In this document: positions 1 through 64,000 of the stretch, piece by piece | Position numbering within the stretch: the stretch's first letter is position 1 | How the letters are laid out: every line of letters starts with the position of its first letter | Source: Armatimonadota bacterium | GTDB taxonomy: Bacteria; Armatimonadota; HRBIN16 | NCBI GenBank assembly: GCA_942492855.1 | Contig: OW818647.1 | Coordinates: 2,486,264-2,550,263 of the forward strand | Length of the DNA stretch: 64,000 bases | Direction: 5' to 3' | Position numbers and translations under genes: made by a program | The notes under the pieces: model-generated | Databases searched by the model: none | Seen by the model: only the letters and a program-made list of their open reading frames with translations | What the model was told of the DNA's origin: nothing

Positions 1-1452
1 GTCACAGTCACTATTCCCAAAGCCAGCGTTCCGGACGGGTCCTACCTTACCTTGTCTATCAACGGTAAGTTTCTCCAGGCGTTTTACCCGGAAAGCGGAA
101 GCAACTCCGACACCGTGCAATACACCTGGGACACCAAACAGCCACTCTCTGGCAAGCCGGTAGCAGATGGAGACTATACGATTAGTTTCAAACTGTTCAC
201 CAAAGATGAACCCAAACCTGTTGACAGCACCGAAGTTCGTGTGCGCGTTGCCAACAAAAGCGGAATCTTTGTTGATAGCGGACTTAATAGCGGGTATCGC
301 CGTAATGCAGATGGAACCATATCTGTGGCCTCACAAGGCGTGATGTTGAAATATTACTTCACCCCCGGTAACACCATGAAATTTAACATGGATAATGGTC
401 TGTTAGGCATACCGCAAGGGACCCAGACAGATAACCCCACACCGGATGCCACCGGGAAGCGCAAATTGTACAGCTCCAAGCTGCAGCACATGTTCATGCC
501 CATCGGTAAGGGTGAACTTCCCAACAGGGGCGACAGCCTGGCCGTTGTCAGGCAGCAGCGGATTACCACAAAAGAGACAGTGGGCGATTCCGCTCCTGTC
601 ACCACCAGCATGAATGCTTACCTGCCATTAACGCAGTTCATGGCCTACAGTGGTGATGTTGTTTACACTTTGACGCAGAAATCCGCTGACCCCAGCAGAT
701 ACCCTGTGATCAATCTACCCAACATGCCGGAGCGGATTGTCGCTCCTGGGGCCAAATGGAACATGAGTTTGATGCTCAGTCGACCAGACAGCAACGACTC
801 TTCCATTACCCGTATTCCTGCCACTGCATCAGCAGTTGGCTACGAATGGGAAAACAACCTGCCCTGTATGCGCATTCAAGTGACCGCCGACCGCCCACAG
901 CCGACCGCAAAGCCGGGCTTTGGTGAGCAGCTAGTCAAGCGAATGCAGTTTGAGGGCACCATCTGGTACGGTATTACCGTTGGCAAGGTAGTTCGCTTTG
1001 ACGGCGCACTCACAGTAACCAAAGATAAGCCCGATGACACAGTAGAAAATGACCCTAACATCCGCGCTTTCAACACCGGCGGTTCTGGCACTGGTATGAC
1101 CATGCCTGGTATGGGTGGCGGTGGTATGACGATGCCCGGAATGGGCGGCGGAGGCATGACCGGCGGTGGCAGCGTAATGTCACCATCTGGTGGGGGCGGT
1201 ACTACCGGACCCAGTATGCCCGGCGGCATGATGATGCCCCGCTCACCATCCGGTGGCGGCGGTATGACTGGCCCGAGCATGCCCGGTATGATGACCATGC
1301 CTGGGATGGGCGGCGGTGGTATGACCGGCCCAAGTATGCCCGGAATGGGCGGTGGTATGACAATGCCTGGAATGGGTGGTTCGTCTACCGGCGGTAGCGG
1401 CTACTCCGAAATCGGGATACTCATCTACCAGTTCAGCATGAAACTTCAGTAA
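1..1452 (+). CDS. Secreted/surface protein, 5'-partial, with a C-terminal Met/Gly/Pro-rich repeat tract (MPGMGGGGMT-like units)
   Basis: The reading frame is open from base 1; the annotated TTG at 52 is internal. The last ~110 aa consist of repeated MPGMGGGGMT/GPSMPGM units, and the underlying DNA is visibly tandem-repetitive between 1090 and 1430. No recognisable catalytic motif. Confidence 0.45.
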   Translation, partial: VTVTIPKASVPDGSYLTLSINGKFLQAFYPESGSNSDTVQYTWDTKQPLSGKPVADGDYTISFKLFTKDEPKPVDSTEVRVRVANKSGIFVDSGLNSGYRRNADGTISVASQGVMLKYYFTPGNTMKFNMDNGLLGIPQGTQTDNPTPDATGKRKLYSSKLQHMFMPIGKGELPNRGDSLAVVRQQRITTKETVGDSAPVTTSMNAYLPLTQFMAYSGDVVYTLTQKSADPSRYPVINLPNMPERIVAPGAKWNMSLMLSRPDSNDSSITRIPATASAVGYEWENNLPCMRIQVTADRPQPTAKPGFGEQLVKRMQFEGTIWYGITVGKVVRFDGALTVTKDKPDDTVENDPNIRAFNTGGSGTGMTMPGMGGGGMTMPGMGGGGMTGGGSVMSPSGGGGTTGPSMPGGMMMPRSPSGGGGMTGPSMPGMMTMPGMGGGGMTGPSMPGMGGGMTMPGMGGSSTGGSGYSEIGILIYQFSMKLQ

Positions 1453-1506
1453 TATCACATCTGGGGAGCGTGATCTCACGCTCCCCTCAGAAAGCTACAC
1501 ACACTT

Positions 1507-2289
1507 TTGGCAAGTCACACACCCCGCGAACATGAGCTGATCGACCATCTCACCGAACTCCGCAACCGGATTATGCGTATCCTCATCGCGGTGATCATCG
1601 GATGGATCATCGGATGGGTGCTATTCACCCCAGCATATGAGATACTGTACCGGCCTATGGAAGAACCTCTGAAGCAGGTTTCGGGCAAGCTCGTGTTCAT
1701 GCACCTTAGCGACGGGTTTTTCCTAAAAGTTCAGCTCTCGTTTGTGCTTGGACTGATATTTGTGATGCCCTATGTGCTGTATGAAATATGGGCGTTTGTG
1801 GCCCCTGCCCTCACTACCGAAGAGCGGAAAGAGGCTAGCTGGTTCCTGCCATTTTCGGCCTGCCTGTTTTTCATGGGCGTCGCGATGGGCTATTGGATGC
1901 TCCCGGCCGCTTTTAATTGGTTCATCAGCTACATTAAAGATTTCGGCGCAGGCGGCGCTCAGTTGTTTCAGAACCCGCTTCAGTTTGTGCTACTTACAGT
2001 CAAGATACTTCTGGCATTCGGTGTATCATTTGAACTGCCTGTCATCATCATACTGGCTGCTAAGCTGGGACTGGTGACATCCGCCAAACTGAACTACTAC
2101 TGGCGTCATGCTATTGTGCTGATCGCGACATTCGCTGCGATCATCACCCCGACCTCTGATCCGCTATCTATGACAATACTCACCGTGCCGATGGTGGTGC
2201 TCTATTTCATCACTATCACCATCGTGAAAGGCATTGAGACACAGAAGGTCAAGGCCAAGGCGAAAGCTGAGAAACTACAGCAACTTTGA
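1507..2289 (+). CDS. tatC: Twin-arginine translocase subunit TatC
   Basis: The N-terminal HLTELRNRIMR matches the TatC signature (HLxELRxRL). Length ~260 aa with six predicted TM segments, typical for TatC. TTG start. Confidence 0.8.
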   Translation: MASHTPREHELIDHLTELRNRIMRILIAVIIGWIIGWVLFTPAYEILYRPMEEPLKQVSGKLVFMHLSDGFFLKVQLSFVLGLIFVMPYVLYEIWAFVAPALTTEERKEASWFLPFSACLFFMGVAMGYWMLPAAFNWFISYIKDFGAGGAQLFQNPLQFVLLTVKILLAFGVSFELPVIIILAAKLGLVTSAKLNYYWRHAIVLIATFAAIITPTSDPLSMTILTVPMVVLYFITITIVKGIETQKVKAKAKAEKLQQL

Positions 2290-2356
2290 TATCTGTGTAT
2301 CATATTGTTGTATCCGTAACGGTAATTCACCAAAGTTCACATGAAGGACATCAACA

Positions 2357-2638
2357 ATGGAATCGCCTACATACCATATTTTGATTGACCAGGAGCCCAC
2401 TGGCGGGTTTTGCACCATCGCACCAGCCTTTCCTGGCCTAGAGGGACATGGCGATACCGAAGATGATGCCGTACAATCGCTGGGTGAACTGATATACGCC
2501 GAACTTGAACAGTGTTTAGCCAACGATAAACCGCTGCCTGAAGATGTGGACGACTCATACCTGGACGATGAGGAAGAAGAGTACGGTGCCGAATGGGCGA
2601 CCATCACCATAGACGGCCTCCCCGAAGAGAAGCTGTAA
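2357..2638 (+). CDS. HicB-like / UPF0150 family antitoxin-fold protein (orphan)
   Basis: YHILIDQEPTGGFCTIAPAFPGLEGHGDTEDDAVQSLGELI matches the HicB/UPF0150 N-terminal pattern (Y..-..GG..-..P.LPG....G.T.EEA......A). It has an acidic C-terminal tail. No HicA partner is nearby. Confidence 0.45.
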   Translation: MESPTYHILIDQEPTGGFCTIAPAFPGLEGHGDTEDDAVQSLGELIYAELEQCLANDKPLPEDVDDSYLDDEEEEYGAEWATITIDGLPEEKL

Positions 2639-2717
2639 CACGCCCTGACGCACGTCATCGCAACCGGAACCTCACACCTGAGGTAGACCGGATTTACGCG
2701 CACTACAAGGGGACCAC

Positions 2718-4940
2718 ATGAGAGATCATTCGTCAGACAACCTCACATGGAAACATTGGCTGCTTGCGGCATTTTGCTTCAAACTTTTAGGGCTGGTGAT
2801 CCTCTTCAGCTGCCTGTTTCAAGGCAAAATATGGTTACCCACAGGTTTACTTCATCACGTGATGCCAGATGTACCTGGAGCCACACTGCCATGGAACGTG
2901 CTTGCATGGGATGGCCTAGCGCAGTTCGGCACTTGGCGGCTCTGGGCTGGCCAGTGGATGTCACATGGAGTAGTGCCGCTGTGGAACCCACACCAATTCG
3001 GCGGCTATCCCCTTTACGCTAACTCCCAGGCTGCACTTTTCTACCCCTTCAACCTGGCTTTTCCTATCATGGGTGCTGGCGCCTTCGCGGTCACCTCTTT
3101 GATGCATATGGTTATCGCCGGGTTAGGTGTGTGGGCATTGGTCTGTTCTGCTGCCAGGTGCCGATGGAGTGCCGGCATTGTGGCGGGATCGGTGTTTATC
3201 CTCTCACAGTGGTACATATCCTGGCAGTTTCTGCCTACACTACCGCAAAGCGCTAGTTGGCTACCCTGGATGCTGTATGCCGTGTGGAAGCTCTGTGATA
3301 AACCTACCCCGGGTGCAGTCGCACTGCTTGGCGTCTCGGGAGCGATGTGCATACTGGCCGGTCACCTTCAGATCGTGTTCTACGGGCTAGTGGGCTGCGT
3401 GTTGATGGCGTTATGGCACCTCGACTGGAGTGACCTGCGACGAGTCGGAGCGTCTATAGCCGCCCTGATTGGCGCTGGTTTACTGGCATTCAGTCTGGCC
3501 TCCCCGCAATTGATACCGGCGTTGAGGCTTGGCAGTCAGTCTAGCCGGAACAGCGTCGCAACTGAACAGGGCTACCAGGCCTATGTTCGGGGCGGTGTCC
3601 CAAGTGATATGTGGGGTATGCTCGCCTCGCCCATGCTTTACGGCGACCCCAACACGAACTCGTCTACCCAGCCTCGTACCAGCAGCTATGTGGGTGCCCT
3701 TCCGTCACCCGAGGTCGCTAGCTTCGTGGGTGTCTGCGCGTTATTTTTGGGGTTTGTCAGCCTGATACTCAGGAAGCAGCCCGGGCGCGGAGCCATGTTT
3801 AGCATCATCGCACTGGCGTTGTTACTGGCCAGCGGTTCCATCGTAAACAAGCTGTTTTACTTCGGTATACCGGGGTTCGCCAGCAGTGGTTCGCCTGGTA
3901 GGGCACTGGTTTTGTGGGCGCTTGGGCTGGCAGTTCTGGCAGGTTACGGCTTTGATGAGTTGTGGCGCACCGAGCGTAAGAGCACCTGGCTGACCATCGG
4001 ATTGGCACTGTTTACCACAGCAGGTGCAGTGCTATGCGGAGGGTCGAGTATTCTATCAATCACAACGCTTAGTGTCGCCCAAATGTGGCCATATATGATG
4101 AGTATGATGAGCACCAGCATTCTACTGGTGCTGCTGCTTGCCCTCTGCAGCTCACTACCTGTCATCAGCCGGTCACTGGCTATCCCCCTCTGCTGCCTTA
4201 TTGTGATCGGCGAGTTACTATACTCCAGCGCTACGATAAACCAATCTGGCAGCCGAGAGCAGCTATTCCCTGTCAATTCGGTGGTGAAGCAGCTTCGGCA
4301 GATCACTAATAAGGGCGAACGCATCTATGTGGAACAAGGCAGTTGGAGTTTGTCGACATCGCCCAGGGCGATCCTTCCCCCCAACCTGGCCACTATATAT
4401 GGCCTGTATGACCTGCAAGGGTATGACAGCCTCACCCCCGCCACCGCGAAACGTGTGCTTGACCGGATCAATCGTCGTGACAGTGCTCCGCCACAGAACG
4501 GCAACATGCAGCTTGGATGGCCGGGTGCCGATAAAGAACGTCTGCGCCAGATGGGTGTTGGCGCCATCTTGCGGTGGACATCCAGCGGGTCAGTGGTCGA
4601 ACGGCTGGCACGCCCGCGCTCCATCATACAGCAGGGCAATATAGATATGCCGGTGAAGTGGCAGAACCCTAACCAGCTTGATCTTCTAAAACCAGCCGAT
4701 AAAGGGCCTCTGCTGTTTGCCGCCCCCTACTATCCTGGCTGGCGCGCTCAGTTGGCGTCCGGTGAACTGGTGGCGCTCAAGCCGTTGTCAAACGACCTGA
4801 TGGGGTTACCCGATGGTCAAGGTGTGGTCCGGCTGCTCTTCCGCCCTGCAGACCTGCAGATAGGCTATGTGTTGGCCGGTCTGGGGATGGTTGTTTTAGT
4901 CGCGCTACTGGTTCTGCAGCGCGTGAAGCTGCGCGCGTAG
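2718..4940 (+). CDS. Large polytopic membrane protein, YfhO-like / GT-C-type
   Basis: 740 aa with many hydrophobic segments through the N-terminal ~480 aa and a soluble C-terminal domain. The architecture resembles YfhO-family membrane glycosyltransferase-like proteins. Confidence 0.4.
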   Translation: MRDHSSDNLTWKHWLLAAFCFKLLGLVILFSCLFQGKIWLPTGLLHHVMPDVPGATLPWNVLAWDGLAQFGTWRLWAGQWMSHGVVPLWNPHQFGGYPLYANSQAALFYPFNLAFPIMGAGAFAVTSLMHMVIAGLGVWALVCSAARCRWSAGIVAGSVFILSQWYISWQFLPTLPQSASWLPWMLYAVWKLCDKPTPGAVALLGVSGAMCILAGHLQIVFYGLVGCVLMALWHLDWSDLRRVGASIAALIGAGLLAFSLASPQLIPALRLGSQSSRNSVATEQGYQAYVRGGVPSDMWGMLASPMLYGDPNTNSSTQPRTSSYVGALPSPEVASFVGVCALFLGFVSLILRKQPGRGAMFSIIALALLLASGSIVNKLFYFGIPGFASSGSPGRALVLWALGLAVLAGYGFDELWRTERKSTWLTIGLALFTTAGAVLCGGSSILSITTLSVAQMWPYMMSMMSTSILLVLLLALCSSLPVISRSLAIPLCCLIVIGELLYSSATINQSGSREQLFPVNSVVKQLRQITNKGERIYVEQGSWSLSTSPRAILPPNLATIYGLYDLQGYDSLTPATAKRVLDRINRRDSAPPQNGNMQLGWPGADKERLRQMGVGAILRWTSSGSVVERLARPRSIIQQGNIDMPVKWQNPNQLDLLKPADKGPLLFAAPYYPGWRAQLASGELVALKPLSNDLMGLPDGQGVVRLLFRPADLQIGYVLAGLGMVVLVALLVLQRVKLRA

Positions 4941-5179
4941 TTTTCTGAACCGCAGACCCGCACGGATGGGCTCGGATTGGGAGGGAAATGCCAATCGGGA
5001 GATTGGCGTTCCCAGGGGGCGTTCGTGGTCGTCCACCATAGTGATCGGTCGTATCCGTCCAATCCGTCGGATTCCGCCCCGTAAAACCCGAAGAGACCGG
5101 ACCGGTCATGGTCCCCCACACATCAAGGTCTGGTATAGTATTACCAATATACCCTTCATCGAGGAGATCGAGAGCAATC

Positions 5180-8100
5180 ATGGCTACTAAAGACACCAAG
5201 CTCATCAAACCGCAGAATATCGCGGTAAACGCAAGTAACCAGAAGACCACGGCCATCGTGTGGGACTTCGAGGACGGCACGATGCAGGGATGGCAGGTCG
5301 TGGTGGGCAAGCTGGCGCACCCGGTTTCGTGCTGCCCCAATGCGCGCAACACACCAAACGCCCCCTTCCCCAGGCAAGGAAAGTATCACCTCACCTCGCT
5401 GGATATCGATGATGTGGGCGGCTACAATGACGACCAAACCGCTATTGTGATATCACCTGTTTTCGATGCTCACACCGACATAATAAAGCTGCTGGTGGGC
5501 GGTGGAGTAAGCAAACCGACCTACGTCGCACTGTGTGACTTGAAGGGAAATGAGCTCTATGTGGCCAGGGGCCGCAACGAAGAGAAGCTGTATGAAGTCA
5601 TCTGGGATGTGAAGAAGCACAAGAACACCCCACTGTTCATCAAGATGGTGGATTTGGGTAAGGGCTCCTGGTCGCATATCCATGTAGACGACGTGCATAT
5701 TAACGGCGTGCTTCGGCCTGAGTTGAATGCCAAAGCTGCCAAGCTGGTGCAGGATCATTGGCAGGACGCCAATGTCGAAGCGAAAAAGGAGATGGTCAAT
5801 CGAAACGCGCTGCGCAAAGAGAACGCAGACCCCAAAAAGCTGCTGGTAACCGGCACTCAACGAGTCTACACGGGCAAGTATCTTAAGGCGATCAGTGTTC
5901 CGTTGGGAGGGATCGGCTCAGGCTGTATCCAGATCACGGGCCACGGCGAGCGGGTATACCAGACCTTCAATAACTTCAGCTACAACAAATTGCCGAACAG
6001 CTTCTTCGGTCTGGCGATGAGTGTGGGCGGCAAAACCCAGCTCCGCGCCTTGAAAGCGAAAGATGAGGGCGCGTTCAAGGGTTGGACTCCGGAGAGCTTC
6101 CGCGGGGAGTATCCCTGGTGCGAGTGGGATTTCCGCGAGAAGGGCCTGCCGGTTGAGGTCACCATGAACGCGTTCAGTCCGTTCATCCCGATGAACTTGA
6201 AGGACTCCAGCAACCCTGTGGTGATCTTCCGGTTCACGCTGCGAAACACCACCGACAAGGCCGTGAGCCTGCGGCTGCTGGGAGTGCATCGCAACGCAGT
6301 GGGTCAGCGTGACAGCGTCGCACCTGAGGGCAAGGAGCACCCCACTTACGGCCAGAACAGCAATGAAATCCGGCACCAGAACGCACTGACCACCCTGTAT
6401 ATGAGCGGGCCCGATGGCAACATGAGCCTGGCCGTGAACGGCAACGTGAAGGGCTGCGCCTCTTTACGCGACAACGCCGAGTTGGCCAAGCCGATGTCCG
6501 CTCAGAACCAGGCTGGCCCCACACCGAACGGCTCCACGATAGACGGTGCGCTGGAGGTCCCAATCAGCCTGCAGCCGGGTGAAGCGAAGACCGTCAGCTT
6601 TGCGCTGTCCTGGTTCTTCCCTGGTGCTGTGAATGGCAACTCTGTGCGCGCCAGCCGATGGACATTCGATGGCAACTTTTACGAGACCAAATGGCAAAAC
6701 AGCCAGCAGGTGACCAACTGGGCTTTGGGCAACATCGAACGACTGGTGAAAGAGACGAAACTCTTCCACGACACTCTCTACAGCAGCAATCTGCCGCGAT
6801 ACATTCTGGACCGCGCCAGTTCGCAGTTGGCCATTCTGGTCAGCAAGACCTGTTTCTGGAGCCGCAGCGGTTTCTTCGGCATGTGGGAAGGCTGCTGCGA
6901 GGCTGGCTCCGGCTGCTGCGAGGGCAACTGCCTGCATGTGTGGCATTATGCTCAAGGCCACGCTTGGCTCTTCCCCGAACTCGGCCGTATGATGCGCGTT
7001 CAGGAGATGGGTAACATCAAGCCCGATGGCATGCTGCCGCACCGCATCGCCGAGGGCCATGCCCCTGCCGCCGACGGTCTGTATGGCTGCATTTTGGGCA
7101 CCTACCGCGAACATCTGCTGACCCCCAACGAGAACTGGCTGAAGAAGAACTGGGCCAAGCTGAAACCCGCCATGGACTGGTCCATCAAGACCTGGGATCC
7201 CGATGAGGACGGCTTCATGAGCGGCCCGCAGTGGAACACCCTCGACAGTGCTCTCGACGGCTGCAGCAGTTGGCTGGGCTCGATGTATCTGGCGGCTCTG
7301 AAGGCGTGTGTGCAGATGGCCACCATCTGTGGCGACCACGGCGCCGCATCACGGTATGAGGCGATCTTCCGCAAGGGATACGTCAACCAGGGCGACAAGC
7401 TGTTCAACGGCGAATACTACCTCCAGATTCCTGGCCCTACCCCTCGCAACGACTACAATGACGGCAGCATCATCGACCAGGTTCTGGGCCAGTGGTGGGC
7501 CGACCTGCTGCATCTGGGCGATGTCTACCCGCGGGCGAGGGTCAAGAAGGCCGTGCGTGCCATCTACAAGTACAACTTCCATCCACTGATGGGCAACCGC
7601 CCGCAGGTTCCTCGCAAGTTCGTGGCAGACTTTGACGGCGGTACCCAGATGGTGGTCTGGCCGAAGAACAACCCGCCGGCAGTGACCATCCCCTACGCCA
7701 GCGAATGCATGTCGGGCTTTGAGTACAGCGCCGCATCTGCCATGGTGCAGAACGGCGATGTGGAGCAGGGCTATCGTGTGGTCAAGGCAATTGCCGACCG
7801 CTATGACGGCTATCTGCGTGACGACCTGACGGGCGGGAATACCGCCAGTTGGGGGTATAGTGGCAACCCATTCGGAGACGACGAGTGCGGTAAGTTCTAT
7901 GGCCGTGCGTTGAGCAGTTGGTCGATGGTCCCCGCCAGCCAGGGTCTGATCCTGGATGGGCCCAAAGGGATACTCGGCTTCAACCCTCAGTGGCAGCCAC
8001 AGGATCACCGCAGTTTCTTCCCTGTGCCGCAGGGATACGGCCTGTTCACTCAGACGGTTCGGGATGGTCAGCAAACCGACACTATCCGCATGATGGCGGG

Positions 8101-8293
8101 TGGTATCGAGTTGAAGCAGATCGTGCTTCAGTCTTATGCTGGCCGCGCAGTGAGGTCGGTCAAGCTCATCATCAACGGCGTGATGCTGAAGAGCAGCTAC
8201 CGGGTGCAGAACGGTCAGATTACCATCAAACTGGCCGAACCACTGAAGATCAGTGCCGGTCACGTTCTGACCGCGAACATCGCGCTGCGATAG
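5180..8293 (+). CDS. Glycoside hydrolase family 116 (GBA2-type beta-glucosidase/glucosylceramidase-like) with extra N-terminal ~230-aa domain, paralog A
   Basis: The PLGGIGSGCI motif marks the GH116 N-terminal domain. GCCEGNCLHVWHYAQG and the surrounding region match the GH116 catalytic (alpha/alpha)6 domain. The ATG at 5180 is preferred over the ORF-track start at 5108 by alignment with paralog B (MATKDTKLIKPQNI vs MNDNAQIISTQNI). Confidence 0.7.
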   Translation: MATKDTKLIKPQNIAVNASNQKTTAIVWDFEDGTMQGWQVVVGKLAHPVSCCPNARNTPNAPFPRQGKYHLTSLDIDDVGGYNDDQTAIVISPVFDAHTDIIKLLVGGGVSKPTYVALCDLKGNELYVARGRNEEKLYEVIWDVKKHKNTPLFIKMVDLGKGSWSHIHVDDVHINGVLRPELNAKAAKLVQDHWQDANVEAKKEMVNRNALRKENADPKKLLVTGTQRVYTGKYLKAISVPLGGIGSGCIQITGHGERVYQTFNNFSYNKLPNSFFGLAMSVGGKTQLRALKAKDEGAFKGWTPESFRGEYPWCEWDFREKGLPVEVTMNAFSPFIPMNLKDSSNPVVIFRFTLRNTTDKAVSLRLLGVHRNAVGQRDSVAPEGKEHPTYGQNSNEIRHQNALTTLYMSGPDGNMSLAVNGNVKGCASLRDNAELAKPMSAQNQAGPTPNGSTIDGALEVPISLQPGEAKTVSFALSWFFPGAVNGNSVRASRWTFDGNFYETKWQNSQQVTNWALGNIERLVKETKLFHDTLYSSNLPRYILDRASSQLAILVSKTCFWSRSGFFGMWEGCCEAGSGCCEGNCLHVWHYAQGHAWLFPELGRMMRVQEMGNIKPDGMLPHRIAEGHAPAADGLYGCILGTYREHLLTPNENWLKKNWAKLKPAMDWSIKTWDPDEDGFMSGPQWNTLDSALDGCSSWLGSMYLAALKACVQMATICGDHGAASRYEAIFRKGYVNQGDKLFNGEYYLQIPGPTPRNDYNDGSIIDQVLGQWWADLLHLGDVYPRARVKKAVRAIYKYNFHPLMGNRPQVPRKFVADFDGGTQMVVWPKNNPPAVTIPYASECMSGFEYSAASAMVQNGDVEQGYRVVKAIADRYDGYLRDDLTGGNTASWGYSGNPFGDDECGKFYGRALSSWSMVPASQGLILDGPKGILGFNPQWQPQDHRSFFPVPQGYGLFTQTVRDGQQTDTIRMMAGGIELKQIVLQSYAGRAVRSVKLIINGVMLKSSYRVQNGQITIKLAEPLKISAGHVLTANIALR

Positions 8294-8310
8294 AGACTCC
8301 GCAAGCCAAA

Positions 8311-8344
8311 GCTCCCCATCGGCTGTCATCAGCCGGTGGGGAGC
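8311..8344 (+). terminator. 15-bp stem hairpin immediately downstream of GH116 paralog A stop (terminator-like, no U tract)
   Basis: GCTCCCCATCGGCTG-tcat-CAGCCGGTGGGGAGC, with one mismatch in the stem. Confidence 0.4.
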
Positions 8345-8367
8345 ATCAACTTGTAAGTAACTTAGTT

Positions 8368-8436
8368 GCCTATGTCCGGGGCGGTTTGGCGGTACGCTGA
8401 TAATCGCCACAGTATAAAGACAGCCCCGGACATAGC
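8368..8436. promoter_or_regulatory. 14-15 bp inverted repeat (GCCTATGTCCGGGGC ... GCCCCGGACATAGC) flanking a ~40-nt spacer with TATAAAG, upstream of GH116 paralog B
   Basis: The inverted repeat is seen directly in the sequence, and the spacer contains a -10-like TATAAAG. It may be an operator or regulatory stem-loop. Confidence 0.3.
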
Positions 8437-8534
8437 CGATTTATGGGGACCCGTCTGTTACAGCCTGGGCTGCCGTACAAGCACGGGCGGATGCTTGTTA
8501 CTAACTTCACCTTCGTAAGGAGACCCAACCACAC

Positions 8535-11500
8535 ATGAATGACAACGCCCAGATCATATCAACGCAAAACATCACCGTAAGCAGCTCGAACCCTGAGACC
8601 ACGGCCATCGTGTGGGATTTCGAGGCCGGCACCATGCAGGGATGGCGCATTGCCGTCGGGAAGCAGGCTTACCCGGTCTCGTGCAACCCCAACGCGCGGA
8701 ATGTGCTCAACACCCCGTTCCCCAGACAAGGCAAATACCACCTCTCGACACTCGACACCGATGCGCTGGGCAACTGCGATGATAATCAGACCGCGATTGT
8801 GGTGTCTCCGGTGTTTGAGTCACATGGCGGGATCATCAAGCTGATGGTGGGCGGTGGAATGAACGGCGCGGTCTATCTGGCGCTTTGTGACATGCAGGGC
8901 CATGAGCTGATGGTGGTCAGGGGGCGCAACGAAGAGCGGCTGTATGATACCGAGTGGGACGTGAGTGCCCTTAAGAACCAGCCGTTATTCCTCAAAATGG
9001 TGGATATGGCGAAAGGCTCTTGGGCCCATATCCATGTGGACAATGTGCGCATCAATGGCCTTCTCAGACCAGAACTGGATGCCAAGGTAGCCAAGCTGGT
9101 GCGCCTGCAGTGGCAGGATGCCGAAACCAAACTCGCTGCCGAGTTAGCTTACCGCGACAAGCTCCGTCTAGAGAACGCTGACCCAAAGAAGCTGCTGGTG
9201 ACTGGCCATCAGCGCGTCTACACCGGGCGATACCTGGACGCCATCAGCGTGCCTCTTGGCGGGATCGGCTCAGGATGTATCCAGATCACGGGGCACGGCG
9301 AGCGGATCTACCAGACCTTCAACAACTTCAGCCAAAACAAAGTGCCGAACAGCTTTTTCGGCCTCGCCGTCAAGGTGGGCAGCCGGACCCAGCTCCGTGC
9401 TCTGCAAGGCAAGGATGTGGGTCCCTTCAAGGGCTGGTCACCGGAGAGCTTCAGAGGCGAATACCCCTGGTGCGAGTGGGGGTTCCGCGAGAAGGGCCTG
9501 CCTGTCGAAGTCACCATGAACGCCTTCAGCCCGTTCATCCCTGGCAACCTAAAGGACTCCAGCAACCCTGTGGTGATCTTCCGCTTCACACTGCGCAATA
9601 CCACCACCAAGCCGGTCAGCCTGCGCTTGCTGGGGTTGCACCGTAATCCGGTGGGTCAGCGCGAGGGGGTGTCACCGACAACCCTGCAGCACCCGGCATA
9701 TGGTCAGAATACCAATGAGATCACACATCAGAACGGCATCACCACACTGGTGATGAGCGGTCCCGATGGTAATATGAGCCTGGCGGTGAACGGCAACGCC
9801 ACGGGACGCGCCTCGGTGAAAGACCACACCGAGTTGGCCAAACCGATGTCTGCCCTCAACCATGCCGGGCCGACGCCCAACGGCTCCACGCTGGACGGTG
9901 CTCTCGAAGTGCCCATCAGCTTGCAGCCAGGCGAGGCGAAGACGATCAGCTTTACGCTGGGTTGGTATTTCCCGGGTGCCGTGAACGGCAGCCCCAACCG
10001 CGCCAGCAAGTGGACGTTTGATGGCAACTACTACGAGACGAAGTGGCGGAACAGCCAGCAGGTGGCCCACTGGGCGCTATCCAATCTGGAGAGGTTGACG
10101 CACGAGACCAAGCTATACCACGACACGCTCTACAGCAGTAACCTGCCACGCTACATCCTGGACCGAGCCAGTTCGCAGTTGGCGGTGCTGGTCAGCAAGA
10201 CTTGCTTCTGGAGCCGCAGCGGCTTCTTCGGTATGTGGGAGGGATGTCTGGAATCGGGCACAGGGTGCTGCGAAGGCAACTGCCTGCATGTGTGGCACTA
10301 CGCGCAGGGGCAGGCCTGGCTTTTTCCCGAACTCGGTCGCATGATGCGCGAGCAGGAGATCCACAACATCAAGCGCGACGGCAGTCTGCCCCACCGCATC
10401 GCCGAGGGGCATGTCCCCGCCGCCGATGGCCTGTTCGGCTGCGTGCTGGGAACCTACCGTGAGCACCTGTTGAGCCCCAACGCGACCTGGCTGAAGAAGA
10501 ACTGGCGCATATTGAAGCCCACCATGGAATGGGCCATCAAGACCTGGGACGCCGATGAAGATGGATACATGAGCGGTCCACAGTGGGACACGCTGGACAG
10601 CTCTCTGGGTGGCTGCAGCAGTTGGATAGGCTCATTGTATCTGGCGGCTCTGAAAGCTTGTGCTCAGATGGCGGACAAATGCGGCGATCCTGCGTCCACC
10701 CGGTATGACGCCATCGCGCGCAGGGGGTATACCAACCAGGGCGAGAGGCTGTTCAACGGCGAATACTACCAGCAGATTCCCGGCTCTGAGCCGCTGTATG
10801 ACTACAAAGACGGCTGCAGCATCGACCAGGTGCTGGGCCAGTGGTGGGCTGATCTGCTGCATCTGGGAGATGTCTACCCGCGTGCGCATGTCAAGAAAGC
10901 TGTGAAAGCGCTCTTTAAGCACAACTTCCAGCCTCACATGGGCGACCGTGAACAGGGTCGCGGCTATGTGGCCAGCTACGACGGTGGCTTGCAGATGATC
11001 ATCTGGCCGAAGAATAACCGGCCAACCCTGTCGACCCCAGGATCGCCCGAGGTGATGAGCGGCTTTGAATACAGTGCCGCCGCAGCGATGGTTCAGAATG
11101 GTGACCTGGAGCAAGGCTACCGTGTGGTGAAGACCGCCGCTGACCGGTATGACGGTATGCTGCGCACGGGCATGAACGCCAGCTCAAGTGTGTGTTGGGG
11201 ATACAGCGGCAACCCGTTTGGTGACGATGAGTGCGGCAAGTTTTACGGTCGTGCGTTGAGCAGTTGGTCGATGATCCCTGCCAGCCAGGGCCTGATCCTG
11301 GACGGCCCCAAGGGGATACTCGGCTTCAAGCCACAGTGGCAGCCGCAGGATCACCGCAGCTTCTTCCCTGTGCCTCAGGGCTACGGGTTGTTCTCACAGA
11401 CAGTTCGCGATGGCCAGCAGAATGACACCATCCGCATGACGACGGGTGGCATCGAGCTGAAGCAGATCATGCTTCAGGCATACGGTGGTCGCGGGGTGAA

Positions 11501-11639
11501 GACCGTGAAGCTCAGCCTCAACGGGGTGGTGCTCAAGAGCAGCTACCGCGTGCAGGATGGTTTGGTGAACATCACTCTGGCGGCGCCTCTGACGCTGCTT
11601 GCCGGCCAAGTGCTGACGGTGGCTGTCGCGCTGCGGTAG
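8535..11639 (+). CDS. Glycoside hydrolase family 116 with extra N-terminal domain, paralog B (tandem duplicate of 5180..8293)
   Basis: Collinear with the upstream gene at roughly 70-75% aa identity. Same PLGGIGSGCI and GCCEGNCLHVWHYAQG motifs. Confidence 0.7.
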   Translation: MNDNAQIISTQNITVSSSNPETTAIVWDFEAGTMQGWRIAVGKQAYPVSCNPNARNVLNTPFPRQGKYHLSTLDTDALGNCDDNQTAIVVSPVFESHGGIIKLMVGGGMNGAVYLALCDMQGHELMVVRGRNEERLYDTEWDVSALKNQPLFLKMVDMAKGSWAHIHVDNVRINGLLRPELDAKVAKLVRLQWQDAETKLAAELAYRDKLRLENADPKKLLVTGHQRVYTGRYLDAISVPLGGIGSGCIQITGHGERIYQTFNNFSQNKVPNSFFGLAVKVGSRTQLRALQGKDVGPFKGWSPESFRGEYPWCEWGFREKGLPVEVTMNAFSPFIPGNLKDSSNPVVIFRFTLRNTTTKPVSLRLLGLHRNPVGQREGVSPTTLQHPAYGQNTNEITHQNGITTLVMSGPDGNMSLAVNGNATGRASVKDHTELAKPMSALNHAGPTPNGSTLDGALEVPISLQPGEAKTISFTLGWYFPGAVNGSPNRASKWTFDGNYYETKWRNSQQVAHWALSNLERLTHETKLYHDTLYSSNLPRYILDRASSQLAVLVSKTCFWSRSGFFGMWEGCLESGTGCCEGNCLHVWHYAQGQAWLFPELGRMMREQEIHNIKRDGSLPHRIAEGHVPAADGLFGCVLGTYREHLLSPNATWLKKNWRILKPTMEWAIKTWDADEDGYMSGPQWDTLDSSLGGCSSWIGSLYLAALKACAQMADKCGDPASTRYDAIARRGYTNQGERLFNGEYYQQIPGSEPLYDYKDGCSIDQVLGQWWADLLHLGDVYPRAHVKKAVKALFKHNFQPHMGDREQGRGYVASYDGGLQMIIWPKNNRPTLSTPGSPEVMSGFEYSAAAAMVQNGDLEQGYRVVKTAADRYDGMLRTGMNASSSVCWGYSGNPFGDDECGKFYGRALSSWSMIPASQGLILDGPKGILGFKPQWQPQDHRSFFPVPQGYGLFSQTVRDGQQNDTIRMTTGGIELKQIMLQAYGGRGVKTVKLSLNGVVLKSSYRVQDGLVNITLAAPLTLLAGQVLTVAVALR

Positions 11640-11964
11640 GATGATCGGGGAGTATTATTTATCAGTCGGATTGGACGGATCGGTCGGATCCGACTGATGT
11701 GCGATATAGGTACGGTGGGCTATCCGCCAGACCGCGCCGGAGATGGGCTGCACAGCCGCCGCAAGCGTGCTGAGAAACCGGCGCGGTCAATACCTAATCT
11801 GTGTATTCTGTGTAATCTGTGGATTGATTGTCCCTTCGTGCCGATCGCTAACGGCGATGGACATAGCTATCCTTCGGCGCAAGAAGGGCGGTTCGCGAAC
11901 CACCCCTACCAAATTACCTTCGCGCCGTCACCTGCGGTGCCGCGGCTCCTCGTGGGGCAACCCC

Positions 11965-13944
11965 CTAGGCCAGCTCGGCGATGCCGGTACACAGCTCGTA
12001 GTACCGCCCACGCTGTTGCAGCAGGCTAGCGTGGTTGCCGCGCTCAATGATCTCGCCGTTCTCCAGCACCATGATGGCATCGGCGTTGCGCACGGTGGAC
12101 AGCCGGTGGGCGATCACAAATGTGGTGCGACCGTGCATCAGTTGGCCCATGCCCCGCTCGATCAGCCGCTCGGTGCGGGTGTCAATGGAGCTGGTGGCCT
12201 CGTCCAGAATCAGCACCGGTGGATCGGCCACGGCGGCGCGGGCGATGGAGAGAAGCTGCCGCTGGCCCTGCGAAAGGTTGATGCCGTCTGCCGAGAGCAC
12301 CGTGTCATACCCATCGGGCAGGCGGCTGATGAAGCCGTGGGCGTTGGCCAGTTTTGCGGCCTGCACAATCTGCTCATCGGTGGGGTTCGCCTTGCCATAC
12401 CGGATGTTTTCGCGGATGCTGCCCTGGAAGAGGTGGACATCCTGCAGCACCACACCCAGTGTGCGGCGCAGGTCGGCCTTGCTGATATCGCGGACGTCGA
12501 TGCCGTCGTAAGTGATACTGCCGGATTCGATCTCGTAGAACCGGTTGATCAGATTGGTGATGGTGGTCTTTCCGGCCCCCGTGGATCCCACGAATGCGAT
12601 CTTCTGCCCGGGTTCGGCATACACGCTGAGCTGCTTCAGCACCAGCTTCTCGGGCACATAGCCAAAGTCGACCCCTTCGCACCGCACTTCACCGCGGCAC
12701 TCCCTCAAGTTGACGGTGCCATCGGCGGCCACGGTGCGCCACGCCAGCACGCTTTCTGTAGGTTCATCAGGCGCGGAATCCGCGGCATGGAAACTGTGTT
12801 CGAAGTCGGCAGTGGGGTCGCCCTCATGCTCGGTCAGCGAGCCATCGGCGTTGCGAGTGGCCAGAACCAGCCGCACCTTGCCCTCGTCGATCTCAGGGGT
12901 CTGGTCCATTACGTCGAAGATTCGCTCAGCCCCGGCTAGAGCCGCCAGCAGCATGTTAATCTGGTTAGCGATCTGCGTGATGGGCTGTGAGAACGAGCGC
13001 GTATACTGCAGGTATGCGGCGATGGTGCCTATGTCCATCAGCCCACGGATGGTCATTATCGCGCCCACCATGGCCGTCACGGCGTAGTTCATGTAGGACA
13101 GGTTGCCCATGATGGGCATCAGCATACCGGCGTAGGTCTGGGCATCGGTCGAGGCCACGCGAAGCTCCTCGTTCCGCTTGCGGAACTCCACCTGAGCGGT
13201 CTGTTCATAGTTGAACACCTTGACCACCTTCTGGCCCTCCATCATCTCCTCGATGTAGCCGTTCAGGGCCCCCAGCGACTTCTGCTGGTCGCGGAAATAC
13301 TGCGCGCTCTTGCCGCCCACATACTTCATCGCGTAGCCCATCACGATCAGCATCAGCACGATGAACAGCGTCAGGAACGGGCTGAACCACAGCATCATCA
13401 GAAAGGTGCCCACCACGGTGATGAGCGAGGTGACGGTGGATGACAGGCTCTGCTCCAGCGCCATATTCACGTTGTCCACATCGTTGGTGAAGCGGCTCAT
13501 CAGTTCGCCCTGCGTGTTGCTGTCGAAGTAGCGCAATGGCAGCTTTTGCAGGTGCGAGAACAGTGCGGTGCGGATGCGGTTGGTGGTGCGCTGTGCGATG
13601 GTAACCATCATCAAGCTGCTGAGGTAGGTGCAGAGTGCCCCTGCCAGGAAAATCAACGTCATCATGCCCAGTGTGCCTAGCATCCCGGCCGGGCCGATCC
13701 CGCTGATCAGACCATTAAAGAACGGCTTTAGATAATAGGTGCCTGCCACGCCGGCGAAGGCACTGAGGATGGTCAAAACCATCGCGGCGATCAGCAGCGG
13801 CAGGCTGCCAGCCAGCGTGGCGAATAGCCGCATCAAGGTCTTTACGGCGTTCTTTGGTTTCGCCGTGGTGAAGGGGGTATGCCCCGGTCCTCCAATGGTC
13901 TGCTCGCGTCGGACAGCCTTTGCTTTTTGCCACTCTGTGCTCAT
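11965..13944 (-). CDS. ABC transporter permease/ATP-binding protein (type I exporter half-transporter) with an acidic insertion in the NBD
   Basis: N-terminal six-TM domain. Walker A GSTGAGKTT, ABC signature LSQGQRQLLSIARA and Walker B ILDEATSSID are present. A ~45-aa acidic insert (TRNADGSLTEHEGDPTADFEHSFHAADSAPDEPTE...) sits between the TMD and the first NBD beta-strands. Confidence 0.85.
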   Translation of the reverse strand: MSTEWQKAKAVRREQTIGGPGHTPFTTAKPKNAVKTLMRLFATLAGSLPLLIAAMVLTILSAFAGVAGTYYLKPFFNGLISGIGPAGMLGTLGMMTLIFLAGALCTYLSSLMMVTIAQRTTNRIRTALFSHLQKLPLRYFDSNTQGELMSRFTNDVDNVNMALEQSLSSTVTSLITVVGTFLMMLWFSPFLTLFIVLMLIVMGYAMKYVGGKSAQYFRDQQKSLGALNGYIEEMMEGQKVVKVFNYEQTAQVEFRKRNEELRVASTDAQTYAGMLMPIMGNLSYMNYAVTAMVGAIMTIRGLMDIGTIAAYLQYTRSFSQPITQIANQINMLLAALAGAERIFDVMDQTPEIDEGKVRLVLATRNADGSLTEHEGDPTADFEHSFHAADSAPDEPTESVLAWRTVAADGTVNLRECRGEVRCEGVDFGYVPEKLVLKQLSVYAEPGQKIAFVGSTGAGKTTITNLINRFYEIESGSITYDGIDVRDISKADLRRTLGVVLQDVHLFQGSIRENIRYGKANPTDEQIVQAAKLANAHGFISRLPDGYDTVLSADGINLSQGQRQLLSIARAAVADPPVLILDEATSSIDTRTERLIERGMGQLMHGRTTFVIAHRLSTVRNADAIMVLENGEIIERGNHASLLQQRGRYYELCTGIAELA

Positions 13945-15671
13945 CCTGCTAACGCCCCTTCCCGCTGCGACTCATAGACATCGCGGTAAATCTCATTGTT
14001 CTCCAGCAGCTCCTCGTGAGTACCGATACCGTTTACCCGCCCGTCATCCATCACGATCACCCGATCTGCGTGGGAGATCGAGCTGATGCGCTGGGCGATT
14101 ATCAGCGTGGTCACATCGGCCAGCCGCGTGGTGAAGCTCTCCCGGATATGCGCGTCGGTCGCCATATCGACGGCACTGGTGGAGTCGTCCAATATGATAA
14201 TCTTGGGCTGCTTCAGCAAGGCACGGGCGATACACAGCCGCTGGCGTTGGCCACCCGACAGGTTCACGCCGCCCTGGTCCAGGTTGGAATCCAGCCCATC
14301 CGGCAGCTCGTTGATGAAATTCCAGGCTTGAGCCGCCTCGCACGCCTGCTGTATCTGCTGCTCGGTGGCACCGGGGTTGCCCCACATCAGGTTCTCCCGC
14401 ACGGTGCCTGAAAAGAGCGTGTTCTTCTGCAGAACCATTGCCACCGCATCACGCAGATGGCTGATGGCGTAGTGGCGCACATCGATCCCGCCCACCAGCA
14501 CTGCACCTGCGGTCACGTCATACAGCCGGGGGATAAGCTGCACCAGCGTGGTCTTGGCCGAACCCGTGGAGCCAATGATTCCGATGGTCTCGCCGGCCTC
14601 AATGCGCAAGGTGACTTCGGCGAGGGTTTCGTCGCCCGAGCCGGAGGCATACCGGAAATGCACATTCTGAAACTCGATGGAGCCGTCCGCCACTGTGGTG
14701 ATTGCCTGTGCGGGGTCAACGATGTCTGGCTCAGTCTCCATCACCTCCACCACGCGCTCCACCGAAGCCTTCGCGCGGGTGAGCATCAGGAACACCATCG
14801 ACAGGATCATCAGAGACATCAATATCTGCGTGACATAGCTGATGAAACTGATCAACTGCCCGGTCTGCATGTTCCCGGCGCTGACCATCTGACCGCCAAA
14901 CCACAGGATGGCGATGATGCAGCCAAACATGATGAGCTGCATGAGCGGCATTAATGTGATCACCAGCCGTAAAGCGTGCAGCGCGCTGTTCATCAGGTCG
15001 TCATTGGACGCCTTGAACTTCTGCTGCTCGTAGTCGGTGCGGACAAACGACTTCACCACACGGATGTTGATCAGGTTCTCCTGAACTGAGGTGTTCAACC
15101 CGTCGATCTTGGCCTGAAGTATCCTGAACCTCGGATGTGCCTTGGTCATGATATACACGAGCGAGATGCTCAGCAGCGGGATGGCGACTATGAAAACCAT
15201 GGCGAGTTTTGGGTTTATCAACAGCGTCATGGCCAGTGCCAGAATCATCATGAACGGCGCCCGGACCATGATGCGTAGGCTCATCATGATGATCTGCTGG
15301 ATGTTGTTGATGTCAGATGTCAGACGGGTGATAAGCGAGGGGATACTGTATCTATCCAAATTGGCGAATGAAAAGGACTGTATCTTCTGAAATAGATCAT
15401 TGCGTATCTCGGCTCCGGCACCAATCGAAGCCACGGCCGCTAAGCGGCTGGCATAAGCACCGCACGCTAGCGCGAACAAAGCCAGCAGGATCATACCAAC
15501 ACCCGTATAGGTGATGGTGTGCATATCCTTCTGCGAAATGCCCTTGTCAATAATATGCGCCATCATCAGCGGCATCAAGATATCGCCGAACACTTCGAAC
15601 AGCATCAAAATCGGGCAGAGGATTGCAGCCAGTTTATAGTTACGCAGATAGGGCAGCAGTGTTTTAAGCAT
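13941..15671 (-). CDS. ABC transporter permease/ATP-binding protein (partner half-transporter, heterodimeric exporter)
   Basis: Walker A GSTGSAKTT, signature LSGGQRQRLCIARA and Walker B ILDDSTSAVD. It overlaps the downstream ABC gene by 4 bp (ATGA). Confidence 0.85.
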   Translation of the reverse strand: MLKTLLPYLRNYKLAAILCPILMLFEVFGDILMPLMMAHIIDKGISQKDMHTITYTGVGMILLALFALACGAYASRLAAVASIGAGAEIRNDLFQKIQSFSFANLDRYSIPSLITRLTSDINNIQQIIMMSLRIMVRAPFMMILALAMTLLINPKLAMVFIVAIPLLSISLVYIMTKAHPRFRILQAKIDGLNTSVQENLINIRVVKSFVRTDYEQQKFKASNDDLMNSALHALRLVITLMPLMQLIMFGCIIAILWFGGQMVSAGNMQTGQLISFISYVTQILMSLMILSMVFLMLTRAKASVERVVEVMETEPDIVDPAQAITTVADGSIEFQNVHFRYASGSGDETLAEVTLRIEAGETIGIIGSTGSAKTTLVQLIPRLYDVTAGAVLVGGIDVRHYAISHLRDAVAMVLQKNTLFSGTVRENLMWGNPGATEQQIQQACEAAQAWNFINELPDGLDSNLDQGGVNLSGGQRQRLCIARALLKQPKIIILDDSTSAVDMATDAHIRESFTTRLADVTTLIIAQRISSISHADRVIVMDDGRVNGIGTHEELLENNEIYRDVYESQREGALAG

Positions 15672-16131
15672 CTTTTTCCACCGTCATTTGCACCAGGTTG
15701 TCGTAAATCCGCGCAAGCAGACCGCTAAGCAGCCCGATTTCCGCCTGGCTTAACCCCTCCAGCATCTTCGCATCGGCTTGAGCGCACTCTGTCAGACAGT
15801 CGATGTTTTGCTGCATCCCTTTGGGTGTGATTCGTATCTGGTTCGTCCGCTGGTCGGTTTCGCTTGCCACTTTCTCAAGCAGTCCGGCTTTACACATCCG
15901 TTTGATGGACATCGCCAGCGAAGCGGGGGATATCTGCAGCTTATCGGCGATTTCACGCTGTGAGGCCCCGTCCATATCCGCCACCGTGTGCAGGATACGC
16001 GGCTGCCCGCAATGCAGGCTATACTTGTCCAGAATGCCTACAATGGTTAGCATATGTTGATGATGCACATCGCGCAGTTTCCATGCGATGGCGGTGGCTG
16101 GATTTTCTAGCTGGTTCATGGGCTGGCCCAC
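15664..16131 (-). CDS. MarR family transcriptional regulator
   Basis: The winged-HTH segment QREIADKLQISPASLAMSIKRMCKAGLLEKVASETDQRTNQIRITPKG is typical of MarR. It overlaps the downstream ABC gene by 8 bp, consistent with an operon. Confidence 0.8.
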   Translation of the reverse strand: MGQPMNQLENPATAIAWKLRDVHHQHMLTIVGILDKYSLHCGQPRILHTVADMDGASQREIADKLQISPASLAMSIKRMCKAGLLEKVASETDQRTNQIRITPKGMQQNIDCLTECAQADAKMLEGLSQAEIGLLSGLLARIYDNLVQMTVEKDA

Positions 16132-16149
16132 CTCAGGTGCGGTTAACTG

Positions 16150-16176
16150 TTAGTCGGCTGATAGTTAGCCGACTAA
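16150..16176. promoter_or_regulatory. Perfect 10-bp inverted repeat TTAGTCGGCT-n7-AGCCGACTAA immediately upstream of marR start; candidate MarR operator
   Basis: The palindrome lies 20-45 bp upstream of the MarR start codon on the minus strand. MarR-family regulators bind pseudo-palindromic sites in their own promoters. Confidence 0.4.
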
Positions 16177-16245
16177 TCAATTATACTTCCAAGCCATAAG
16201 CAAGTCAAGCACCGCTATATCGCTTCATGGGTGGTGGGCCACCAG

Positions 16246-18441
16246 CTACCCCTGTCTGCTGCGGTCGAACAGCACAAACAGTCCGTTCCGCGCCGGCAGG
16301 TTCAACGACACGGTGCTGTACCGACCAGCGTGTTTTGCTTTGGATGGCTCCATCGTACCGCTGACGGGGTCCCAAATCTGAACCCGGCCTGTGGCCCGGA
16401 AGCTGATATCACCAGAGATCGGCTTTAAGCCGTTGTTCTGAACGTAGTAGATGTCCCCGCTCTTGACCGAGCGATGGTGGCAGTAGACGTCCATCCCTGC
16501 CGTGATCGCCCGCACATCGGCTCCACCGATGGCCTCCATCGCCTTCGGCAAGGTCTCGTGAGAGCTGAGCCGTATCACCCTGCTGCTCCAGGGTGCCGAA
16601 CTGCTCCACAACTGGTCAGACAGTTTGCGAAACGCGGTGTCGTAACCGGCATCAGCACGCTGACTGGGGATATCCCCACACGCGATGACGGTGCCGCCGC
16701 GTTCCACGAATCGCATGATCTTGACCAGTGTCGCATACTCCAGGGTGGTGACATTTGGCAGGACCAGCACGGAGTATCGGCACTCACCCACGCTCATCGC
16801 GCCGAAGGAAATCCTGGATCTCGCCACACTGGCCTCGTCGATGTAGTCAAAGTCGCGCTGGCAGCCCAGAAGCGTGCGGGTGACGGCCTGCCAGGCGTCG
16901 TCCACCTTCGCTGCGGCGGGGTTCACGTCCATATGCCACACCGGACGGTTGGAGGGCACAAAATCCGCCCATACCGAGGCGATGGGGTAGAGAACCGCCA
17001 CGTCGGCCACAAACTTGCCGCGGGTCAGCAGATAGCTCAGCCGGCCCGTGTAGTCGTTCAGAAGCTGCTGCACTTCGGGCGTATGCTCCACCTGCATGCT
17101 CAGCGTGGTCAGCCAGTTGATGCCCAGCACCCACTGCCAGCCCACCACTGAGAGCATATCGGCAGGCGGTGTTTGCTTGGTCACAAAGCAGAACGACTCC
17201 GTGGTGGTACGCGGTTTGCCATACAGATGCGCCACCGAGCTGATCAGTTTTGGGGTGACCGGCCCGCCTTCGGTGCGTGAGCCTGACATGTTGCCGTAGG
17301 CGCAGCCCAGCAGGTCGACGCCCGGCCAGTCCAGCTCAGCCAGGGAGTCGACAATGCTGCCGTAGAAGTAGGCGTGGTAGATCAGCGATTCTTCCCACAC
17401 GCAGTGCCCGGTGGAGGCCACATTGTGCTGCTGACACCATTTGCGGATTTGGCCGAAGTAGTTGTCGGCGGTCAGCCGTGAAGTTGCACTATAGTAGTCG
17501 CAACGCTTCTTGACGGTGTCGGGCCCCACGTCGTTGAACAACGCAGGTAAAGCCTCACGGAGATCATATCCGCGCATTTTGCGGAAGGCAGCCGGTAGTC
17601 CGTCCCACCAGGAGAGAACCGGGAATTTCTGGTTCTCTTCCATCAAATACCCGCCCATCAGCGAAGGTTCATCGGTGAAGAACGCCTGGATGGTCTTGCC
17701 AAACTCATCCCCATGTCGAGCGAAATACTGCTCATGGGTGACCTCTATGAATTTGCGCACCGCGCGAGGGTCCATGATGTTGATGTATCGCTCGCCAAGT
17801 ATCTCAGAATGGGTGCCCTTGTACAGCCTGTCCTGCACGAAGGCCATGATCCGCCAGTTGCCGGGCTTGAGCTCATACTTCAGCACGCCGTTTGCCACTC
17901 GGCTGGTCAACTCCGCTGGCTTACCCACCAACGGCGTGTGAGCACCCGTCGTGGCATAGAGCACCACATAGTAAGGTTGGCCAGCGGGCAGCTTCCACTC
18001 ACCCGACCGAGGCGCCGATTCGCCGATGTCGATCGCGTCATAATACAGGCCCTGCGCCTCGAACTCGGGGTGGTCTTTCAGCACCAGTGCTCCCGCTTTG
18101 CCGCTGGGATAACCCCGTTCGTCATATATCCACATCGACAGGTTGTTCTCTTTACACGCCTTCAACGCCTCAGAAAACTGGCTCCAGCTCTCTTTGGTCT
18201 GCAGGTAACCCTCGCCCCAGTCGGGATACTGCACATTCATGCCACCCCAGCCGGCACCGCGCGCGCCGCTGGCCTGCTGCTGGATATGCGCGTAGTCGTA
18301 GGAGCACATCGGCAGTGCCCGATACTGCGTTTCGGGGTTCTTGAAACCTGCGGATATCTCAGCGATGCTCGATTGGTCAGGTGCAGCTTTCATGGGGTAA
18401 ACGGCCTCCTGGGTTTGGCGATTATGGATTGCATTTAGCAT
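16246..18441 (-). CDS. Hypothetical protein, probable glycoside-hydrolase-like enzyme (family not assignable)
   Basis: A 731-aa ORF; the true start may be the internal Met (MKAAPDQ, 45 nt downstream). It is rich in aromatic residues and acidic motifs typical of glycosidases (WIYDERGYPSG, GHCVWEESLIYH), but I see no unambiguous family signature. Confidence 0.3.
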   Translation of the reverse strand: MLNAIHNRQTQEAVYPMKAAPDQSSIAEISAGFKNPETQYRALPMCSYDYAHIQQQASGARGAGWGGMNVQYPDWGEGYLQTKESWSQFSEALKACKENNLSMWIYDERGYPSGKAGALVLKDHPEFEAQGLYYDAIDIGESAPRSGEWKLPAGQPYYVVLYATTGAHTPLVGKPAELTSRVANGVLKYELKPGNWRIMAFVQDRLYKGTHSEILGERYINIMDPRAVRKFIEVTHEQYFARHGDEFGKTIQAFFTDEPSLMGGYLMEENQKFPVLSWWDGLPAAFRKMRGYDLREALPALFNDVGPDTVKKRCDYYSATSRLTADNYFGQIRKWCQQHNVASTGHCVWEESLIYHAYFYGSIVDSLAELDWPGVDLLGCAYGNMSGSRTEGGPVTPKLISSVAHLYGKPRTTTESFCFVTKQTPPADMLSVVGWQWVLGINWLTTLSMQVEHTPEVQQLLNDYTGRLSYLLTRGKFVADVAVLYPIASVWADFVPSNRPVWHMDVNPAAAKVDDAWQAVTRTLLGCQRDFDYIDEASVARSRISFGAMSVGECRYSVLVLPNVTTLEYATLVKIMRFVERGGTVIACGDIPSQRADAGYDTAFRKLSDQLWSSSAPWSSRVIRLSSHETLPKAMEAIGGADVRAITAGMDVYCHHRSVKSGDIYYVQNNGLKPISGDISFRATGRVQIWDPVSGTMEPSKAKHAGRYSTVSLNLPARNGLFVLFDRSRQG

Positions 18442-18559
18442 AGTATATCCAAAGCCGCAACAGACGGTGGGTTTGCGGGATTGATATCAATCACATACTG
18501 TGTATAATACATATCATAAGTATCGCCTACCGATGGGCAAGAAAGGGGACGTGAGTACG

Positions 18560-18649
18560 ATGGGATCAACACCGCAAGCTATCTGTATGTCCGGTCATAT
18601 CACCACCACTACCACTACCTCTTCTTTCCGGAGGTCGCGGCGTATCTGA
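18560..18649 (+). CDS. Leader peptide MGSTPQAICMSGHITTTTTTSSFRRSRRI (or the shorter MSGHITTTTTTSSFRRSRRI from ATG 18587) with six consecutive Thr codons
   Basis: The RBS-like AAAGGGGA sits 9 nt before ATG 18560. The ORF contains ACC ACC ACT ACC ACT ACC and ends at TGA 18647-18649. It lies in the leader of the ThrRS-like gene, upstream of a terminator hairpin. Confidence 0.5.
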   Translation: MGSTPQAICMSGHITTTTTTSSFRRSRRI

Positions 18650-18676
18650 ACGTGCTCCAAATCAACAGTTTCGAAA

Positions 18677-18703
18677 GCCGCCCCCACCGGGGTGGCTTTT
18701 TTT
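18677..18703 (+). terminator. Intrinsic terminator (attenuator) hairpin GCCGCCC-ccaccg-GGGUGGC followed by UUUUUUU, in the leader of the ThrRS-like gene
   Basis: A 7-bp stem (one G-U pair) plus a 7-U tract on the + strand, ending 25 nt before the strong RBS AAGGAGG of the CDS at 18740. An upstream segment CCGGAGGTCGCGGC (18628-18641) can pair with the 5' arm as an alternative antiterminator. Confidence 0.6.
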
Positions 18704-18739
18704 GTCGCTCTGCTGTGGTGGTGGTCTAAGGAGGTCGTA

Positions 18740-20194
18740 ATGAAATCTGACAAGCACCATCCGAGTGAGTTCGACAGGTATGTATTAGCTGACGTCAATG
18801 GGCAGTGCTGGGAGGTCACACCAGACAACTATGCGAGTTGTGACCTGTTCCTGCAACCAGGCAACCATATAGCCATGCTCAAGCAGTTTGTCGGCAACGA
18901 ACTGGGTCACAAAGTTGACACTGGGTTGGTCCCTGCCCACGTCAACACCATGCTTCGTCATCAGTTGGTTGACTACTGCGAAGTTTCCGAGAAGGGTCAC
19001 TATGTATGGTATCCCAACGGTCTGCTGATGCACAGGCTGATCCAGGACTATGCGCTCCGCCTCTCACGGCAATGGGGAGCCTTCGAGGTGAAAAACCCGA
19101 TACTGATTCGTGGTGACAGCAACTCCGTCGGTGAGCTAATGGGTGAGTTTCACGAGAGGGACTACAAAGTAGACGGAGGCCGTGGCGTGTGCTATCTGCG
19201 CTACGCTTCCGATCCGCTGGCTTTCCCACTCATGCATAACATCCGGTTTACATACAAACAGACGCCCCTAAAGGTCTATGAGGAGGCAGGCTGTTTCCGT
19301 AATGAGCAAGAGGGTGAGGTGAGCGGTCTGAAGCGTGTCAGGGGCTTCATGATGAGTGATATGCACGCAGCCTGTGCGACTACAGAACAGGCCAACTTGG
19401 AATTCGAAAAGCTGTGCATGCTGTTTGCTCAGCTCATGGATGATGTCATTGCACCTGGTCGATGGGTCATGGGTTGGGAGGGCACCACGGAATTCTTCGA
19501 TGATCACAAAGAGTGGTTGCTGGGTCTTGTTACACAGATGGGTGTGCCCTCGTTTTTCAAGCTGATGCCACAAATGAGCCACTACTACGCCATCAAGAAC
19601 GAATATCAATGCATTACGGCTGATGGCTCAAATGTGCAGGTGAGCACTGTTCAGTGGGACGTCAAAGATGGAGCACGCTTTGATATTGGATACATTGCCG
19701 ATGATGGCATGAAGCACGCCTGCCCGGTGATTCTGCACGCATCCAGTTTCGGCAGCATCGAACGGGCACTATGCGCCATTCTGGAGACGATTACAGTAGA
19801 TGCATCCCAGGGGGCACCGCCGTCGTTCCCTCTCTGGCTTGCGCCTACTCAGGTGAGGGTGATTCCAGTATCATCGGATTATCTGGAATATGCACAAGCC
19901 GTGGCATCGAGCATGAATGCTGCCGAGATCCGCTGCGATATTGATGATCGGAACGAAACCGTAAGCAAGCGAGTTCGAACTGCAGAAGGTGACTGGGTGC
20001 CGTATATAGCTGTGGTGGGTGCCAGAGAGGCTAGTTCCTCTGTGTTGCATATCCGCGACCGTGTGAAAGGGGAGGCTAGTGACACTGAGATTGGTGAGTT
20101 CATCAACACCCTTGCTGCTGATTTACGGGGTATGCCGTTTCGGCCGCTGGCGTTGCCGGTATTAGTCAGCCAAAGGCCGACTTTCCGAGGCTAG
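18740..20194 (+). CDS. Threonyl-tRNA synthetase-like class II aaRS paralog lacking N-terminal TGS and editing domains
   Basis: RBS AAGGAGG precedes ATG 18740. The motif-2 region LKVYEEAGCFRNEQEGEVSGLKRVRGFMMSDMHAAC aligns with ThrRS [36 protein letters not shown]. The C-terminus (PLWLAPTQVRVIPVS...DIDDRNETVSKRVRTAEGDWVPYIAVVGAREA) is a ThrRS-type anticodon-binding domain. The zinc-ligand Cys of the CPGH motif appears to be replaced (AFPLMH), while the two His ligands are conserved. Confidence 0.7.
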   Translation: MKSDKHHPSEFDRYVLADVNGQCWEVTPDNYASCDLFLQPGNHIAMLKQFVGNELGHKVDTGLVPAHVNTMLRHQLVDYCEVSEKGHYVWYPNGLLMHRLIQDYALRLSRQWGAFEVKNPILIRGDSNSVGELMGEFHERDYKVDGGRGVCYLRYASDPLAFPLMHNIRFTYKQTPLKVYEEAGCFRNEQEGEVSGLKRVRGFMMSDMHAACATTEQANLEFEKLCMLFAQLMDDVIAPGRWVMGWEGTTEFFDDHKEWLLGLVTQMGVPSFFKLMPQMSHYYAIKNEYQCITADGSNVQVSTVQWDVKDGARFDIGYIADDGMKHACPVILHASSFGSIERALCAILETITVDASQGAPPSFPLWLAPTQVRVIPVSSDYLEYAQAVASSMNAAEIRCDIDDRNETVSKRVRTAEGDWVPYIAVVGAREASSSVLHIRDRVKGEASDTEIGEFINTLAADLRGMPFRPLALPVLVSQRPTFRG

Positions 20195-20287
20195 CAGAAC
20201 TCACGCAACCAGCAAAACGAGGACGGACCGGACGAATCAGACATCATCTGTCCAGTTCGTCCGATCCGTCCGAGTATTGTGTGCGGC

Positions 20288-21346
20288 TTACGGGAAGATC
20301 GCGGGCATCATCAGCCCGGCGGTCTCAGGCAGACCAGCCATGATGTTGAAGTTCTGCACGGCCTGGCCCGCGGCACCCTTCACCAGATTGTCTATCACGC
20401 TGCTGACAATCAACCGGTTGGTGCGCGGGTCGACCGTCAGCGCGATATGGCACATGTTGGTGCCGCTGACATTCTTGGTGACAGGGAACTGCCCTGGCTT
20501 TTTCACGCTGACAAACACCTTGCCTTCGTAGAACTGCTGATACATCGCAGTGGCTTCCTCCGGCGACACCTCTTGGGTGAGTGTGGCGAAGCAGTTGGCC
20601 AGGATACCGCGCGTCATGGGTGCCAAGTTGGGGCAGAAGCAGAGCGGGTTCCGCTGGCCGCTGAAGCCCGACAGCGTCTGCTCAATCTCGGGTGTGTGCC
20701 GATGGCCGGGGGCGCCATACGCCTTCATGCCTTCGTTCAGCTCCGCGTAGTGATACGCCAGGCTGAACTTACTTCGACCGGCTCCAGAGACGCCCGACTT
20801 GGCATCGATCACGATGCTGGCGGGGTCAATCAGGCCCAGTTTCAGTGCCGGAGCCAGTGCCAGAGCGCACGCCGTGGGATAACAGCCGGGGTTGCTGATC
20901 AGCCCCGCCGAGGCGATCGCCTGGTGGTCGGTCAGCTCTGGCAGACCGTAGACCGCCTCCGCCAGCAGATCGGTGGCGCAGTGAGCAATGCGGTACCACT
21001 GCTCGTATTCTTCAACGTCCCGGATGCGGAAGTCGGCGGAGAGGTCGATCAGTTTCACGCCAGCCTTGAGCAACGGCGAAGCAATCTTCATCGCCAGACC
21101 GTTCTCGGTGGCCAGGAACAGGTATTTCGCCTTCTCCGCCGCCGTCTCCGTGTCAAACGCCTCTACCGTTGGCATTTCGATGTTCGCGAAGCCCGGGAAC
21201 ACCTCATCCATGTTCTTGCCTTCGTAGGTGCGGCTGGTGAGGTAGGTGACCTTCGCGTTGGGGTGTGCGGCCAGGATGCGGGTCAGTTCACCACCAGCGT
21301 ATCCGCTGCAGCCAACCACGCCCACGGTAAAGGTGTTGTCACTCAT
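20288..21346 (-). CDS. argC: N-acetyl-gamma-glutamyl-phosphate reductase
   Basis: MSDNTFTVGVVGCSGYAGGELTRILAAHPN at the N-terminus and the active-site region SNPGCYPTA match ArgC. The ATG at 21346 is preceded by GGGAGA. The + strand ORF 20279..21385 is its antisense shadow. Confidence 0.85.
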   Translation of the reverse strand: MSDNTFTVGVVGCSGYAGGELTRILAAHPNAKVTYLTSRTYEGKNMDEVFPGFANIEMPTVEAFDTETAAEKAKYLFLATENGLAMKIASPLLKAGVKLIDLSADFRIRDVEEYEQWYRIAHCATDLLAEAVYGLPELTDHQAIASAGLISNPGCYPTACALALAPALKLGLIDPASIVIDAKSGVSGAGRSKFSLAYHYAELNEGMKAYGAPGHRHTPEIEQTLSGFSGQRNPLCFCPNLAPMTRGILANCFATLTQEVSPEEATAMYQQFYEGKVFVSVKKPGQFPVTKNVSGTNMCHIALTVDPRTNRLIVSSVIDNLVKGAAGQAVQNFNIMAGLPETAGLMMPAIFP

Positions 21347-21480
21347 TGGGTATCTCCCTTTTGTGCTTCTCGGTTTGTGTTCTAGTAGTCTCATTTTACC
21401 GCATCACCCGGCGGGGGTTCGCCTCGGGTTGTACGAGAAGATACAATATACAGGTAAGCCACCCCCCGAAGGAGAGTTTT

Positions 21481-22170
21481 TTGCAGAAATCCCGCAGCTA
21501 CCGCTACCTGGATGTCATCACCACGATCTTCGTGGTTGTGATGATCGTCAGCAACATTTGTGCCATCAAAGCACTGCGTATACCCGGCACCTCAATCGAT
21601 ATTGACGGTGGAACACTGCTCTTCCCACTGAGCTATATCTTCGGTGATGTGCTGGTGGAAGTATATGGATATGCCAAATCACGCCGCGTGATCTGGATGG
21701 GTTTTGGTGCCTGCATTGTGGCGGCGTTAAGCTTCGCCCTGGCGGTCGCGCTACCCAGCGCGCCGGGATGGGAACTTCAAGAGCCCTTCGCTATGATTCT
21801 GGGACAGGCGCCGCGCATCGTCCTGGGAAGTGTGATGGCCTTTTTCGTCGGGGAATTCGTCAACAGCTACATCATGGCCAAAATGAAAGTGCGGATGGGC
21901 GGTAAACGGCTGTGGATGCGCACCATCGGGAGCACGGCGGTCGGCCAGGCTTTTGACTCGATGCTATTCACGGTGCTAGCCTTTGGCGGTCTGTGGCCCT
22001 GGAGCACCATACTGAGCGTGATTATGTGGAACTACGTGGTAAAGGTGGCACTTGAGGTGCTGGCCACACCGCTGACCTACCTGGTGATCAACTACCTGAA
22101 GAACGCGGAGAGCGAAGACCACTACGACCGCTTTACGGACTTCAACCCCTTCCATCTGGCGGAGAACTAA
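21481..22170 (+). CDS. YhhQ/QueT (DUF165) family queuosine-precursor transporter
   Basis: FPLSYIFGDVLVEVYGYAKSRRVIW matches the conserved YhhQ-family motif. About 229 aa and polytopic. TTG start at 21481 preceded by GAAGGAGAG. Confidence 0.65.
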   Translation: MQKSRSYRYLDVITTIFVVVMIVSNICAIKALRIPGTSIDIDGGTLLFPLSYIFGDVLVEVYGYAKSRRVIWMGFGACIVAALSFALAVALPSAPGWELQEPFAMILGQAPRIVLGSVMAFFVGEFVNSYIMAKMKVRMGGKRLWMRTIGSTAVGQAFDSMLFTVLAFGGLWPWSTILSVIMWNYVVKVALEVLATPLTYLVINYLKNAESEDHYDRFTDFNPFHLAEN

Positions 22171-22290
22171 CTAGCAGGGGCTTCAGGGGCGGGGCCATTC
22201 ATGGCCCTATAGTGCCGCGATGCGTTTTTTTGGTTCTGATGGGTTTCGTGGTGTCCCGCTTGAATATAGGTGCATAGTACTCCGGTTGTG

Positions 22291-22365
22291 GGATGACCCT
22301 TGTGGTCATCTGCGCATCGGTTGCGACATGTGCATCGGGTTTTCGGATGACCACAAGGGTCATCC
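22291..22365. repeat. Pair of inverted 21-nt palindromic units GGATGACCCTTGTGGTCATC / GGATGACCACAAGGGTCATCC (REP-like)
   Basis: Each unit is itself a hairpin (GGATGACC-loop-GGTCATCC). Related units GGATGGCCCTTGTGGCCATCC occur at 53284..53304 and 53779..53800. Confidence 0.5.
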
Positions 22366-22434
22366 CTAGTACAGACCGTAACCCGTCTCCTTCGGTTATA
22401 ATCAATACATACAAAACTCTGCGCGAGGTGCCGA

Positions 22435-24555
22435 ATGCCCGACCCTAAAGGATGCCAGTTCACAGTCGACTGCGGCGGTCAGTTGGATGGGGGAATGCTG
22501 TTCCGGCATGTGCCCCAGGCGGTGCAAAGCAACGCCTTCTACGATGAGCCCAACCCGCCAGATAACTATGCAGTGACACGCTTTGAGGGCACCCAGTGTT
22601 ACGGCTTCGGATGGTTCGCCGAGGACAGCTCATCGGCGCGTACAACGCCCTGGGCCACCAACAGGGCTGGGGACATCGTGTATACGCCTACTCCGGCGCA
22701 TAAATCATTTTTTGATACCACTTTACGCTGGGTTCTGACTCCGTTAGTCGTCATGGGAACCCCCTCGATGCCCACACCATTGATGGAGGGCGGGCGGGTC
22801 ACCGCCGAATACGGCTATCCCATCCGACAACCCAACAGCTATCCCAAGTGGCACACCTACCTGAAGAGCATGTTCCAATGGCTGGCTGATACCTATGGTC
22901 GCGATGTGGTGCGCAACTGGACGTTCCTGTTCGGCATTGAGATGGATTGGCAGATTAAGTGCGTGATCCCCGGCACACAGACGCTGATGAGTGAAGCCGA
23001 CAACCGCCGCGAGTGCATCAAGATGATGGACTACTGGATAGACGCCGCAGAGCAGGTGCTGGGCAGTCAGCTCTACATGGGATGCTATTACGCCTTCCCG
23101 GGCCAGGCCGATGACTATGTGAAGCACTGGGCCGAGGGCACCAACTACGCGACGGGCAAAAAGGGCACCAACATCGGCTGGTTTGGCTTCAGCGACTGGA
23201 CGCTGCTCAGCGAGGACTGGATCAACCCCTTCTCGCCGGTTAAGCGTAAAAACCCGCAGGCCTCCATCGGCATGACCTTCGCCGCAGGCATGAAGTGGAA
23301 ATCCGACTATCTCAACGCGCTCACCGCGAAATACCCGCAGCTCTCTGCGCTGGAAATCCACATGCCGGAGTACGGCTATTTCGACTCATACGGGGGAACC
23401 GACAAGAACGGGCAGGTGTGCGCGGCCGAAACGGACTTTGCGGAGCAGCGTGGGGCGGCATTATACAATATGAAGAACATCTGCGCGGGGCAGCAGCCCA
23501 ACGTGGTGCTAGCCTGGAACCGCTACGCGCTAACCACCGGTGACCTTGGGCTGCTTTACTACCACGCTGTGCATCCTCCGGTATTCCATGCAATCCGCAT
23601 CAGCAAGATGCTGGAGGGCAGCCGCGTTCTGCCTGTCAGCCAGGCTGGTCAGGAGCTCAACCCCGAGGCCGATGTGCGCCTGGGGGCGTATGTGCAGCAT
23701 GACAAGGCCACTGTGCTGCGCTGCCTGATGGTGCATCTGCGCGAGGATATCGCCGCCACCGGCGATGAGCCCGTAAGTCTGAAACTCGACCACCTGCCGA
23801 TTGAGAACGGGCAGCTTACGGCCGAGTTGTATTTAATCGACGAAAAGCACAACAACTGGTGGACCGAATGGCTGAAAGACCGCCAACGCTACAATATCCC
23901 CTTTGAACTGGGTCCCAACGGCGGCCATTTGGGTAGAGACATCAAGCTGGCACCTAAATACATGCCGTTGGCCATCGACATCCGCGCGACGGTTGATGGC
24001 GCAGGTTGGGCGGAGTGGACACGGCTCTCCCCAAAATACAAGCTGAAGTCGGCATTCAAGCCCAGCCAGAAAATCACTCTCACTGTAAAGAACGGACAAG
24101 CTAAGTGGGAGGGGGTGCTGCCGGCATTTGGTAGTGCGCTTCTTCAAGTAGTGCTGCCGGTTAAGCCGCTCAAACAGCCAGAAATGGACCTGTCAGCACC
24201 CGGCTGGCGTCAGACCGGTGTGCAGAAGGCTGGTCAGCAGATACTGCTGCACCCCAGTAAAGCGGGCAGTGTGCAGCGTGTGCTGAGCGGCCTGCAACCG
24301 GGCAAGCGGTATAGCGTGTATGCCGACATCAAGCTGGCGCACCGCTTCACCCGACTGGAGTTGAAAGCGGGCACTGGGTCCGGTGTGGCCAAATGCACAG
24401 CCATCCGGCACCCACGACAGCAGCAGCTCATCGTCACCGCCCGCGCCGATTCCAAAGGCCGGTTGCCCGTCAGCCTGAGCTGCCCGTTGCAGAAACTGCG
24501 TCCGCAGGACACCGTGACGGTGTACGGCTTTAAGCTGTATCCACAGATGGGGTAG
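22435..24555 (+). CDS. Hypothetical protein, possibly a TIM-barrel glycoside hydrolase with C-terminal beta-sandwich domain
   Basis: A 706-aa ORF with GH-like aromatic/acidic motifs (NWTFLFGIEMDW). The N-terminal ~30 residues of the ORF call may not be translated. No firm family assignment. Confidence 0.3.
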   Translation: MPDPKGCQFTVDCGGQLDGGMLFRHVPQAVQSNAFYDEPNPPDNYAVTRFEGTQCYGFGWFAEDSSSARTTPWATNRAGDIVYTPTPAHKSFFDTTLRWVLTPLVVMGTPSMPTPLMEGGRVTAEYGYPIRQPNSYPKWHTYLKSMFQWLADTYGRDVVRNWTFLFGIEMDWQIKCVIPGTQTLMSEADNRRECIKMMDYWIDAAEQVLGSQLYMGCYYAFPGQADDYVKHWAEGTNYATGKKGTNIGWFGFSDWTLLSEDWINPFSPVKRKNPQASIGMTFAAGMKWKSDYLNALTAKYPQLSALEIHMPEYGYFDSYGGTDKNGQVCAAETDFAEQRGAALYNMKNICAGQQPNVVLAWNRYALTTGDLGLLYYHAVHPPVFHAIRISKMLEGSRVLPVSQAGQELNPEADVRLGAYVQHDKATVLRCLMVHLREDIAATGDEPVSLKLDHLPIENGQLTAELYLIDEKHNNWWTEWLKDRQRYNIPFELGPNGGHLGRDIKLAPKYMPLAIDIRATVDGAGWAEWTRLSPKYKLKSAFKPSQKITLTVKNGQAKWEGVLPAFGSALLQVVLPVKPLKQPEMDLSAPGWRQTGVQKAGQQILLHPSKAGSVQRVLSGLQPGKRYSVYADIKLAHRFTRLELKAGTGSGVAKCTAIRHPRQQQLIVTARADSKGRLPVSLSCPLQKLRPQDTVTVYGFKLYPQMG

Positions 24556-24681
24556 GTTCGTATGGTCAGTGGCAGGGACACGGGCATGGTGGTGATGGGG
24601 TTGTGGATGCGGGTGATTCGGCGTGCTGTCAGCTAAGTACATTGCCTGTATATCATATAATCTCCGCCGCGCCCTGAAGGA

Positions 24682-24909
24682 CAGTCTATTACCCACAAAT
24701 CCAGATTGGGATCGTATCGACCATGTGCCGCGACATTCATGTCTCGGCTATTGATCAACAAGCCCGCTAAACCGGGCTGCGGAGCTCCTTGCCGACAAAG
24801 ATAACGTTAATGAAGACTGCTTCAGCAGTCTTGGTGTTCAATAGCCGAGACATGAATGTCGCGGAATCGGTGACCTACTGGCCATGCAATATTTGTGGGT
24901 AATAGACTG
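24682..24909. mobile_element. MITE family 1 copy (~228 bp) with outer TIRs CAGTCTATTACCCACAAAT / ATTTGTGGGTAATAGACTG and internal IS-derived inverted repeats
   Basis: The outer 19-bp TIRs are perfect. Internally, CCGCGACATTCATGTCTCGGCTATTGA and its inverse copy flank a central palindrome GACTGCTTCAGCAGTC. These internal sequences are identical to the ends of the IS at 54334..56381. Confidence 0.6.
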
Positions 24910-25081
24910 GGGTGACTAAACCCGCGGCAACGGGGCTGGTAGCCTGCGGAATGAGCGTCCAGTCCAGGTGCGACGGGTGCAGCTATCCGCAAGACCGGCG
25001 CGGTCCACAGCCTTCTGCAAGCGTGAGCGTCTCGCCAGACCGCCCCGGACAGTGCCATTCGGGCTGCTACGGCAGTGAGCA

Positions 25082-26860
25082 CTAATCCGGTAGTGGCAAC
25101 CCCATGGCCTGAAGCCATGCGCGCTGTTTCGCCACCCGCTCCTCACCGCCGACCGGTAGGCGCAACGGACGGCCGCGGCCATCAATCAACAGGCCGACCA
25201 CGCCGCCTTCAACCTCGGTGGTGAGTGGTTTCCCCTTGCCTGCACCCACATCGTAACCTCTGGCGGGTTGGATGGTCACGCTGCGTTTGACACCCTCCGC
25301 CAGCGGGATCAGCTTCAGCTCACCGGAGGAAACAGCGTAGCTCTGCCCATCCATCTGCAGGGTGACCACGGCGTCGCCCTCCTTGCCCGTGCCCACAGGC
25401 GAGATGCAGCTTCCCAGCTTCACCAGACAGTCGCGGTGGAACACCTCGGTGGCGGCTTCTGGTGCCACTGTGGCCAGCACGCCCAACTGCGGCATCATAA
25501 AGATGCTGTCTACGGCCAGCATGGTCACGCCTTCTGGCTGGAAGGCATCCACCATCATCAGTGCTGCCTGAGCACGCAGGGGCGCGTGGCTGAGCACACC
25601 ACCTGAGCCAATGATCATATCCAGCTCCATCAGGTTCACCAGCGTCGCCCCGGTGTTGCTCTGGCTCATCGCATCGCCGATCGTGCGCTGCTGCTGCACG
25701 CCCTTCAGACCGCGTGCCAGCGATTTATGGTGGTCAAACGCCAGACGCAGTGCCTCACGGCAGACGGACTGCTCAACATACAGATCTTCCAGCGTATGAG
25801 GGATCGTGGTGGGCCGCACCATTTTGTTACGCATCCGGTTGCGCAGAACTATTTCGTCCATATTGAAGGGGTTCCAGCGCATGATATTGGGCAGACCCGC
25901 CTCCACCATCACGTTGCAGATGCTGTAACTCATCCCCAGGTTGGCCGAGACGGTCCGGTTGTAGTGACCCGCAAACACGCTGAATACGTCCGTCGTAGCC
26001 CCGCCTATGTCCACCCCAAGGATGTTGATGTTCTCCTGCTGTGCGATGGTCTGCATGATGGCTCCCACCGCGTTGGGCGTGGACATGATGTCGGCACTAG
26101 TCCAGCCCATCAGCTTGCCGTAACCCGGCGCTTGCCGCATCACGTGCTCTAGGAACAGCTCATGGATCGCTTCTCGGGCCGGACCCAGGTTCTCTTCGTC
26201 CAGAGTGGGGCGCAGATTGTCTACGAAGCGCAGGTCGACCCTGTTCTCCAGCAACTGCCCGACGGGCTCGCGCGCCTCCTTGTTGCCGGCGTAGATGACC
26301 GGCAGGTCCATACCCCCCAGCCGGGGTTTTGGATCGGCGGAAAGCAGGATTTCGGCCATCTCTACCAGGTGGTTCACCGTGCCGCCATCGGTACCGCCGG
26401 ACATCAGTATCATGTCCGGCCGTAACTGCCGGATGCGCTGCACCTTTTGGTATTCCTTACGGCCATCATCTACGGCGATCACGTCCATGATGATCGCACC
26501 AGCACCCAAAGCCGCCCGTTGGGCTGACTCAGCCGACATCTGCTTCACCACACCGCTGACCGTCATCTGCAACCCTCCGCCCGCCGATGAGGTGCTGAGG
26601 TAGGCATCGACACCCTCTCCCTGGTCGTTCTGAGGCGTGATGATGGTGTCATCTTTGATGAACCGTCGACCAGTCAGCTCCTCCACCTCGCGCACCGCGT
26701 TAAGCACGCCAATGGTTACGTCATCAAACGGAGCCTCAACCGTGGTGGGGGCTTCGCCACGCGCCACCAGGCGGTATTCATTGCCGCTCAACTCAATCAA
26801 TATGCACTTTGTGGTCGTGCTTCCGCAGTCTGTGGCCAGGATGGATCGCAGTTGGCTCAT
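25082..26860 (-). CDS. ASKHA-superfamily ATPase-like protein (GlmL/MutL/EutA-like)
   Basis: The N-terminal ILATDCGSTTTKCILIE is an actin-fold phosphate-1 motif (DxGxT). ~593 aa from the ATG at 26860. No B12 enzyme nearby; family assignment tentative. Confidence 0.4.
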   Translation of the reverse strand: MSQLRSILATDCGSTTTKCILIELSGNEYRLVARGEAPTTVEAPFDDVTIGVLNAVREVEELTGRRFIKDDTIITPQNDQGEGVDAYLSTSSAGGGLQMTVSGVVKQMSAESAQRAALGAGAIIMDVIAVDDGRKEYQKVQRIRQLRPDMILMSGGTDGGTVNHLVEMAEILLSADPKPRLGGMDLPVIYAGNKEAREPVGQLLENRVDLRFVDNLRPTLDEENLGPAREAIHELFLEHVMRQAPGYGKLMGWTSADIMSTPNAVGAIMQTIAQQENINILGVDIGGATTDVFSVFAGHYNRTVSANLGMSYSICNVMVEAGLPNIMRWNPFNMDEIVLRNRMRNKMVRPTTIPHTLEDLYVEQSVCREALRLAFDHHKSLARGLKGVQQQRTIGDAMSQSNTGATLVNLMELDMIIGSGGVLSHAPLRAQAALMMVDAFQPEGVTMLAVDSIFMMPQLGVLATVAPEAATEVFHRDCLVKLGSCISPVGTGKEGDAVVTLQMDGQSYAVSSGELKLIPLAEGVKRSVTIQPARGYDVGAGKGKPLTTEVEGGVVGLLIDGRGRPLRLPVGGEERVAKQRAWLQAMGLPLPD

Positions 26861-26981
26861 GTTGAAGTTCCCCAGTTGATTGTAGTGATAGGTGCATGGA
26901 TTACTATATTCGGTAATAGCCATCAGTTATTGCTGCCATGTATATGTCAGCATCTGTATACCGACAGAAGGCATCCCTACG

Positions 26982-27208
26982 GGCACCCACGAAGTGGGTA
27001 TGATTCTTATAGCCAGGGGTGAGCGAAGCGATACCCCTGGAACGCGGCACATCTATCCTACCCCGAAGTGGGTCGCGCCTATTCGTAGCAGCCGCTATAT
27101 CAGTCACCAAATCCGACCCCCTTCGGGGGTAAATGCTTTTTGTCGCCTGCCACGGGTTGCGCTGGCGCTTACCCGTGGCTATAAGAATCTTACCCCATTC
27201 GGGGTGCC
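26982..27208. mobile_element. MITE family 2 copy (~227 bp), TIRs GGCACCCACGAAGTGGGTA / TACCCCATTCGGGGTGCC
   Basis: The terminal inverted repeats are seen directly. Subterminal TTCTTATAGCCAGGGGTGAGCG and its inverse CGCTTACCCGTGGCTATAAGAA are also present. A second full copy lies at 40766..40992 and a partial copy at 53891..53984. Confidence 0.55.
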
Positions 27209-27276
27209 GGACGCCTATAAGCTATGACAGATCGTTGACTATAGCACGGTCATCGATCATGGCTACTTGGCTAATG

Positions 27277-27882
27277 TTATTTCAACGCGCTTCGGAAGCC
27301 GGTGATGATCATCTGCGCGGCCAGGCTGGCCAGGATCAGGCCCGAGAGCTTGCTCAGCACGTTGATGGTGAGGTGACCCAGCCTTTTCTCCATCCAGGAG
27401 CCGGCCAGCAGCAGACCACCCACGAGGATGGTGGCCATGGTCAACGACAGTGCGATGCTCAGGCTGTGCAGTGTGCCCGCATTCTCGATGCCCATCACCA
27501 TGATGGTGCCGATCGTGGCAGGGCCTAACAGCACAGGGATCGCCAGCGGCACCACCGCGATGTCCTCATTGGGGTCACGCCCTTCGGCCATCTGCGAGGG
27601 CTGCTGCAACGCCACGCCGTTCAGAAAGAGCAGGGCACCCGCACCGATACGGAAAGCGTCCAGCGTGATGCCCAGCACTCCGAATATCCATTGCCCGGCG
27701 AACAGCAGGATCAGGCTAGCGATCCACACCGCTACCGTTGCCCTTGTAGCCAGACGGCGTTTTTGGTGGATGTCGTGCTGTTTGGTAAGGGCCAGGTAGG
27801 TTGCCAGACCTGCGAATGGGGTCAGCAGAAAGAAAAACTTGATGGTGTTGGCCATCAGCAGATGCCAGTCGAATTCGTTCAT
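27277..27882 (-). CDS. MarC family (UPF0056) integral membrane protein
   Basis: ~200 aa with six predicted TM segments. The N-terminal IKFFFLLTPFAGLATYLAL resembles the MarC-family N-terminal motif. Confidence 0.5.
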   Translation of the reverse strand: MNEFDWHLLMANTIKFFFLLTPFAGLATYLALTKQHDIHQKRRLATRATVAVWIASLILLFAGQWIFGVLGITLDAFRIGAGALLFLNGVALQQPSQMAEGRDPNEDIAVVPLAIPVLLGPATIGTIMVMGIENAGTLHSLSIALSLTMATILVGGLLLAGSWMEKRLGHLTINVLSKLSGLILASLAAQMIITGFRSALK

Positions 27883-28000
27883 GCTGCCTCGCTACAGGAT
27901 GTGATGATATCTCGCACTTTTAGTATAACGCCAGGGTGACCGACGTTGCGTTGTGGTCAGAGGCCGTAAATGCGCAACAGCGCTGGCACATAACCCCTCC

Positions 28001-28918
28001 CTACCGAATCAGCCCCACATAGGCCGCATACAGGGCGATCAGCACCACCCCGCGCCAGCGTGCCAGGAGGCCTGCACGGTTGGGCAGTGTCAAGGCGACC
28101 GTGATGATGCCAAACAGAAGCACTATCCAGGTCTCTCTGAGGTTCACCTTGATGTCGCATATGGTAGCGGCGACGCCAAGAATCATCATCCCGTTGAATA
28201 GATTGCTGCCGATGATGGCATTGAGCCCGATGTCATCGTGGCCTTTCCATCGACTGATCAGCACGGTGGCCAGCTCAGGAACAGAGGTGCCAAACGCCAC
28301 GATCACCGCACCCACTATGAAGGGGTCCAGCCCCATTTTGTGTGCGACCCCACTGGCACCCAACACTATATAGTGACCGGCGGCTACCAGTAAAGCCAGC
28401 CCTACGACGGCATATACCAGCGATATGTAACTGGACTTCGTCGGCTCTGCGCCGTCGCTCACCCGCTGTTCCCGTGCGCGCAAGGTGACCCAGGTCACCC
28501 ACACCACAAACACTATCAACAATATGACCCCGTCCAGGCGCGACAGCACCCCATCGGCCGATAAAATGCCCACCAGCAGCGGGGCGGCCATCGCCAGGAA
28601 GTAGTTGCCAATCACCTCACGCCGGTCGTTCTTCAGACCACCCATCACCAGGGCCAGCCCCAGGATCAACCCCACGTTCACCACGTTGCTGCCAAGCGCA
28701 TCACCCATCGCGATCTCCGGCTTCTTGTTCATGGCCGAAGAGATGGCCACAGACAGCTCAGGGCTGGATGTGGCGAATGCGGTGATAGTGACGGCAATGA
28801 TACCCGCCGATACTCGCAGCCACCTGGCGAGCCCAACCATCCCGCGGATGAACAGCTCACCGCCAGACGCGGCGCACACCACCCCAATCACCATCGCAGC
28901 GTAATCATTCATATCCAC
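28001..28918 (-). CDS. Ca2+/cation antiporter (CaCA family, YrbG-like Na+/Ca2+ exchanger)
   Basis: Two alpha-repeat signatures are present (ATSSPELSVAISS and FGTSVPELATVLIS, i.e. the GTS(L)PE motif), along with GDALGSNVVNVGLILG. ~305 aa and polytopic. Confidence 0.75.
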   Translation of the reverse strand: MDMNDYAAMVIGVVCAASGGELFIRGMVGLARWLRVSAGIIAVTITAFATSSPELSVAISSAMNKKPEIAMGDALGSNVVNVGLILGLALVMGGLKNDRREVIGNYFLAMAAPLLVGILSADGVLSRLDGVILLIVFVVWVTWVTLRAREQRVSDGAEPTKSSYISLVYAVVGLALLVAAGHYIVLGASGVAHKMGLDPFIVGAVIVAFGTSVPELATVLISRWKGHDDIGLNAIIGSNLFNGMMILGVAATICDIKVNLRETWIVLLFGIITVALTLPNRAGLLARWRGVVLIALYAAYVGLIR

Positions 28919-28959
28919 AAACCCCTCATATCACCAAAGTGATGTAACCTGAAACACTA

Positions 28960-30312
28960 TTACAAATCCTCGCCATTGGACGCGATGCGGTCGCGATACC
29001 ACCAGTAGCTGTCCTTCGGGATGCGCTGCTTGGTGTCGTAGTCCACATGGATGATGCCGAAACGCTGCTTATACCCCTCGGCCCATTCGAAGTTGTCCAG
29101 CAGTGACCACAAGAAATACCCGGCCACATCCACGCCGTCATCCGCGGCCCGCTTGAGCTCCCGCAGGTAGCGGTGCAGGAAGTCGATGCGCTGACTGTCA
29201 TGAACCTGCCCGTCCATATGCACCACATCGAAATTACCCATGCCGTTCTCCGTCACCACCACCGGCTTGCCGTATCGCTCATTTAGCCACTTGGAGGTGT
29301 AGTAAAGAACCTCCGGGGTGATGGGCCACTGCATAGAGGTGATCGGGTTGCCCATCGGCTGCGGCACCTCAACAGGCCGACCATTTTCGCCCGCCTTGAT
29401 GCACACACCGTTGTAGCAGTTATAGGCGCATAGGTCGAGTGGCTGAGCGATCAGCTCCATATCGCCCTGCTTGATCTGAGGTGCGTTGGCTCCCAGCGCG
29501 TTGATGATGGCCTCGGGATAGCCCTTGCCAAACACGGGGTCTGTCCAGAACATCGTAGGCGCCATGCTTTCGCCCTGGGGGTTCAGGAACCAGTGTTTGG
29601 CGGCCTCAATATCTTGCGGGCTGCTGGTATGCGGGTAGCTGGCGGTGCCCACGGGCACTATGCCCACCTTGCCAGGACGCAGCGCATGGCCTCGGATGGC
29701 CTGCACCGCCTTGCCGTGCGCCAGCAGCGCGTTATGTGCGGCGGTGGCCACCTGACCGGTCTGAAGCTTGTCCCCAGGGGCGTGAACACCCGCCTGCATC
29801 CCCGCCAGAATGAAGCACTGGGGCTCATTGAGTGTCAGCCAGTTGAATACGCGGTCGGACAGGCGAAAGGCCACCACGGCGGCGTAATATGAGAACCAGT
29901 CCACGATCTCGCGATTCAGCCATCCGCCGCGGCGGTAGAGCTCTAGCGGGAGGTCCCAGTGGAACAACGTCACCCAGGGCGCGATACCGGCATCTTCTAG
30001 CTCATCCACGAGACGGTCGTAGAAATCCAGTGCTGCTTCATTCGGCTGGCCTGTGCCATCCGGGAACACCCAGGGCCAAGAGATGCTGAAGCGGTAGGCG
30101 TTGATGCCCAGTTGCTTCATCAGCACCACGTCCTGCTTCATGTTGGCGATGTGCTCTGGCCCGCTGCTGCCGTCGTGTCCCAGATAGGTGGCACTGGGCT
30201 TCTGGCAGAACATATCCCAGACGCACGGCTTGCGGCCCTCGGCCAGGCGTGTTCCTTCTATCTGGTATGAGGCGGTGGCGGCTCCCCAGGCAAAATCGTC
30301 TCGAAATGACAT
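28960..30312 (-). CDS. Glycoside hydrolase family 1 beta-glucosidase
   Basis: FAWGAATASYQIEG is the GH1 N-terminal signature. LNEP carries the acid/base Glu and VVTENGMG the nucleophile Glu in the TENG motif. 450 aa. Confidence 0.85.
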   Translation of the reverse strand: MSFRDDFAWGAATASYQIEGTRLAEGRKPCVWDMFCQKPSATYLGHDGSSGPEHIANMKQDVVLMKQLGINAYRFSISWPWVFPDGTGQPNEAALDFYDRLVDELEDAGIAPWVTLFHWDLPLELYRRGGWLNREIVDWFSYYAAVVAFRLSDRVFNWLTLNEPQCFILAGMQAGVHAPGDKLQTGQVATAAHNALLAHGKAVQAIRGHALRPGKVGIVPVGTASYPHTSSPQDIEAAKHWFLNPQGESMAPTMFWTDPVFGKGYPEAIINALGANAPQIKQGDMELIAQPLDLCAYNCYNGVCIKAGENGRPVEVPQPMGNPITSMQWPITPEVLYYTSKWLNERYGKPVVVTENGMGNFDVVHMDGQVHDSQRIDFLHRYLRELKRAADDGVDVAGYFLWSLLDNFEWAEGYKQRFGIIHVDYDTKQRIPKDSYWWYRDRIASNGEDL

Positions 30313-30422
30313 GGCTGATCTCCTTACCGAATTGGTGGCATGTATCTATATTACACAAGCGCAGCATGTTTAGGTATAATTTGGTGTACAGTGCTGCGAT
30401 ATGCGCAAAAGAGGTGGGTGCG

Positions 30423-30791
30423 ATGGATAACACATGTCCGCTATGCCAGCCCGGGTTGATGGTGGCGGAAACCGATTACTGGATGTTGATGTGGGACGAA
30501 TACCCCGTGAGCGAAGGCCATATGCTGATAGTGAACAAACGGCATGAGGCCGACCACTGGGATATCAGCCAGGACGAATGGCAGGACCTCTACACAGCCA
30601 TCGGCGAAGCGAAGAAGATGATCGACGATCAGTTCTCACCCGAGGGCTATAATATCGGCTCAAATATCGGCGAGGCCGCCGGCCAGTCCGTGCCGCACGT
30701 GCATATCCACGTGATCCCGCGATACAAGGGCGACAACGCCAAACCGCGTGGCGGCATCCGCAACGTGCGCAATCCGCTGGTGGAATACTAG
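30423..30791 (+). CDS. HIT (histidine triad) family hydrolase
   Basis: HVHIHVIPR is the histidine triad. The ATG at 30423 is in frame within the longer ORF call 30249..30791. Confidence 0.8.
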   Translation: MDNTCPLCQPGLMVAETDYWMLMWDEYPVSEGHMLIVNKRHEADHWDISQDEWQDLYTAIGEAKKMIDDQFSPEGYNIGSNIGEAAGQSVPHVHIHVIPRYKGDNAKPRGGIRNVRNPLVEY

Positions 30792-30810
30792 CGGCGTATT
30801 GAGGTTTGTT

Positions 30811-30879
30811 GGACGGATTGGACGGATCGGACGGATATAACATCGGTCTGATCCGTCCGATCCGTCCGATCCGTCCGAT
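30811..30879. repeat. Tandem GGACGGAT(Y) x3 facing ATCCGTCCG x3: perfect ~26-bp-stem palindrome between convergent genes (bidirectional terminator-like)
   Basis: GGACGGATTGGACGGATCGGACGGAT ... ATCCGTCCGATCCGTCCGATCCGTCC lies between the HIT gene (+) and the gene at 30893..32170 (-). The same ATCCGTCCG motif recurs at 5051..5076, 11664..11697, 20230..20275 and 46596..46634. Confidence 0.6.
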
Positions 30880-30892
30880 TTCTATAACTCCC

Positions 30893-32170
30893 CTACCACC
30901 TGGCGGCTTCCTCTTTGGCGATGGCGACCCAGCGGATCACACGCTCGGGCTGATTGCGGATGGTGTGGTTGTCCTTCATGATCGCCTCCGGACGGCAGTT
31001 GTTCTGCTTAGCCAGATCAAAGGCGTGGCGGAGCGTCTTGCGCACTAAATCCTCGTCCCAACGGTCCATGGCCAGATGGGAGGGGTTGGGTTTGTAGCTC
31101 ATCACGTAGTTTGGCCCCAGCGCCTCGGTGATGCTTGGCAAGTCGCACCAGGGTGACACCGATATACGCCGCAGGTTGGGGTGCTGCCTGACCACATGCC
31201 ACCGGTCGTGGATAGGCTCACAGCAGCCGTAACAGGTCAGCGCGAACAGCTCCATGATACGGCGTTCATACGGAAACACGAATTCCGCATACATTTTGGG
31301 TGAGACGTTCACCGTCTCCTGGCTTTCGGTGAAGCCCCACATGTCTTTCGCGGTGACCTTCTGCCCCGCAGCCACGGTCGGAATCTGATCACTCCATCCC
31401 CAGCCGCCGGAGCCTATGTAAGCACCATCGTTGTTTTGATAGAGCAGGCCAGCGGCCTCCAACTGCTTCAATTTGCCGATGTGCCCCTCGCTGATGAAGC
31501 TCATCAGCGCGTGCAGGCCTTCTGGTTCGTCGTACATGTCCACCAGCATCTGCTCGATGCCGCGCAGCTTCACCGCATCGAAGGTCACCCCCAGCGACCA
31601 CCACCAGCTCTGTTTGAACCTGACCTTCAGGATGCCGTCAAACAGCTCCTGGGCGAACTCCAGGTTCTGTGCTGAGGCATCTGCATCAATCACAAGCTTC
31701 GGATATTCCAGTTTTGGTAGATCACGCTCGTAGTCTTCGATGGGTGCTTTCCAGGTGTAGGCATGGCCGCCACTCGCATCACCAATCTGCTGCGGGTTCA
31801 ATCCCCAGCCGGTGAAGTGTGCTGCGTGCCCAACATTGATGATGTCCTCCACCACCACATCGTCCTTCATCATCTCCCCACGGAAGATGCGGATGCGCAG
31901 ATCCATCTCGTAACCACGCAGTCTGGGGTCTTGGCACACCAGGTCAGCCTGGGTGACGATCTCATTCCAGCCGTTCTCTGGGTCGCACATTATCAGGGGA
32001 CGGGTGTCATCCAGGCGGTTATGCGCGGTCCAGAGTTCTCTGATTTGCTGCTGCACGGGCTCCGTGGCGATCTCCGCCACGCGTTTGGCTAGCTCACGGA
32101 TGACCGCCAGCTCCTGCGCATCGATGCCTTTTTTTGCTTCATGGTCGGGCATTGGGGAGAAACCTCGCAT
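30893..32170 (-). CDS. Uroporphyrinogen-decarboxylase-like (URO-D superfamily) protein, function unknown
   Basis: A 425-aa soluble protein. Overall pattern and C-terminal region resemble URO-D/MtaA-like TIM-barrel proteins commonly found next to sugar-utilisation genes. Weak assignment. Confidence 0.35.
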   Translation of the reverse strand: MRGFSPMPDHEAKKGIDAQELAVIRELAKRVAEIATEPVQQQIRELWTAHNRLDDTRPLIMCDPENGWNEIVTQADLVCQDPRLRGYEMDLRIRIFRGEMMKDDVVVEDIINVGHAAHFTGWGLNPQQIGDASGGHAYTWKAPIEDYERDLPKLEYPKLVIDADASAQNLEFAQELFDGILKVRFKQSWWWSLGVTFDAVKLRGIEQMLVDMYDEPEGLHALMSFISEGHIGKLKQLEAAGLLYQNNDGAYIGSGGWGWSDQIPTVAAGQKVTAKDMWGFTESQETVNVSPKMYAEFVFPYERRIMELFALTCYGCCEPIHDRWHVVRQHPNLRRISVSPWCDLPSITEALGPNYVMSYKPNPSHLAMDRWDEDLVRKTLRHAFDLAKQNNCRPEAIMKDNHTIRNQPERVIRWVAIAKEEAARW

Positions 32171-32277
32171 CTTATTAGTGTTTTGCGTATGACTGTGATG
32201 ATATCGAAATAACCACTGAGTTGCGTTTGCATTGTAGGGGCGACCGGCCGGTCGCCCCTACGGTAGGAATCTACCCC

Positions 32278-33963
32278 TTAGTTACGGGCGGCGGTGCGGA
32301 TTTCGATGAGCTTCTTCATGACGGCATACAGGTTGCCCTGCCAGCTCTTGGTGCCGAAGGCATCGTGCATCTCTTTGTAGAGAACGTAGAGCTCAGCATA
32401 CACGGCGGCGTTCTCAGGGATGGGCTCGTAACGCACCTCTTTGAGGCCGCACATGGCATCCATGGCGGTTTCGAAGTTGTCATACCCGCCAGCCTTGGAT
32501 CCGGCGACCACCGCACCTGCGATGGCACTGCCCAGAGCGCACGTCTGGCTGCTGCGCGAGACCAGCATGGTGCGGTTGATGATGTCAGCGTATATCTGCA
32601 TCACCACGGGGTTTTTTTCGGCGATACCGCCGCAGTTCACCATCTCGTTGATCTTCACGCCATACTCTTCGAATCGGTTGATGATCGCCAGCGCACCGAA
32701 TGCGGTGGCTTCAATCAACGCACGGTAGATTTCGGCAGGGGTGCTGTGCAGCGTCTGACCCACCATCAGGCCGGTCAGCCGCTGGTCGCCCAGGATGGTG
32801 CGGTTGCCGTTGTTCCAGTCGAGTGACAGCAGGCCGCTCTCGCCGGGCTTCAGCTTGCCAGCACCGGCGGTGAGAGCGGCGTGACCGCCTTTGTCGCCCA
32901 TCGGCTGCACGACATTCACGAACCAGTTGAAGATATCTCCCACGGCGCTCTGGCCGGCCTCAAATCCCCAATATCCAGGCAGGATCGAGCCGTCCACGAT
33001 GCCGCAGAGTCCGGGGATATCGGCGATCTGCTCGGAGTTCGGCAGCACCATGAGGTCGCAGGTCGAGGTGCCCAGCGTCTTGACCAGCCGTCCGGCGCGG
33101 ATGCCGGCACCAATCCCGCCGAAGTGCGCATCGAACGCGCCCACCGCCACGGGAATGCCCACAGGCAGACCGAGCTTGGCAGCCCATTCGGGGCAGAGGG
33201 TTCCGGCCGCCTCATCGGCGGTGTAGGCCACATCAAACAGCTTCGCACGCACCGCACCCAGCTCCGGCGAGAGCGCGCTCAAGAATTCGGCATCGGGCAG
33301 ACCGCCCCACTTGGCGTTATACATCGCCTTGTGGCCAGCCGCGCATACCCCGCGCTTGATCTTGGCCGGGTGGGTGGTGTCGCACAGGACCGCCGGGATG
33401 TAGTCGGCGATCTCTACCCAGCTCGCAGCGGCGTCCCACACCTTCGGGTCCACTTTAGCGCAGTGCCAGAGTTTGCTGAAGAACCACTCGCTGGAGTAGC
33501 TGTTACCACATTTGGCCATATACTGTGGCCGCATCTTCAGCCCCAGCTCTGTGATAGCCACCGCCTCTTCTGTGCCGGTGTGGTCTTTCCACAGCCAGGC
33601 CAGGGCGTTCAGGTTGTCGGCAAATTCGGTTTGGAAGGCCAGCGGGGTGCCCTCAGCGTCCACAGGGAGAGGGGTTGATCCGGTGGTATCCACACCGATG
33701 CCAATCACGTTGGCGGGATCAAATCCGGGTACCGCTTTGGCGATCTTCATCGCCTCCATCGTCGCTTCTTCAGCCCCCTCAAGATAGTCCATTGGGTGCT
33801 GACGGGCGAGGTTGGGGTCTCGAGGGTCCAGCAGGATGCCCTCTTCGCCCTGGGTGTATCCAAACACCGCACTGCCCGCCTCAAAACCATCGGTCACGCG
33901 CACCAAAATCGCCCGCACCGAGTTCGTGCCGTAATCCAGTCCAAGCGTATACTTATCAGCCAT
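32278..33963 (-). CDS. araB: Ribulokinase (FGGY carbohydrate kinase)
   Basis: Collinear with E. coli AraB across the protein: LGLDYGTNSVRA, GVDTTGSTP, WKDHTG, YSSEWF, GTSTCD, DWNNGNRT and GGIAEKN motifs. 561 aa. Confidence 0.85.
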   Translation of the reverse strand: MADKYTLGLDYGTNSVRAILVRVTDGFEAGSAVFGYTQGEEGILLDPRDPNLARQHPMDYLEGAEEATMEAMKIAKAVPGFDPANVIGIGVDTTGSTPLPVDAEGTPLAFQTEFADNLNALAWLWKDHTGTEEAVAITELGLKMRPQYMAKCGNSYSSEWFFSKLWHCAKVDPKVWDAAASWVEIADYIPAVLCDTTHPAKIKRGVCAAGHKAMYNAKWGGLPDAEFLSALSPELGAVRAKLFDVAYTADEAAGTLCPEWAAKLGLPVGIPVAVGAFDAHFGGIGAGIRAGRLVKTLGTSTCDLMVLPNSEQIADIPGLCGIVDGSILPGYWGFEAGQSAVGDIFNWFVNVVQPMGDKGGHAALTAGAGKLKPGESGLLSLDWNNGNRTILGDQRLTGLMVGQTLHSTPAEIYRALIEATAFGALAIINRFEEYGVKINEMVNCGGIAEKNPVVMQIYADIINRTMLVSRSSQTCALGSAIAGAVVAGSKAGGYDNFETAMDAMCGLKEVRYEPIPENAAVYAELYVLYKEMHDAFGTKSWQGNLYAVMKKLIEIRTAARN

Positions 33964-34108
33964 TCATCGATTCCTCCAGTAAGATTTCTGACTACTGTTA
34001 CTATTATGCAATGCAATACATGGATTTGCGCAATACGGCCATGGAATAAAAACAAGTACAATGATATTAGTATCCAGATTGAACACCAATATTCAGGAGT
34101 AACACACA

Positions 34109-34438
34109 ATGAGCCAATTTCAAGCACGAGCTGCGGTAGCCAAGGCCCTGGCTCACCCCAGCCGATTGATCATGCTGGACGCCCTTGAGAAAGAGGAAAA
34201 ATGTGTGTGTGACCTTCAGAAACTGGTTGGCGCCGACATCTCCACGGTGTCCAAGCACCTCTCCGTGTTGAAAGCGGCAGGGCTGGTGATTGACCGTAAA
34301 GAGGGGCTGTGGGTTTACTACCGCCTGACTTGCCCATGCCTTGGTGAGTTTATGCGGTGCATTGACGGCGTGATTGACCGCCAGAAGCGCGCTGAAGACT
34401 TGAAGGACCGCCCCACCACCGGCTGCTTCTGCGGGTAG
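34109..34438 (+). CDS. ArsR/SmtB family metal-sensing transcriptional regulator
   Basis: ALAHPSRLIMLDALEKEEKCVCDLQKLVG matches the ArsR HTH, with a CVC metal-binding motif and additional C-terminal Cys residues. Confidence 0.8.
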   Translation: MSQFQARAAVAKALAHPSRLIMLDALEKEEKCVCDLQKLVGADISTVSKHLSVLKAAGLVIDRKEGLWVYYRLTCPCLGEFMRCIDGVIDRQKRAEDLKDRPTTGCFCG

Positions 34439-34545
34439 GTTGCGATTTGACCGGGGCGGTCTGAATACTGGCTAACGGCTACAGAAACCCCAAGACCGCG
34501 CCGGTCTGGCGGATAGCCTGTCCCCATGCCTCACCGCCGCGCCCA

Positions 34546-34714
34546 GAGGCCCCACCACGCGCTAAAGCACATGGCTATTGACATGCCAAGCCTGCTGAAG
34601 CAGGCTGCTGGGCTTCGCCCAGTCAGTGTGCGGGTAATGTACGGAGGCTGCACCCAGACTGCTTCAGCAGGCTTGATGTTCAATAGCCGAGACATTTATG
34701 TCGCGGAGTCGGAT
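34546..34714. mobile_element. Partial MITE family 1 copy (lacks outer TIRs)
   Basis: Contains CACGCGCTAAAGCACATGGCTATTGAC..., the GACTGCTTCAGCAGGC palindrome, and TCAATAGCCGAGACATTTATGTCGCGG. It is collinear, in inverted orientation, with the 40421..40660 copy. Confidence 0.5.
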
Positions 34715-34768
34715 GTGCAAAAATCTGTTATCTATTTATGCCGCAGTACCGAGGTTCACGTGCCTGGT

Positions 34769-35656
34769 TTAGCCATCGCCTGATTTCATATCAGTATGTT
34801 CCCCGCCGTCCTCACTCCAGTGCCGGACAATGCTGATGAACTCATCAAGACTCAACGTCTCCCCTCGACGTTGGGGGTCGATGCCCACCTCTCGCAGTGT
34901 TTCCGCTAAATAAGCTTTCGTGGTACCGAACACACTTGCCAGGCTGTTACCCAGTGTTTTCCGCCGTTGGCCAAACGCGGCACGCGTGATTTGAAACAGA
35001 AGGTACTCATCTGAAGTCGATAATATTGGCGGGATAGGATCGAACTGCACCACGGCGCTTTGCACCTTGGGCGGGGGATAAAACACCGAGGCGGGAACAT
35101 GGCGCAGCAGCCGGACCGTACAGTGATAGTGAGCGAACACACTGACTGAGCTGCACCCCTTTTCGCCGGGTTTGGCCAGAAGCCGGTCGGCCACCTCTTT
35201 TTGCATCAGCAGCACGGCACGGCGCCATCCGGTGAGCTCTGTAAATAGAACCTCCAGAATGGGTGCAGTGATGTTATACGGGATGTTGGCCACCACGCAG
35301 TAGCCATCGGTGCCGAAGCATTGCTTGGCCAGATCGTCAGGGTCAGAACGCAGGAAGTCGCGTTCGACTAGTTGCACGTTGGGGTAGTCGGCCAGTATCT
35401 CTCGTGTGAGGGGCAGTATTTTGTGGTCGATCTCAAAGCTGAGAACCTTCGCCGCGCGTTGGGCCAGCGCGGTGGTCAGAGTGCCGATGCCGGCGCCGAT
35501 CTCCAGGGCGCCTTCGCCGGGCTGGAACTCCGCGGCGTTGGCAATGGCCTGAAGGATGTTCTCATCGGCTAAAAAGTGCTGGCCATGGCGCTTATCGGTG
35601 TGCATACCGTGCGCGGCTAACAGCTCTCGGATGACGGAAGGTGTAGTTAGTCTCAT
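34769..35656 (-). CDS. rsmA: 16S rRNA (adenine1518/1519-N6)-dimethyltransferase RsmA/KsgA
   Basis: HGQHFL, the SAM-binding EIGAGIGTLT motif, NIPYNIT and FGQRRK are all collinear with E. coli KsgA. Confidence 0.85.
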   Translation of the reverse strand: MRLTTPSVIRELLAAHGMHTDKRHGQHFLADENILQAIANAAEFQPGEGALEIGAGIGTLTTALAQRAAKVLSFEIDHKILPLTREILADYPNVQLVERDFLRSDPDDLAKQCFGTDGYCVVANIPYNITAPILEVLFTELTGWRRAVLLMQKEVADRLLAKPGEKGCSSVSVFAHYHCTVRLLRHVPASVFYPPPKVQSAVVQFDPIPPILSTSDEYLLFQITRAAFGQRRKTLGNSLASVFGTTKAYLAETLREVGIDPQRRGETLSLDEFISIVRHWSEDGGEHTDMKSGDG

Positions 35657-35716
35657 CCATTCTTTGTACCCGATTTGGGCTGAAGCTGTCCATTCTAAGG
35701 TATCCTCAATATAGAA

Positions 35717-37147
35717 TTGAAAGAAACGGGGTCACTGCGTTTGAAGCGCATCATCATTCTCCTTGCCGCATCCTGTGCGATTTTAAGCACATCGCTCTTT
35801 GCCAGCCCGAAGGCTGTCAAAGAGGCCTACTCATCAGCCTCAAAGGCTATGGTCACCTTGATGGTCGATACGACCGTGTCTGGTGCTGGCCAGAAGGAAA
35901 CGGTGAAGCATCTGGAAAGTTGGGCTGTGGTGGTGAACCCAGGCAACTTCGTGATCGCACCGCTGATGGATGCTGACCCCCTGTTCGCACTCAATCTTGT
36001 GCGCACCGCGATGAGTGCCGCTGGTCGGAAGCCATCTGAGCTCAACCTCTCTCCTGCCAAACTGAAGGTCCGACTAGATGATGGCAAGGAGATGAACGCT
36101 GAGATCGTCAAACGCGACGAGGTTGAGGGCCTGGTGCTGCTGCGCCTGACTAACCCACCTGACAACCTGCATGCGATGACTATCGGCAAAGTGCGAGATG
36201 CTAGAATGGGCGATGAGATTGTAGTGCTGCAGCCCATGGGCAGCGGCTACGGCAGCGATGTGGCCGTCACCCCGCTCACCATCAATATGGCGATCCATGC
36301 ACCCAACTACTACACCGTGTTATTCAACCAGCTCCAAAGTGGCTGCCCGGTGTTCAGCCGTGATGATGGAGCACTGCTGGGTGTGGTGGTACCGCTGGTA
36401 TCAACCAACTTGAACTCGTCAATGGTCACATCCGGTTTATTGACAGTTGCCTCTGGTGTGTCTCTGAAGAAGCTGGCAGGCTTGCCGACAGAGGCAGTTG
36501 AGCCGTCAACAAACGCCAGGGAGAAACTGACGGAGAAGATCAACCCTGCTCTGGTCAGCTTGTCATGGATACTGAAACAAACCGGCCCGAATGGCCAGCC
36601 AGAGGAGAGCAAGCGTGTTGGTCAGGCGCTTCTGCTGAGCCCTGATGGACTGATGGTGTGCAATGGGGCCGCAATGGGCGTGTTTGCCGACCCAGCGAAA
36701 TTTCAGATCATAGACCTGAAGACGGTTCTGAGTGATGGCACCTCGATGCCCGTGAGCATCGCCCGTAAGGACAGCGACTGGGGTTTGGCCTGGCTAAAGC
36801 CCCCCACTGCACCCACAAATCCGATGCCATTTATCAACCAGCCTGTGGCGGGGTCGTTGAAGCTTAGCGAGGACCTGTGGTCGGTATTCCGTGCCCCTGA
36901 GGGGATGCAGTACGCGGTCGGCGTTCAGAAGATGTGCTATATTGGGACAATAGACAATCCAGTGGTGATGCCTCTGGGCATGGGTGATGGGGAGCTAAAC
37001 AGCCCCGTGTTTACCTCTGAGGGCAAATGGGTCGGTTTGGTGGTGAACCCGCCAGGTGAAAGCGAGTTCGGCATAGACGAGATCACCATTCTACCGGTGA
37101 AGAACTTGATGAAGGCTAGCGGATTACCGTTTGTGGAGGCCAAGTAA
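35717..37147 (+). CDS. Secreted protein with two tandem degenerate trypsin-like (HtrA/S1C-like) domains, no PDZ
   Basis: Signal-peptide-like N-terminus. DGKEMNAEIVKRDEVEGLVLLRL plus QSGCPVFSRDDGALLGVVV resemble the HtrA D-x-D-[IL]A[LV]L and GNSGGP regions. A second, similar unit occupies the C-terminal half (DGTSMPVSIARKDSDWGLAWL ... ELNSPVFTSEGKWVGLVV). Confidence 0.4.
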   Translation: MKETGSLRLKRIIILLAASCAILSTSLFASPKAVKEAYSSASKAMVTLMVDTTVSGAGQKETVKHLESWAVVVNPGNFVIAPLMDADPLFALNLVRTAMSAAGRKPSELNLSPAKLKVRLDDGKEMNAEIVKRDEVEGLVLLRLTNPPDNLHAMTIGKVRDARMGDEIVVLQPMGSGYGSDVAVTPLTINMAIHAPNYYTVLFNQLQSGCPVFSRDDGALLGVVVPLVSTNLNSSMVTSGLLTVASGVSLKKLAGLPTEAVEPSTNAREKLTEKINPALVSLSWILKQTGPNGQPEESKRVGQALLLSPDGLMVCNGAAMGVFADPAKFQIIDLKTVLSDGTSMPVSIARKDSDWGLAWLKPPTAPTNPMPFINQPVAGSLKLSEDLWSVFRAPEGMQYAVGVQKMCYIGTIDNPVVMPLGMGDGELNSPVFTSEGKWVGLVVNPPGESEFGIDEITILPVKNLMKASGLPFVEAK

Positions 37148-37148
37148 C

Positions 37149-37940
37149 ATGAAACATCTACTCGCAATCGCAATCGGAGTATCCGTTATATGCGGATCGG
37201 TGGTGGCTCAGAAGCTACCGGTGCCGGAGCAGGCCCGCGAACAATTCGCACCCGTGCTGTTACGAATGGAGGCCAACACACAGGTTGGGCCTGATGCTGA
37301 GCCTACGGACTCTGGCCGCAACACCGCCACAGCCGTGGTCATGAGCAGAGATGGGCTGCTGATCACCACGCTGAGTGCGGTCGATCCGTTGTCTATGCTG
37401 GGGGAAAGAGCCACAGGTGACGAGTTTCGGTTGAAAGTGAGCGGGCTGAAAGTGGTGCTGCCAGATGCTACGGAGATGCCAGCGAAGGTCGTCCTACGTG
37501 ATAAACTGACCGGGTTCGCCGTGATCAAACTGAACGACAAACCGGCGAAACCGTTGGCCGCTCTGCCATTGGGCAAGGTTACCCCGCTTGATGTGGGCGA
37601 TGACATCTACCTGGTCGACCGTTTGGGCCCCGATATGGAGAATATCTGTGTAGTGAGCTCCCAGATGGTGATGGCCAGGCTGAGTTATCCGGTCAATAAA
37701 GCGGTGGTCACAGGCGGTAATGTGGTGGGTGCCATCGCGGTAAATCAGGCCGGTGAGGCATGCGGTCTGGTGTCCTTGTACCGTCCAGATGCCAAACGCA
37801 CCTACGCGGTCTACACCGTGATCGGCCCCGATGAGTTGAAGGCTCTGCTTGAGAAGGCCCGAACCGCCAGCCCGGAGGTTGCCATCAACGTGGACGAGGC
37901 CCAGCCGAAGGTCAGCCAAACGCCCGCAGAGGCTGATTAG
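37149..37940 (+). CDS. Secreted single-domain trypsin-like (HtrA-like, degenerate) protein, paralogous to domains of the upstream gene
   Basis: Signal peptide MKHLLAIAIGVSVICGSVVA. DATEMPAKVVLRDKLTGFAVIKL and GGNVVGAIAVNQAGEACGLVSL follow the same pattern. The ATG at 37149 is 2 nt after the upstream stop. Confidence 0.4.
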   Translation: MKHLLAIAIGVSVICGSVVAQKLPVPEQAREQFAPVLLRMEANTQVGPDAEPTDSGRNTATAVVMSRDGLLITTLSAVDPLSMLGERATGDEFRLKVSGLKVVLPDATEMPAKVVLRDKLTGFAVIKLNDKPAKPLAALPLGKVTPLDVGDDIYLVDRLGPDMENICVVSSQMVMARLSYPVNKAVVTGGNVVGAIAVNQAGEACGLVSLYRPDAKRTYAVYTVIGPDELKALLEKARTASPEVAINVDEAQPKVSQTPAEAD

Positions 37941-37965
37941 GGCTCAGCGGGCGGGTTTGGTGGCT

Positions 37966-37988
37966 AGGGCGAACGGCCGTTCGCCCCT
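37966..37988 (+). terminator. GC-rich palindromic hairpin AGGGCGAACGGCCGTTCGCCCCT immediately after a + strand stop (terminator/REP-like); second copy at 43361..43384
   Basis: The same ~28-nt sequence (GGGCGAACGGCCGTTCGCCCCTACGTG) occurs 20-30 nt downstream of the stop codons at 37940 and 43341. Confidence 0.4.
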
Positions 37989-38341
37989 ACGTGCTTCGAC
38001 ATGCTCGATTAGCCCCGCTACGACGGGTTCCATCGCCCCAGGGGGCTCCATCACCCGTCGCTGATCAGATGGCTGCCCGCGTCGCTTTGCTCCAGCGGGC
38101 GCATGCGGAAGGGACGCTGCGCCCGCTTGCGGGCTGCAAATGCCTAGACGCGCGGTGAGGGAACCCCGGCAAGGGACGCCAGTCCCTTGGGGTGACTAAA
38201 CCCGCGGCAGGTCAAAGGGCGATTCCCGAATCGCCCCTACGCGGCCCGCGTTCCTGCGGGCAACTTGGGCTGATCAAATCACCCCCAGGAATCAAAAAAG
38301 GGGCGGGCAAATGCCCGCCCTTTGGATTCGGATACCGGAGG

Positions 38342-40165
38342 CTAATGCAGGCTCTCGTGCGTGCGCACCAGAACCTCAAACCGTAGGTCGGTACCGAGCA
38401 CGCCCACGATGTTCTCGTCATCATCCACTATCGTGCACGACAGCGTGACACAGAGCACACCGGTGATGCGGGATTTGTAGAACTCGGTGATATACACCTG
38501 CCCAGGGCCTGCTTCGATGGCTCCGATGAACCAGTCTCGGTCGGCGAAGTCGTGATCAAGACCGTAGGTGCCGAAGCTTTCGCGGTACTGCGGTTGGGTG
38601 ATGTTGCTGGTGATCTTCTTGCCAGTTTGGTCAACCACGTAGGCGAACTGGATGAAGGAGTGCTTATGCACCGCATCCTCTAGAACCGGCTCAATCCTTG
38701 TGTGGTCCATGCTCATGATCTCACGGTTTTGAACCAGATCGACCACAATCTTCTCCACCAGGTTGAGCGCATGGTCACGCAGCTTGTCGTAATCGCTCTT
38801 GAAGTATTCGGGCAGATGCATCCGCGCCTGCATCAGCATCTCATTATCCGAGATGGAGGTGACGCGGCCTTCGGCATACTGTTGCTTGATCCACTCCATC
38901 ATACCTGCTAAACCCGGATGCCGCTTGTCTATGGCTACTTCCTGACGAAGACCGAGGTAGTTGTTGACCCAATGAGCTACTCCGGCCACACCCGATTTGT
39001 CGGTGATGTTCACTCGGGCCGGACGGTCCAGAATCTTGTCGGTATCGAAGATGTTATATATCTCCGCGTCCTTCAACATGCCGTCGGCATGGATCCCGGC
39101 GCTGGTGGCATTGAAGTGCGAGCCCACGAAGGGATAGGAGGGTGATATCTCCACGCCCATCTCCTTCTGGAAGTAGTCTGCTATCTCGGTAATAATGCGC
39201 GTGTCCACACCGTTGGTTTCGCCTTTCAGGGAGATGTAGTCCATGATGGCTCCCTCAAGCGGTGGATTACCCGTGCGTTCACCAAAACCCAGAAGCGAGC
39301 AGTTGGCGTTGGAGCACCCATATAGCCAGGCGGTGGTGGAGTTGACCATCACTTTATGGAAGTCGTTATGACCGTGCCACTCTAACCACTCACTGGGCAC
39401 TCCGCATTCATGAATCATCGAGTGGATCATCTTGGGTATGCTTCGCGGCAGAGTGGCCTCCGCATACGGCACACCAAACCCCATGGTGTCACACAGCCTG
39501 ATCTTGACCGCCTTCTTACTTTCGCGGGCGACTTCCATCAACCGTTGCACGAAGGGGATGATGAACCCGTCGAAATCGGCGCGGGTGACATCCTCAAGAT
39601 GGCATCGCACTGCGTCCAGCCCGGATTCGAGCGCCGTCGTGACCAGGTCCACATACATCTCAAGGGCCTGAGAGCGCGATTTGTTCATCTTGCGGAAGAT
39701 GTGGTAGTCCGATGCGGAGGTCAGAATGCCGGTTTCGCGCAGGCCCATATCCTTCACCAGCTTGAAGTCCGCTTTAGTGGCTCGGATCCATCCTGTGACC
39801 TCAGGGAACTGGTGGCCCAGCTCCAGGCATTTGTATACGGCCTCTTTATCTTTATCACTATATAGGAAAAACTCCGTGGCGCGGATGACGCCGTTGGGCC
39901 CGCCCAACTGGTTCAGCAGATCATACAGCCGCACGATGTGCTCTACCTTATATGGGGGCCTTGACTGTTGCCCGTCACGGAACGTCGTGTCCGTAATATA
40001 CATCTCATGTGCGGGTTCCATAGGCACGGAGTGACCGTCGAAGACAAGACGCGGCACCTCAGTGTATGGGAACTGCTCGCGCAGCATGTTTGGTTCCGGT
40101 ACATCAACGACTTCTCGTTTGGAGGTGGTGTGCAGTAAACCCCATCGCGGGTTTTTTGATATCAT
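38342..40165 (-). CDS. HMGL-like pyruvate-carboxyltransferase domain protein (LeuA/CimA/NifV family) fused to a C-terminal Cache-like sensor domain
   Basis: The N-terminal half has DTTFRDGQQS and HGHNDFHKVMVNSTTAWLYGCSNANCSLLGFGERTGNPPLE, which align with the LeuA HxH...GERxGN motifs. The C-terminal ~200 aa (YKSRITGVLCVTLSCTIVDDDENIVGVLGTDLRF) matches the Cache domain core (Y.s...g..vit.s.pv.d..g...GVlg.Di). Confidence 0.6.
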   Translation of the reverse strand: MISKNPRWGLLHTTSKREVVDVPEPNMLREQFPYTEVPRLVFDGHSVPMEPAHEMYITDTTFRDGQQSRPPYKVEHIVRLYDLLNQLGGPNGVIRATEFFLYSDKDKEAVYKCLELGHQFPEVTGWIRATKADFKLVKDMGLRETGILTSASDYHIFRKMNKSRSQALEMYVDLVTTALESGLDAVRCHLEDVTRADFDGFIIPFVQRLMEVARESKKAVKIRLCDTMGFGVPYAEATLPRSIPKMIHSMIHECGVPSEWLEWHGHNDFHKVMVNSTTAWLYGCSNANCSLLGFGERTGNPPLEGAIMDYISLKGETNGVDTRIITEIADYFQKEMGVEISPSYPFVGSHFNATSAGIHADGMLKDAEIYNIFDTDKILDRPARVNITDKSGVAGVAHWVNNYLGLRQEVAIDKRHPGLAGMMEWIKQQYAEGRVTSISDNEMLMQARMHLPEYFKSDYDKLRDHALNLVEKIVVDLVQNREIMSMDHTRIEPVLEDAVHKHSFIQFAYVVDQTGKKITSNITQPQYRESFGTYGLDHDFADRDWFIGAIEAGPGQVYITEFYKSRITGVLCVTLSCTIVDDDENIVGVLGTDLRFEVLVRTHESLH

Positions 40166-40420
40166 AGTCTATATCTCCTGTCGCTCACGTATTTTTCTAT
40201 ACCAAATATAGTGTACCCTCCGGTGAAACATTGTGCCAAATTTCACAATGTATTGGTAGTGGGCGCATATGTTTCGGATGTCGGAGTGATTGAGAGAGTG
40301 GTTCTGCACCTATTCATCAGTCCAGTTCGATATAATACAATCACATATCATCCAGATATCGGTATCTATAAATGCATAGACATTCTAGTTTTTAAGATAC
40401 CATAGACTGATGTTTGAGAT

Positions 40421-40660
40421 CAGTCTACTACCCACAAATACCTAAGGAGCCAGCAGTCGCCGATTCCGCGACATAAATGTCTCGGCTATTGACCGGCCAA
40501 GCCTGCTGAAGCAGTCTGGGTGCCGCATCCAGCCACAAGGCGAAGTGGTGCTTCAACAGGCTTGGCCGGTCAATAGCCATGTGCTTTAGCGCGTGTTAGG
40601 GCAGGCATACATCGTTATATAACGATAAACCCCCGCTCGGACTTGTGGGAAATAGACTGG
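40421..40660. mobile_element. MITE family 1 copy (~240 bp)
   Basis: Outer TIRs CAGTCTACTACCCACAAAT / CTTGTGGGAAATAGACTG. Internal CCGCGACATAAATGTCTCGGCTATTGACC, central GCCTGCTGAAGCAGTCTG, and GGTCAATAGCCATGTG. Confidence 0.55.
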
Positions 40661-40765
40661 GTTCCTGCACCGCTCTGCTGATCAATAGCGGCCGGTGTCG
40701 CTGCGCTCCAACCGGTGTAGTGGGAGGGGACCACCGCAGCTAGTTTGGCCATGTCCGGGCCTCCG

Positions 40766-40992
40766 GGCACCCACGGAGTGGGTAGCAGTTCTTATAGCCA
40801 GGGGTGAGCGCAGCGATACCCCTGGTAAAGGGCCCCAGTGTTTACCCCCGAATGGGGGTCGAACCGACTGAAGAAGCTCAATATTCCGGTAACCATGCCG
40901 ACCCACGTCGGGGTAGGATGTTAACGGCTGTCATCCACGGGTTACGCTTACGCACCCGTGGCTGTAAGAATCCTACCCACTCCGTGGGTGCC
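40766..40992. mobile_element. MITE family 2 copy (227 bp) with perfect 19-bp TIRs GGCACCCACGGAGTGGGTA / TACCCACTCCGTGGGTGCC
   Basis: Same length and subterminal TTCTTATAGCCAGGGGTGAGCG / CGCACCCGTGGCTGTAAGAA repeats as the copy at 26982..27208. Confidence 0.55.
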
Positions 40993-41149
40993 GGAAACAA
41001 CATCAGCATTACCGATCGTGGACTATCGCACGATCATCGCCTATGTCTGAGTTGTAACTGGCACTGTTGGTTAAATAGGCGCCCGCCCGAAGGGGAACAA
41101 CAAAAAAGCCTGCGTCACGGGCCGGTTGGTGTTTACTATTCCAAGAAAA

Positions 41150-41478
41150 CAAAATTTTAGGCTCTACTAATCATGTGTCAAAATGACATATAATTTATAA
41201 TAAATACGTTATCACATGGATTATTATCAATTTGGATACAAGGTTTTTATGAGATGTTTGCAATCACATTTTTAGTGTATTTCTGAAAAGTGATATGATA
41301 ACGAAATGTATGATGATATATTATAGGTATGAAGTACGTACACTAGACTAAGTACATGTACTTTATGAATCACTAACTAGTTTTATGACTGGGGCTTTAG
41401 ATTAGACAGATAAGCAGGATTAAACGCCCAACCCCTCGAATACTAAACAGACCAAACCCCACCCCAGGAGAAATCAAT
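41150..41478. promoter_or_regulatory. AT-rich (~30% GC) non-coding island upstream of the GH20 gene containing two adjacent palindromic sites (AGTACGTACACT at 41333..41344, AGTACATGTACT at 41351..41362)
   Basis: A sharp compositional drop relative to the ~60% GC flanks, with no ORF of 60 aa or more. The palindromes GTACGTAC and AGTACATGTACT are 6 nt apart, as expected for adjacent transcription-factor sites. A second AT-rich stretch lies at 40200..40420. Confidence 0.3.
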
Positions 41479-43341
41479 ATGCTTAGCGATATTCAGTTTA
41501 TCCCTCGCCCGCGCGTGATCAATGACGTGCCCGAACGCTTCATCGTGGCAGCGCATCAGACCATCGGCAGTATGGACGTCATCAACAACTACCCCAACCT
41601 GCTAAAACTGCAGCAGGTGATCAAAGAGGAGCTGGGCATCCATACCGAGATTGTGTGCGGCTGCGACAGCACATACCAGCTCACCATCGAACCAGCCCTC
41701 GGCCAGCAGGCGTATGAGCTGACGATCACGCCGGAGCGCATCAGCATCGTGGGCGGATGCGAGGCAGGGCTGTATTACGGCGTCTGCACGCTGAAGCAAA
41801 TCATCCGCGAATCCGGCAACGAGCTCTGGTGCGGCAGCATTCAGGACCACCCAGACTTCCCAGTGCGCGGCCTAATGCTGGACATCTCACGCGACATGGT
41901 GCCCACCATGGACACGCTGAAGATGACGGTGGACATGCTGGCAGACCTGAAGCTTAACCGGCTGGAGCTCTACGCGGAGCACACCTTCAAATACCGCAAC
42001 CATCCACAGGTCTGGAGCCTGGCCAGCCCCATCAGCGGCGAGCAGATACTGGAGCTTCAAGCCTACTGCAAGCAGAGGCACATCGAGCTGGTGCCCAACC
42101 AGAACTGCTTCGGGCACATGCGCCGATGGCTGGATCATCCCGATTATCTGCACCTGGCGGAATCGCCCGACGGCTTCGAATGGCCCTGGGGCGGCAAAAC
42201 GGAAGGCCCATTTTCGCTTAACCCGCAGGACCCTGAGGCCATCAAACTGGTGGAGGGTATGTTCGACGAGATGCTGCCCTATTTCGAGAGCAACAACGTG
42301 AATGTGGGCTGCGATGAGACCTTCGACCTAGGCGCCGGGGCCAGTAAAGAGGCTTGCGAGCGGCTGGGCAAAGGGCGGGTTTACCTGAACTTCCTTTTGG
42401 AAATCTACAAGGTCATGAAAAAGCATGGCAAGGTGATGAACTTCTGGGGCGACATCGTGCAGGAGCACCCCGAGCTGGTGCCAGAGCTGCCCAAGGATGT
42501 GGTCGCGCTGGAGTGGGGTTACGACAAAGGCCATCCCTGGCAGGAGCGGCTGGCCAGGCTGCAGGAAGCTGGTCTGCCGATCTATGTCTGCCCGGGCACC
42601 TCGGCGTGGGGCACCATCGCCGGCCGGACCGATAACTGCATCGGCAACCTGAAGGAGGCCGCTGTCTATGGTCTGCAATACGGCGCGATCGGGTATCTAA
42701 ATACGGACTGGGGTGACTACGGCCACGTCAACAAAACGCCGGTCTCCTACCTGGGATATGCCGTCGGCGCGGCTTATAGCTGGACTGCGGAACAGAGTGA
42801 TAATATCGACATCCCAGCAGCCCTCAGCACGCAGGTGTTCAATGACCCCACCGGTCAGATGGGCACCGTGGCCTATGACATGGGCAACGCACACCTGAAA
42901 CTGGGCAAGCTAACCAGCAACTGCAGCGTGCTGTGGCAGGGCATCGTGCCCGGTCTCAGCACGGAAACGCTGAAAGCCGATGCCCGCGGCCCGGAGATCA
43001 CGGTGGAGAAGATCGATGAGGCGATCGCGATGATTGAGGAGTTGCAGGCACGGGTGCTGCGCTCGGGCAGCAAGCGAGCGGATGCTCAGTTGCTGGTGGA
43101 CGAGTGGTATAGCGTGGGTGAGATGCTGAAACACGGCTGTTACCGCTTGCGCGCTCTGGCCGAGGGCAGCTACGAAAACCAGGCCACGAAGAACAGGCTC
43201 TCGTCACACCTCCGCACCGTGATCGGTGAGCACCAGCGGCTCTGGATGCGTCGCGCCGAGGTGGGCGGGTTACGCGACAGCGCCAGCCGACTGTGGAACC
43301 TGATGAACGAATACGGGATCAAAGAGCACCAGGGAATGTAG
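41479..43341 (+). CDS. Glycoside hydrolase family 20 beta-N-acetylhexosaminidase-like
   Basis: RGLMLDISRDM matches the GH20 R-x-x-[ML]LD-x-[AS]R motif. The catalytic region NVGCDETFDLG corresponds to the H/N-x-G-x-D-E catalytic pair. N-terminal GH20b-like domain. 620 aa. Confidence 0.65.
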   Translation: MLSDIQFIPRPRVINDVPERFIVAAHQTIGSMDVINNYPNLLKLQQVIKEELGIHTEIVCGCDSTYQLTIEPALGQQAYELTITPERISIVGGCEAGLYYGVCTLKQIIRESGNELWCGSIQDHPDFPVRGLMLDISRDMVPTMDTLKMTVDMLADLKLNRLELYAEHTFKYRNHPQVWSLASPISGEQILELQAYCKQRHIELVPNQNCFGHMRRWLDHPDYLHLAESPDGFEWPWGGKTEGPFSLNPQDPEAIKLVEGMFDEMLPYFESNNVNVGCDETFDLGAGASKEACERLGKGRVYLNFLLEIYKVMKKHGKVMNFWGDIVQEHPELVPELPKDVVALEWGYDKGHPWQERLARLQEAGLPIYVCPGTSAWGTIAGRTDNCIGNLKEAAVYGLQYGAIGYLNTDWGDYGHVNKTPVSYLGYAVGAAYSWTAEQSDNIDIPAALSTQVFNDPTGQMGTVAYDMGNAHLKLGKLTSNCSVLWQGIVPGLSTETLKADARGPEITVEKIDEAIAMIEELQARVLRSGSKRADAQLLVDEWYSVGEMLKHGCYRLRALAEGSYENQATKNRLSSHLRTVIGEHQRLWMRRAEVGGLRDSASRLWNLMNEYGIKEHQGM

Positions 43342-43413
43342 CTGAGCGTGGAATGTGCATAGGGGCGAACGGCCGTTCGCCCCTACGTGACAAGGCAATC
43401 GAGCCGCAGGCGG

Positions 43414-45072
43414 CTACGACTTGCTTTCGTGGTACTCCTTCTCTACATTCACATTCCACACATCATCACGGTTCTGTATCTTGCCTGAGATGTAGTCTAC
43501 CGCGACCATAGCTGTCAGCATAGAGTGGTCCTGGTTGTTGTATCTGTGCTGCCCGTTACGCCCCACCATGAACAGGTTCTCAAATCGGCTCAGGTAACTC
43601 TTCACCTGGTCGAACTGCTCATAGCTGCCGAAATAGGCGGGATAGGCTTTCGGCACGCGGATCAGCACGGTCTTCAATATGTCCTGGGCATCGACCACAC
43701 CGATGGTCGCCAGCTCCTTGACGGCAAACTCGCAGAAGCTGCCATCATCCATTGACCAGAGCTCATCGCCTTCGTTCGCGAAATACTCCATGCCGACCCA
43801 GGCTGTGTTGCTGTCCGCCACCATGTAGGGGCTCCAGTTGTTGAATATCTGAAGCCTGCCCACGCGCACATCGGGTTCCTGGATATAAATCCAGTTGTCA
43901 GGCACAATATTGTTCACCGATGGGCGGTCGGTGTCATTGGTCAGCTTCAGCTTGCGTGCCAGCACGCCCACAGTCATGAAGTCACGGTACTGTAGGCCGG
44001 CGGCCACGTCCGCTATCTCTTGTGGCACTTCCGCTTTTAGGGCCGGCAGCAGCTCCTTGATGGGCATGCTGCTAAACACATAGTCGCCCAGTATTGTTTC
44101 AATCTCACCAGTCTCGGGGTTCAGAACCTGCACGCCTGTGATGCGGTCGCCTTCTGTGGTCAGACCGACCACCTTCGTGCCCATACGGATCTCTGCCCCT
44201 GCCTGTAGCAGATCACCTGCCACCACTTCCCACAACTGACCCGGGCCAAGTTTTGGGTACCAGAAGCGTTCGATCAAGCTGGTTTCGACCTTTGACTGGT
44301 CGGCCTTGCTGGATTTTGGCAGGGTGGACTTGAGGGCATGCAGAATCGCTTTACTTAGTGACAGCCCCTTGATGCGCTGCGCACCCCAGGCTGCGGACAA
44401 CTTGTGGCAGGGGACGCCCCATACCTTCTCGGTATAATCCCTGAAGAAAGTGCAGTAAAGCTCATACCCAAACTGGTTGACCAGGAAATCTTCCAGTGAC
44501 CGCACCGGTTTGCGCTTGGCCACCTTGGCTACAACATACCCCCAGCCTATCCGCATCACGCGAACCATTCCCAGGTTTTTCAGGGTCTTGCCAGACAGGC
44601 TGATGGGGTAGTCGAAAAACTTGCGCAGGAACAGGATTCGCGAGAGGCGGCTTCTGTTGAGCATCACCCGATCCGTCGCTTCGGGATCACGCTCGGTGGA
44701 TTCTATAGCGTCAGATGAATCGAGGGGCAGCACGACGCACTTATCAACTAACTCAACTTCACGATGCAGTATCTTGTCATCGCGGCTTGGTGCCGACTGC
44801 GGGGGCATGACGTTGAACCACCAGTCCATGACGCGCTGAGATTTTGAGAAAAACCGGTGCCCGCCGATGTCTATGCGGTTGCCCTCAAACTGATCTGTGC
44901 GGGATATCCCACCGATCGACAGGCTGGCCTCGAACACAATCGGCTTTACGTCAGTGTGGCGCAACAGTTCGTATGCCGCTGTCAACCCCGCAGGGCCGGC
45001 CCCTATGATCAGCGCGGTTTTCTGTGATTCTGCCACTTCTCTACTCCCCTTTACAACACGACCGGCCCTCAA
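43414..45072 (-). CDS. FAD/NAD(P)-binding oxidoreductase (UDP-galactopyranose-mutase/amine-oxidase-like fold)
   Basis: N-terminal dinucleotide-binding [17 protein letters not shown], followed by IGGISRT...[12 protein letters not shown] resembling the GLF/amine-oxidase second motif. 552 aa. Divergent from the GT-C gene at 45293. Confidence 0.45.
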
Positions 45073-45292
45073 TCGGATGGAAAGGCCTTCTATATTCTTG
45101 CATAAATCGCTGACGTATGGGAACTGTCGAATATAGCTTTGGCACTGTCACAGATACCGACGTTTTTATGATATGCTATAATACCCATACGGCGACAAGG
45201 CAGATGCGTGTAGACTCAGTATCGAGATTGCACACAATGGATCCTCATATCATGGTACAAGCCCCACAGTTGAAGGTTAATGGAGTGACAAG

Positions 45293-46570
45293 GTGACAAC
45301 AACGAAATCCAATGACAAGGCTCAATACAAGGTGCCCTACGGGCGTTGGTTTTGGATACTGATCTGCTGCGCGATGGCCGCCGGTCTTGCGATGGTATTC
45401 ATGCACAGGATGGATACCCCGGACCAGCTAACCGCTGATGCGCTTGATTATCATGACCTGGCGATGCAATTATTAAGGGAACACTCATACGGCAGTACCT
45501 ATCGTGTGCCAGCCTATCCTGCCCTGTTAGCATTGGTGTATGCGGTCACCGGTCCAAACCTGCCAGCCGTCTATCTGGTGCAGGCCATGCTTTTTGTCGC
45601 TTCTTTGGTGTTAGTTTATACTATCGCCTACAAGCTGGTTCGGAAAGAAACCACCTCACTCATTGCTTTAGCGGTATGCATTTTGTGGCCGCCTTTTTGG
45701 CGTTCGCTGACCGATGTGCTTACCGAGACTCTGGCGCTGTTCCTGGTGACGGCCACAGTATGGCAGTTGCTCTTATGTATAGAAAAGGCCAGTGTCGGTC
45801 GATGCTTCGTAGTGGGTGTGTTACTGGCGATCACTACGCTGTGTAAGGCGGTAATGATCCCCTATATACTCATCGCGGCGTTGCTGGTCTTGACAGCGAA
45901 TGGGGTGAAGAAGCCGAACTGGGTAGGGGCTTGTGTGCTCCTCATCGCTGCATCGGTTTGTTTGGGTGCCTGGACGGTGAGGAACTACAGAGTGACAGGC
46001 GCAATCATCCCGGTGGCGACAGGCGGAGGCTTCAACTTCTGGCTGGGAAACTGGTCACCGTACTACCGCCATGTATGGAAGTGGCAGGATTACCCACCGG
46101 AATTGGCCCGTGAGCTAGCGGGAAAAACCGAAGTGGAGCAGGACAAGGTATTCACACGAGTGGCGGTCAATCAGATGACAAGGGAACCACTGACGGCTGC
46201 AGGGATGTTCATTCAGAAGTTTTCTGACCTGTGGCTGGCAGGATTTGGAAGAGATGCCGCATCAATGGCAACTCCGGTCAAAGCGATCGGGGGGTATAGC
46301 GTCCCGAAATTGTCGCTGCTGTCTATCCCCTTGTTTATCTTGGCTTTCATAGGATGTCGGATTATTTCCTGTGAAGAGCAGCGGCGAGCCTTACCAGTCA
46401 CTTTACTCTTGTCATGGTGGACCATAGCGTATGTGTTGACCACCGTGGCACCGGCGCGCTATGTTTTACCAGTGCAGGTGTTCGAGATTATTTTGGCAGC
46501 CGTGGCGATATCGGCTGGCTACCATGCCATCGCAAGGAAACACAGGCGTGTGATCACGGGGGAGAGCTGA
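45293..46570 (+). CDS. GT-C fold membrane glycosyltransferase (ArnT/PMT family 39/83-like)
   Basis: Polytopic. The N-terminal region DALDYHDLAMQLLREHSYGSTYRVPAYPALLALVYAV matches the ArnT/PMT first-loop DxxxY...R.P.YP pattern. 425 aa. Confidence 0.5.
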   Translation: MTTTKSNDKAQYKVPYGRWFWILICCAMAAGLAMVFMHRMDTPDQLTADALDYHDLAMQLLREHSYGSTYRVPAYPALLALVYAVTGPNLPAVYLVQAMLFVASLVLVYTIAYKLVRKETTSLIALAVCILWPPFWRSLTDVLTETLALFLVTATVWQLLLCIEKASVGRCFVVGVLLAITTLCKAVMIPYILIAALLVLTANGVKKPNWVGACVLLIAASVCLGAWTVRNYRVTGAIIPVATGGGFNFWLGNWSPYYRHVWKWQDYPPELARELAGKTEVEQDKVFTRVAVNQMTREPLTAAGMFIQKFSDLWLAGFGRDAASMATPVKAIGGYSVPKLSLLSIPLFILAFIGCRIISCEEQRRALPVTLLLSWWTIAYVLTTVAPARYVLPVQVFEIILAAVAISAGYHAIARKHRRVITGES

Positions 46571-46779
46571 CCGTCAGCACAATCACCGTGGTTGACCACC
46601 ATGTGATCCGTCCGATCCGTCACATCCGTCCGATGTTTGACCCCCCAACGCAGAAAGACCGCCCCGGTTAGGGGAAAACCGGCGCGGACATTATAAGAAG
46701 AGACCGGCCCGGAAAGGAAAACCGGGCCGGTCATCGGGACGGCGAGGTGACCTCGCCCCTGGGCGCGGAGACCGCGCCC

Positions 46780-48834
46780 CTATTCTACCTCGATGGTCAC
46801 GCCTTCGGGCTTGTTGGCGAAGTGCAGCGTGAGGGTGCGTGTGGCCTCATCATACACCCACTCGGCCCCGCTGACCCGTGATGGCCGCTTAGGCACACGC
46901 AGCATGGCGGTACCCACGGATTCGACAGGCCCCTCCACTCTGAGCTTCATCTTACCGCCGGTGAACTCCACGCCCTCGCACTTCCCGGCGCAGGCGATCA
47001 GTCCCGGCGACTTACTCGCCGCATTGAGGTCGACCAACAGCTTACGGTCGCCTGGCTTCAGCGTGATGCCGTCCAGTATGGGCAGTCGGGCGTCGAACAG
47101 GTCCACAAACCGGCCTTTTAGCTGCAGGGAAGCGGGGCGGTCGACGTCGTCCAGAGCCGCGGCCACCACATACGGACCTCGTCGCAGCACGAAGGCTGGT
47201 TGTGCTGACCACTTGCGACGCATGAGGGAGAAGCCCTTCTGTGCCAACGCAATCAGCTCAGCTGCCCCCTTTGGGTTCGCTGCCAGTGCCGTGGGATTCT
47301 TGCGGCTGATGATCACATGCCCTTTACCTATAATCTTGGTGGTTTCTCCACATCCGGCCGGCAGTCCAAGAAGTTCCAGCAGGTGGTCCATCGGGGTCGC
47401 ATAGCTGTGTCCGTCGGTGTTCCACCACTCACGCACCTTGTTGGCGGGGTCGTTGCCGGCATCTACTATCAGCAGCGTGCCTCCAGCTTTCACCCACTCT
47501 ACCACAGGTGCGTGCAACTCGGCGGCCGGGGGTTTCTGACCTTCGTAGCTCAGGCAGAGCAGTTTGAAGGGCTTCAGATAGTCCTTCAGCAGCACATTTT
47601 CCAACTGCACCGGCTGCGCGGCCACTCCCGCTTTGATGAACGGGATCGCCTGACCAAAGAAGCAGCTTAGGTGCGGGTCGCCGGTGAAGGGCTCGAATCG
47701 CTGGAACATGAGTGTGTCGCTGACCAGCACACCGACTCCCTGCATGCCACTTTCCCATTTGACCTTGGGCTGCTTCATGTATCCCAGCGCATGGAACACG
47801 GTGAGCAGCTCGGTTTCGTAGTCTTTGGAGATGCCGATGTTTTCCGGTTGTCCCGCCTTGGCCGGGTATTGGAAGGTGAACGGCCGCTCTGGCCAAGGGC
47901 AGACCTCATAATGGAATACTTCAGGCCATAATAGCGAGGCGACCAGCGTGTTTTCCCAGTTCATCTTGAAGTCCGCCCAATCGCGGGCCTGGTCCTCCAC
48001 TGGGTCGTTCAGGTAGATCATCCGGCGGCCAGTGCCCTTCACCAGGTTACTCAGCACCCCATACTCCAGGAATGCGGTTTCGAATGTTCGCTCTTTCAGC
48101 ACACCGCGGTAGAGGTTGGGGGTGCGGGCGGTGCCGGTCCACACTTGGCCGATGTAGCCATCGCAGCCTTCCAGTTGGGCCAGGCTGTGCTCAGGGCTGA
48201 CGATGCCCCACTGCGCATAGTTGATCATGCTGTGTGTGGGCACAAAGCAGCGCACATTCATGCCTTTGGTTTTGCCGTATTTCTGTGCTTCGCTGAACAC
48301 CTGCTGCAATGCACGGCGATACAGGAAGTATTTGAGCTTGCTGGCGCGATACTGAGCTTCTGCGCTGCTGTACGGGGCCTGCCATGGCTCGTTGTAATAA
48401 CTCTGCCACTCGCGTTTGAAGCTCTCGCTGTAACCTGCACGCACCCAGAATTCCGGCTCTTCCAGGAATATGGTGTCGATGCCCTGGTCGATCGCGCGCT
48501 TCACACCATCCGCCAGATAGAGGCCATAAGTGATCGAAGGGGCCATATACGGCACATCGACGCCATGCCCGATGATCTCCCCGTTGCGCTCCTTCTGCGC
48601 TTCATCCCAATGGTTCTTGCCGTCCCACTGGCCATACAGGTAGTCCTTATACTCTCCCCAGGCCACGCCGGTCATCAGTTGGATGGTGTATCCGGCTTTG
48701 CGCCATGTCTCCACTTTCTTTGGCAGGTCGTTGTTGATGCCATACACCATCGCGACGTCTGCCGGGATGTGCATGCGAGGGTTGTAGTTGGACCCCGTCT
48801 GGAAGCTTGTGAATTCGCGTTTCTTATCTGCCAT
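46780..48834 (-). CDS. Hypothetical protein (possible glycosidase-like enzyme), 684 aa
   Basis: A long ORF with strong coding periodicity. Soluble, rich in Trp/Tyr/acidic residues. No recognisable family motif. Confidence 0.3.
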   Translation of the reverse strand: MADKKREFTSFQTGSNYNPRMHIPADVAMVYGINNDLPKKVETWRKAGYTIQLMTGVAWGEYKDYLYGQWDGKNHWDEAQKERNGEIIGHGVDVPYMAPSITYGLYLADGVKRAIDQGIDTIFLEEPEFWVRAGYSESFKREWQSYYNEPWQAPYSSAEAQYRASKLKYFLYRRALQQVFSEAQKYGKTKGMNVRCFVPTHSMINYAQWGIVSPEHSLAQLEGCDGYIGQVWTGTARTPNLYRGVLKERTFETAFLEYGVLSNLVKGTGRRMIYLNDPVEDQARDWADFKMNWENTLVASLLWPEVFHYEVCPWPERPFTFQYPAKAGQPENIGISKDYETELLTVFHALGYMKQPKVKWESGMQGVGVLVSDTLMFQRFEPFTGDPHLSCFFGQAIPFIKAGVAAQPVQLENVLLKDYLKPFKLLCLSYEGQKPPAAELHAPVVEWVKAGGTLLIVDAGNDPANKVREWWNTDGHSYATPMDHLLELLGLPAGCGETTKIIGKGHVIISRKNPTALAANPKGAAELIALAQKGFSLMRRKWSAQPAFVLRRGPYVVAAALDDVDRPASLQLKGRFVDLFDARLPILDGITLKPGDRKLLVDLNAASKSPGLIACAGKCEGVEFTGGKMKLRVEGPVESVGTAMLRVPKRPSRVSGAEWVYDEATRTLTLHFANKPEGVTIEVE

Positions 48835-48848
48835 GAGTGGCTCCTGTA

Positions 48849-50186
48849 TTAGTCATTGTCGCGGATGATGGCTTTATCGCCGATCTGGTTCTTCACGATC
48901 AGCTTCTTTTCGGCGGTGTTGGCCAGGATTTTGGCTGACACCACGCCGCGGGTGAGTGTGACGGCGGTGACATCCCGGTTGAACATGCTGTTGATGACCG
49001 TCAGTTTACCGGCCTCACACAGGATAGCCGATTGGTCCTTGCCTGTCCGGCCCCAGTCGCGCATGCAGCACTGGCTGAAGCTGACACTGCCCTTACCTTG
49101 CAGATAGGCGATATGCTGCGCGCTGCCCCAGAAGGTGCAGTTATTGAACTGAATGTAGTTGGAGCTCTTCTTTGTAGTGACGATCTGTGCGATTTCATGC
49201 TCGCTGACGGGGGCAAAGTCACCCTTGGCGGTTTCGTTGAACGCAGGATGCGCCACAAACTGACCGTTGGTGATGATGATGCCGTAGTTGTTTACGCTAT
49301 CCGCCACGATGCACTGGATGGTGCCATCGACCCCGCAGCCGCTCATCTGGCCGTTGTAGCTGCCGGCTTTTGTCTGCACAAAATGAAAGCCGATTTTAGC
49401 TCCATATACAAAACAGTTTGTGAAGTAGCCCCAGTCGTTGCGCCCCACAATGAACGCCTCCAGATTGCGCCGCATCACATTCGCCACCGCCTGGTCGACG
49501 TTGGGCAACGCGTCGATGGGGCGGTTATCCATGTCGCTGCGAGGCCAGTAGTGGGGGTTGAAATGCACATTTTCCACACGGCTGATGTCGTAGCAGTTGT
49601 CGATGAAGAAACCTCGCCGCAGCACACATCCGTAGATATTGCGCACCACGCAGAGGGAGCTGTCGCTGATACTTCCCAGCGCGATGCCGTTCCAGGCGTT
49701 GACCATGGTGATGTTCTCGATCTGGCAGTGCATCCCTTCGGCCTGGATCGCCCAGGGGTAGGGCACGGGGTTGGGCCAGCTCTGCTCCGGCCAGGCGAGA
49801 GTGAGGCCCATCAGTCCAGTGCTGGTGTTCATGCTGATTGCTGCCGGGGCGTCTTCTTTACCGCGACCACCCGTCAGCATCAGGCAGGTGCCGACTTTGG
49901 TCAGACCGTGGTGTGTGCTTTCCCATACGCCTTTCAGCGTCACCCCTGTGGGGATGTTGAGTGAACCGGCGATGCGGAACTGGCCTGCGGGCAACGCAAG
50001 GCTTCCGCCTGTTTTAGCGGCCTGCTCCAGCATGGTCTGTATGGTAGCCGTGGCATCTGACTTGCCATCCGCCAGCGATGCCAGATCGGGCTCGATGGTG
50101 GTGCCGTTGATGCGTGCCGGTGCAGCTATGACCCCCAAGGGCAGCAATAGCAGCGTGAGCAGCAGATACCGAAAAGTAATGTTCAT
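48849..50186 (-). CDS. Secreted right-handed beta-helix protein (pectate-lyase-superfamily fold; putative polysaccharide hydrolase/lyase)
   Basis: Signal peptide MNITFRYLLLTLLLLPLGVIA. DATATIQTMLEQAAKTGGSLALPAGQFRIAGSLNIPTGVTLKG matches the Pectate_lyase_3-type N-terminal motif found in GH55/GH28-like and tailspike-like proteins. Confidence 0.5.
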   Translation of the reverse strand: MNITFRYLLLTLLLLPLGVIAAPARINGTTIEPDLASLADGKSDATATIQTMLEQAAKTGGSLALPAGQFRIAGSLNIPTGVTLKGVWESTHHGLTKVGTCLMLTGGRGKEDAPAAISMNTSTGLMGLTLAWPEQSWPNPVPYPWAIQAEGMHCQIENITMVNAWNGIALGSISDSSLCVVRNIYGCVLRRGFFIDNCYDISRVENVHFNPHYWPRSDMDNRPIDALPNVDQAVANVMRRNLEAFIVGRNDWGYFTNCFVYGAKIGFHFVQTKAGSYNGQMSGCGVDGTIQCIVADSVNNYGIIITNGQFVAHPAFNETAKGDFAPVSEHEIAQIVTTKKSSNYIQFNNCTFWGSAQHIAYLQGKGSVSFSQCCMRDWGRTGKDQSAILCEAGKLTVINSMFNRDVTAVTLTRGVVSAKILANTAEKKLIVKNQIGDKAIIRDND

Positions 50187-50289
50187 GGCGTCAGCTCCGT
50201 GTGTGATTTGAATTACTATTCGCTAAGGCCAGCGGCATTCCCTGCGTGGCGTTCGTAACCCTGCCCCGGCTAGTTCGTGGCTCATTACA

Positions 50290-51081
50290 TTATGTTACCG
50301 TGCGATACATGCAGCCTTGCTGGATGAAGTGTGTGGTGACCTCAGGAAACTGCTCCGACAGATAGCGTGCCAGGCTCTTCATGCCCGGCTCTTCGGCGGT
50401 GCAGTGGTTGACTATCACCAGGGGTATGCCGCGGTCAAGACACCAGGCGCCATCAGCCCAGTAGTTCATGCCATCGTCAGTGCCGATGATGGAGTCAGCA
50501 CCCAGGCTGGTCATGGTTTCGTAGTGTGTGATCGCCCCGCAGCCAATGGCCACGCGGTTGACGGGTGAATCGGGTTCACCCACCATCTGCACCGCGTTCT
50601 GGCCGATTTCGCGGGTGTGGTCGGCCACATGTTTCGCGAGCTCTCCCAGGGTGGAGACGGGCGACTGGTAGACCGAATGATAGCGGTCAGAGTTCAGCTT
50701 CTCAGATAACCCAAGCTGTTCTCCCCAGCGGTCGACTATCCCAACCTCCGGCATCTGGTCCCACACGTCATGGCATCGGAAAATCACCAGCCGGTTTTGC
50801 TCGATATATAGCCCCTTATCTTTGCAGTGAGGTTGGGCAAACAGCCGTTCGTCATCATCCATGTGGTTGTAGAAAACCGGCTCGTGGGTCACCAGCAGGT
50901 TGCAACCCATCTCAACGGCTTGTTCCAGTGCTGAGCTTCGTGCCTGCCATGCCACCGCGATGCCCCGCACCTCCGACTCTGGGTCGCCAGCGATAAAGCG
51001 ATCGCAGGTCTTCTCCCAGTTTACCCAGGTTCCGATGTTTTGCATGTGATTTTTGATGTCTATAGCCTTCATTGTGATCAC
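50290..51081 (-). CDS. Nif3-like dinuclear metal-centre protein (YqfO/YbgI family)
   Basis: GIAVAWQARSSALEQAVEMGCNLLVTHEPVFYN matches the NIF3 N-terminal motif (A.D......A...GADLLITHHP.FF). ~260 aa. Confidence 0.55.
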   Translation of the reverse strand: MITMKAIDIKNHMQNIGTWVNWEKTCDRFIAGDPESEVRGIAVAWQARSSALEQAVEMGCNLLVTHEPVFYNHMDDDERLFAQPHCKDKGLYIEQNRLVIFRCHDVWDQMPEVGIVDRWGEQLGLSEKLNSDRYHSVYQSPVSTLGELAKHVADHTREIGQNAVQMVGEPDSPVNRVAIGCGAITHYETMTSLGADSIIGTDDGMNYWADGAWCLDRGIPLVIVNHCTAEEPGMKSLARYLSEQFPEVTTHFIQQGCMYRTVT

Positions 51082-51217
51082 CTCCGGTGCTCAAAGTGTA
51101 CCACAGACGGTTTGTGGCAGTGTGCATATGGCGTGCGATTGACAGTCAGACTACACGATGTGATAATGCTGGTAACCAGCCGCATAGATACTCGGCAGGA
51201 GCAGGTGAGGGAGCGAC

Positions 51218-53239
51218 ATGATGCGAAGAGTGTGGAGGGTTGTGGTATCAATCCTCGTGGTTCTATTGTGGCATTATGCGGCAGGTTTGGCTTGCCAGGC
51301 AGACGAGACGGGCAACCATGGCCCGGTGCTGTGGAGTGACCTTCCGCCTGCTGGGTGCCCGTTCCCAAAATCGACGACATATAAGGCCGTCTCCTTCCCT
51401 GGTCGATGGGCCAGCTACACTAATGCCGACACCTGGTACCTCTCATGGGCATCCGATGGAAACTGCTATTCGCCGTGGACAGACGGCAGCATTAACGGAT
51501 TTGAATGCACTTCGTTTGCAGCTCCGGCGGCGACAGGACAGGCTAAGGTGGCCGGATCAGACCCCATGAAGCTCACGATAACCAATCTGGGACGCATGAC
51601 AGCCTCACAAAGCCCACACGGTGGACGTTACCCTTGCGGTAGCCTGGTTCATGACGGGGTGTGGTATTACGGCAGCTACACCTTGGACAACGGGGTGGCC
51701 CCTGGTGCACAAGGTAACTGGAACCTGTTTGGTCCGTTTGTCGGCTTTCGGTATTCCACCGATTGGGATCACCTCACGACAAGCTGGGCAGACGGTTATT
51801 GGACGCAAGGCCCGCTCATGGATGATGCCTCGCAGCCATTGCTTGAGGCGAAAAGGCCAGTGCGGATTGGATCACCACACTTCGTCGATTTTGGCCAGAA
51901 CATGAAGCACTCCCCGGACGGCAAAGGGTATCTCGTGAGCCACGGTGCAGAAACGGCCGATGCGGTGCACAACTGGATTGAGGGTGACAGCATCTACCTG
52001 ACCCGTGTCAAACCATCCATAACGACTATTAACGACAAAACGGCCTACGAGTATTATGCAGGTTCCGACAGCAAGGGTGAGCCAAAGTGGTCAGGCAACT
52101 ACAGTGATATCAAGCCGATTCTGAGCTGGCCTGGTCACCTGGGCTGTGTGACCATCACCTATAATGCGCCTCATAAGCGGTACCTGATGTGCATCACCAA
52201 AGGTAAATCGGGTCAGAACTACGACACGATGATTCTAGAATCCAAAAAGCTCACTGGGCCGTGGAGCCTTGTCCATTACCTGCAAAACTTCGGTCCGCAG
52301 GCTTACTTTGTCAATATCCCATCCAAGTTCATCAGCAAGGATGGAAAGTCGATGTGGTTATGCTATTCCGCTAATTTCGAGCGGTCCGGCGGTAGCTCCG
52401 CGGGTTACCCCATAGGCTCCAGCTACGCACTGTGTCTTCAGGAAATGCGGCTCTACGGCAGCAAGGAGCCATTACCTCAGCGCAAAGGCACGATCGAAGC
52501 GGAGAGCTTCGCCCTAAGCGGGTCAGCCAGCGTGATCAGTGACAAGCTGGCATCTGGAGGAAGTGCGGTATCGGGTCTGGGCCCACAAGGCTCAGCATTG
52601 GAGCTTGCGATCGTAGCGCGGGCATCTCAGTTACATATCCGGTATTCCGCCAGCCGTCAAAGCATGATGGCTCTGTATATCAATGGAATTCGCAAACAGC
52701 AGATAGGTTTCGAAGCCACTGGCGGGGCTACGGGGTGTTACACCGTAAAGAGTATCGATGTGTACATCCCCGCCGGCGCGGCTCTACGGCTGCAATGCGA
52801 TGCAGATGGCGGCGATATGTCGGTTGACACCATCAGCATAGGCAGCAGGCGGCTTATCAATGGCAAAATAGAGGCGGAAGCTGGCGCGAAACTCAATGGA
52901 GCAGCCGACTACACTGATCCCGCTGCTTCTGGCGGCCAGATCGTGGCCTACCTCAATATAGTGGGCTCTTCCCTGGAGTTTGCCAACGTGATGGCCGCCA
53001 ACAGGGTGACCATCCGGTATGCCACTATCAACAACGGCACCTGTAGCCTGTATATTAATGGGCGGCATGTCCGCGACATCAACATCAGCTCAACCGGTGC
53101 ATGGACGGGCCAATATATGGATGTGTCGGTGGATGAAGACATACCAAAAGGCTCCGCCATCCGAGTGCAGTGCGACATCGGGGATGTGGGCATCAATGTG
53201 GATTATATCCGCCTGGAGATGCTCAAGGGGCCGCGATGA
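51218..53239 (+). CDS. Secreted protein with N-terminal BNR/Asp-box-like beta-propeller-type domain and two C-terminal CBM6/CBM35-like modules
   Basis: Signal peptide. Asp-box-like segments (SWASDGNCYSPW, YSTDWDHLTTSW). Two ~120-aa repeats beginning GTIEAESFALSG... and NGKIEAEAGAKLNG..., with the EAE...YxxG pattern of CBM6/35. Confidence 0.45.
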   Translation: MMRRVWRVVVSILVVLLWHYAAGLACQADETGNHGPVLWSDLPPAGCPFPKSTTYKAVSFPGRWASYTNADTWYLSWASDGNCYSPWTDGSINGFECTSFAAPAATGQAKVAGSDPMKLTITNLGRMTASQSPHGGRYPCGSLVHDGVWYYGSYTLDNGVAPGAQGNWNLFGPFVGFRYSTDWDHLTTSWADGYWTQGPLMDDASQPLLEAKRPVRIGSPHFVDFGQNMKHSPDGKGYLVSHGAETADAVHNWIEGDSIYLTRVKPSITTINDKTAYEYYAGSDSKGEPKWSGNYSDIKPILSWPGHLGCVTITYNAPHKRYLMCITKGKSGQNYDTMILESKKLTGPWSLVHYLQNFGPQAYFVNIPSKFISKDGKSMWLCYSANFERSGGSSAGYPIGSSYALCLQEMRLYGSKEPLPQRKGTIEAESFALSGSASVISDKLASGGSAVSGLGPQGSALELAIVARASQLHIRYSASRQSMMALYINGIRKQQIGFEATGGATGCYTVKSIDVYIPAGAALRLQCDADGGDMSVDTISIGSRRLINGKIEAEAGAKLNGAADYTDPAASGGQIVAYLNIVGSSLEFANVMAANRVTIRYATINNGTCSLYINGRHVRDINISSTGAWTGQYMDVSVDEDIPKGSAIRVQCDIGDVGINVDYIRLEMLKGPR

Positions 53240-53649
53240 GGGGGGAATGTGGTTGGACGTCGTGGTGCGGGTTTGTCATGCCGTGAATTCGTGGATGGCC
53301 CTTGTGGCCATCCGTAACCCAATGGCGCGGGTCAAAACGGCATCACGGAAAGCCAGTCGGTGGCGCGTTACGGGGTGGGTGGCCATCTTGCCGCGGGTTT
53401 AGTCACCCACACGACTACGTTCCGGGAGCTGACGCTCCGGGAACTGCGTCCAGTGCGGGTTCCTGCACCGCGCGGCTGATCATTAGCGGCCGGCGTCGCT
53501 TCGCTCCGGCCGGCGCAGGACAGGGTGCCCGTCCCCAACGCCCGCCGGAACGCGGGCCGGTATTGATCAGCGATGGGTGACAGCGCCCGTACCGGGACGA
53601 AGTCACGGACGGGCCGCCGAACCCATCGGCGTTGGGGTGGTGGATATTA

Positions 53650-53735
53650 CGGCCATCAGGCAGCAGTGCGACACCGGGGACGTGGGCATCAATGTGGATT
53701 ACATCTGCTTGGAGATGGTCAAGTGGCCTCGGTGA
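53650..53735 (+). pseudogene. Orphan 3'-end fragment duplicated from the gene at 51218..53239 (encodes ...QQCDTGDVGINVDYICLEMVKWPR*)
   Basis: 53664..53801 is ~90% identical to 53166..53305, i.e. the last ~70 nt of the CBM-protein CDS plus ~70 nt downstream, including the GGATGGCCCTTGTGGCCATCC palindrome. There is no upstream ORF continuity. Confidence 0.5.
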
Positions 53736-53890
53736 GGGGGGTGGATGTGGTGCGGGTTTGTCATGCCGTGAATTCGTAGGGATGGCCCTTGTGGCCATCC
53801 GCACACGCACGATGACACCAACCATCCTATATATATGTTTAAGTTATGGTCATTGGCAACGATGTTTTACGTCCTAATTACAGATGGTGT

Positions 53891-53984
53891 GACCCACTTC
53901 GGGGTAGGAATGATGCATCGTCAACCACGGGTTGCGCTAACGATTACCCGTGGCTATAAGAATCATACCCACTCCGTGGGTGCC
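53891..53984. mobile_element. Partial MITE family 2 copy (right half only)
   Basis: CACGGGTTGCGCTAACGATTACCCGTGGCTATAAGAATCATACCCACTCCGTGGGTGCC matches the right arm of the 26982 and 40766 copies. Confidence 0.45.
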
Positions 53985-54393
53985 CGGACAACTGGTTGTG
54001 TAAACCTGCCAGGACATCCACATTTCGATAGACATCGTCGGTTTTGTGCCGCGACATCAATGTCTCGGCTATTACCCACATCTCCCCGCCGCGCCCTGAA
54101 GGACGGCGGCTTATTAACCGGTAAGCCGGCTGGAAGCCGGCTGCAGGCACGAAATCTGGTTTGAGAACGTGTAGAAACGGTGAGGTATGGTGTCTTTGCA
54201 CTTGGTGTCTCGGTATTTCAGACGTCTTCAGACGGCTTTTCGGATAAGAAGCCGCCGTCCATCAGGGCGCGGCGGAGTGGCAAACACCATCATATAACGA
54301 TAAAACACCACGTTCCGACATGTGGGTAATAGACTGACATCAATGTCTCGGCTATTGATAAAAAAGACTGCTGAAGCAGTCTCTGAACTTTGG

Positions 54394-55851
54394 CTATTTC
54401 ATCGCATACAGCCACGCAGGATATTGGTGAATTTCGGAGTTTTGACGGCTTCGTGTTTTGGAATTTGACATAGGATGTATCGACGCTTGTAGCCTTGACA
54501 CGACATCCCCATAGTCACGCTCATTCGGCGAGTCAATTACCTCTTGCCTCATAAACATAGCCAATCGATTAGTCGATAACCTGCCATCAATCGTTCGACG
54601 CTGCCACTTAGGCCTGGGCAGCTCCTCATCCTTCACACCAGAAATTATCGCAGCGAGATGCATTAAACTATATACCCATACCAGAAACGGAATGACATTG
54701 CAGACTGAGTTCTCACACCATACCTGCGGATCACCGATACCAAAGTAGCTTTTCTCCTCACGAAACGCCACCTCCTGCTCCCACCTCCAGATATATAACT
54801 GCACAACCTGTTCAATTGGCATATCTGGATCAGAACACAGGACGTAAGCCGGGTTTCGATATAGTATCCTTCCGTGCTTCCAGAGTCTATATGGTGTTGG
54901 TGCAACCACGATCAGTCTGAAATCTTGAGCTCCTACCCCTCTCCATCTCACTCGGTCGACGGTCTTGATCCTCACAACGTGGAATTTGCCAGACGAGTAA
55001 ACGCATATGTGTTCCCATTCATATGAATCGTCCTGTCGTATCAGGTCAGGCTTGGGTACAGGGTCTCCATATACACGTCGCTTTCCAGTTTTTGGCTGCT
55101 TGTCTGGCAGTTTCGTCAACTTGGCATCACGACGTAACCGTCCAATGATCGTGGTGTTCTCCGGGATTTTAGTCAACATGGTCTTGTTCATGTAACCTCC
55201 ATCTACCGTTAACACAAGCCGCCTGTGCCTTGAGTTTGGGTCCTCATCCATTCTTTCGCGTAGCTCCTTCATGGCGTCAGCCCCCACCTTGGTAACCCGG
55301 CAGGCCTTCTGGTCCGTCTTGTATTGGCTGCGCTGCTCGTCAGTCGCTTTCGGACCTGGCTTCTTGGGAGTAGGTGCGTGCAGCATGTTAATAGGGATAG
55401 CAGTGGCCCGGCTATGATATCCGTTGAAGGGGACAAGAGCTGATAACTGAACACAACGCTGACCATGTATGAAGTTCGGGCGGTATTTTGGCCCTTGAGG
55501 GTCTCTACGTAAGGAGACGCCATGCCCCTTTGTCCCTTTGCGCGGGATTATCGTATCATCCATCGCGACAACAAACGGCATGTTCTCTGGAGTGAGGCTG
55601 ATCGCTTGCTGTAAAACGGTGTCCCAGCACTGGGACACCGAGATACGGTTTTGTTCAAAGATGCGGTAATACGCTGACCAGTCTTTGTCAGCCTGACCAG
55701 CTGTCTGGATGATCCCTGTGATTGTGTGTCTTCCGACGGTTGCCGTGGCCGCCAGAGCGATCTGCTGGGACTTTTCATAGGTTCGCTGTTGGTTAAACGC
55801 ATCGCGTGCCAGTTCATAGAGAAGCATAAATGCAGGCAATACTTTGCTCAT
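54394..55851 (-). CDS. IS4-family DDE transposase
   Basis: 485 aa with the C-terminal YREK signature block LYIWRWEQEVAFREEK (Y-x2-R-x3-E-x6-K), typical of IS4/IS701/ISH3-type transposases. Confidence 0.8.
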   Translation of the reverse strand: MSKVLPAFMLLYELARDAFNQQRTYEKSQQIALAATATVGRHTITGIIQTAGQADKDWSAYYRIFEQNRISVSQCWDTVLQQAISLTPENMPFVVAMDDTIIPRKGTKGHGVSLRRDPQGPKYRPNFIHGQRCVQLSALVPFNGYHSRATAIPINMLHAPTPKKPGPKATDEQRSQYKTDQKACRVTKVGADAMKELRERMDEDPNSRHRRLVLTVDGGYMNKTMLTKIPENTTIIGRLRRDAKLTKLPDKQPKTGKRRVYGDPVPKPDLIRQDDSYEWEHICVYSSGKFHVVRIKTVDRVRWRGVGAQDFRLIVVAPTPYRLWKHGRILYRNPAYVLCSDPDMPIEQVVQLYIWRWEQEVAFREEKSYFGIGDPQVWCENSVCNVIPFLVWVYSLMHLAAIISGVKDEELPRPKWQRRTIDGRLSTNRLAMFMRQEVIDSPNERDYGDVVSRLQASIHPMSNSKTRSRQNSEIHQYPAWLYAMK

Positions 55852-56039
55852 CGCTCTTCATCCTCCGAAATGACAGCATTCGACCTGACCATCATCATGA
55901 TGTTTTTGTCAATGATCACCCACTCCACGACTTCACCCTTTTGTAGCTCGATGGCATCAGCGACTGTGGCGGGGAAGTTGACATACCATTGGTGACGGCC
56001 TTTGTAGTTGATGTGCTGCACTCTCGTTTTGGCTCCCAT
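55848..56039 (-). CDS. Small AbrB/MazE-like (swapped-hairpin) DNA-binding protein inside the IS, co-oriented and overlapping the transposase start by 4 bp
   Basis: A 63-aa ORF. INYKGRHQWYVNFPATVADAIELQKGEVVEWVIID resembles the MazE/AbrB pattern K.G.s..v.iP......l.l..Gd.v.......i. The ATGA overlap with the transposase start suggests translational coupling. Confidence 0.3.
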   Translation of the reverse strand: MGAKTRVQHINYKGRHQWYVNFPATVADAIELQKGEVVEWVIIDKNIMMMVRSNAVISEDEER

Positions 56040-56455
56040 ATGGTTCCCTCCAATCTAGTTATCACTTATGAAATATCATACATTACAATAGATAATCAAT
56101 AGCTTTATGGATAATATTCTGACGTTTGTGTGATATTTCAAAGATATGCTGTTACTAATAGAAATAACAGCTGGCGCGCTGGGCATACATCATGGGGTCG
56201 GTGTGTTTTCGAGTGGAGTGAAACGGTAGACTACAAGGTCGCTAGTGTGGAAACATTCAAAAGGCCAAAGCTCAGAGACTGCTGAAGCAGTCTGCGGAGT
56301 CGTTCACACCACCAGCACGAATTGCTAGAGGCCGTTTTAACGGTCTTGATGATCAATAGCCGAGACATTGATGTCGCGGCATCGGTGGCACGCAGGAATA
56401 CGATTAATGCGCCTGCCCTCACCGGCGCGGGGAACCCGCGCCGGTGGTGGTGTGG

Positions 56456-58723
56456 TTACTTCGTCTGGACGGTTAGGCGCTTCATGTCGGCGTCGGTCAG
56501 TGTCTCCTGGCCTTTGGGGCCGATCTCCACTGCGTTGTTGTTGGCGAGAATCGCGCGCACATTGCCCAGCGTTGAGTACTGCGCCAACTTGGGGTAGGCC
56601 TTCAGCAGCTTGAAGTGCGCGTCGGAGAACTGCTTGATCTGCATCGCCTTCTGGTCAGGCATCAGACCCGCGTCCTCCCAGAACTCACCGCGCTGGTAGA
56701 AGGTGCGCGAAGCCACATTCTGTACGTTCGCCACAATCACGGTGCGGTCGTAGGCGTCCTGGTAGGTGCCGCCGATGCGTCGGTTGGCTGCCGTCTTGCC
56801 GAGTTGGGTGGAATTGGTCATGCCGCTGGCGGGCATATTCAACATTCCAGGGGCCTGGGCAGCGTTTTTGCCGCTGTTGGAGTTGGAACTCTGGGCGACG
56901 CTGTAGGCTCCGGTGGTGACATCTGCTGCCTCAGCCGACTGCTGGCGCATCTGCACGATGCCCATCTGTAATTGGGCCTCAGTCTTGCGCTCATCCGCCA
57001 GGAAGGACGTGTATTCGGTGGGTATTCCATACTTCTTGGACAGCCGCACCACCTCGTCAATCAGCTCCTGGTTGGAGTGCAGCCGGATCTCGTCCAGCAG
57101 GTAGCCGATTTTACGCGAGGCCCATAGCTGGGCGATGAACTGATGCGCATCTCCGCTATCGGGCAGACGGCTTTTCAGCACGAAACTCTTCTTCTGGTCA
57201 CCCGCTGTGCCTTTGAGGATCACTTTGACATCGCCTGAGCCCTGGTAACGACCGAGCACGATGAGCTGGGTGCCGGTGAAGATATCGGGCAGGTCGGTGT
57301 TGGGGTATCTATCACTGGTCTTGAGCCCCTGGATTTCCAGAGTCACGTCCGACAGCAGGGGGTCGCTGACTTTGGCAAAGAAGGTGCTGATTTTGGCCTC
57401 GATGCTCTCCCTCGGACGCACATAGTCACTCGCACCGCGGTTTTGCTCCGAGAGTTTGTCCAGCAGGTGGGTGTTCACATCGTAACCCACACCGAACACG
57501 AACATCCGCGCTTTGGAGTTCTTGGCATTAGTCAGAATGACCTGCGGGTCCGTGTTGCCGGCCGTGGGCTGACCATCGGTGATGAAGATCACATAGTTGT
57601 TTGCTGAGTCGACGCTTGAAAACTGCTTGCGTGCGCTGATCAGGGCATCGTTGATGTTGGTGCCACCCGTTGCATCGAGCTCCTCAACCGTGCCGAGGGC
57701 CTTTTTACGGGTGTCGATGTTGAATTTCTGCAGCCCCGGGAACAGCAGGTCGGGGGTTTCGTTGAAGGTGATCACGTTGAAACTGTCCTGCGGCTTCAGG
57801 GAGTTCAGGCAGAAGGTGAGTGCCTGCTTCGCCTGATCCATTTTTTCGCCAGCCATGCTGCCGGTGCGGTCCAGAACGAAAACTACATTCTTGGGCTGCA
57901 CTTTGGCCTTCGCCACTTCCACACGCGGGCTGGCCAGAAGCATGTAATAACCGGGCTCACCGGGCTGTTTGTGCGCCACAAGATCGATGCCGACATCGTC
58001 ATCTGAAACCGAGTAGAACAGCTCCATATCCGTATCCGGCGTGCTGTTCTTAACCGACCAGGTCACGGTGGCCTCGCGGTCAGAGGTTCGGTCTACCAGC
58101 ACTTGATGGGTGGGCGAATAGACGCTGGTGATCGGTCTGGTGGCACTGATCTTGATGGTGACTTTGCAGTCCTCCAGCGGCCGGGCGGAGAACCGCTCCG
58201 TGCTGAGGGGGTAGACGTATCGGCAGACGTTGCCGGTCTTCTTCACCACCTCCGCGTAGCTTAAGCGAATCCGCTTATCACCATTCGCGGGGATGGGGTA
58301 GACACGCGCGCGGAAGGTGTTGCGGCCGATGTATTCCAGTATCGCCGGGTCTTTGCGCTGCCTGACGATGGATTCGTATATATTTCTGGCTTCGTCTTTA
58401 TCAAGTATCTTGCCAAGTATCTCTTCCTCACCGGCATACATGGAGAACTTGGTGATGGCGGAACCCTCCGGCATTGGGAATATGTACATACCCTCGCGGT
58501 CCACACCGCTGTCGTTGTGGAATATCTGGTCGACCTTAGTCGTGCAGAGTTGGTCCTGGATGTTGACATTCACGTGATGGTATTTCACGGTGAATAGTTC
58601 CTTGGGCATCATGATGCTGGTATTGGGCCGTTCGATGGGGAAGATCATACCATCTGCCAATGCGCCGATACTGACCAACATAGACAGCATCAGTATGGGG
58701 ATTACGTATTTTCGTGCCTTCAT
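56456..58723 (-). CDS. Secreted VIT + von Willebrand factor A (VWA) domain protein
   Basis: The ATG at 58723 is preceded by GGAGGA, and the signal peptide is MKARKYVIPILMLSMLVSIGALA. N-terminal VIT-like region. VWA MIDAS motif in NVVFVLDRTGSMAGEKMDQAKQAL ... ATGGTNINDAL. Confidence 0.7.
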   Translation of the reverse strand: MKARKYVIPILMLSMLVSIGALADGMIFPIERPNTSIMMPKELFTVKYHHVNVNIQDQLCTTKVDQIFHNDSGVDREGMYIFPMPEGSAITKFSMYAGEEEILGKILDKDEARNIYESIVRQRKDPAILEYIGRNTFRARVYPIPANGDKRIRLSYAEVVKKTGNVCRYVYPLSTERFSARPLEDCKVTIKISATRPITSVYSPTHQVLVDRTSDREATVTWSVKNSTPDTDMELFYSVSDDDVGIDLVAHKQPGEPGYYMLLASPRVEVAKAKVQPKNVVFVLDRTGSMAGEKMDQAKQALTFCLNSLKPQDSFNVITFNETPDLLFPGLQKFNIDTRKKALGTVEELDATGGTNINDALISARKQFSSVDSANNYVIFITDGQPTAGNTDPQVILTNAKNSKARMFVFGVGYDVNTHLLDKLSEQNRGASDYVRPRESIEAKISTFFAKVSDPLLSDVTLEIQGLKTSDRYPNTDLPDIFTGTQLIVLGRYQGSGDVKVILKGTAGDQKKSFVLKSRLPDSGDAHQFIAQLWASRKIGYLLDEIRLHSNQELIDEVVRLSKKYGIPTEYTSFLADERKTEAQLQMGIVQMRQQSAEAADVTTGAYSVAQSSNSNSGKNAAQAPGMLNMPASGMTNSTQLGKTAANRRIGGTYQDAYDRTVIVANVQNVASRTFYQRGEFWEDAGLMPDQKAMQIKQFSDAHFKLLKAYPKLAQYSTLGNVRAILANNNAVEIGPKGQETLTDADMKRLTVQTK

Positions 58724-59185
58724 GGGTTCCTCCGGTTCTCCTTCGGGCCTCGCCCGCCTTGCTGGAAGTGCGATGAACAGAGAATATGACGATATCACGC
58801 GTGAAAAGTTTCAGGTGGGTTTTTGGAGGGGATTCCAACGCAAAGGCGAAGATGCGCAAGGGACGCAAAGGGGAATGCCTCACACGGAGACGCGGAGAGC
58901 GCGGAGAGGGCAATGACCGCGGGGTGGCCATGTCCGGGGCTGTTTTGCGTATAGGGCGGTTCGCGAAACGTCCTTCGGCGTGGCCTAATGCGCGGTGTGG
59001 CGATTGGCATCACAAGGTCGAATGCTTGACAACCATATCTGAAAAGGGTACAAATAGTCAGAGCAGTCTAGGAGTATACAAGTTGCCCTCCCTTTGATAC
59101 AAGCAAATAACCATTCAATGGGGCCGCAATTTGCACCTCATTCTAGAATTATGTTGACATCCCACCGTCAAAGGAGGGTGAAGAT

Positions 59186-59728
59186 TTGAGTAATCGACAA
59201 GTATTTATCATTGTGGCTGTGTTTTGTGTCGCGGGTATTGTTTTTATGGCGTGGTTTGTCCCTTTGATCATTGAGACCAAACGCACTGTGCATATGTACA
59301 TCCATTTACCTCAAAACTACGTGCTTTATCAGGTTGAAGCCTCTGGCACACAGTTTGGAGCACGTATCGAAAACAAGGATGAACAGTTTCACGTAGATCC
59401 CGATAACGGCCTGCGGCGTATGGTTGGTCCCAACATCGGTGGTTATCATGTTTATTCGAAGATAATAACAGGACAGATTGTTCCGCACAGGAATGACGAT
59501 ATCTATGGACAACCCCCTGAACCTAGAATTGGCTATTTTAGCGACCGGCGATTGGGTTATTTTATCATCGACCTGCATACAAAGAAGGTACTGGGTGGCT
59601 TAAACAAACGAGACTGGCGTAAGAAGCTCAGAACATATGGGATAACCACCGAACCTGTTCTATTCAAACCTTCTTGGAGGGACGCAGATTTGGGACGTAA
59701 CAAACCGCAAGCATACGACGCACAGTAG
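59186..59728 (+). CDS. Hypothetical membrane-anchored protein (single N-terminal TM), lower-GC gene
   Basis: A TTG start preceded by AAAGGAGGGTG. N-terminal hydrophobic helix FIIVAVFCVAGIVFMAWFVPLII. No known motifs. Local GC is noticeably below the window average. Confidence 0.35.
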   Translation: MSNRQVFIIVAVFCVAGIVFMAWFVPLIIETKRTVHMYIHLPQNYVLYQVEASGTQFGARIENKDEQFHVDPDNGLRRMVGPNIGGYHVYSKIITGQIVPHRNDDIYGQPPEPRIGYFSDRRLGYFIIDLHTKKVLGGLNKRDWRKKLRTYGITTEPVLFKPSWRDADLGRNKPQAYDAQ

Positions 59729-59873
59729 GTGGGCAACTAAATGGCGTCTATGGGTAGTCTGGCGGTTGACCTCGAGGTCCTGGCTCACGCGGAGACGCGG
59801 AGAAGCGGAGAGCGCCTCCCCATCCGCGAAATCCGTGGTTCAGACAAGTCCCGCGTCCCATCTCATCAGCCGA

Positions 59874-60842
59874 CTACCACTCAAGGATGACTTTAATCAC
59901 ACCGCTGGATCGGTCGCGCATTAGGCGGAAGCCCTCTTCAAAATAGGAAGCTTTCAGCCGATGGGTGATCAACCGCTCAAGCGGAACCACGCTCCTCTCG
60001 GCCAGCCGAACGGCTTCCGACCAGGCACCCGCGCTGGCGTTGCTGCCGATGAGGGTTATCTCATTCCACAACATGTGGTTCCAGAGCGTGGTGGGGTGCG
60101 AGTCGCCGTAGTCGCCAACCTCTAGCACCTTCCCCTGTTTCGCCACTACATGCAGCGAGGCGTCCATCGCCTTGGGTGAACCTGAGGCCTCAATCACCAC
60201 GGGGAAATCCATCCCTGTGTGCTTCAAGATGCCGCCGACAAGATCGCCATCGAAATCATGATAGTTCATTGTGCTTCCGGCGCCAAACTCACTTGCGATA
60301 TCAAGCCGGTATTGCCGCCCGCCCACGAGGATCACATACAACCCCTGCTGTGCTAACAAGGAGCACATCATGAGGCCTATGGGCCCGTCACCGATAATCA
60401 ACACCGGGTCTTCAGTCACTTCACCCAGTCGGTGGAGTGCATGAACCGACACGGCCAGCGGTTCGATCAATGCAAGGGTGAGGAAGGGGATATCGGATGG
60501 CACAGGATGAACATTCGCGGCCTCGGTCAGCAGATACTCCGCATACCCCCCCGGGTGCTCAAAGCCGACCTCAAGCCCGTCAGCCAGCACGTTCTCCGCC
60601 ACGCACCGCTTGCCGCCCAATAAAAGATCAACGCCCTCACCCACAGCATCTACTGTTCCCGACCACTCATGGCCCGGTATGGCAGGAAACCCGTTCCGCT
60701 CCCAGCCGGCCACCATCTGAAGGTCGGTGGCGCAGATGCCCACCGCTCCGGTGCGGATACGCACCTGGCCTGGGCCTGGTTCGGGTTTTGGCAGCTCCAG
60801 CATCTCGAGGCGGCCCGGCCCCGTGTTGACTATCGCTCTCAT
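59874..60842 (-). CDS. Zinc-binding MDR-family alcohol/polyol dehydrogenase
   Basis: The GHEWSG catalytic-zinc motif (GHEx2G), a Rossmann region IIGDGPIGLM, and the overall MDR pattern. 322 aa. Confidence 0.75.
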   Translation of the reverse strand: MRAIVNTGPGRLEMLELPKPEPGPGQVRIRTGAVGICATDLQMVAGWERNGFPAIPGHEWSGTVDAVGEGVDLLLGGKRCVAENVLADGLEVGFEHPGGYAEYLLTEAANVHPVPSDIPFLTLALIEPLAVSVHALHRLGEVTEDPVLIIGDGPIGLMMCSLLAQQGLYVILVGGRQYRLDIASEFGAGSTMNYHDFDGDLVGGILKHTGMDFPVVIEASGSPKAMDASLHVVAKQGKVLEVGDYGDSHPTTLWNHMLWNEITLIGSNASAGAWSEAVRLAERSVVPLERLITHRLKASYFEEGFRLMRDRSSGVIKVILEW

Positions 60843-61873
60843 GGATTGATGACCACCTTATTCCGCTCCGAGGAGCCCATCACATCACACGCCTTGTGGA
60901 TATCGGAGAGGGAGAAGCGATGCGAGATGATCTTCTCGATGTCGATCAACCCGGTCTCCATCAGCCGGATCGCCTTGCTCATGGCTAGCGGGGTGGTTCC
61001 GAAACTGGCATCCATGCGCCCCTCCAGGAAGTGGGTCAGACCACCGTCCAGCTCGAATTTCTCGTGTGTGGTGATGCCAAACACATTCCAGCGCGTGCCG
61101 CGGCGGCGAAGGTCGACCATCAGCTTGACGGCCTGGATTGGGCCTGCCGCTTCCACCACCAGGTCGGGACCGTGCGGGATGATCTCGTAAACGCGCTGCT
61201 TCGCATCCTCTTTGGCGGGGTTAATCACGTGCGTGGCTCCCAGCTTCATGGCGTGCTCCAAGGCGTATTCGCTGGTGTCGATGGCGATCAAACGGCCCGC
61301 ACCGGCCGCTTTGGCCACCATCATGCAGAGTAGCCCGATGCTGCCCACACCGATGATCACCACGTCGTCGCCCACCTGCATCTCGGAATACTGGATCACG
61401 CCCTTCCAGGCACCTGACAGCGGCTCGGTGATGGCGGCAGCATCAAACGAGAGGTTGGCGGGTTTCGCGAACAGGGTGTTCTCTTTGGTCTTCATATATT
61501 CGGCAAACGCGCCTGGCCACACATCAACGGGGCCGTCCCCACCGGTGGTGAAGGCGTGCTCGCAGTAGTGCGGGTTGTTCGTGCGGCAGTGGCTGCAATA
61601 TCCGCAGTATCCAGAGGGCTGCACGATCACCTCGTCACCCACCTTGAAGTGCGTCATGCCCGGGCCCACCTCGTGGACGATGCCGCTGGGCTCGTGACCC
61701 ACGATGGAGGGGAACTGCACGTTCGTGCGGATACCCTTGATGGCTTTATAATCTGTCGCGCAGAACCCGCACGACTTAATCTTCACGACGACCTCACCAA
61801 AGCCCGTGGCACGGGGCATCGGCACCTCTTCCAGTTCCAGTTTGTTGAAATCTTTCAGCACGGCAGCTAACAT
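60839..61873 (-). CDS. Zinc-dependent MDR alcohol dehydrogenase (threonine/sorbitol-dehydrogenase-like) with structural-zinc Cys cluster
   Basis: GHEPSG, the structural zinc site CGYCSHCRTNNPHYC (C-x2-C-x2-C-x7-C), and the Rossmann motif IIGVGSIGLL. It overlaps the upstream dehydrogenase by 4 bp, consistent with an operon. Confidence 0.75.
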   Translation of the reverse strand: MLAAVLKDFNKLELEEVPMPRATGFGEVVVKIKSCGFCATDYKAIKGIRTNVQFPSIVGHEPSGIVHEVGPGMTHFKVGDEVIVQPSGYCGYCSHCRTNNPHYCEHAFTTGGDGPVDVWPGAFAEYMKTKENTLFAKPANLSFDAAAITEPLSGAWKGVIQYSEMQVGDDVVIIGVGSIGLLCMMVAKAAGAGRLIAIDTSEYALEHAMKLGATHVINPAKEDAKQRVYEIIPHGPDLVVEAAGPIQAVKLMVDLRRRGTRWNVFGITTHEKFELDGGLTHFLEGRMDASFGTTPLAMSKAIRLMETGLIDIEKIISHRFSLSDIHKACDVMGSSERNKVVINP

Positions 61874-61956
61874 GGGATCATTCCTCCAGATCGGCCCGCT
61901 TCACACAGGCCGTTTATGTTATACCTTGCTGTCGGTGGAATGGCAAATGGAGGGGA

Positions 61957-62268
61957 TCAAGACTCCAATGTTTCATCAGCCGAAGTATACGCTTGATCTG
62001 GACGAGTCAGTCGGTCAGGATACTTCAAACGCAAACGGCCGCTGTTCACCATACTTGACAGGTATTTTTGGCGTATATAGTGACTATCTCTGTCCACGAA
62101 CGAAGCAATCTGGTCGGCTCTCAGGAACCTGCCGCGACACAAACGCACTATTACCTCTTCCATATCTTTGGAGTTGATCTTTCCTGGCATTTTGACCTGG
62201 GGTATCAGTTCACCTGCATCACCATTGTGGAGTGTGACTTCATCATGATGAGTTGAACTGCCGTCCAA
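61957..62268 (-). pseudogene. Possible gene remnant encoding a C-terminal winged-helix-like segment in an AT-rich region
   Basis: A 103-aa ORF in low-GC DNA. EEVIVRLCRGRFLRADQIASFVDRDSHYIRQKYLSSMVNSGRLRLKYPD resembles the C-terminal wHTH of larger Fic/AlbA_2-type proteins, but no N-terminal portion is present. Confidence 0.2.
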
Positions 62269-62581
62269 ATGTGAGGATCCTTGCCCAAGAGTGAGGAGTA
62301 GGTGTTCATGGGTAATTCAATAACCTGACATGGCCGTTCGCGTATCACGTGAAACAAACAGCACCAGTCGGGTGTATGGGGGTCATGTATATATACCTAA
62401 ACTAACATGGGATCATTACTCTAGATCGGTCCGCTTCACACAGACCGTTGATGTTATACCGTGCTGACGGTTGAACAGCCAATGATGTCATCGGTTGTGT
62501 TGTGAAAAATGCTGTTGATCACATAATATGCATGCAGTTTTATTTGATACAGAAACCAACATGTAAAATCACACCACAAAC

Positions 62582-63991
62582 CTATGATTTGTTTTTGGGG
62601 ATATCACCAGTATCAGCTTCCATATCGGTTAATCCACGCATCAGGTAGATCCGTTTCCTTTGATATAGCCAGAGCCTAAAATCTCTACTAGAGGTCCTAA
62701 CCGAAAAACCATAAATCAAGCTAACAATAGATATCGAACAAAAAATCCACGCAAAGGATTTGAGCACAGTGTTAATCATGCCATTCGGCACTGTCAGAAA
62801 AAAGCCACTATATGCAGATAATACAATTATTACACGTAAAATCCATGCAACTATCTTTGACCATTTATCTGCGTATCGATTACTGGTATCGTTTATATTT
62901 CGTATCATCAAGGAATTCGCATAACGAGCCTTTTCTAGTGCACGTTGAGTATCGTTTAATTGGTCTTCAGTGACTTGCTGTTTATGGTCACGCTCTTGAA
63001 TTATCTCATCATATTGAACCTTTTGCTCTTCTTTGATTTCATCTGTAACCCTTTGTAAAATTTCTATTGCGGTTGCTTCACTAAGTGCTTTATCATCACC
63101 TAAAGTGAGATGCACAAGTTCCTGCCTTACATTTAGGTTGCATCTTAGGAGCTGATGGTCTTTGGCTGTGATCGTAGCTTTATCTTCTAGTTTTCCGATT
63201 TCTACGATAAATTTGTTAAGTAATTTCTCAGAAGGGCCCAATGCTGCATACGAAAAAGCTATCACTTCTTTTTTTGGTAGATCAGGGAATTTCATTGGAG
63301 CTTTCAGCCAGGCCATATTTGCTAGGCTGTATTCTGATATCACACTCGATACAGCACGAGATGACTCAAACTTCTTTCCATATTCATATGCCACTTGGGC
63401 AAAGCGAGAGTTGCATGTTACAAGGACTGCTTTTGACCGTTCAAGAGTACTCGGCGACGTATAACCTCTTAATACATAAATGCTACGGACAGAGTTGACA
63501 TCGCAATCCTTAGCACATTCATTGTTATACATGAGTTCGTCTCCGAGTGACCTGGAAAACACTGCCTCATCTATCTGGAAATTCATATCATACGGTGGTG
63601 TTGACCGAATATGTATCCCCATCTCTGCAAGCGAATCATCTATACGACCAGCGATCATAAGTAAATCGGATCTTGATGTACCTCTTAAACGCGCTTCTTG
63701 TATGATGCTACCCCTTCCATCATCACGATCTAGGTACGTCGCTGAACTTGAGATAACATTTTCTAACTCGTCTCGAGTATGGCTAAATACCGCCAGATTG
63801 CCTCCAAGTTGAACTAGCAATTCCATTAAGTCGTGTGTGACTTCTTGTTTCTCCTCACCTTCGAGCCCAAGCCTTCGAATCAGCAAGGGTGTATCAAAGT
63901 AAAATGTTACGTTCCTGAATGTCGATGACACATCCTTTAGGTCTTGACACAGAAGAGAGTTCGCTAGCATGTGCCCTTGGACAAGGATCAT
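62582..63991 (-). CDS. Large hypothetical protein in AT-rich island, C-terminal coiled-coil plus two TM helices; N-terminus may extend beyond window end
   Basis: At least 469 aa, GC ~40% against ~60% elsewhere. The frame stays open past 63991 to the window edge. C-terminal KIVAWILRVIIVLSAYSGFFLTV ... FAWIFCSISIVSLIYGF form two hydrophobic helices, preceded by a charged coiled-coil-like segment. Confidence 0.4.
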   Translation of the reverse strand: MILVQGHMLANSLLCQDLKDVSSTFRNVTFYFDTPLLIRRLGLEGEEKQEVTHDLMELLVQLGGNLAVFSHTRDELENVISSSATYLDRDDGRGSIIQEARLRGTSRSDLLMIAGRIDDSLAEMGIHIRSTPPYDMNFQIDEAVFSRSLGDELMYNNECAKDCDVNSVRSIYVLRGYTSPSTLERSKAVLVTCNSRFAQVAYEYGKKFESSRAVSSVISEYSLANMAWLKAPMKFPDLPKKEVIAFSYAALGPSEKLLNKFIVEIGKLEDKATITAKDHQLLRCNLNVRQELVHLTLGDDKALSEATAIEILQRVTDEIKEEQKVQYDEIIQERDHKQQVTEDQLNDTQRALEKARYANSLMIRNINDTSNRYADKWSKIVAWILRVIIVLSAYSGFFLTVPNGMINTVLKSFAWIFCSISIVSLIYGFSVRTSSRDFRLWLYQRKRIYLMRGLTDMEADTGDIPKNKS

Positions 63992-64000
63992 GAAGTAGCC

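Follow-up and report, generated by a model that had tools for sequence, protein, structure and literature searches.

At one end of the 64,000-nt stretch of an Armatimonadota genome analyzed here (hereafter, the window), a large open reading frame (ORF) of unusual composition, called gene X in this study, runs across the last nucleotide, raising the questions of where this DNA came from and what its protein might do. Such questions matter beyond a single genome, because genes nested in restriction operons, the position that many homologs of X occupy, have proved fruitful in the search for new anti-phage systems. To our knowledge, very few of these nested genes have a known mechanism, and PrrC alone is understood as the guard of a restriction enzyme.

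A low-GC island upstream of an alcohol dehydrogenase operon

A sequence-only reading of the window had placed a GC fall of about 20 points at 61.9 kb and proposed that the DNA beyond it was horizontally acquired, and the fall is borne out and the acquisition supported. In 400-nt windows, GC content drops from 0.60–0.62 at 60.4–61.8 kb to 0.37–0.44 at 62.4–64 kb, an overall fall from about 0.60 to 0.41, and the stretch is the lowest of the 64 kb. Positions 61900–64000 average 0.424 and gene X 0.408, compared to 0.564 for the whole window; gene X is also the lowest-GC 1.4-kb window (0.399 versus a mean of 0.566 and sd of 0.036, placing it 4.6 sd below the mean), with a GC3 of 0.36 versus 0.70–0.79 in neighbor genes. 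The host flank begins with a zinc alcohol dehydrogenase (ADH) gene, the first of a pair with the gene at 59874..60842 (Table 1).

Horizontal acquisition of this low-GC end, just upstream of the ADH operon, is supported by four observations: (i) its extreme composition, (ii) the presence of a gene fragment, (iii) an att-like second copy of the region with which the ADH gene opens (promoter, leader, and start), and (iv) the occurrence of X family members in different phyla, with identity staying flat at ~45%. A tRNA gene, an integrase, or direct repeats had been suggested as marks that might bound such an island. No tRNA gene was found in the 64-kb window and no recombinase or integrase gene at 61.9–64 kb; a direct repeat was found, and its two copies bracket the gene remnant alone. 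The sole mobility gene seen is that of a DDE_5 transposase, 6 kb away.

The duplicated ADH start and the gene remnant

The direct repeat, overlooked in the sequence-only reading, is 83 nt long, and its copies are 535 nt apart and identical at 72/83 positions (87%). Copy A, which carries the expression signals and start codon of the ADH gene, is the host-side junction of the island. Its −35 (TTGCCA) and −10 (TATAAC) elements, separated by 17 nt, were read by eye, and this reading fails the scan rule, under which the sixth base of the −10 element must be T; the promoter scan itself gave no excess over shuffled sequences. Copy B is in decay, as its −35 hexamer and Shine-Dalgarno sequence are degraded and its ATGTTAG meets a stop after three codons. 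The leader hairpin of copy B, as judged by folding, is preserved through a compensatory change from G-C to A-U. A terminator scan gave no terminator-like site in the 97-nt spacer that separates copy B from the end of the X ORF.

Two other identities of the repeat were considered and rejected: a known RNA, as Rfam gave no match at E ≤ 1, and a dispersed repeat, as its conserved core was found in only the two copies of the window. Exact DNA matches to the repeat core or to a 42-mer of X were likewise absent from the metagenome and viral contigs scanned.

The short ORF between the two copies had been called a gene remnant in the sequence-only reading, and it is indeed one, lying on the minus strand. 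In BLASTP, its residues 22–97 align to residues 605–679, the last 75 residues, of a 679-aa AlbA_2/HATPase_c_4 protein, and in tblastn against plasmids (E values of 4e-7, 4e-5, and 3e-5), each match falls under an AlbA_2/HATPase_c_4 gene ("RNA-binding domain-containing protein"). The match stops at the last codon of WP_013512549, which has an SLFN_AlbA_2 match and a sub-cutoff HATPase_c_4 match. The remnant encodes the C-terminal, winged-helix-like tail of such a protein. A closer tie to the AlbA_2 genes of five Type I restriction-modification (R-M) loci was discarded, as a small HMM built from those five misses the remnant; what sequence similarity establishes is an assignment to the broad AlbA_2/HATPase_c_4 protein type only. 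Together, the duplicated ADH start and this 3′ fragment look like a scar left by one site-specific insertion after another at a single hotspot, and the window would mark an integration hotspot upstream of the ADH operon.

Table 1. Features at the low-GC end of the window and in the adjoining host flank
Feature	Position	Strand	Basis or remark
Zinc alcohol dehydrogenase (ADH) gene, host flank	60839..61873	-	Pfam ADH_N, ADH_zinc_N; GC 0.60, GC3 0.79
Repeat copy A: ADH start region, with working promoter-like sequence, leader hairpin, GGAGGAA ribosome-binding site, and ATG	61867..61949	-	Repeat search, alignment, folds
103-aa ORF, pseudogene remnant, 3′ fragment of an AlbA_2/HATPase_c_4 gene	61957..62268	-	tblastn, BLASTP
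Repeat copy B: decayed duplicate, covering promoter, leader, and initial 7 nt of the ADH ORF	62402..62484	-	Repeat search, pairwise alignment, folds
AT-rich spacer from X stop codon to repeat copy B	62485..62581	.	97 nt, GC 0.34
Gene X, 3′ part (1,419 nt; residues 187–658 and stop codon)	62582..64000	-	ORF, translation, 100% identical to P0001
Predicted membrane hairpin of X, hydrophobic helices at about 569–590 and 597–619, then basic C-terminal tail	62702..62854	-	Kyte-Doolittle, AlphaFold2
Predicted long charged coiled-coil-like helix of X, residues 494–586, entering first membrane helix	62801..63079	-	AlphaFold2 secondary structure
PIN-like alpha/beta domain predicted for residues ~215–410 of X	63329..63916	-	AlphaFold2, Foldseek, conservation
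Invariant codon N383	63410–63412	-	132-member alignment
Invariant codon D353	63500–63502	-	132-member alignment
Invariant codon E264	63767–63769	-	132-member alignment
Invariant codon D222	63893–63895	-	132-member alignment

Gene X belongs to a very large protein family

The large ORF had been described at 62582..63991 and as still open at the window edge. It exists and is open to position 64000, but its strand is corrected here to minus; therefore, the part beyond the window is the N-terminus (186 aa) and not the C-terminus. The full-length protein (P0001, 658 aa) is 100% identical to the part encoded in the window. With an ORF unbroken over the 472 visible codons, a deposited protein of full length, and every family-invariant residue kept, X is intact, and the protein family to which it belongs is very large and so far undescribed. 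Clustering at 90% identity gives more than 1,067 clusters, and clustering at 50% identity gives 4,213 representatives (1,895 of them at E ≤ 1e-30); the members occur in many phyla at ~45% identity. Only two viral contigs carry an X gene.

Searches of Pfam, NCBIfam, PADLOC, PHROGs, and PDB sequences with the single sequence, and of PDB also with a profile, gave nothing significant. A PADLOC search had been proposed as a way of recognizing a defense gene, and no model of PADLOC v2.0.0 matched X above threshold. DUF2207_C, SCO2584_fam, PD-Lambda-3_B, and LeoBC were each rejected as the family of X, their matches being sub-threshold or compositional; in PADLOC, the sub-threshold values were E 0.009–0.04 for PD-Lambda-3_B and 2.5e-5 for LeoBC, the latter in 3/40 members and on the coiled-coil region.

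Predicted architecture of X

In the AlphaFold2 prediction, X starts with a winged helix, which is followed by a PIN-like domain, then by a long helix, and lastly by a membrane hairpin of two helices. The winged-helix domain lies within the N-terminal 186 aa, beyond the window, and is predicted to be cytoplasmic. The model of the second domain (pTM of 0.71, mean pLDDT of 70) has five parallel-type strands, at residues 218–221, 254–258, 316–318, 377–381, and 406–408. Its best Foldseek matches in the PDB are the PIN proteins 2fe1, 1v8o, 7og5, and VapC (probability of 0.97–0.99 and TM(target) of 0.55–0.60, with weak E values of 0.08–0.3), the best folds being those of PAE0151, VapC, and HARP, also at weak E values. 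Among viral structures, the best match is to a protein named "PIN like domain" (E of 7.9e-3), so the PIN fold is the top consistent match in two structure libraries.

D222, E264, D353, and N383 are invariant in 132/132 diverse members, including plasmid copies at 21–26% identity, and in the predicted model D222, E264, and D353 occupy the canonical PIN acidic positions (after strand 1, in the helix after strand 2, and after strand 3, respectively). The fourth catalytic position of PIN domains falls in X at T381-x-N383, where the invariant residue is Asn and not Asp. In its predicted five-stranded alpha/beta fold, its best structural matches, and the placement of its invariant D, E, and D, X thus resembles PIN nucleases such as VapC, PAE0151/PAE2754, and the HARP RNase P. 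In contrast, sequence-profile similarity to these nucleases was not detected: a PIN family is absent from the Pfam and NCBIfam matches of X even at E ≤ 1, the PDB profile search with X matched no PIN protein, and the X family gave a negative hhalign result with a PIN_12 protein. Furthermore, the domain in X differs from these nucleases in its helical insertions of ~60–90 residues, in having Asn where the last of the four acidic residues would be, in its fusion to winged-helix, coiled-coil, and membrane-helix segments, and in the absence of an antitoxin partner. We describe residues ~215–410 as a predicted PIN-like metal-dependent nuclease domain, an assignment that draws on predicted structures with a mean pLDDT of 67–70 and on Foldseek E values of 0.008–0.3. 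The earlier statement that the large ORF has no recognizable enzymatic motif does not stand in view of this predicted PIN-like domain and its invariant D-E-D-N set.

The C-terminal part of X fits its earlier description as a long charged, coiled-coil-like segment followed by two transmembrane helices, to which both the model and the hydrophobicity profile conform. Kyte-Doolittle peaks lie at residue 578 and residues 603–611, the model helices span residues 593–616 and 620–648, and two C-terminal hydrophobic segments are found in 116/132 relatives, including plasmid homologs at 21–26% identity. A helical segment, W417-L-K-x-P421, is also conserved.

Gene neighborhoods of X in other genomes and in the window

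The surroundings of X were compared across 79 loci from other genomes. Type I R-M subunits are found around X in 42 of them, in the order hsdM-hsdS-X-hsdR and on the same strand (HsdS in 38, HsdM in 33, and HsdR in 32 loci), while the remaining 37/79 have no Type I R-M nearby. Stop and start codons often overlap in these operons, and in five loci (L004, L011, L016, L028, and L035) they do so at both junctions of X, with hsdS and with hsdR. Three loci associate X with Hma, whose HmaA, HmaB, and HmaC proteins were recognized by PADLOC models; X lies between Hma genes in L043 and L037 and after hmaB-hmaC in L086. One relative adjoins a Ppl homolog, and one copy on a plasmid has CHAT proteins and a Type III-like R-M next to it. 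The copies examined on plasmids stand as single genes beside IS elements or recombinases, those on Enterococcus, Klebsiella, and Pantoea plasmids lying between IS elements and resistance genes. Because 37/79 loci lack Type I R-M and these plasmid copies are solo, the family appears able to stand alone. No conserved small partner or antitoxin-like gene was found beside X in the 79 loci, the upstream gene being hsdS or an unrelated one, and a VapBC-type toxin-antitoxin system was rejected because no co-transcribed small antitoxin gene lies upstream of X in these loci.

The window itself departs from this arrangement. No R-M subunit occurs anywhere in its 64 kb, and downstream of X, hsdR is absent, with the 83-nt duplication and the remnant there instead. 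The expectation that any partner genes would lie beyond the window therefore fails for the downstream hsdR, which is absent here rather than out of view. The proposal that the island carries defense or abortive-infection cargo, on the other hand, gains support from the context elsewhere (Type I R-M in 42/79 loci, three Hma loci, and other defense neighbors), and judged by this context in other genomes, X is a strong candidate anti-phage gene.

Possible functions of X

The explanation that we consider best, and to which we assign about an even chance, is that X is a membrane-anchored nuclease effector found in methylation-based defense operons, here placed at the decayed edge of an island. We infer the mechanism as follows. 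X would be an oligomeric, membrane-anchored nuclease acting as a second anti-phage line beside the restriction system, much like PrrC in the same slot. It would be inactive in uninfected cells and would cut nucleic acid upon infection, RNA being the usual PIN substrate, and it may be triggered when the restriction complex is inhibited. A more specific proposal, in our judgment rather unlikely, is that X represents a class of guard effectors for methylation-based immunity, co-translated with Type I R-M or Hma subunits. An intact complex at the membrane would hold X inactive, and phage anti-restriction proteins, by disabling the complex, would release or activate the PIN-like nuclease so that the infection is aborted; PrrC-like logic would thus have been reinvented by an unrelated, membrane-anchored protein present in thousands of genomes and in most bacterial phyla. 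If X is a defense effector, it would bring to bacterial immunity a widespread component that has gone unseen until now, as well as a second, independent case for studying how cells sense inhibited restriction systems.

The membrane hairpin, rather than the nuclease-like domain, could be the killing module, depolarizing or permeabilizing the membrane while the PIN-like and winged-helix domains bind a nucleic-acid trigger and the coiled coil oligomerizes. Effectors that disrupt membranes are common in abortive infection, the hairpin of two helices is conserved family-wide, including in the most distant members, and a long helix suited to oligomerization lies before it; the replacement of the canonical fourth Asp by Asn in 132/132 members also agrees with this possibility. 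However, three acidic residues and an Asn that are strictly invariant over >75% divergence are typical of a working active site, and a two-helix hairpin with a short loop also fits a simple anchor; we hold a killing hairpin to be rather unlikely.

In this genome, X could be a stranded relic, neutral decaying cargo of an eroded island that has lost hsdR and perhaps other partners, since hsdR, which follows X in 32/79 loci, is missing, the 64-kb window contains no R-M subunit, and what lies directly downstream of X is a fragmentary gene and a duplicated promoter that has decayed. This does not fit well with an uninterrupted ORF, a deposited protein of full length, and invariant residues that have been kept; moreover, neither the 37/79 loci without Type I R-M nor the solo plasmid copies require such partners, and we regard a relic without current function as quite unlikely.

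The operon structure could also indicate that X is an accessory restriction subunit, tethering or positioning Type I R-M and Hma complexes at the point of phage DNA entry on the inner membrane or regulating restriction via its winged helix. The stop/start overlaps with hsdS and hsdR in several operons suggest co-translation and fixed stoichiometry, X joins a membrane anchor to a DNA-binding-type domain in the predicted model, and it is embedded in two unrelated methylase-based systems. Nevertheless, about half of the loci are without such a system and the plasmid copies are solo, tethering needs no invariant nuclease-like site, and classical Type I R-M systems function without an X-like subunit; we hold a subunit role to be very unlikely. 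Least credible, and to our minds highly improbable, is that X serves mobile elements in addiction, as a toxin-like gene, or in surface or superinfection exclusion, and travels with R-M cassettes through shared mobility and not cooperation; the solo copies on Enterococcus, Klebsiella, and Pantoea plasmids fit this, and the low GC and scattered phylogeny do indicate mobility, but no conserved antitoxin-like small partner lies beside X in the main clade, and X sits specifically within operons between hsdS and hsdR, not merely near them.

Comparison with known systems

In the prr locus, prrC lies between hsdS and hsdR, giving the order hsdM-hsdS-[gene]-hsdR. X homologs fill this same operon slot, although X in this window does not, and both PrrC/RloC and X are single-protein candidate nuclease effectors. 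Unlike PrrC and RloC, X has no ABC-ATPase or anticodon-nuclease domain and no PrrC/RloC match in PADLOC or Pfam, and it has instead a predicted PIN-like domain and membrane hairpin. In addition, about half of the X family lies outside R-M operons. PrrC is nearly always embedded in Type I R-M (10.1101/2024.01.29.577857).

A gene embedded in a Type I R-M, BREX, DISARM, or Hma operon often serves defense (10.1101/2024.01.29.577857), and several such genes resemble X. HEC-03B (PIN), HEC-09 (HTH+NYN), and the PDC candidates, identified through "guilt-by-embedding," as well as the PIN-based DS-3/DS-5, share with it the embedding in Hma or Type I R-M operons and PIN-like or NYN nucleases, and some are single-protein systems; HEC-09 was not protective when its authors tested it. 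X differs in that it matches no model of PADLOC v2.0.0, a version that includes Hma models and, as inferred from papers reporting PDC-S matches, PDC models, with HEC models presumed as well. X is neither DS-3 (340 aa) nor DS-5 (PIN protein of 376 aa), as neither has the architecture of X, and for the DS-5 PIN protein hhalign of the X family was also negative. Accessions of X homologs do not appear among the rows listed in the supplementary tables of 10.1101/2024.01.29.577857.

TgvAB, an experimentally shown anti-phage system embedded in the Type I R-M operon of Vibrio cholerae VPI-2, provides a precedent for an independent, complementary anti-phage system inside such an operon (PMC11411939). 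It is unlike X in being a GmrSD-like Type IV system of the DUF262/DUF1524 type, made up of two genes and not membrane-anchored. The pairing of a nuclease-like domain with a membrane anchor, as predicted for X, is found in none of the systems compared.

A low-GC island at the end of the window

The low-GC island at the end of the window is real, and the GC drop described in the sequence-only reading was borne out: in 400-nt windows, GC is 0.60-0.62 over two alcohol dehydrogenase (ADH) genes (59.9-61.8 kb) and 0.37-0.44 from 62.4 kb to the window end. The large island gene, here called X, has a GC of 0.408 and a GC3 of 0.36 (neighbouring genes, GC3 0.70-0.79) and is the lowest 1.4-kb stretch of the whole window, 4.6 sd under the mean. 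Both ORFs reported earlier exist and both lie on the minus strand, which corrects the strand of the large one; because this minus-strand ORF is still open at base 64000, the absent portion of X is the N-terminus. A protein search recovered the complete product, P0001 (658 aa), 100% identical to the window's X.

Scoring of 8,000 candidates gave more than 1,067 relatives of X at E<=1e-3. The top 120 are nearly all ~640 aa long with 43-58% identity; few sources are named, among them GN15, Kiritimatiellae, Armatimonadetes, Chloroflexota, and Gemmatimonadota. When 1.84 billion representatives were searched with a profile, 4,213 clusters passed E<=1e-3, and 1,895 of these also passed E<=1e-30. No significant match was found in Pfam, NCBIfam, PADLOC (the defence search proposed earlier for the large ORF), or PHROGs, using the window fragment, the full protein, and 40 members, nor in PDB by single sequence or by profile.

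Predicted domain architecture of X

The full-length model of X (AlphaFold2 on a 40-sequence alignment, mean pLDDT 67) and hydropathy gave the architecture listed in the table. The coiled-coil-like segment and two C-terminal membrane helices of the sequence-only reading reappear as the long single helix of the model and two hydropathic segments. Of 132 diverse members, 116 have two such segments, as do all four plasmid homologues (21-26% identity).

Features of X and of the island end of the window
Feature	Position	Remark
Winged-helix N-terminal domain	X residues 1-140	Confident in AlphaFold2 model
Alpha/beta domain	X residues about 215-400	AlphaFold2 full-length model
Helical stretch	X residues 400-500	Highly conserved but badly modelled (AlphaFold2 full-length model)
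Single helix of 93 residues	X residues 494-586	AlphaFold2 full-length model
Two more helices	X residues 593-616 and 620-648	AlphaFold2 full-length model
Two membrane segments	X residues about 569-590 and 597-619	Hydropathy
97-nt AT-rich spacer		Directly downstream of X stop (62582), before copy B
Repeat copy B	62402-62484	After spacer, before 103-aa ORF
103-aa ORF		Between copies B and A; minus strand
Repeat copy A	61867-61949	Before ADH gene; ADH ATG inside copy A
Leader hairpins	61888-61915 and 62423-62450 (-)	Copies A and B
Second low-GC patch	59000-59780	GC 0.456; between VIT/vWA gene and ADH pair
180-aa ORF	59186..59728 (+)	In second patch; N-terminal hydrophobic helix
Short direct repeats	58876-58902 and 59781-59815	90-91% identical, 905 nt apart; around second patch
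VIT + von Willebrand A protein	56456-58798 (-)	780 aa
DDE_5 superfamily transposase	54394-55851 (-)	485 aa; Pfam E 2.6e-18

Where no recognisable enzymatic motif had been seen in the large ORF, a nuclease-like (PIN-like) domain is predicted instead. The domain-only model (residues 187-500, 120 sequences) contains five strands with helices between them (pTM 0.71). Foldseek searches of PDB with the full-length and domain models consistently returned the PIN proteins PAE0151, PAE2754, HARP RNase P, and VapC as top matches (prob 0.97-0.99, TM(target) 0.55-0.60, E only 0.08-0.3), and the full-length model matched a 'PIN like domain' protein in a viral library (E 7.9e-3). D222 (after strand 1), E264 (in the helix after strand 2), D353 (in the helix after strand 3), and N383 (after strand 4; T381-x-N383) are invariant in 132/132 members, a set that matches the PIN pattern except that the fourth position is Asn. 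Sequence profiles (Pfam/NCBIfam, a PDB profile search, and hhalign against a PIN_12 protein) gave no support for the PIN reading. Judged from the models, the domain is probably a PIN-like nuclease with helical insertions. X is distinct from the proteins of the published PIN-based systems DS-3 and DS-5 (PMC13092281).

X in restriction, Hma, viral, and plasmid settings

Scanning one genome per species yielded 79 X loci from many phyla, in which neighbour ORFs were clustered and cluster representatives checked against Pfam. Three same-strand partners recurred, all Type I restriction-modification (R-M) subunits: HsdS directly upstream, HsdM farther upstream, and HsdR downstream. With HMMs built from the neighbour clusters, HsdS was found in 38, HsdM in 33, and HsdR in 32 of the 79 loci, and at least one of them in 42. 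X overlaps both neighbouring genes in L004, L011, L016, L028, and L035: its start lies within the end of hsdS, and its stop within the start of hsdR. In the prr locus, prrC, encoding an R-M-linked anticodon nuclease, sits in the hsdS-hsdR slot, the position that X homologues occupy in these five loci. The family appears to be uncharacterised, though it is very common and closely tied to restriction operons.

Five of the Type I R-M loci (L017, L023, L026, L028, and L040) also have a 580-aa SLFN_AlbA_2/HATPase_c_4 gene embedded upstream of X; in L023 and L028 it sits between hsdM and hsdS. Each of these operons therefore has two genes inserted.

Two loci without Type I R-M have X flanked by genes of the Hma defence system, HmaC and HmaB in L043 and HmaA and HmaB in L037. 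Only 2 viral contigs carry X: one has HmaB-HmaC, then X (L086), and the other has M-S-R just downstream of X (L087). X is operon-embedded in two unrelated methylase-based defence systems. In two more loci without Type I R-M, a Ppl homologue (L057) or an N6_N4 methylase (L015) adjoins X. On plasmids, distant homologues stand alone amid IS elements, recombinase, and resistance genes (Enterococcus and Klebsiella), alone except for a small downstream ORF (Pantoea), or beside Type III-like R-M and CHAT proteins (Hymenobacter). A 137-138-aa ORF lies directly 3' of the distant plasmid homologues on the same strand (L083:9061-9477 and L085:9132-9545; Pantoea piersonii and Hymenobacter); the Pantoea one matches HEPN_RiboL-PSP weakly, below the cutoff (E 9e-5). 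This ORF could encode a partner of X in the plasmid subfamily.

Proposed function

The analysis shows the predicted architecture, invariant site, membrane hairpin, and operon embedding of X. We propose that X acts as an anti-phage effector, in which the PIN-like domain would be the catalytic module, the coiled coil would mediate oligomerisation, and the membrane hairpin would anchor the protein at the inner membrane. Infection would gate its activity, possibly via loss of the restriction complex, a trigger modelled on PrrC. Across Type I R-M, BREX, DISARM, and Hma operons, embedded genes often serve defence (10.1101/2024.01.29.577857), and TgvAB is an experimentally tested case embedded in a Type I operon (PMC11411939). 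This literature supports the general embedding rule, not the X family itself; X would belong with the defence-system-embedded nuclease effectors.

Other explanations can be set beside this anti-phage nuclease: (i) X could be a membrane-disrupting effector, the PIN-like domain serving as a non-catalytic sensor; (ii) X could be a stranded relic in this genome, and no HsdR-, HsdM-, or HsdS-like gene occurs anywhere in the 64-kb window; (iii) X could be an accessory to restriction, as a tether or a regulator; or (iv) X could be a mobile-element addiction gene. The sequence-only interpretation, a candidate defence or abortive-infection locus, was largely right; the points to correct are its strand, the presence of a nuclease-like domain, and the lack of hsdR.

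The island edge

Direct repeats or a tRNA had been suggested as island boundaries; an 83-nt direct repeat is present that encloses only the 103-aa ORF (copy A on the host side, copy B nearer X), and the 64-kb window holds no tRNA gene. The copies are identical at 72/83 positions, and their alignment reaches into the ADH ORF by exactly 7 nt, where homology ends. Copy A has a hairpin, a GGAGGAA ribosome-binding site, and a -35/-10 pair that is good by eye (TTGCCA / 17 nt / TATAAC) and fails the promoter scan's rule. In copy B, the -35 hexamer and Shine-Dalgarno are degraded and the ORF stops after three codons. The leader hairpin survives in copy B despite the decayed ribosome-binding site, a G-C pair of copy A being replaced there by A-U in a compensatory change; its retention in both may be chance (a single covarying pair, folding z-scores only -1.7). 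Rfam gave no match to the repeat region.

A 679-aa SLFN_AlbA_2/HATPase_c_4 protein aligns over its residues 605-679 with residues 22-97 of the 103-aa ORF, so the ORF represents the 3' terminus of a gene normally six times longer. The genes embedded in five X loci are of the same broad type; HMM comparison did not establish a specific link between them and the remnant. On our reading, an element that brought along a copy of the ADH 5' region would have integrated here and then decayed to 452 nt, and the X-bearing island would be a second occupant of the same ADH-upstream hotspot, its far end beyond the window.

The second low-GC patch, bounded by short direct repeats, may be another small insertion; its 180-aa ORF has no Pfam/NCBIfam match. 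Around the transposase, an IS element ~6 kb from the island, GC is lowered to 0.43-0.52 (54.2-56.4 kb). The VIT + von Willebrand A gene adjoins the low-GC patches and is of host-like composition (GC3 0.75).
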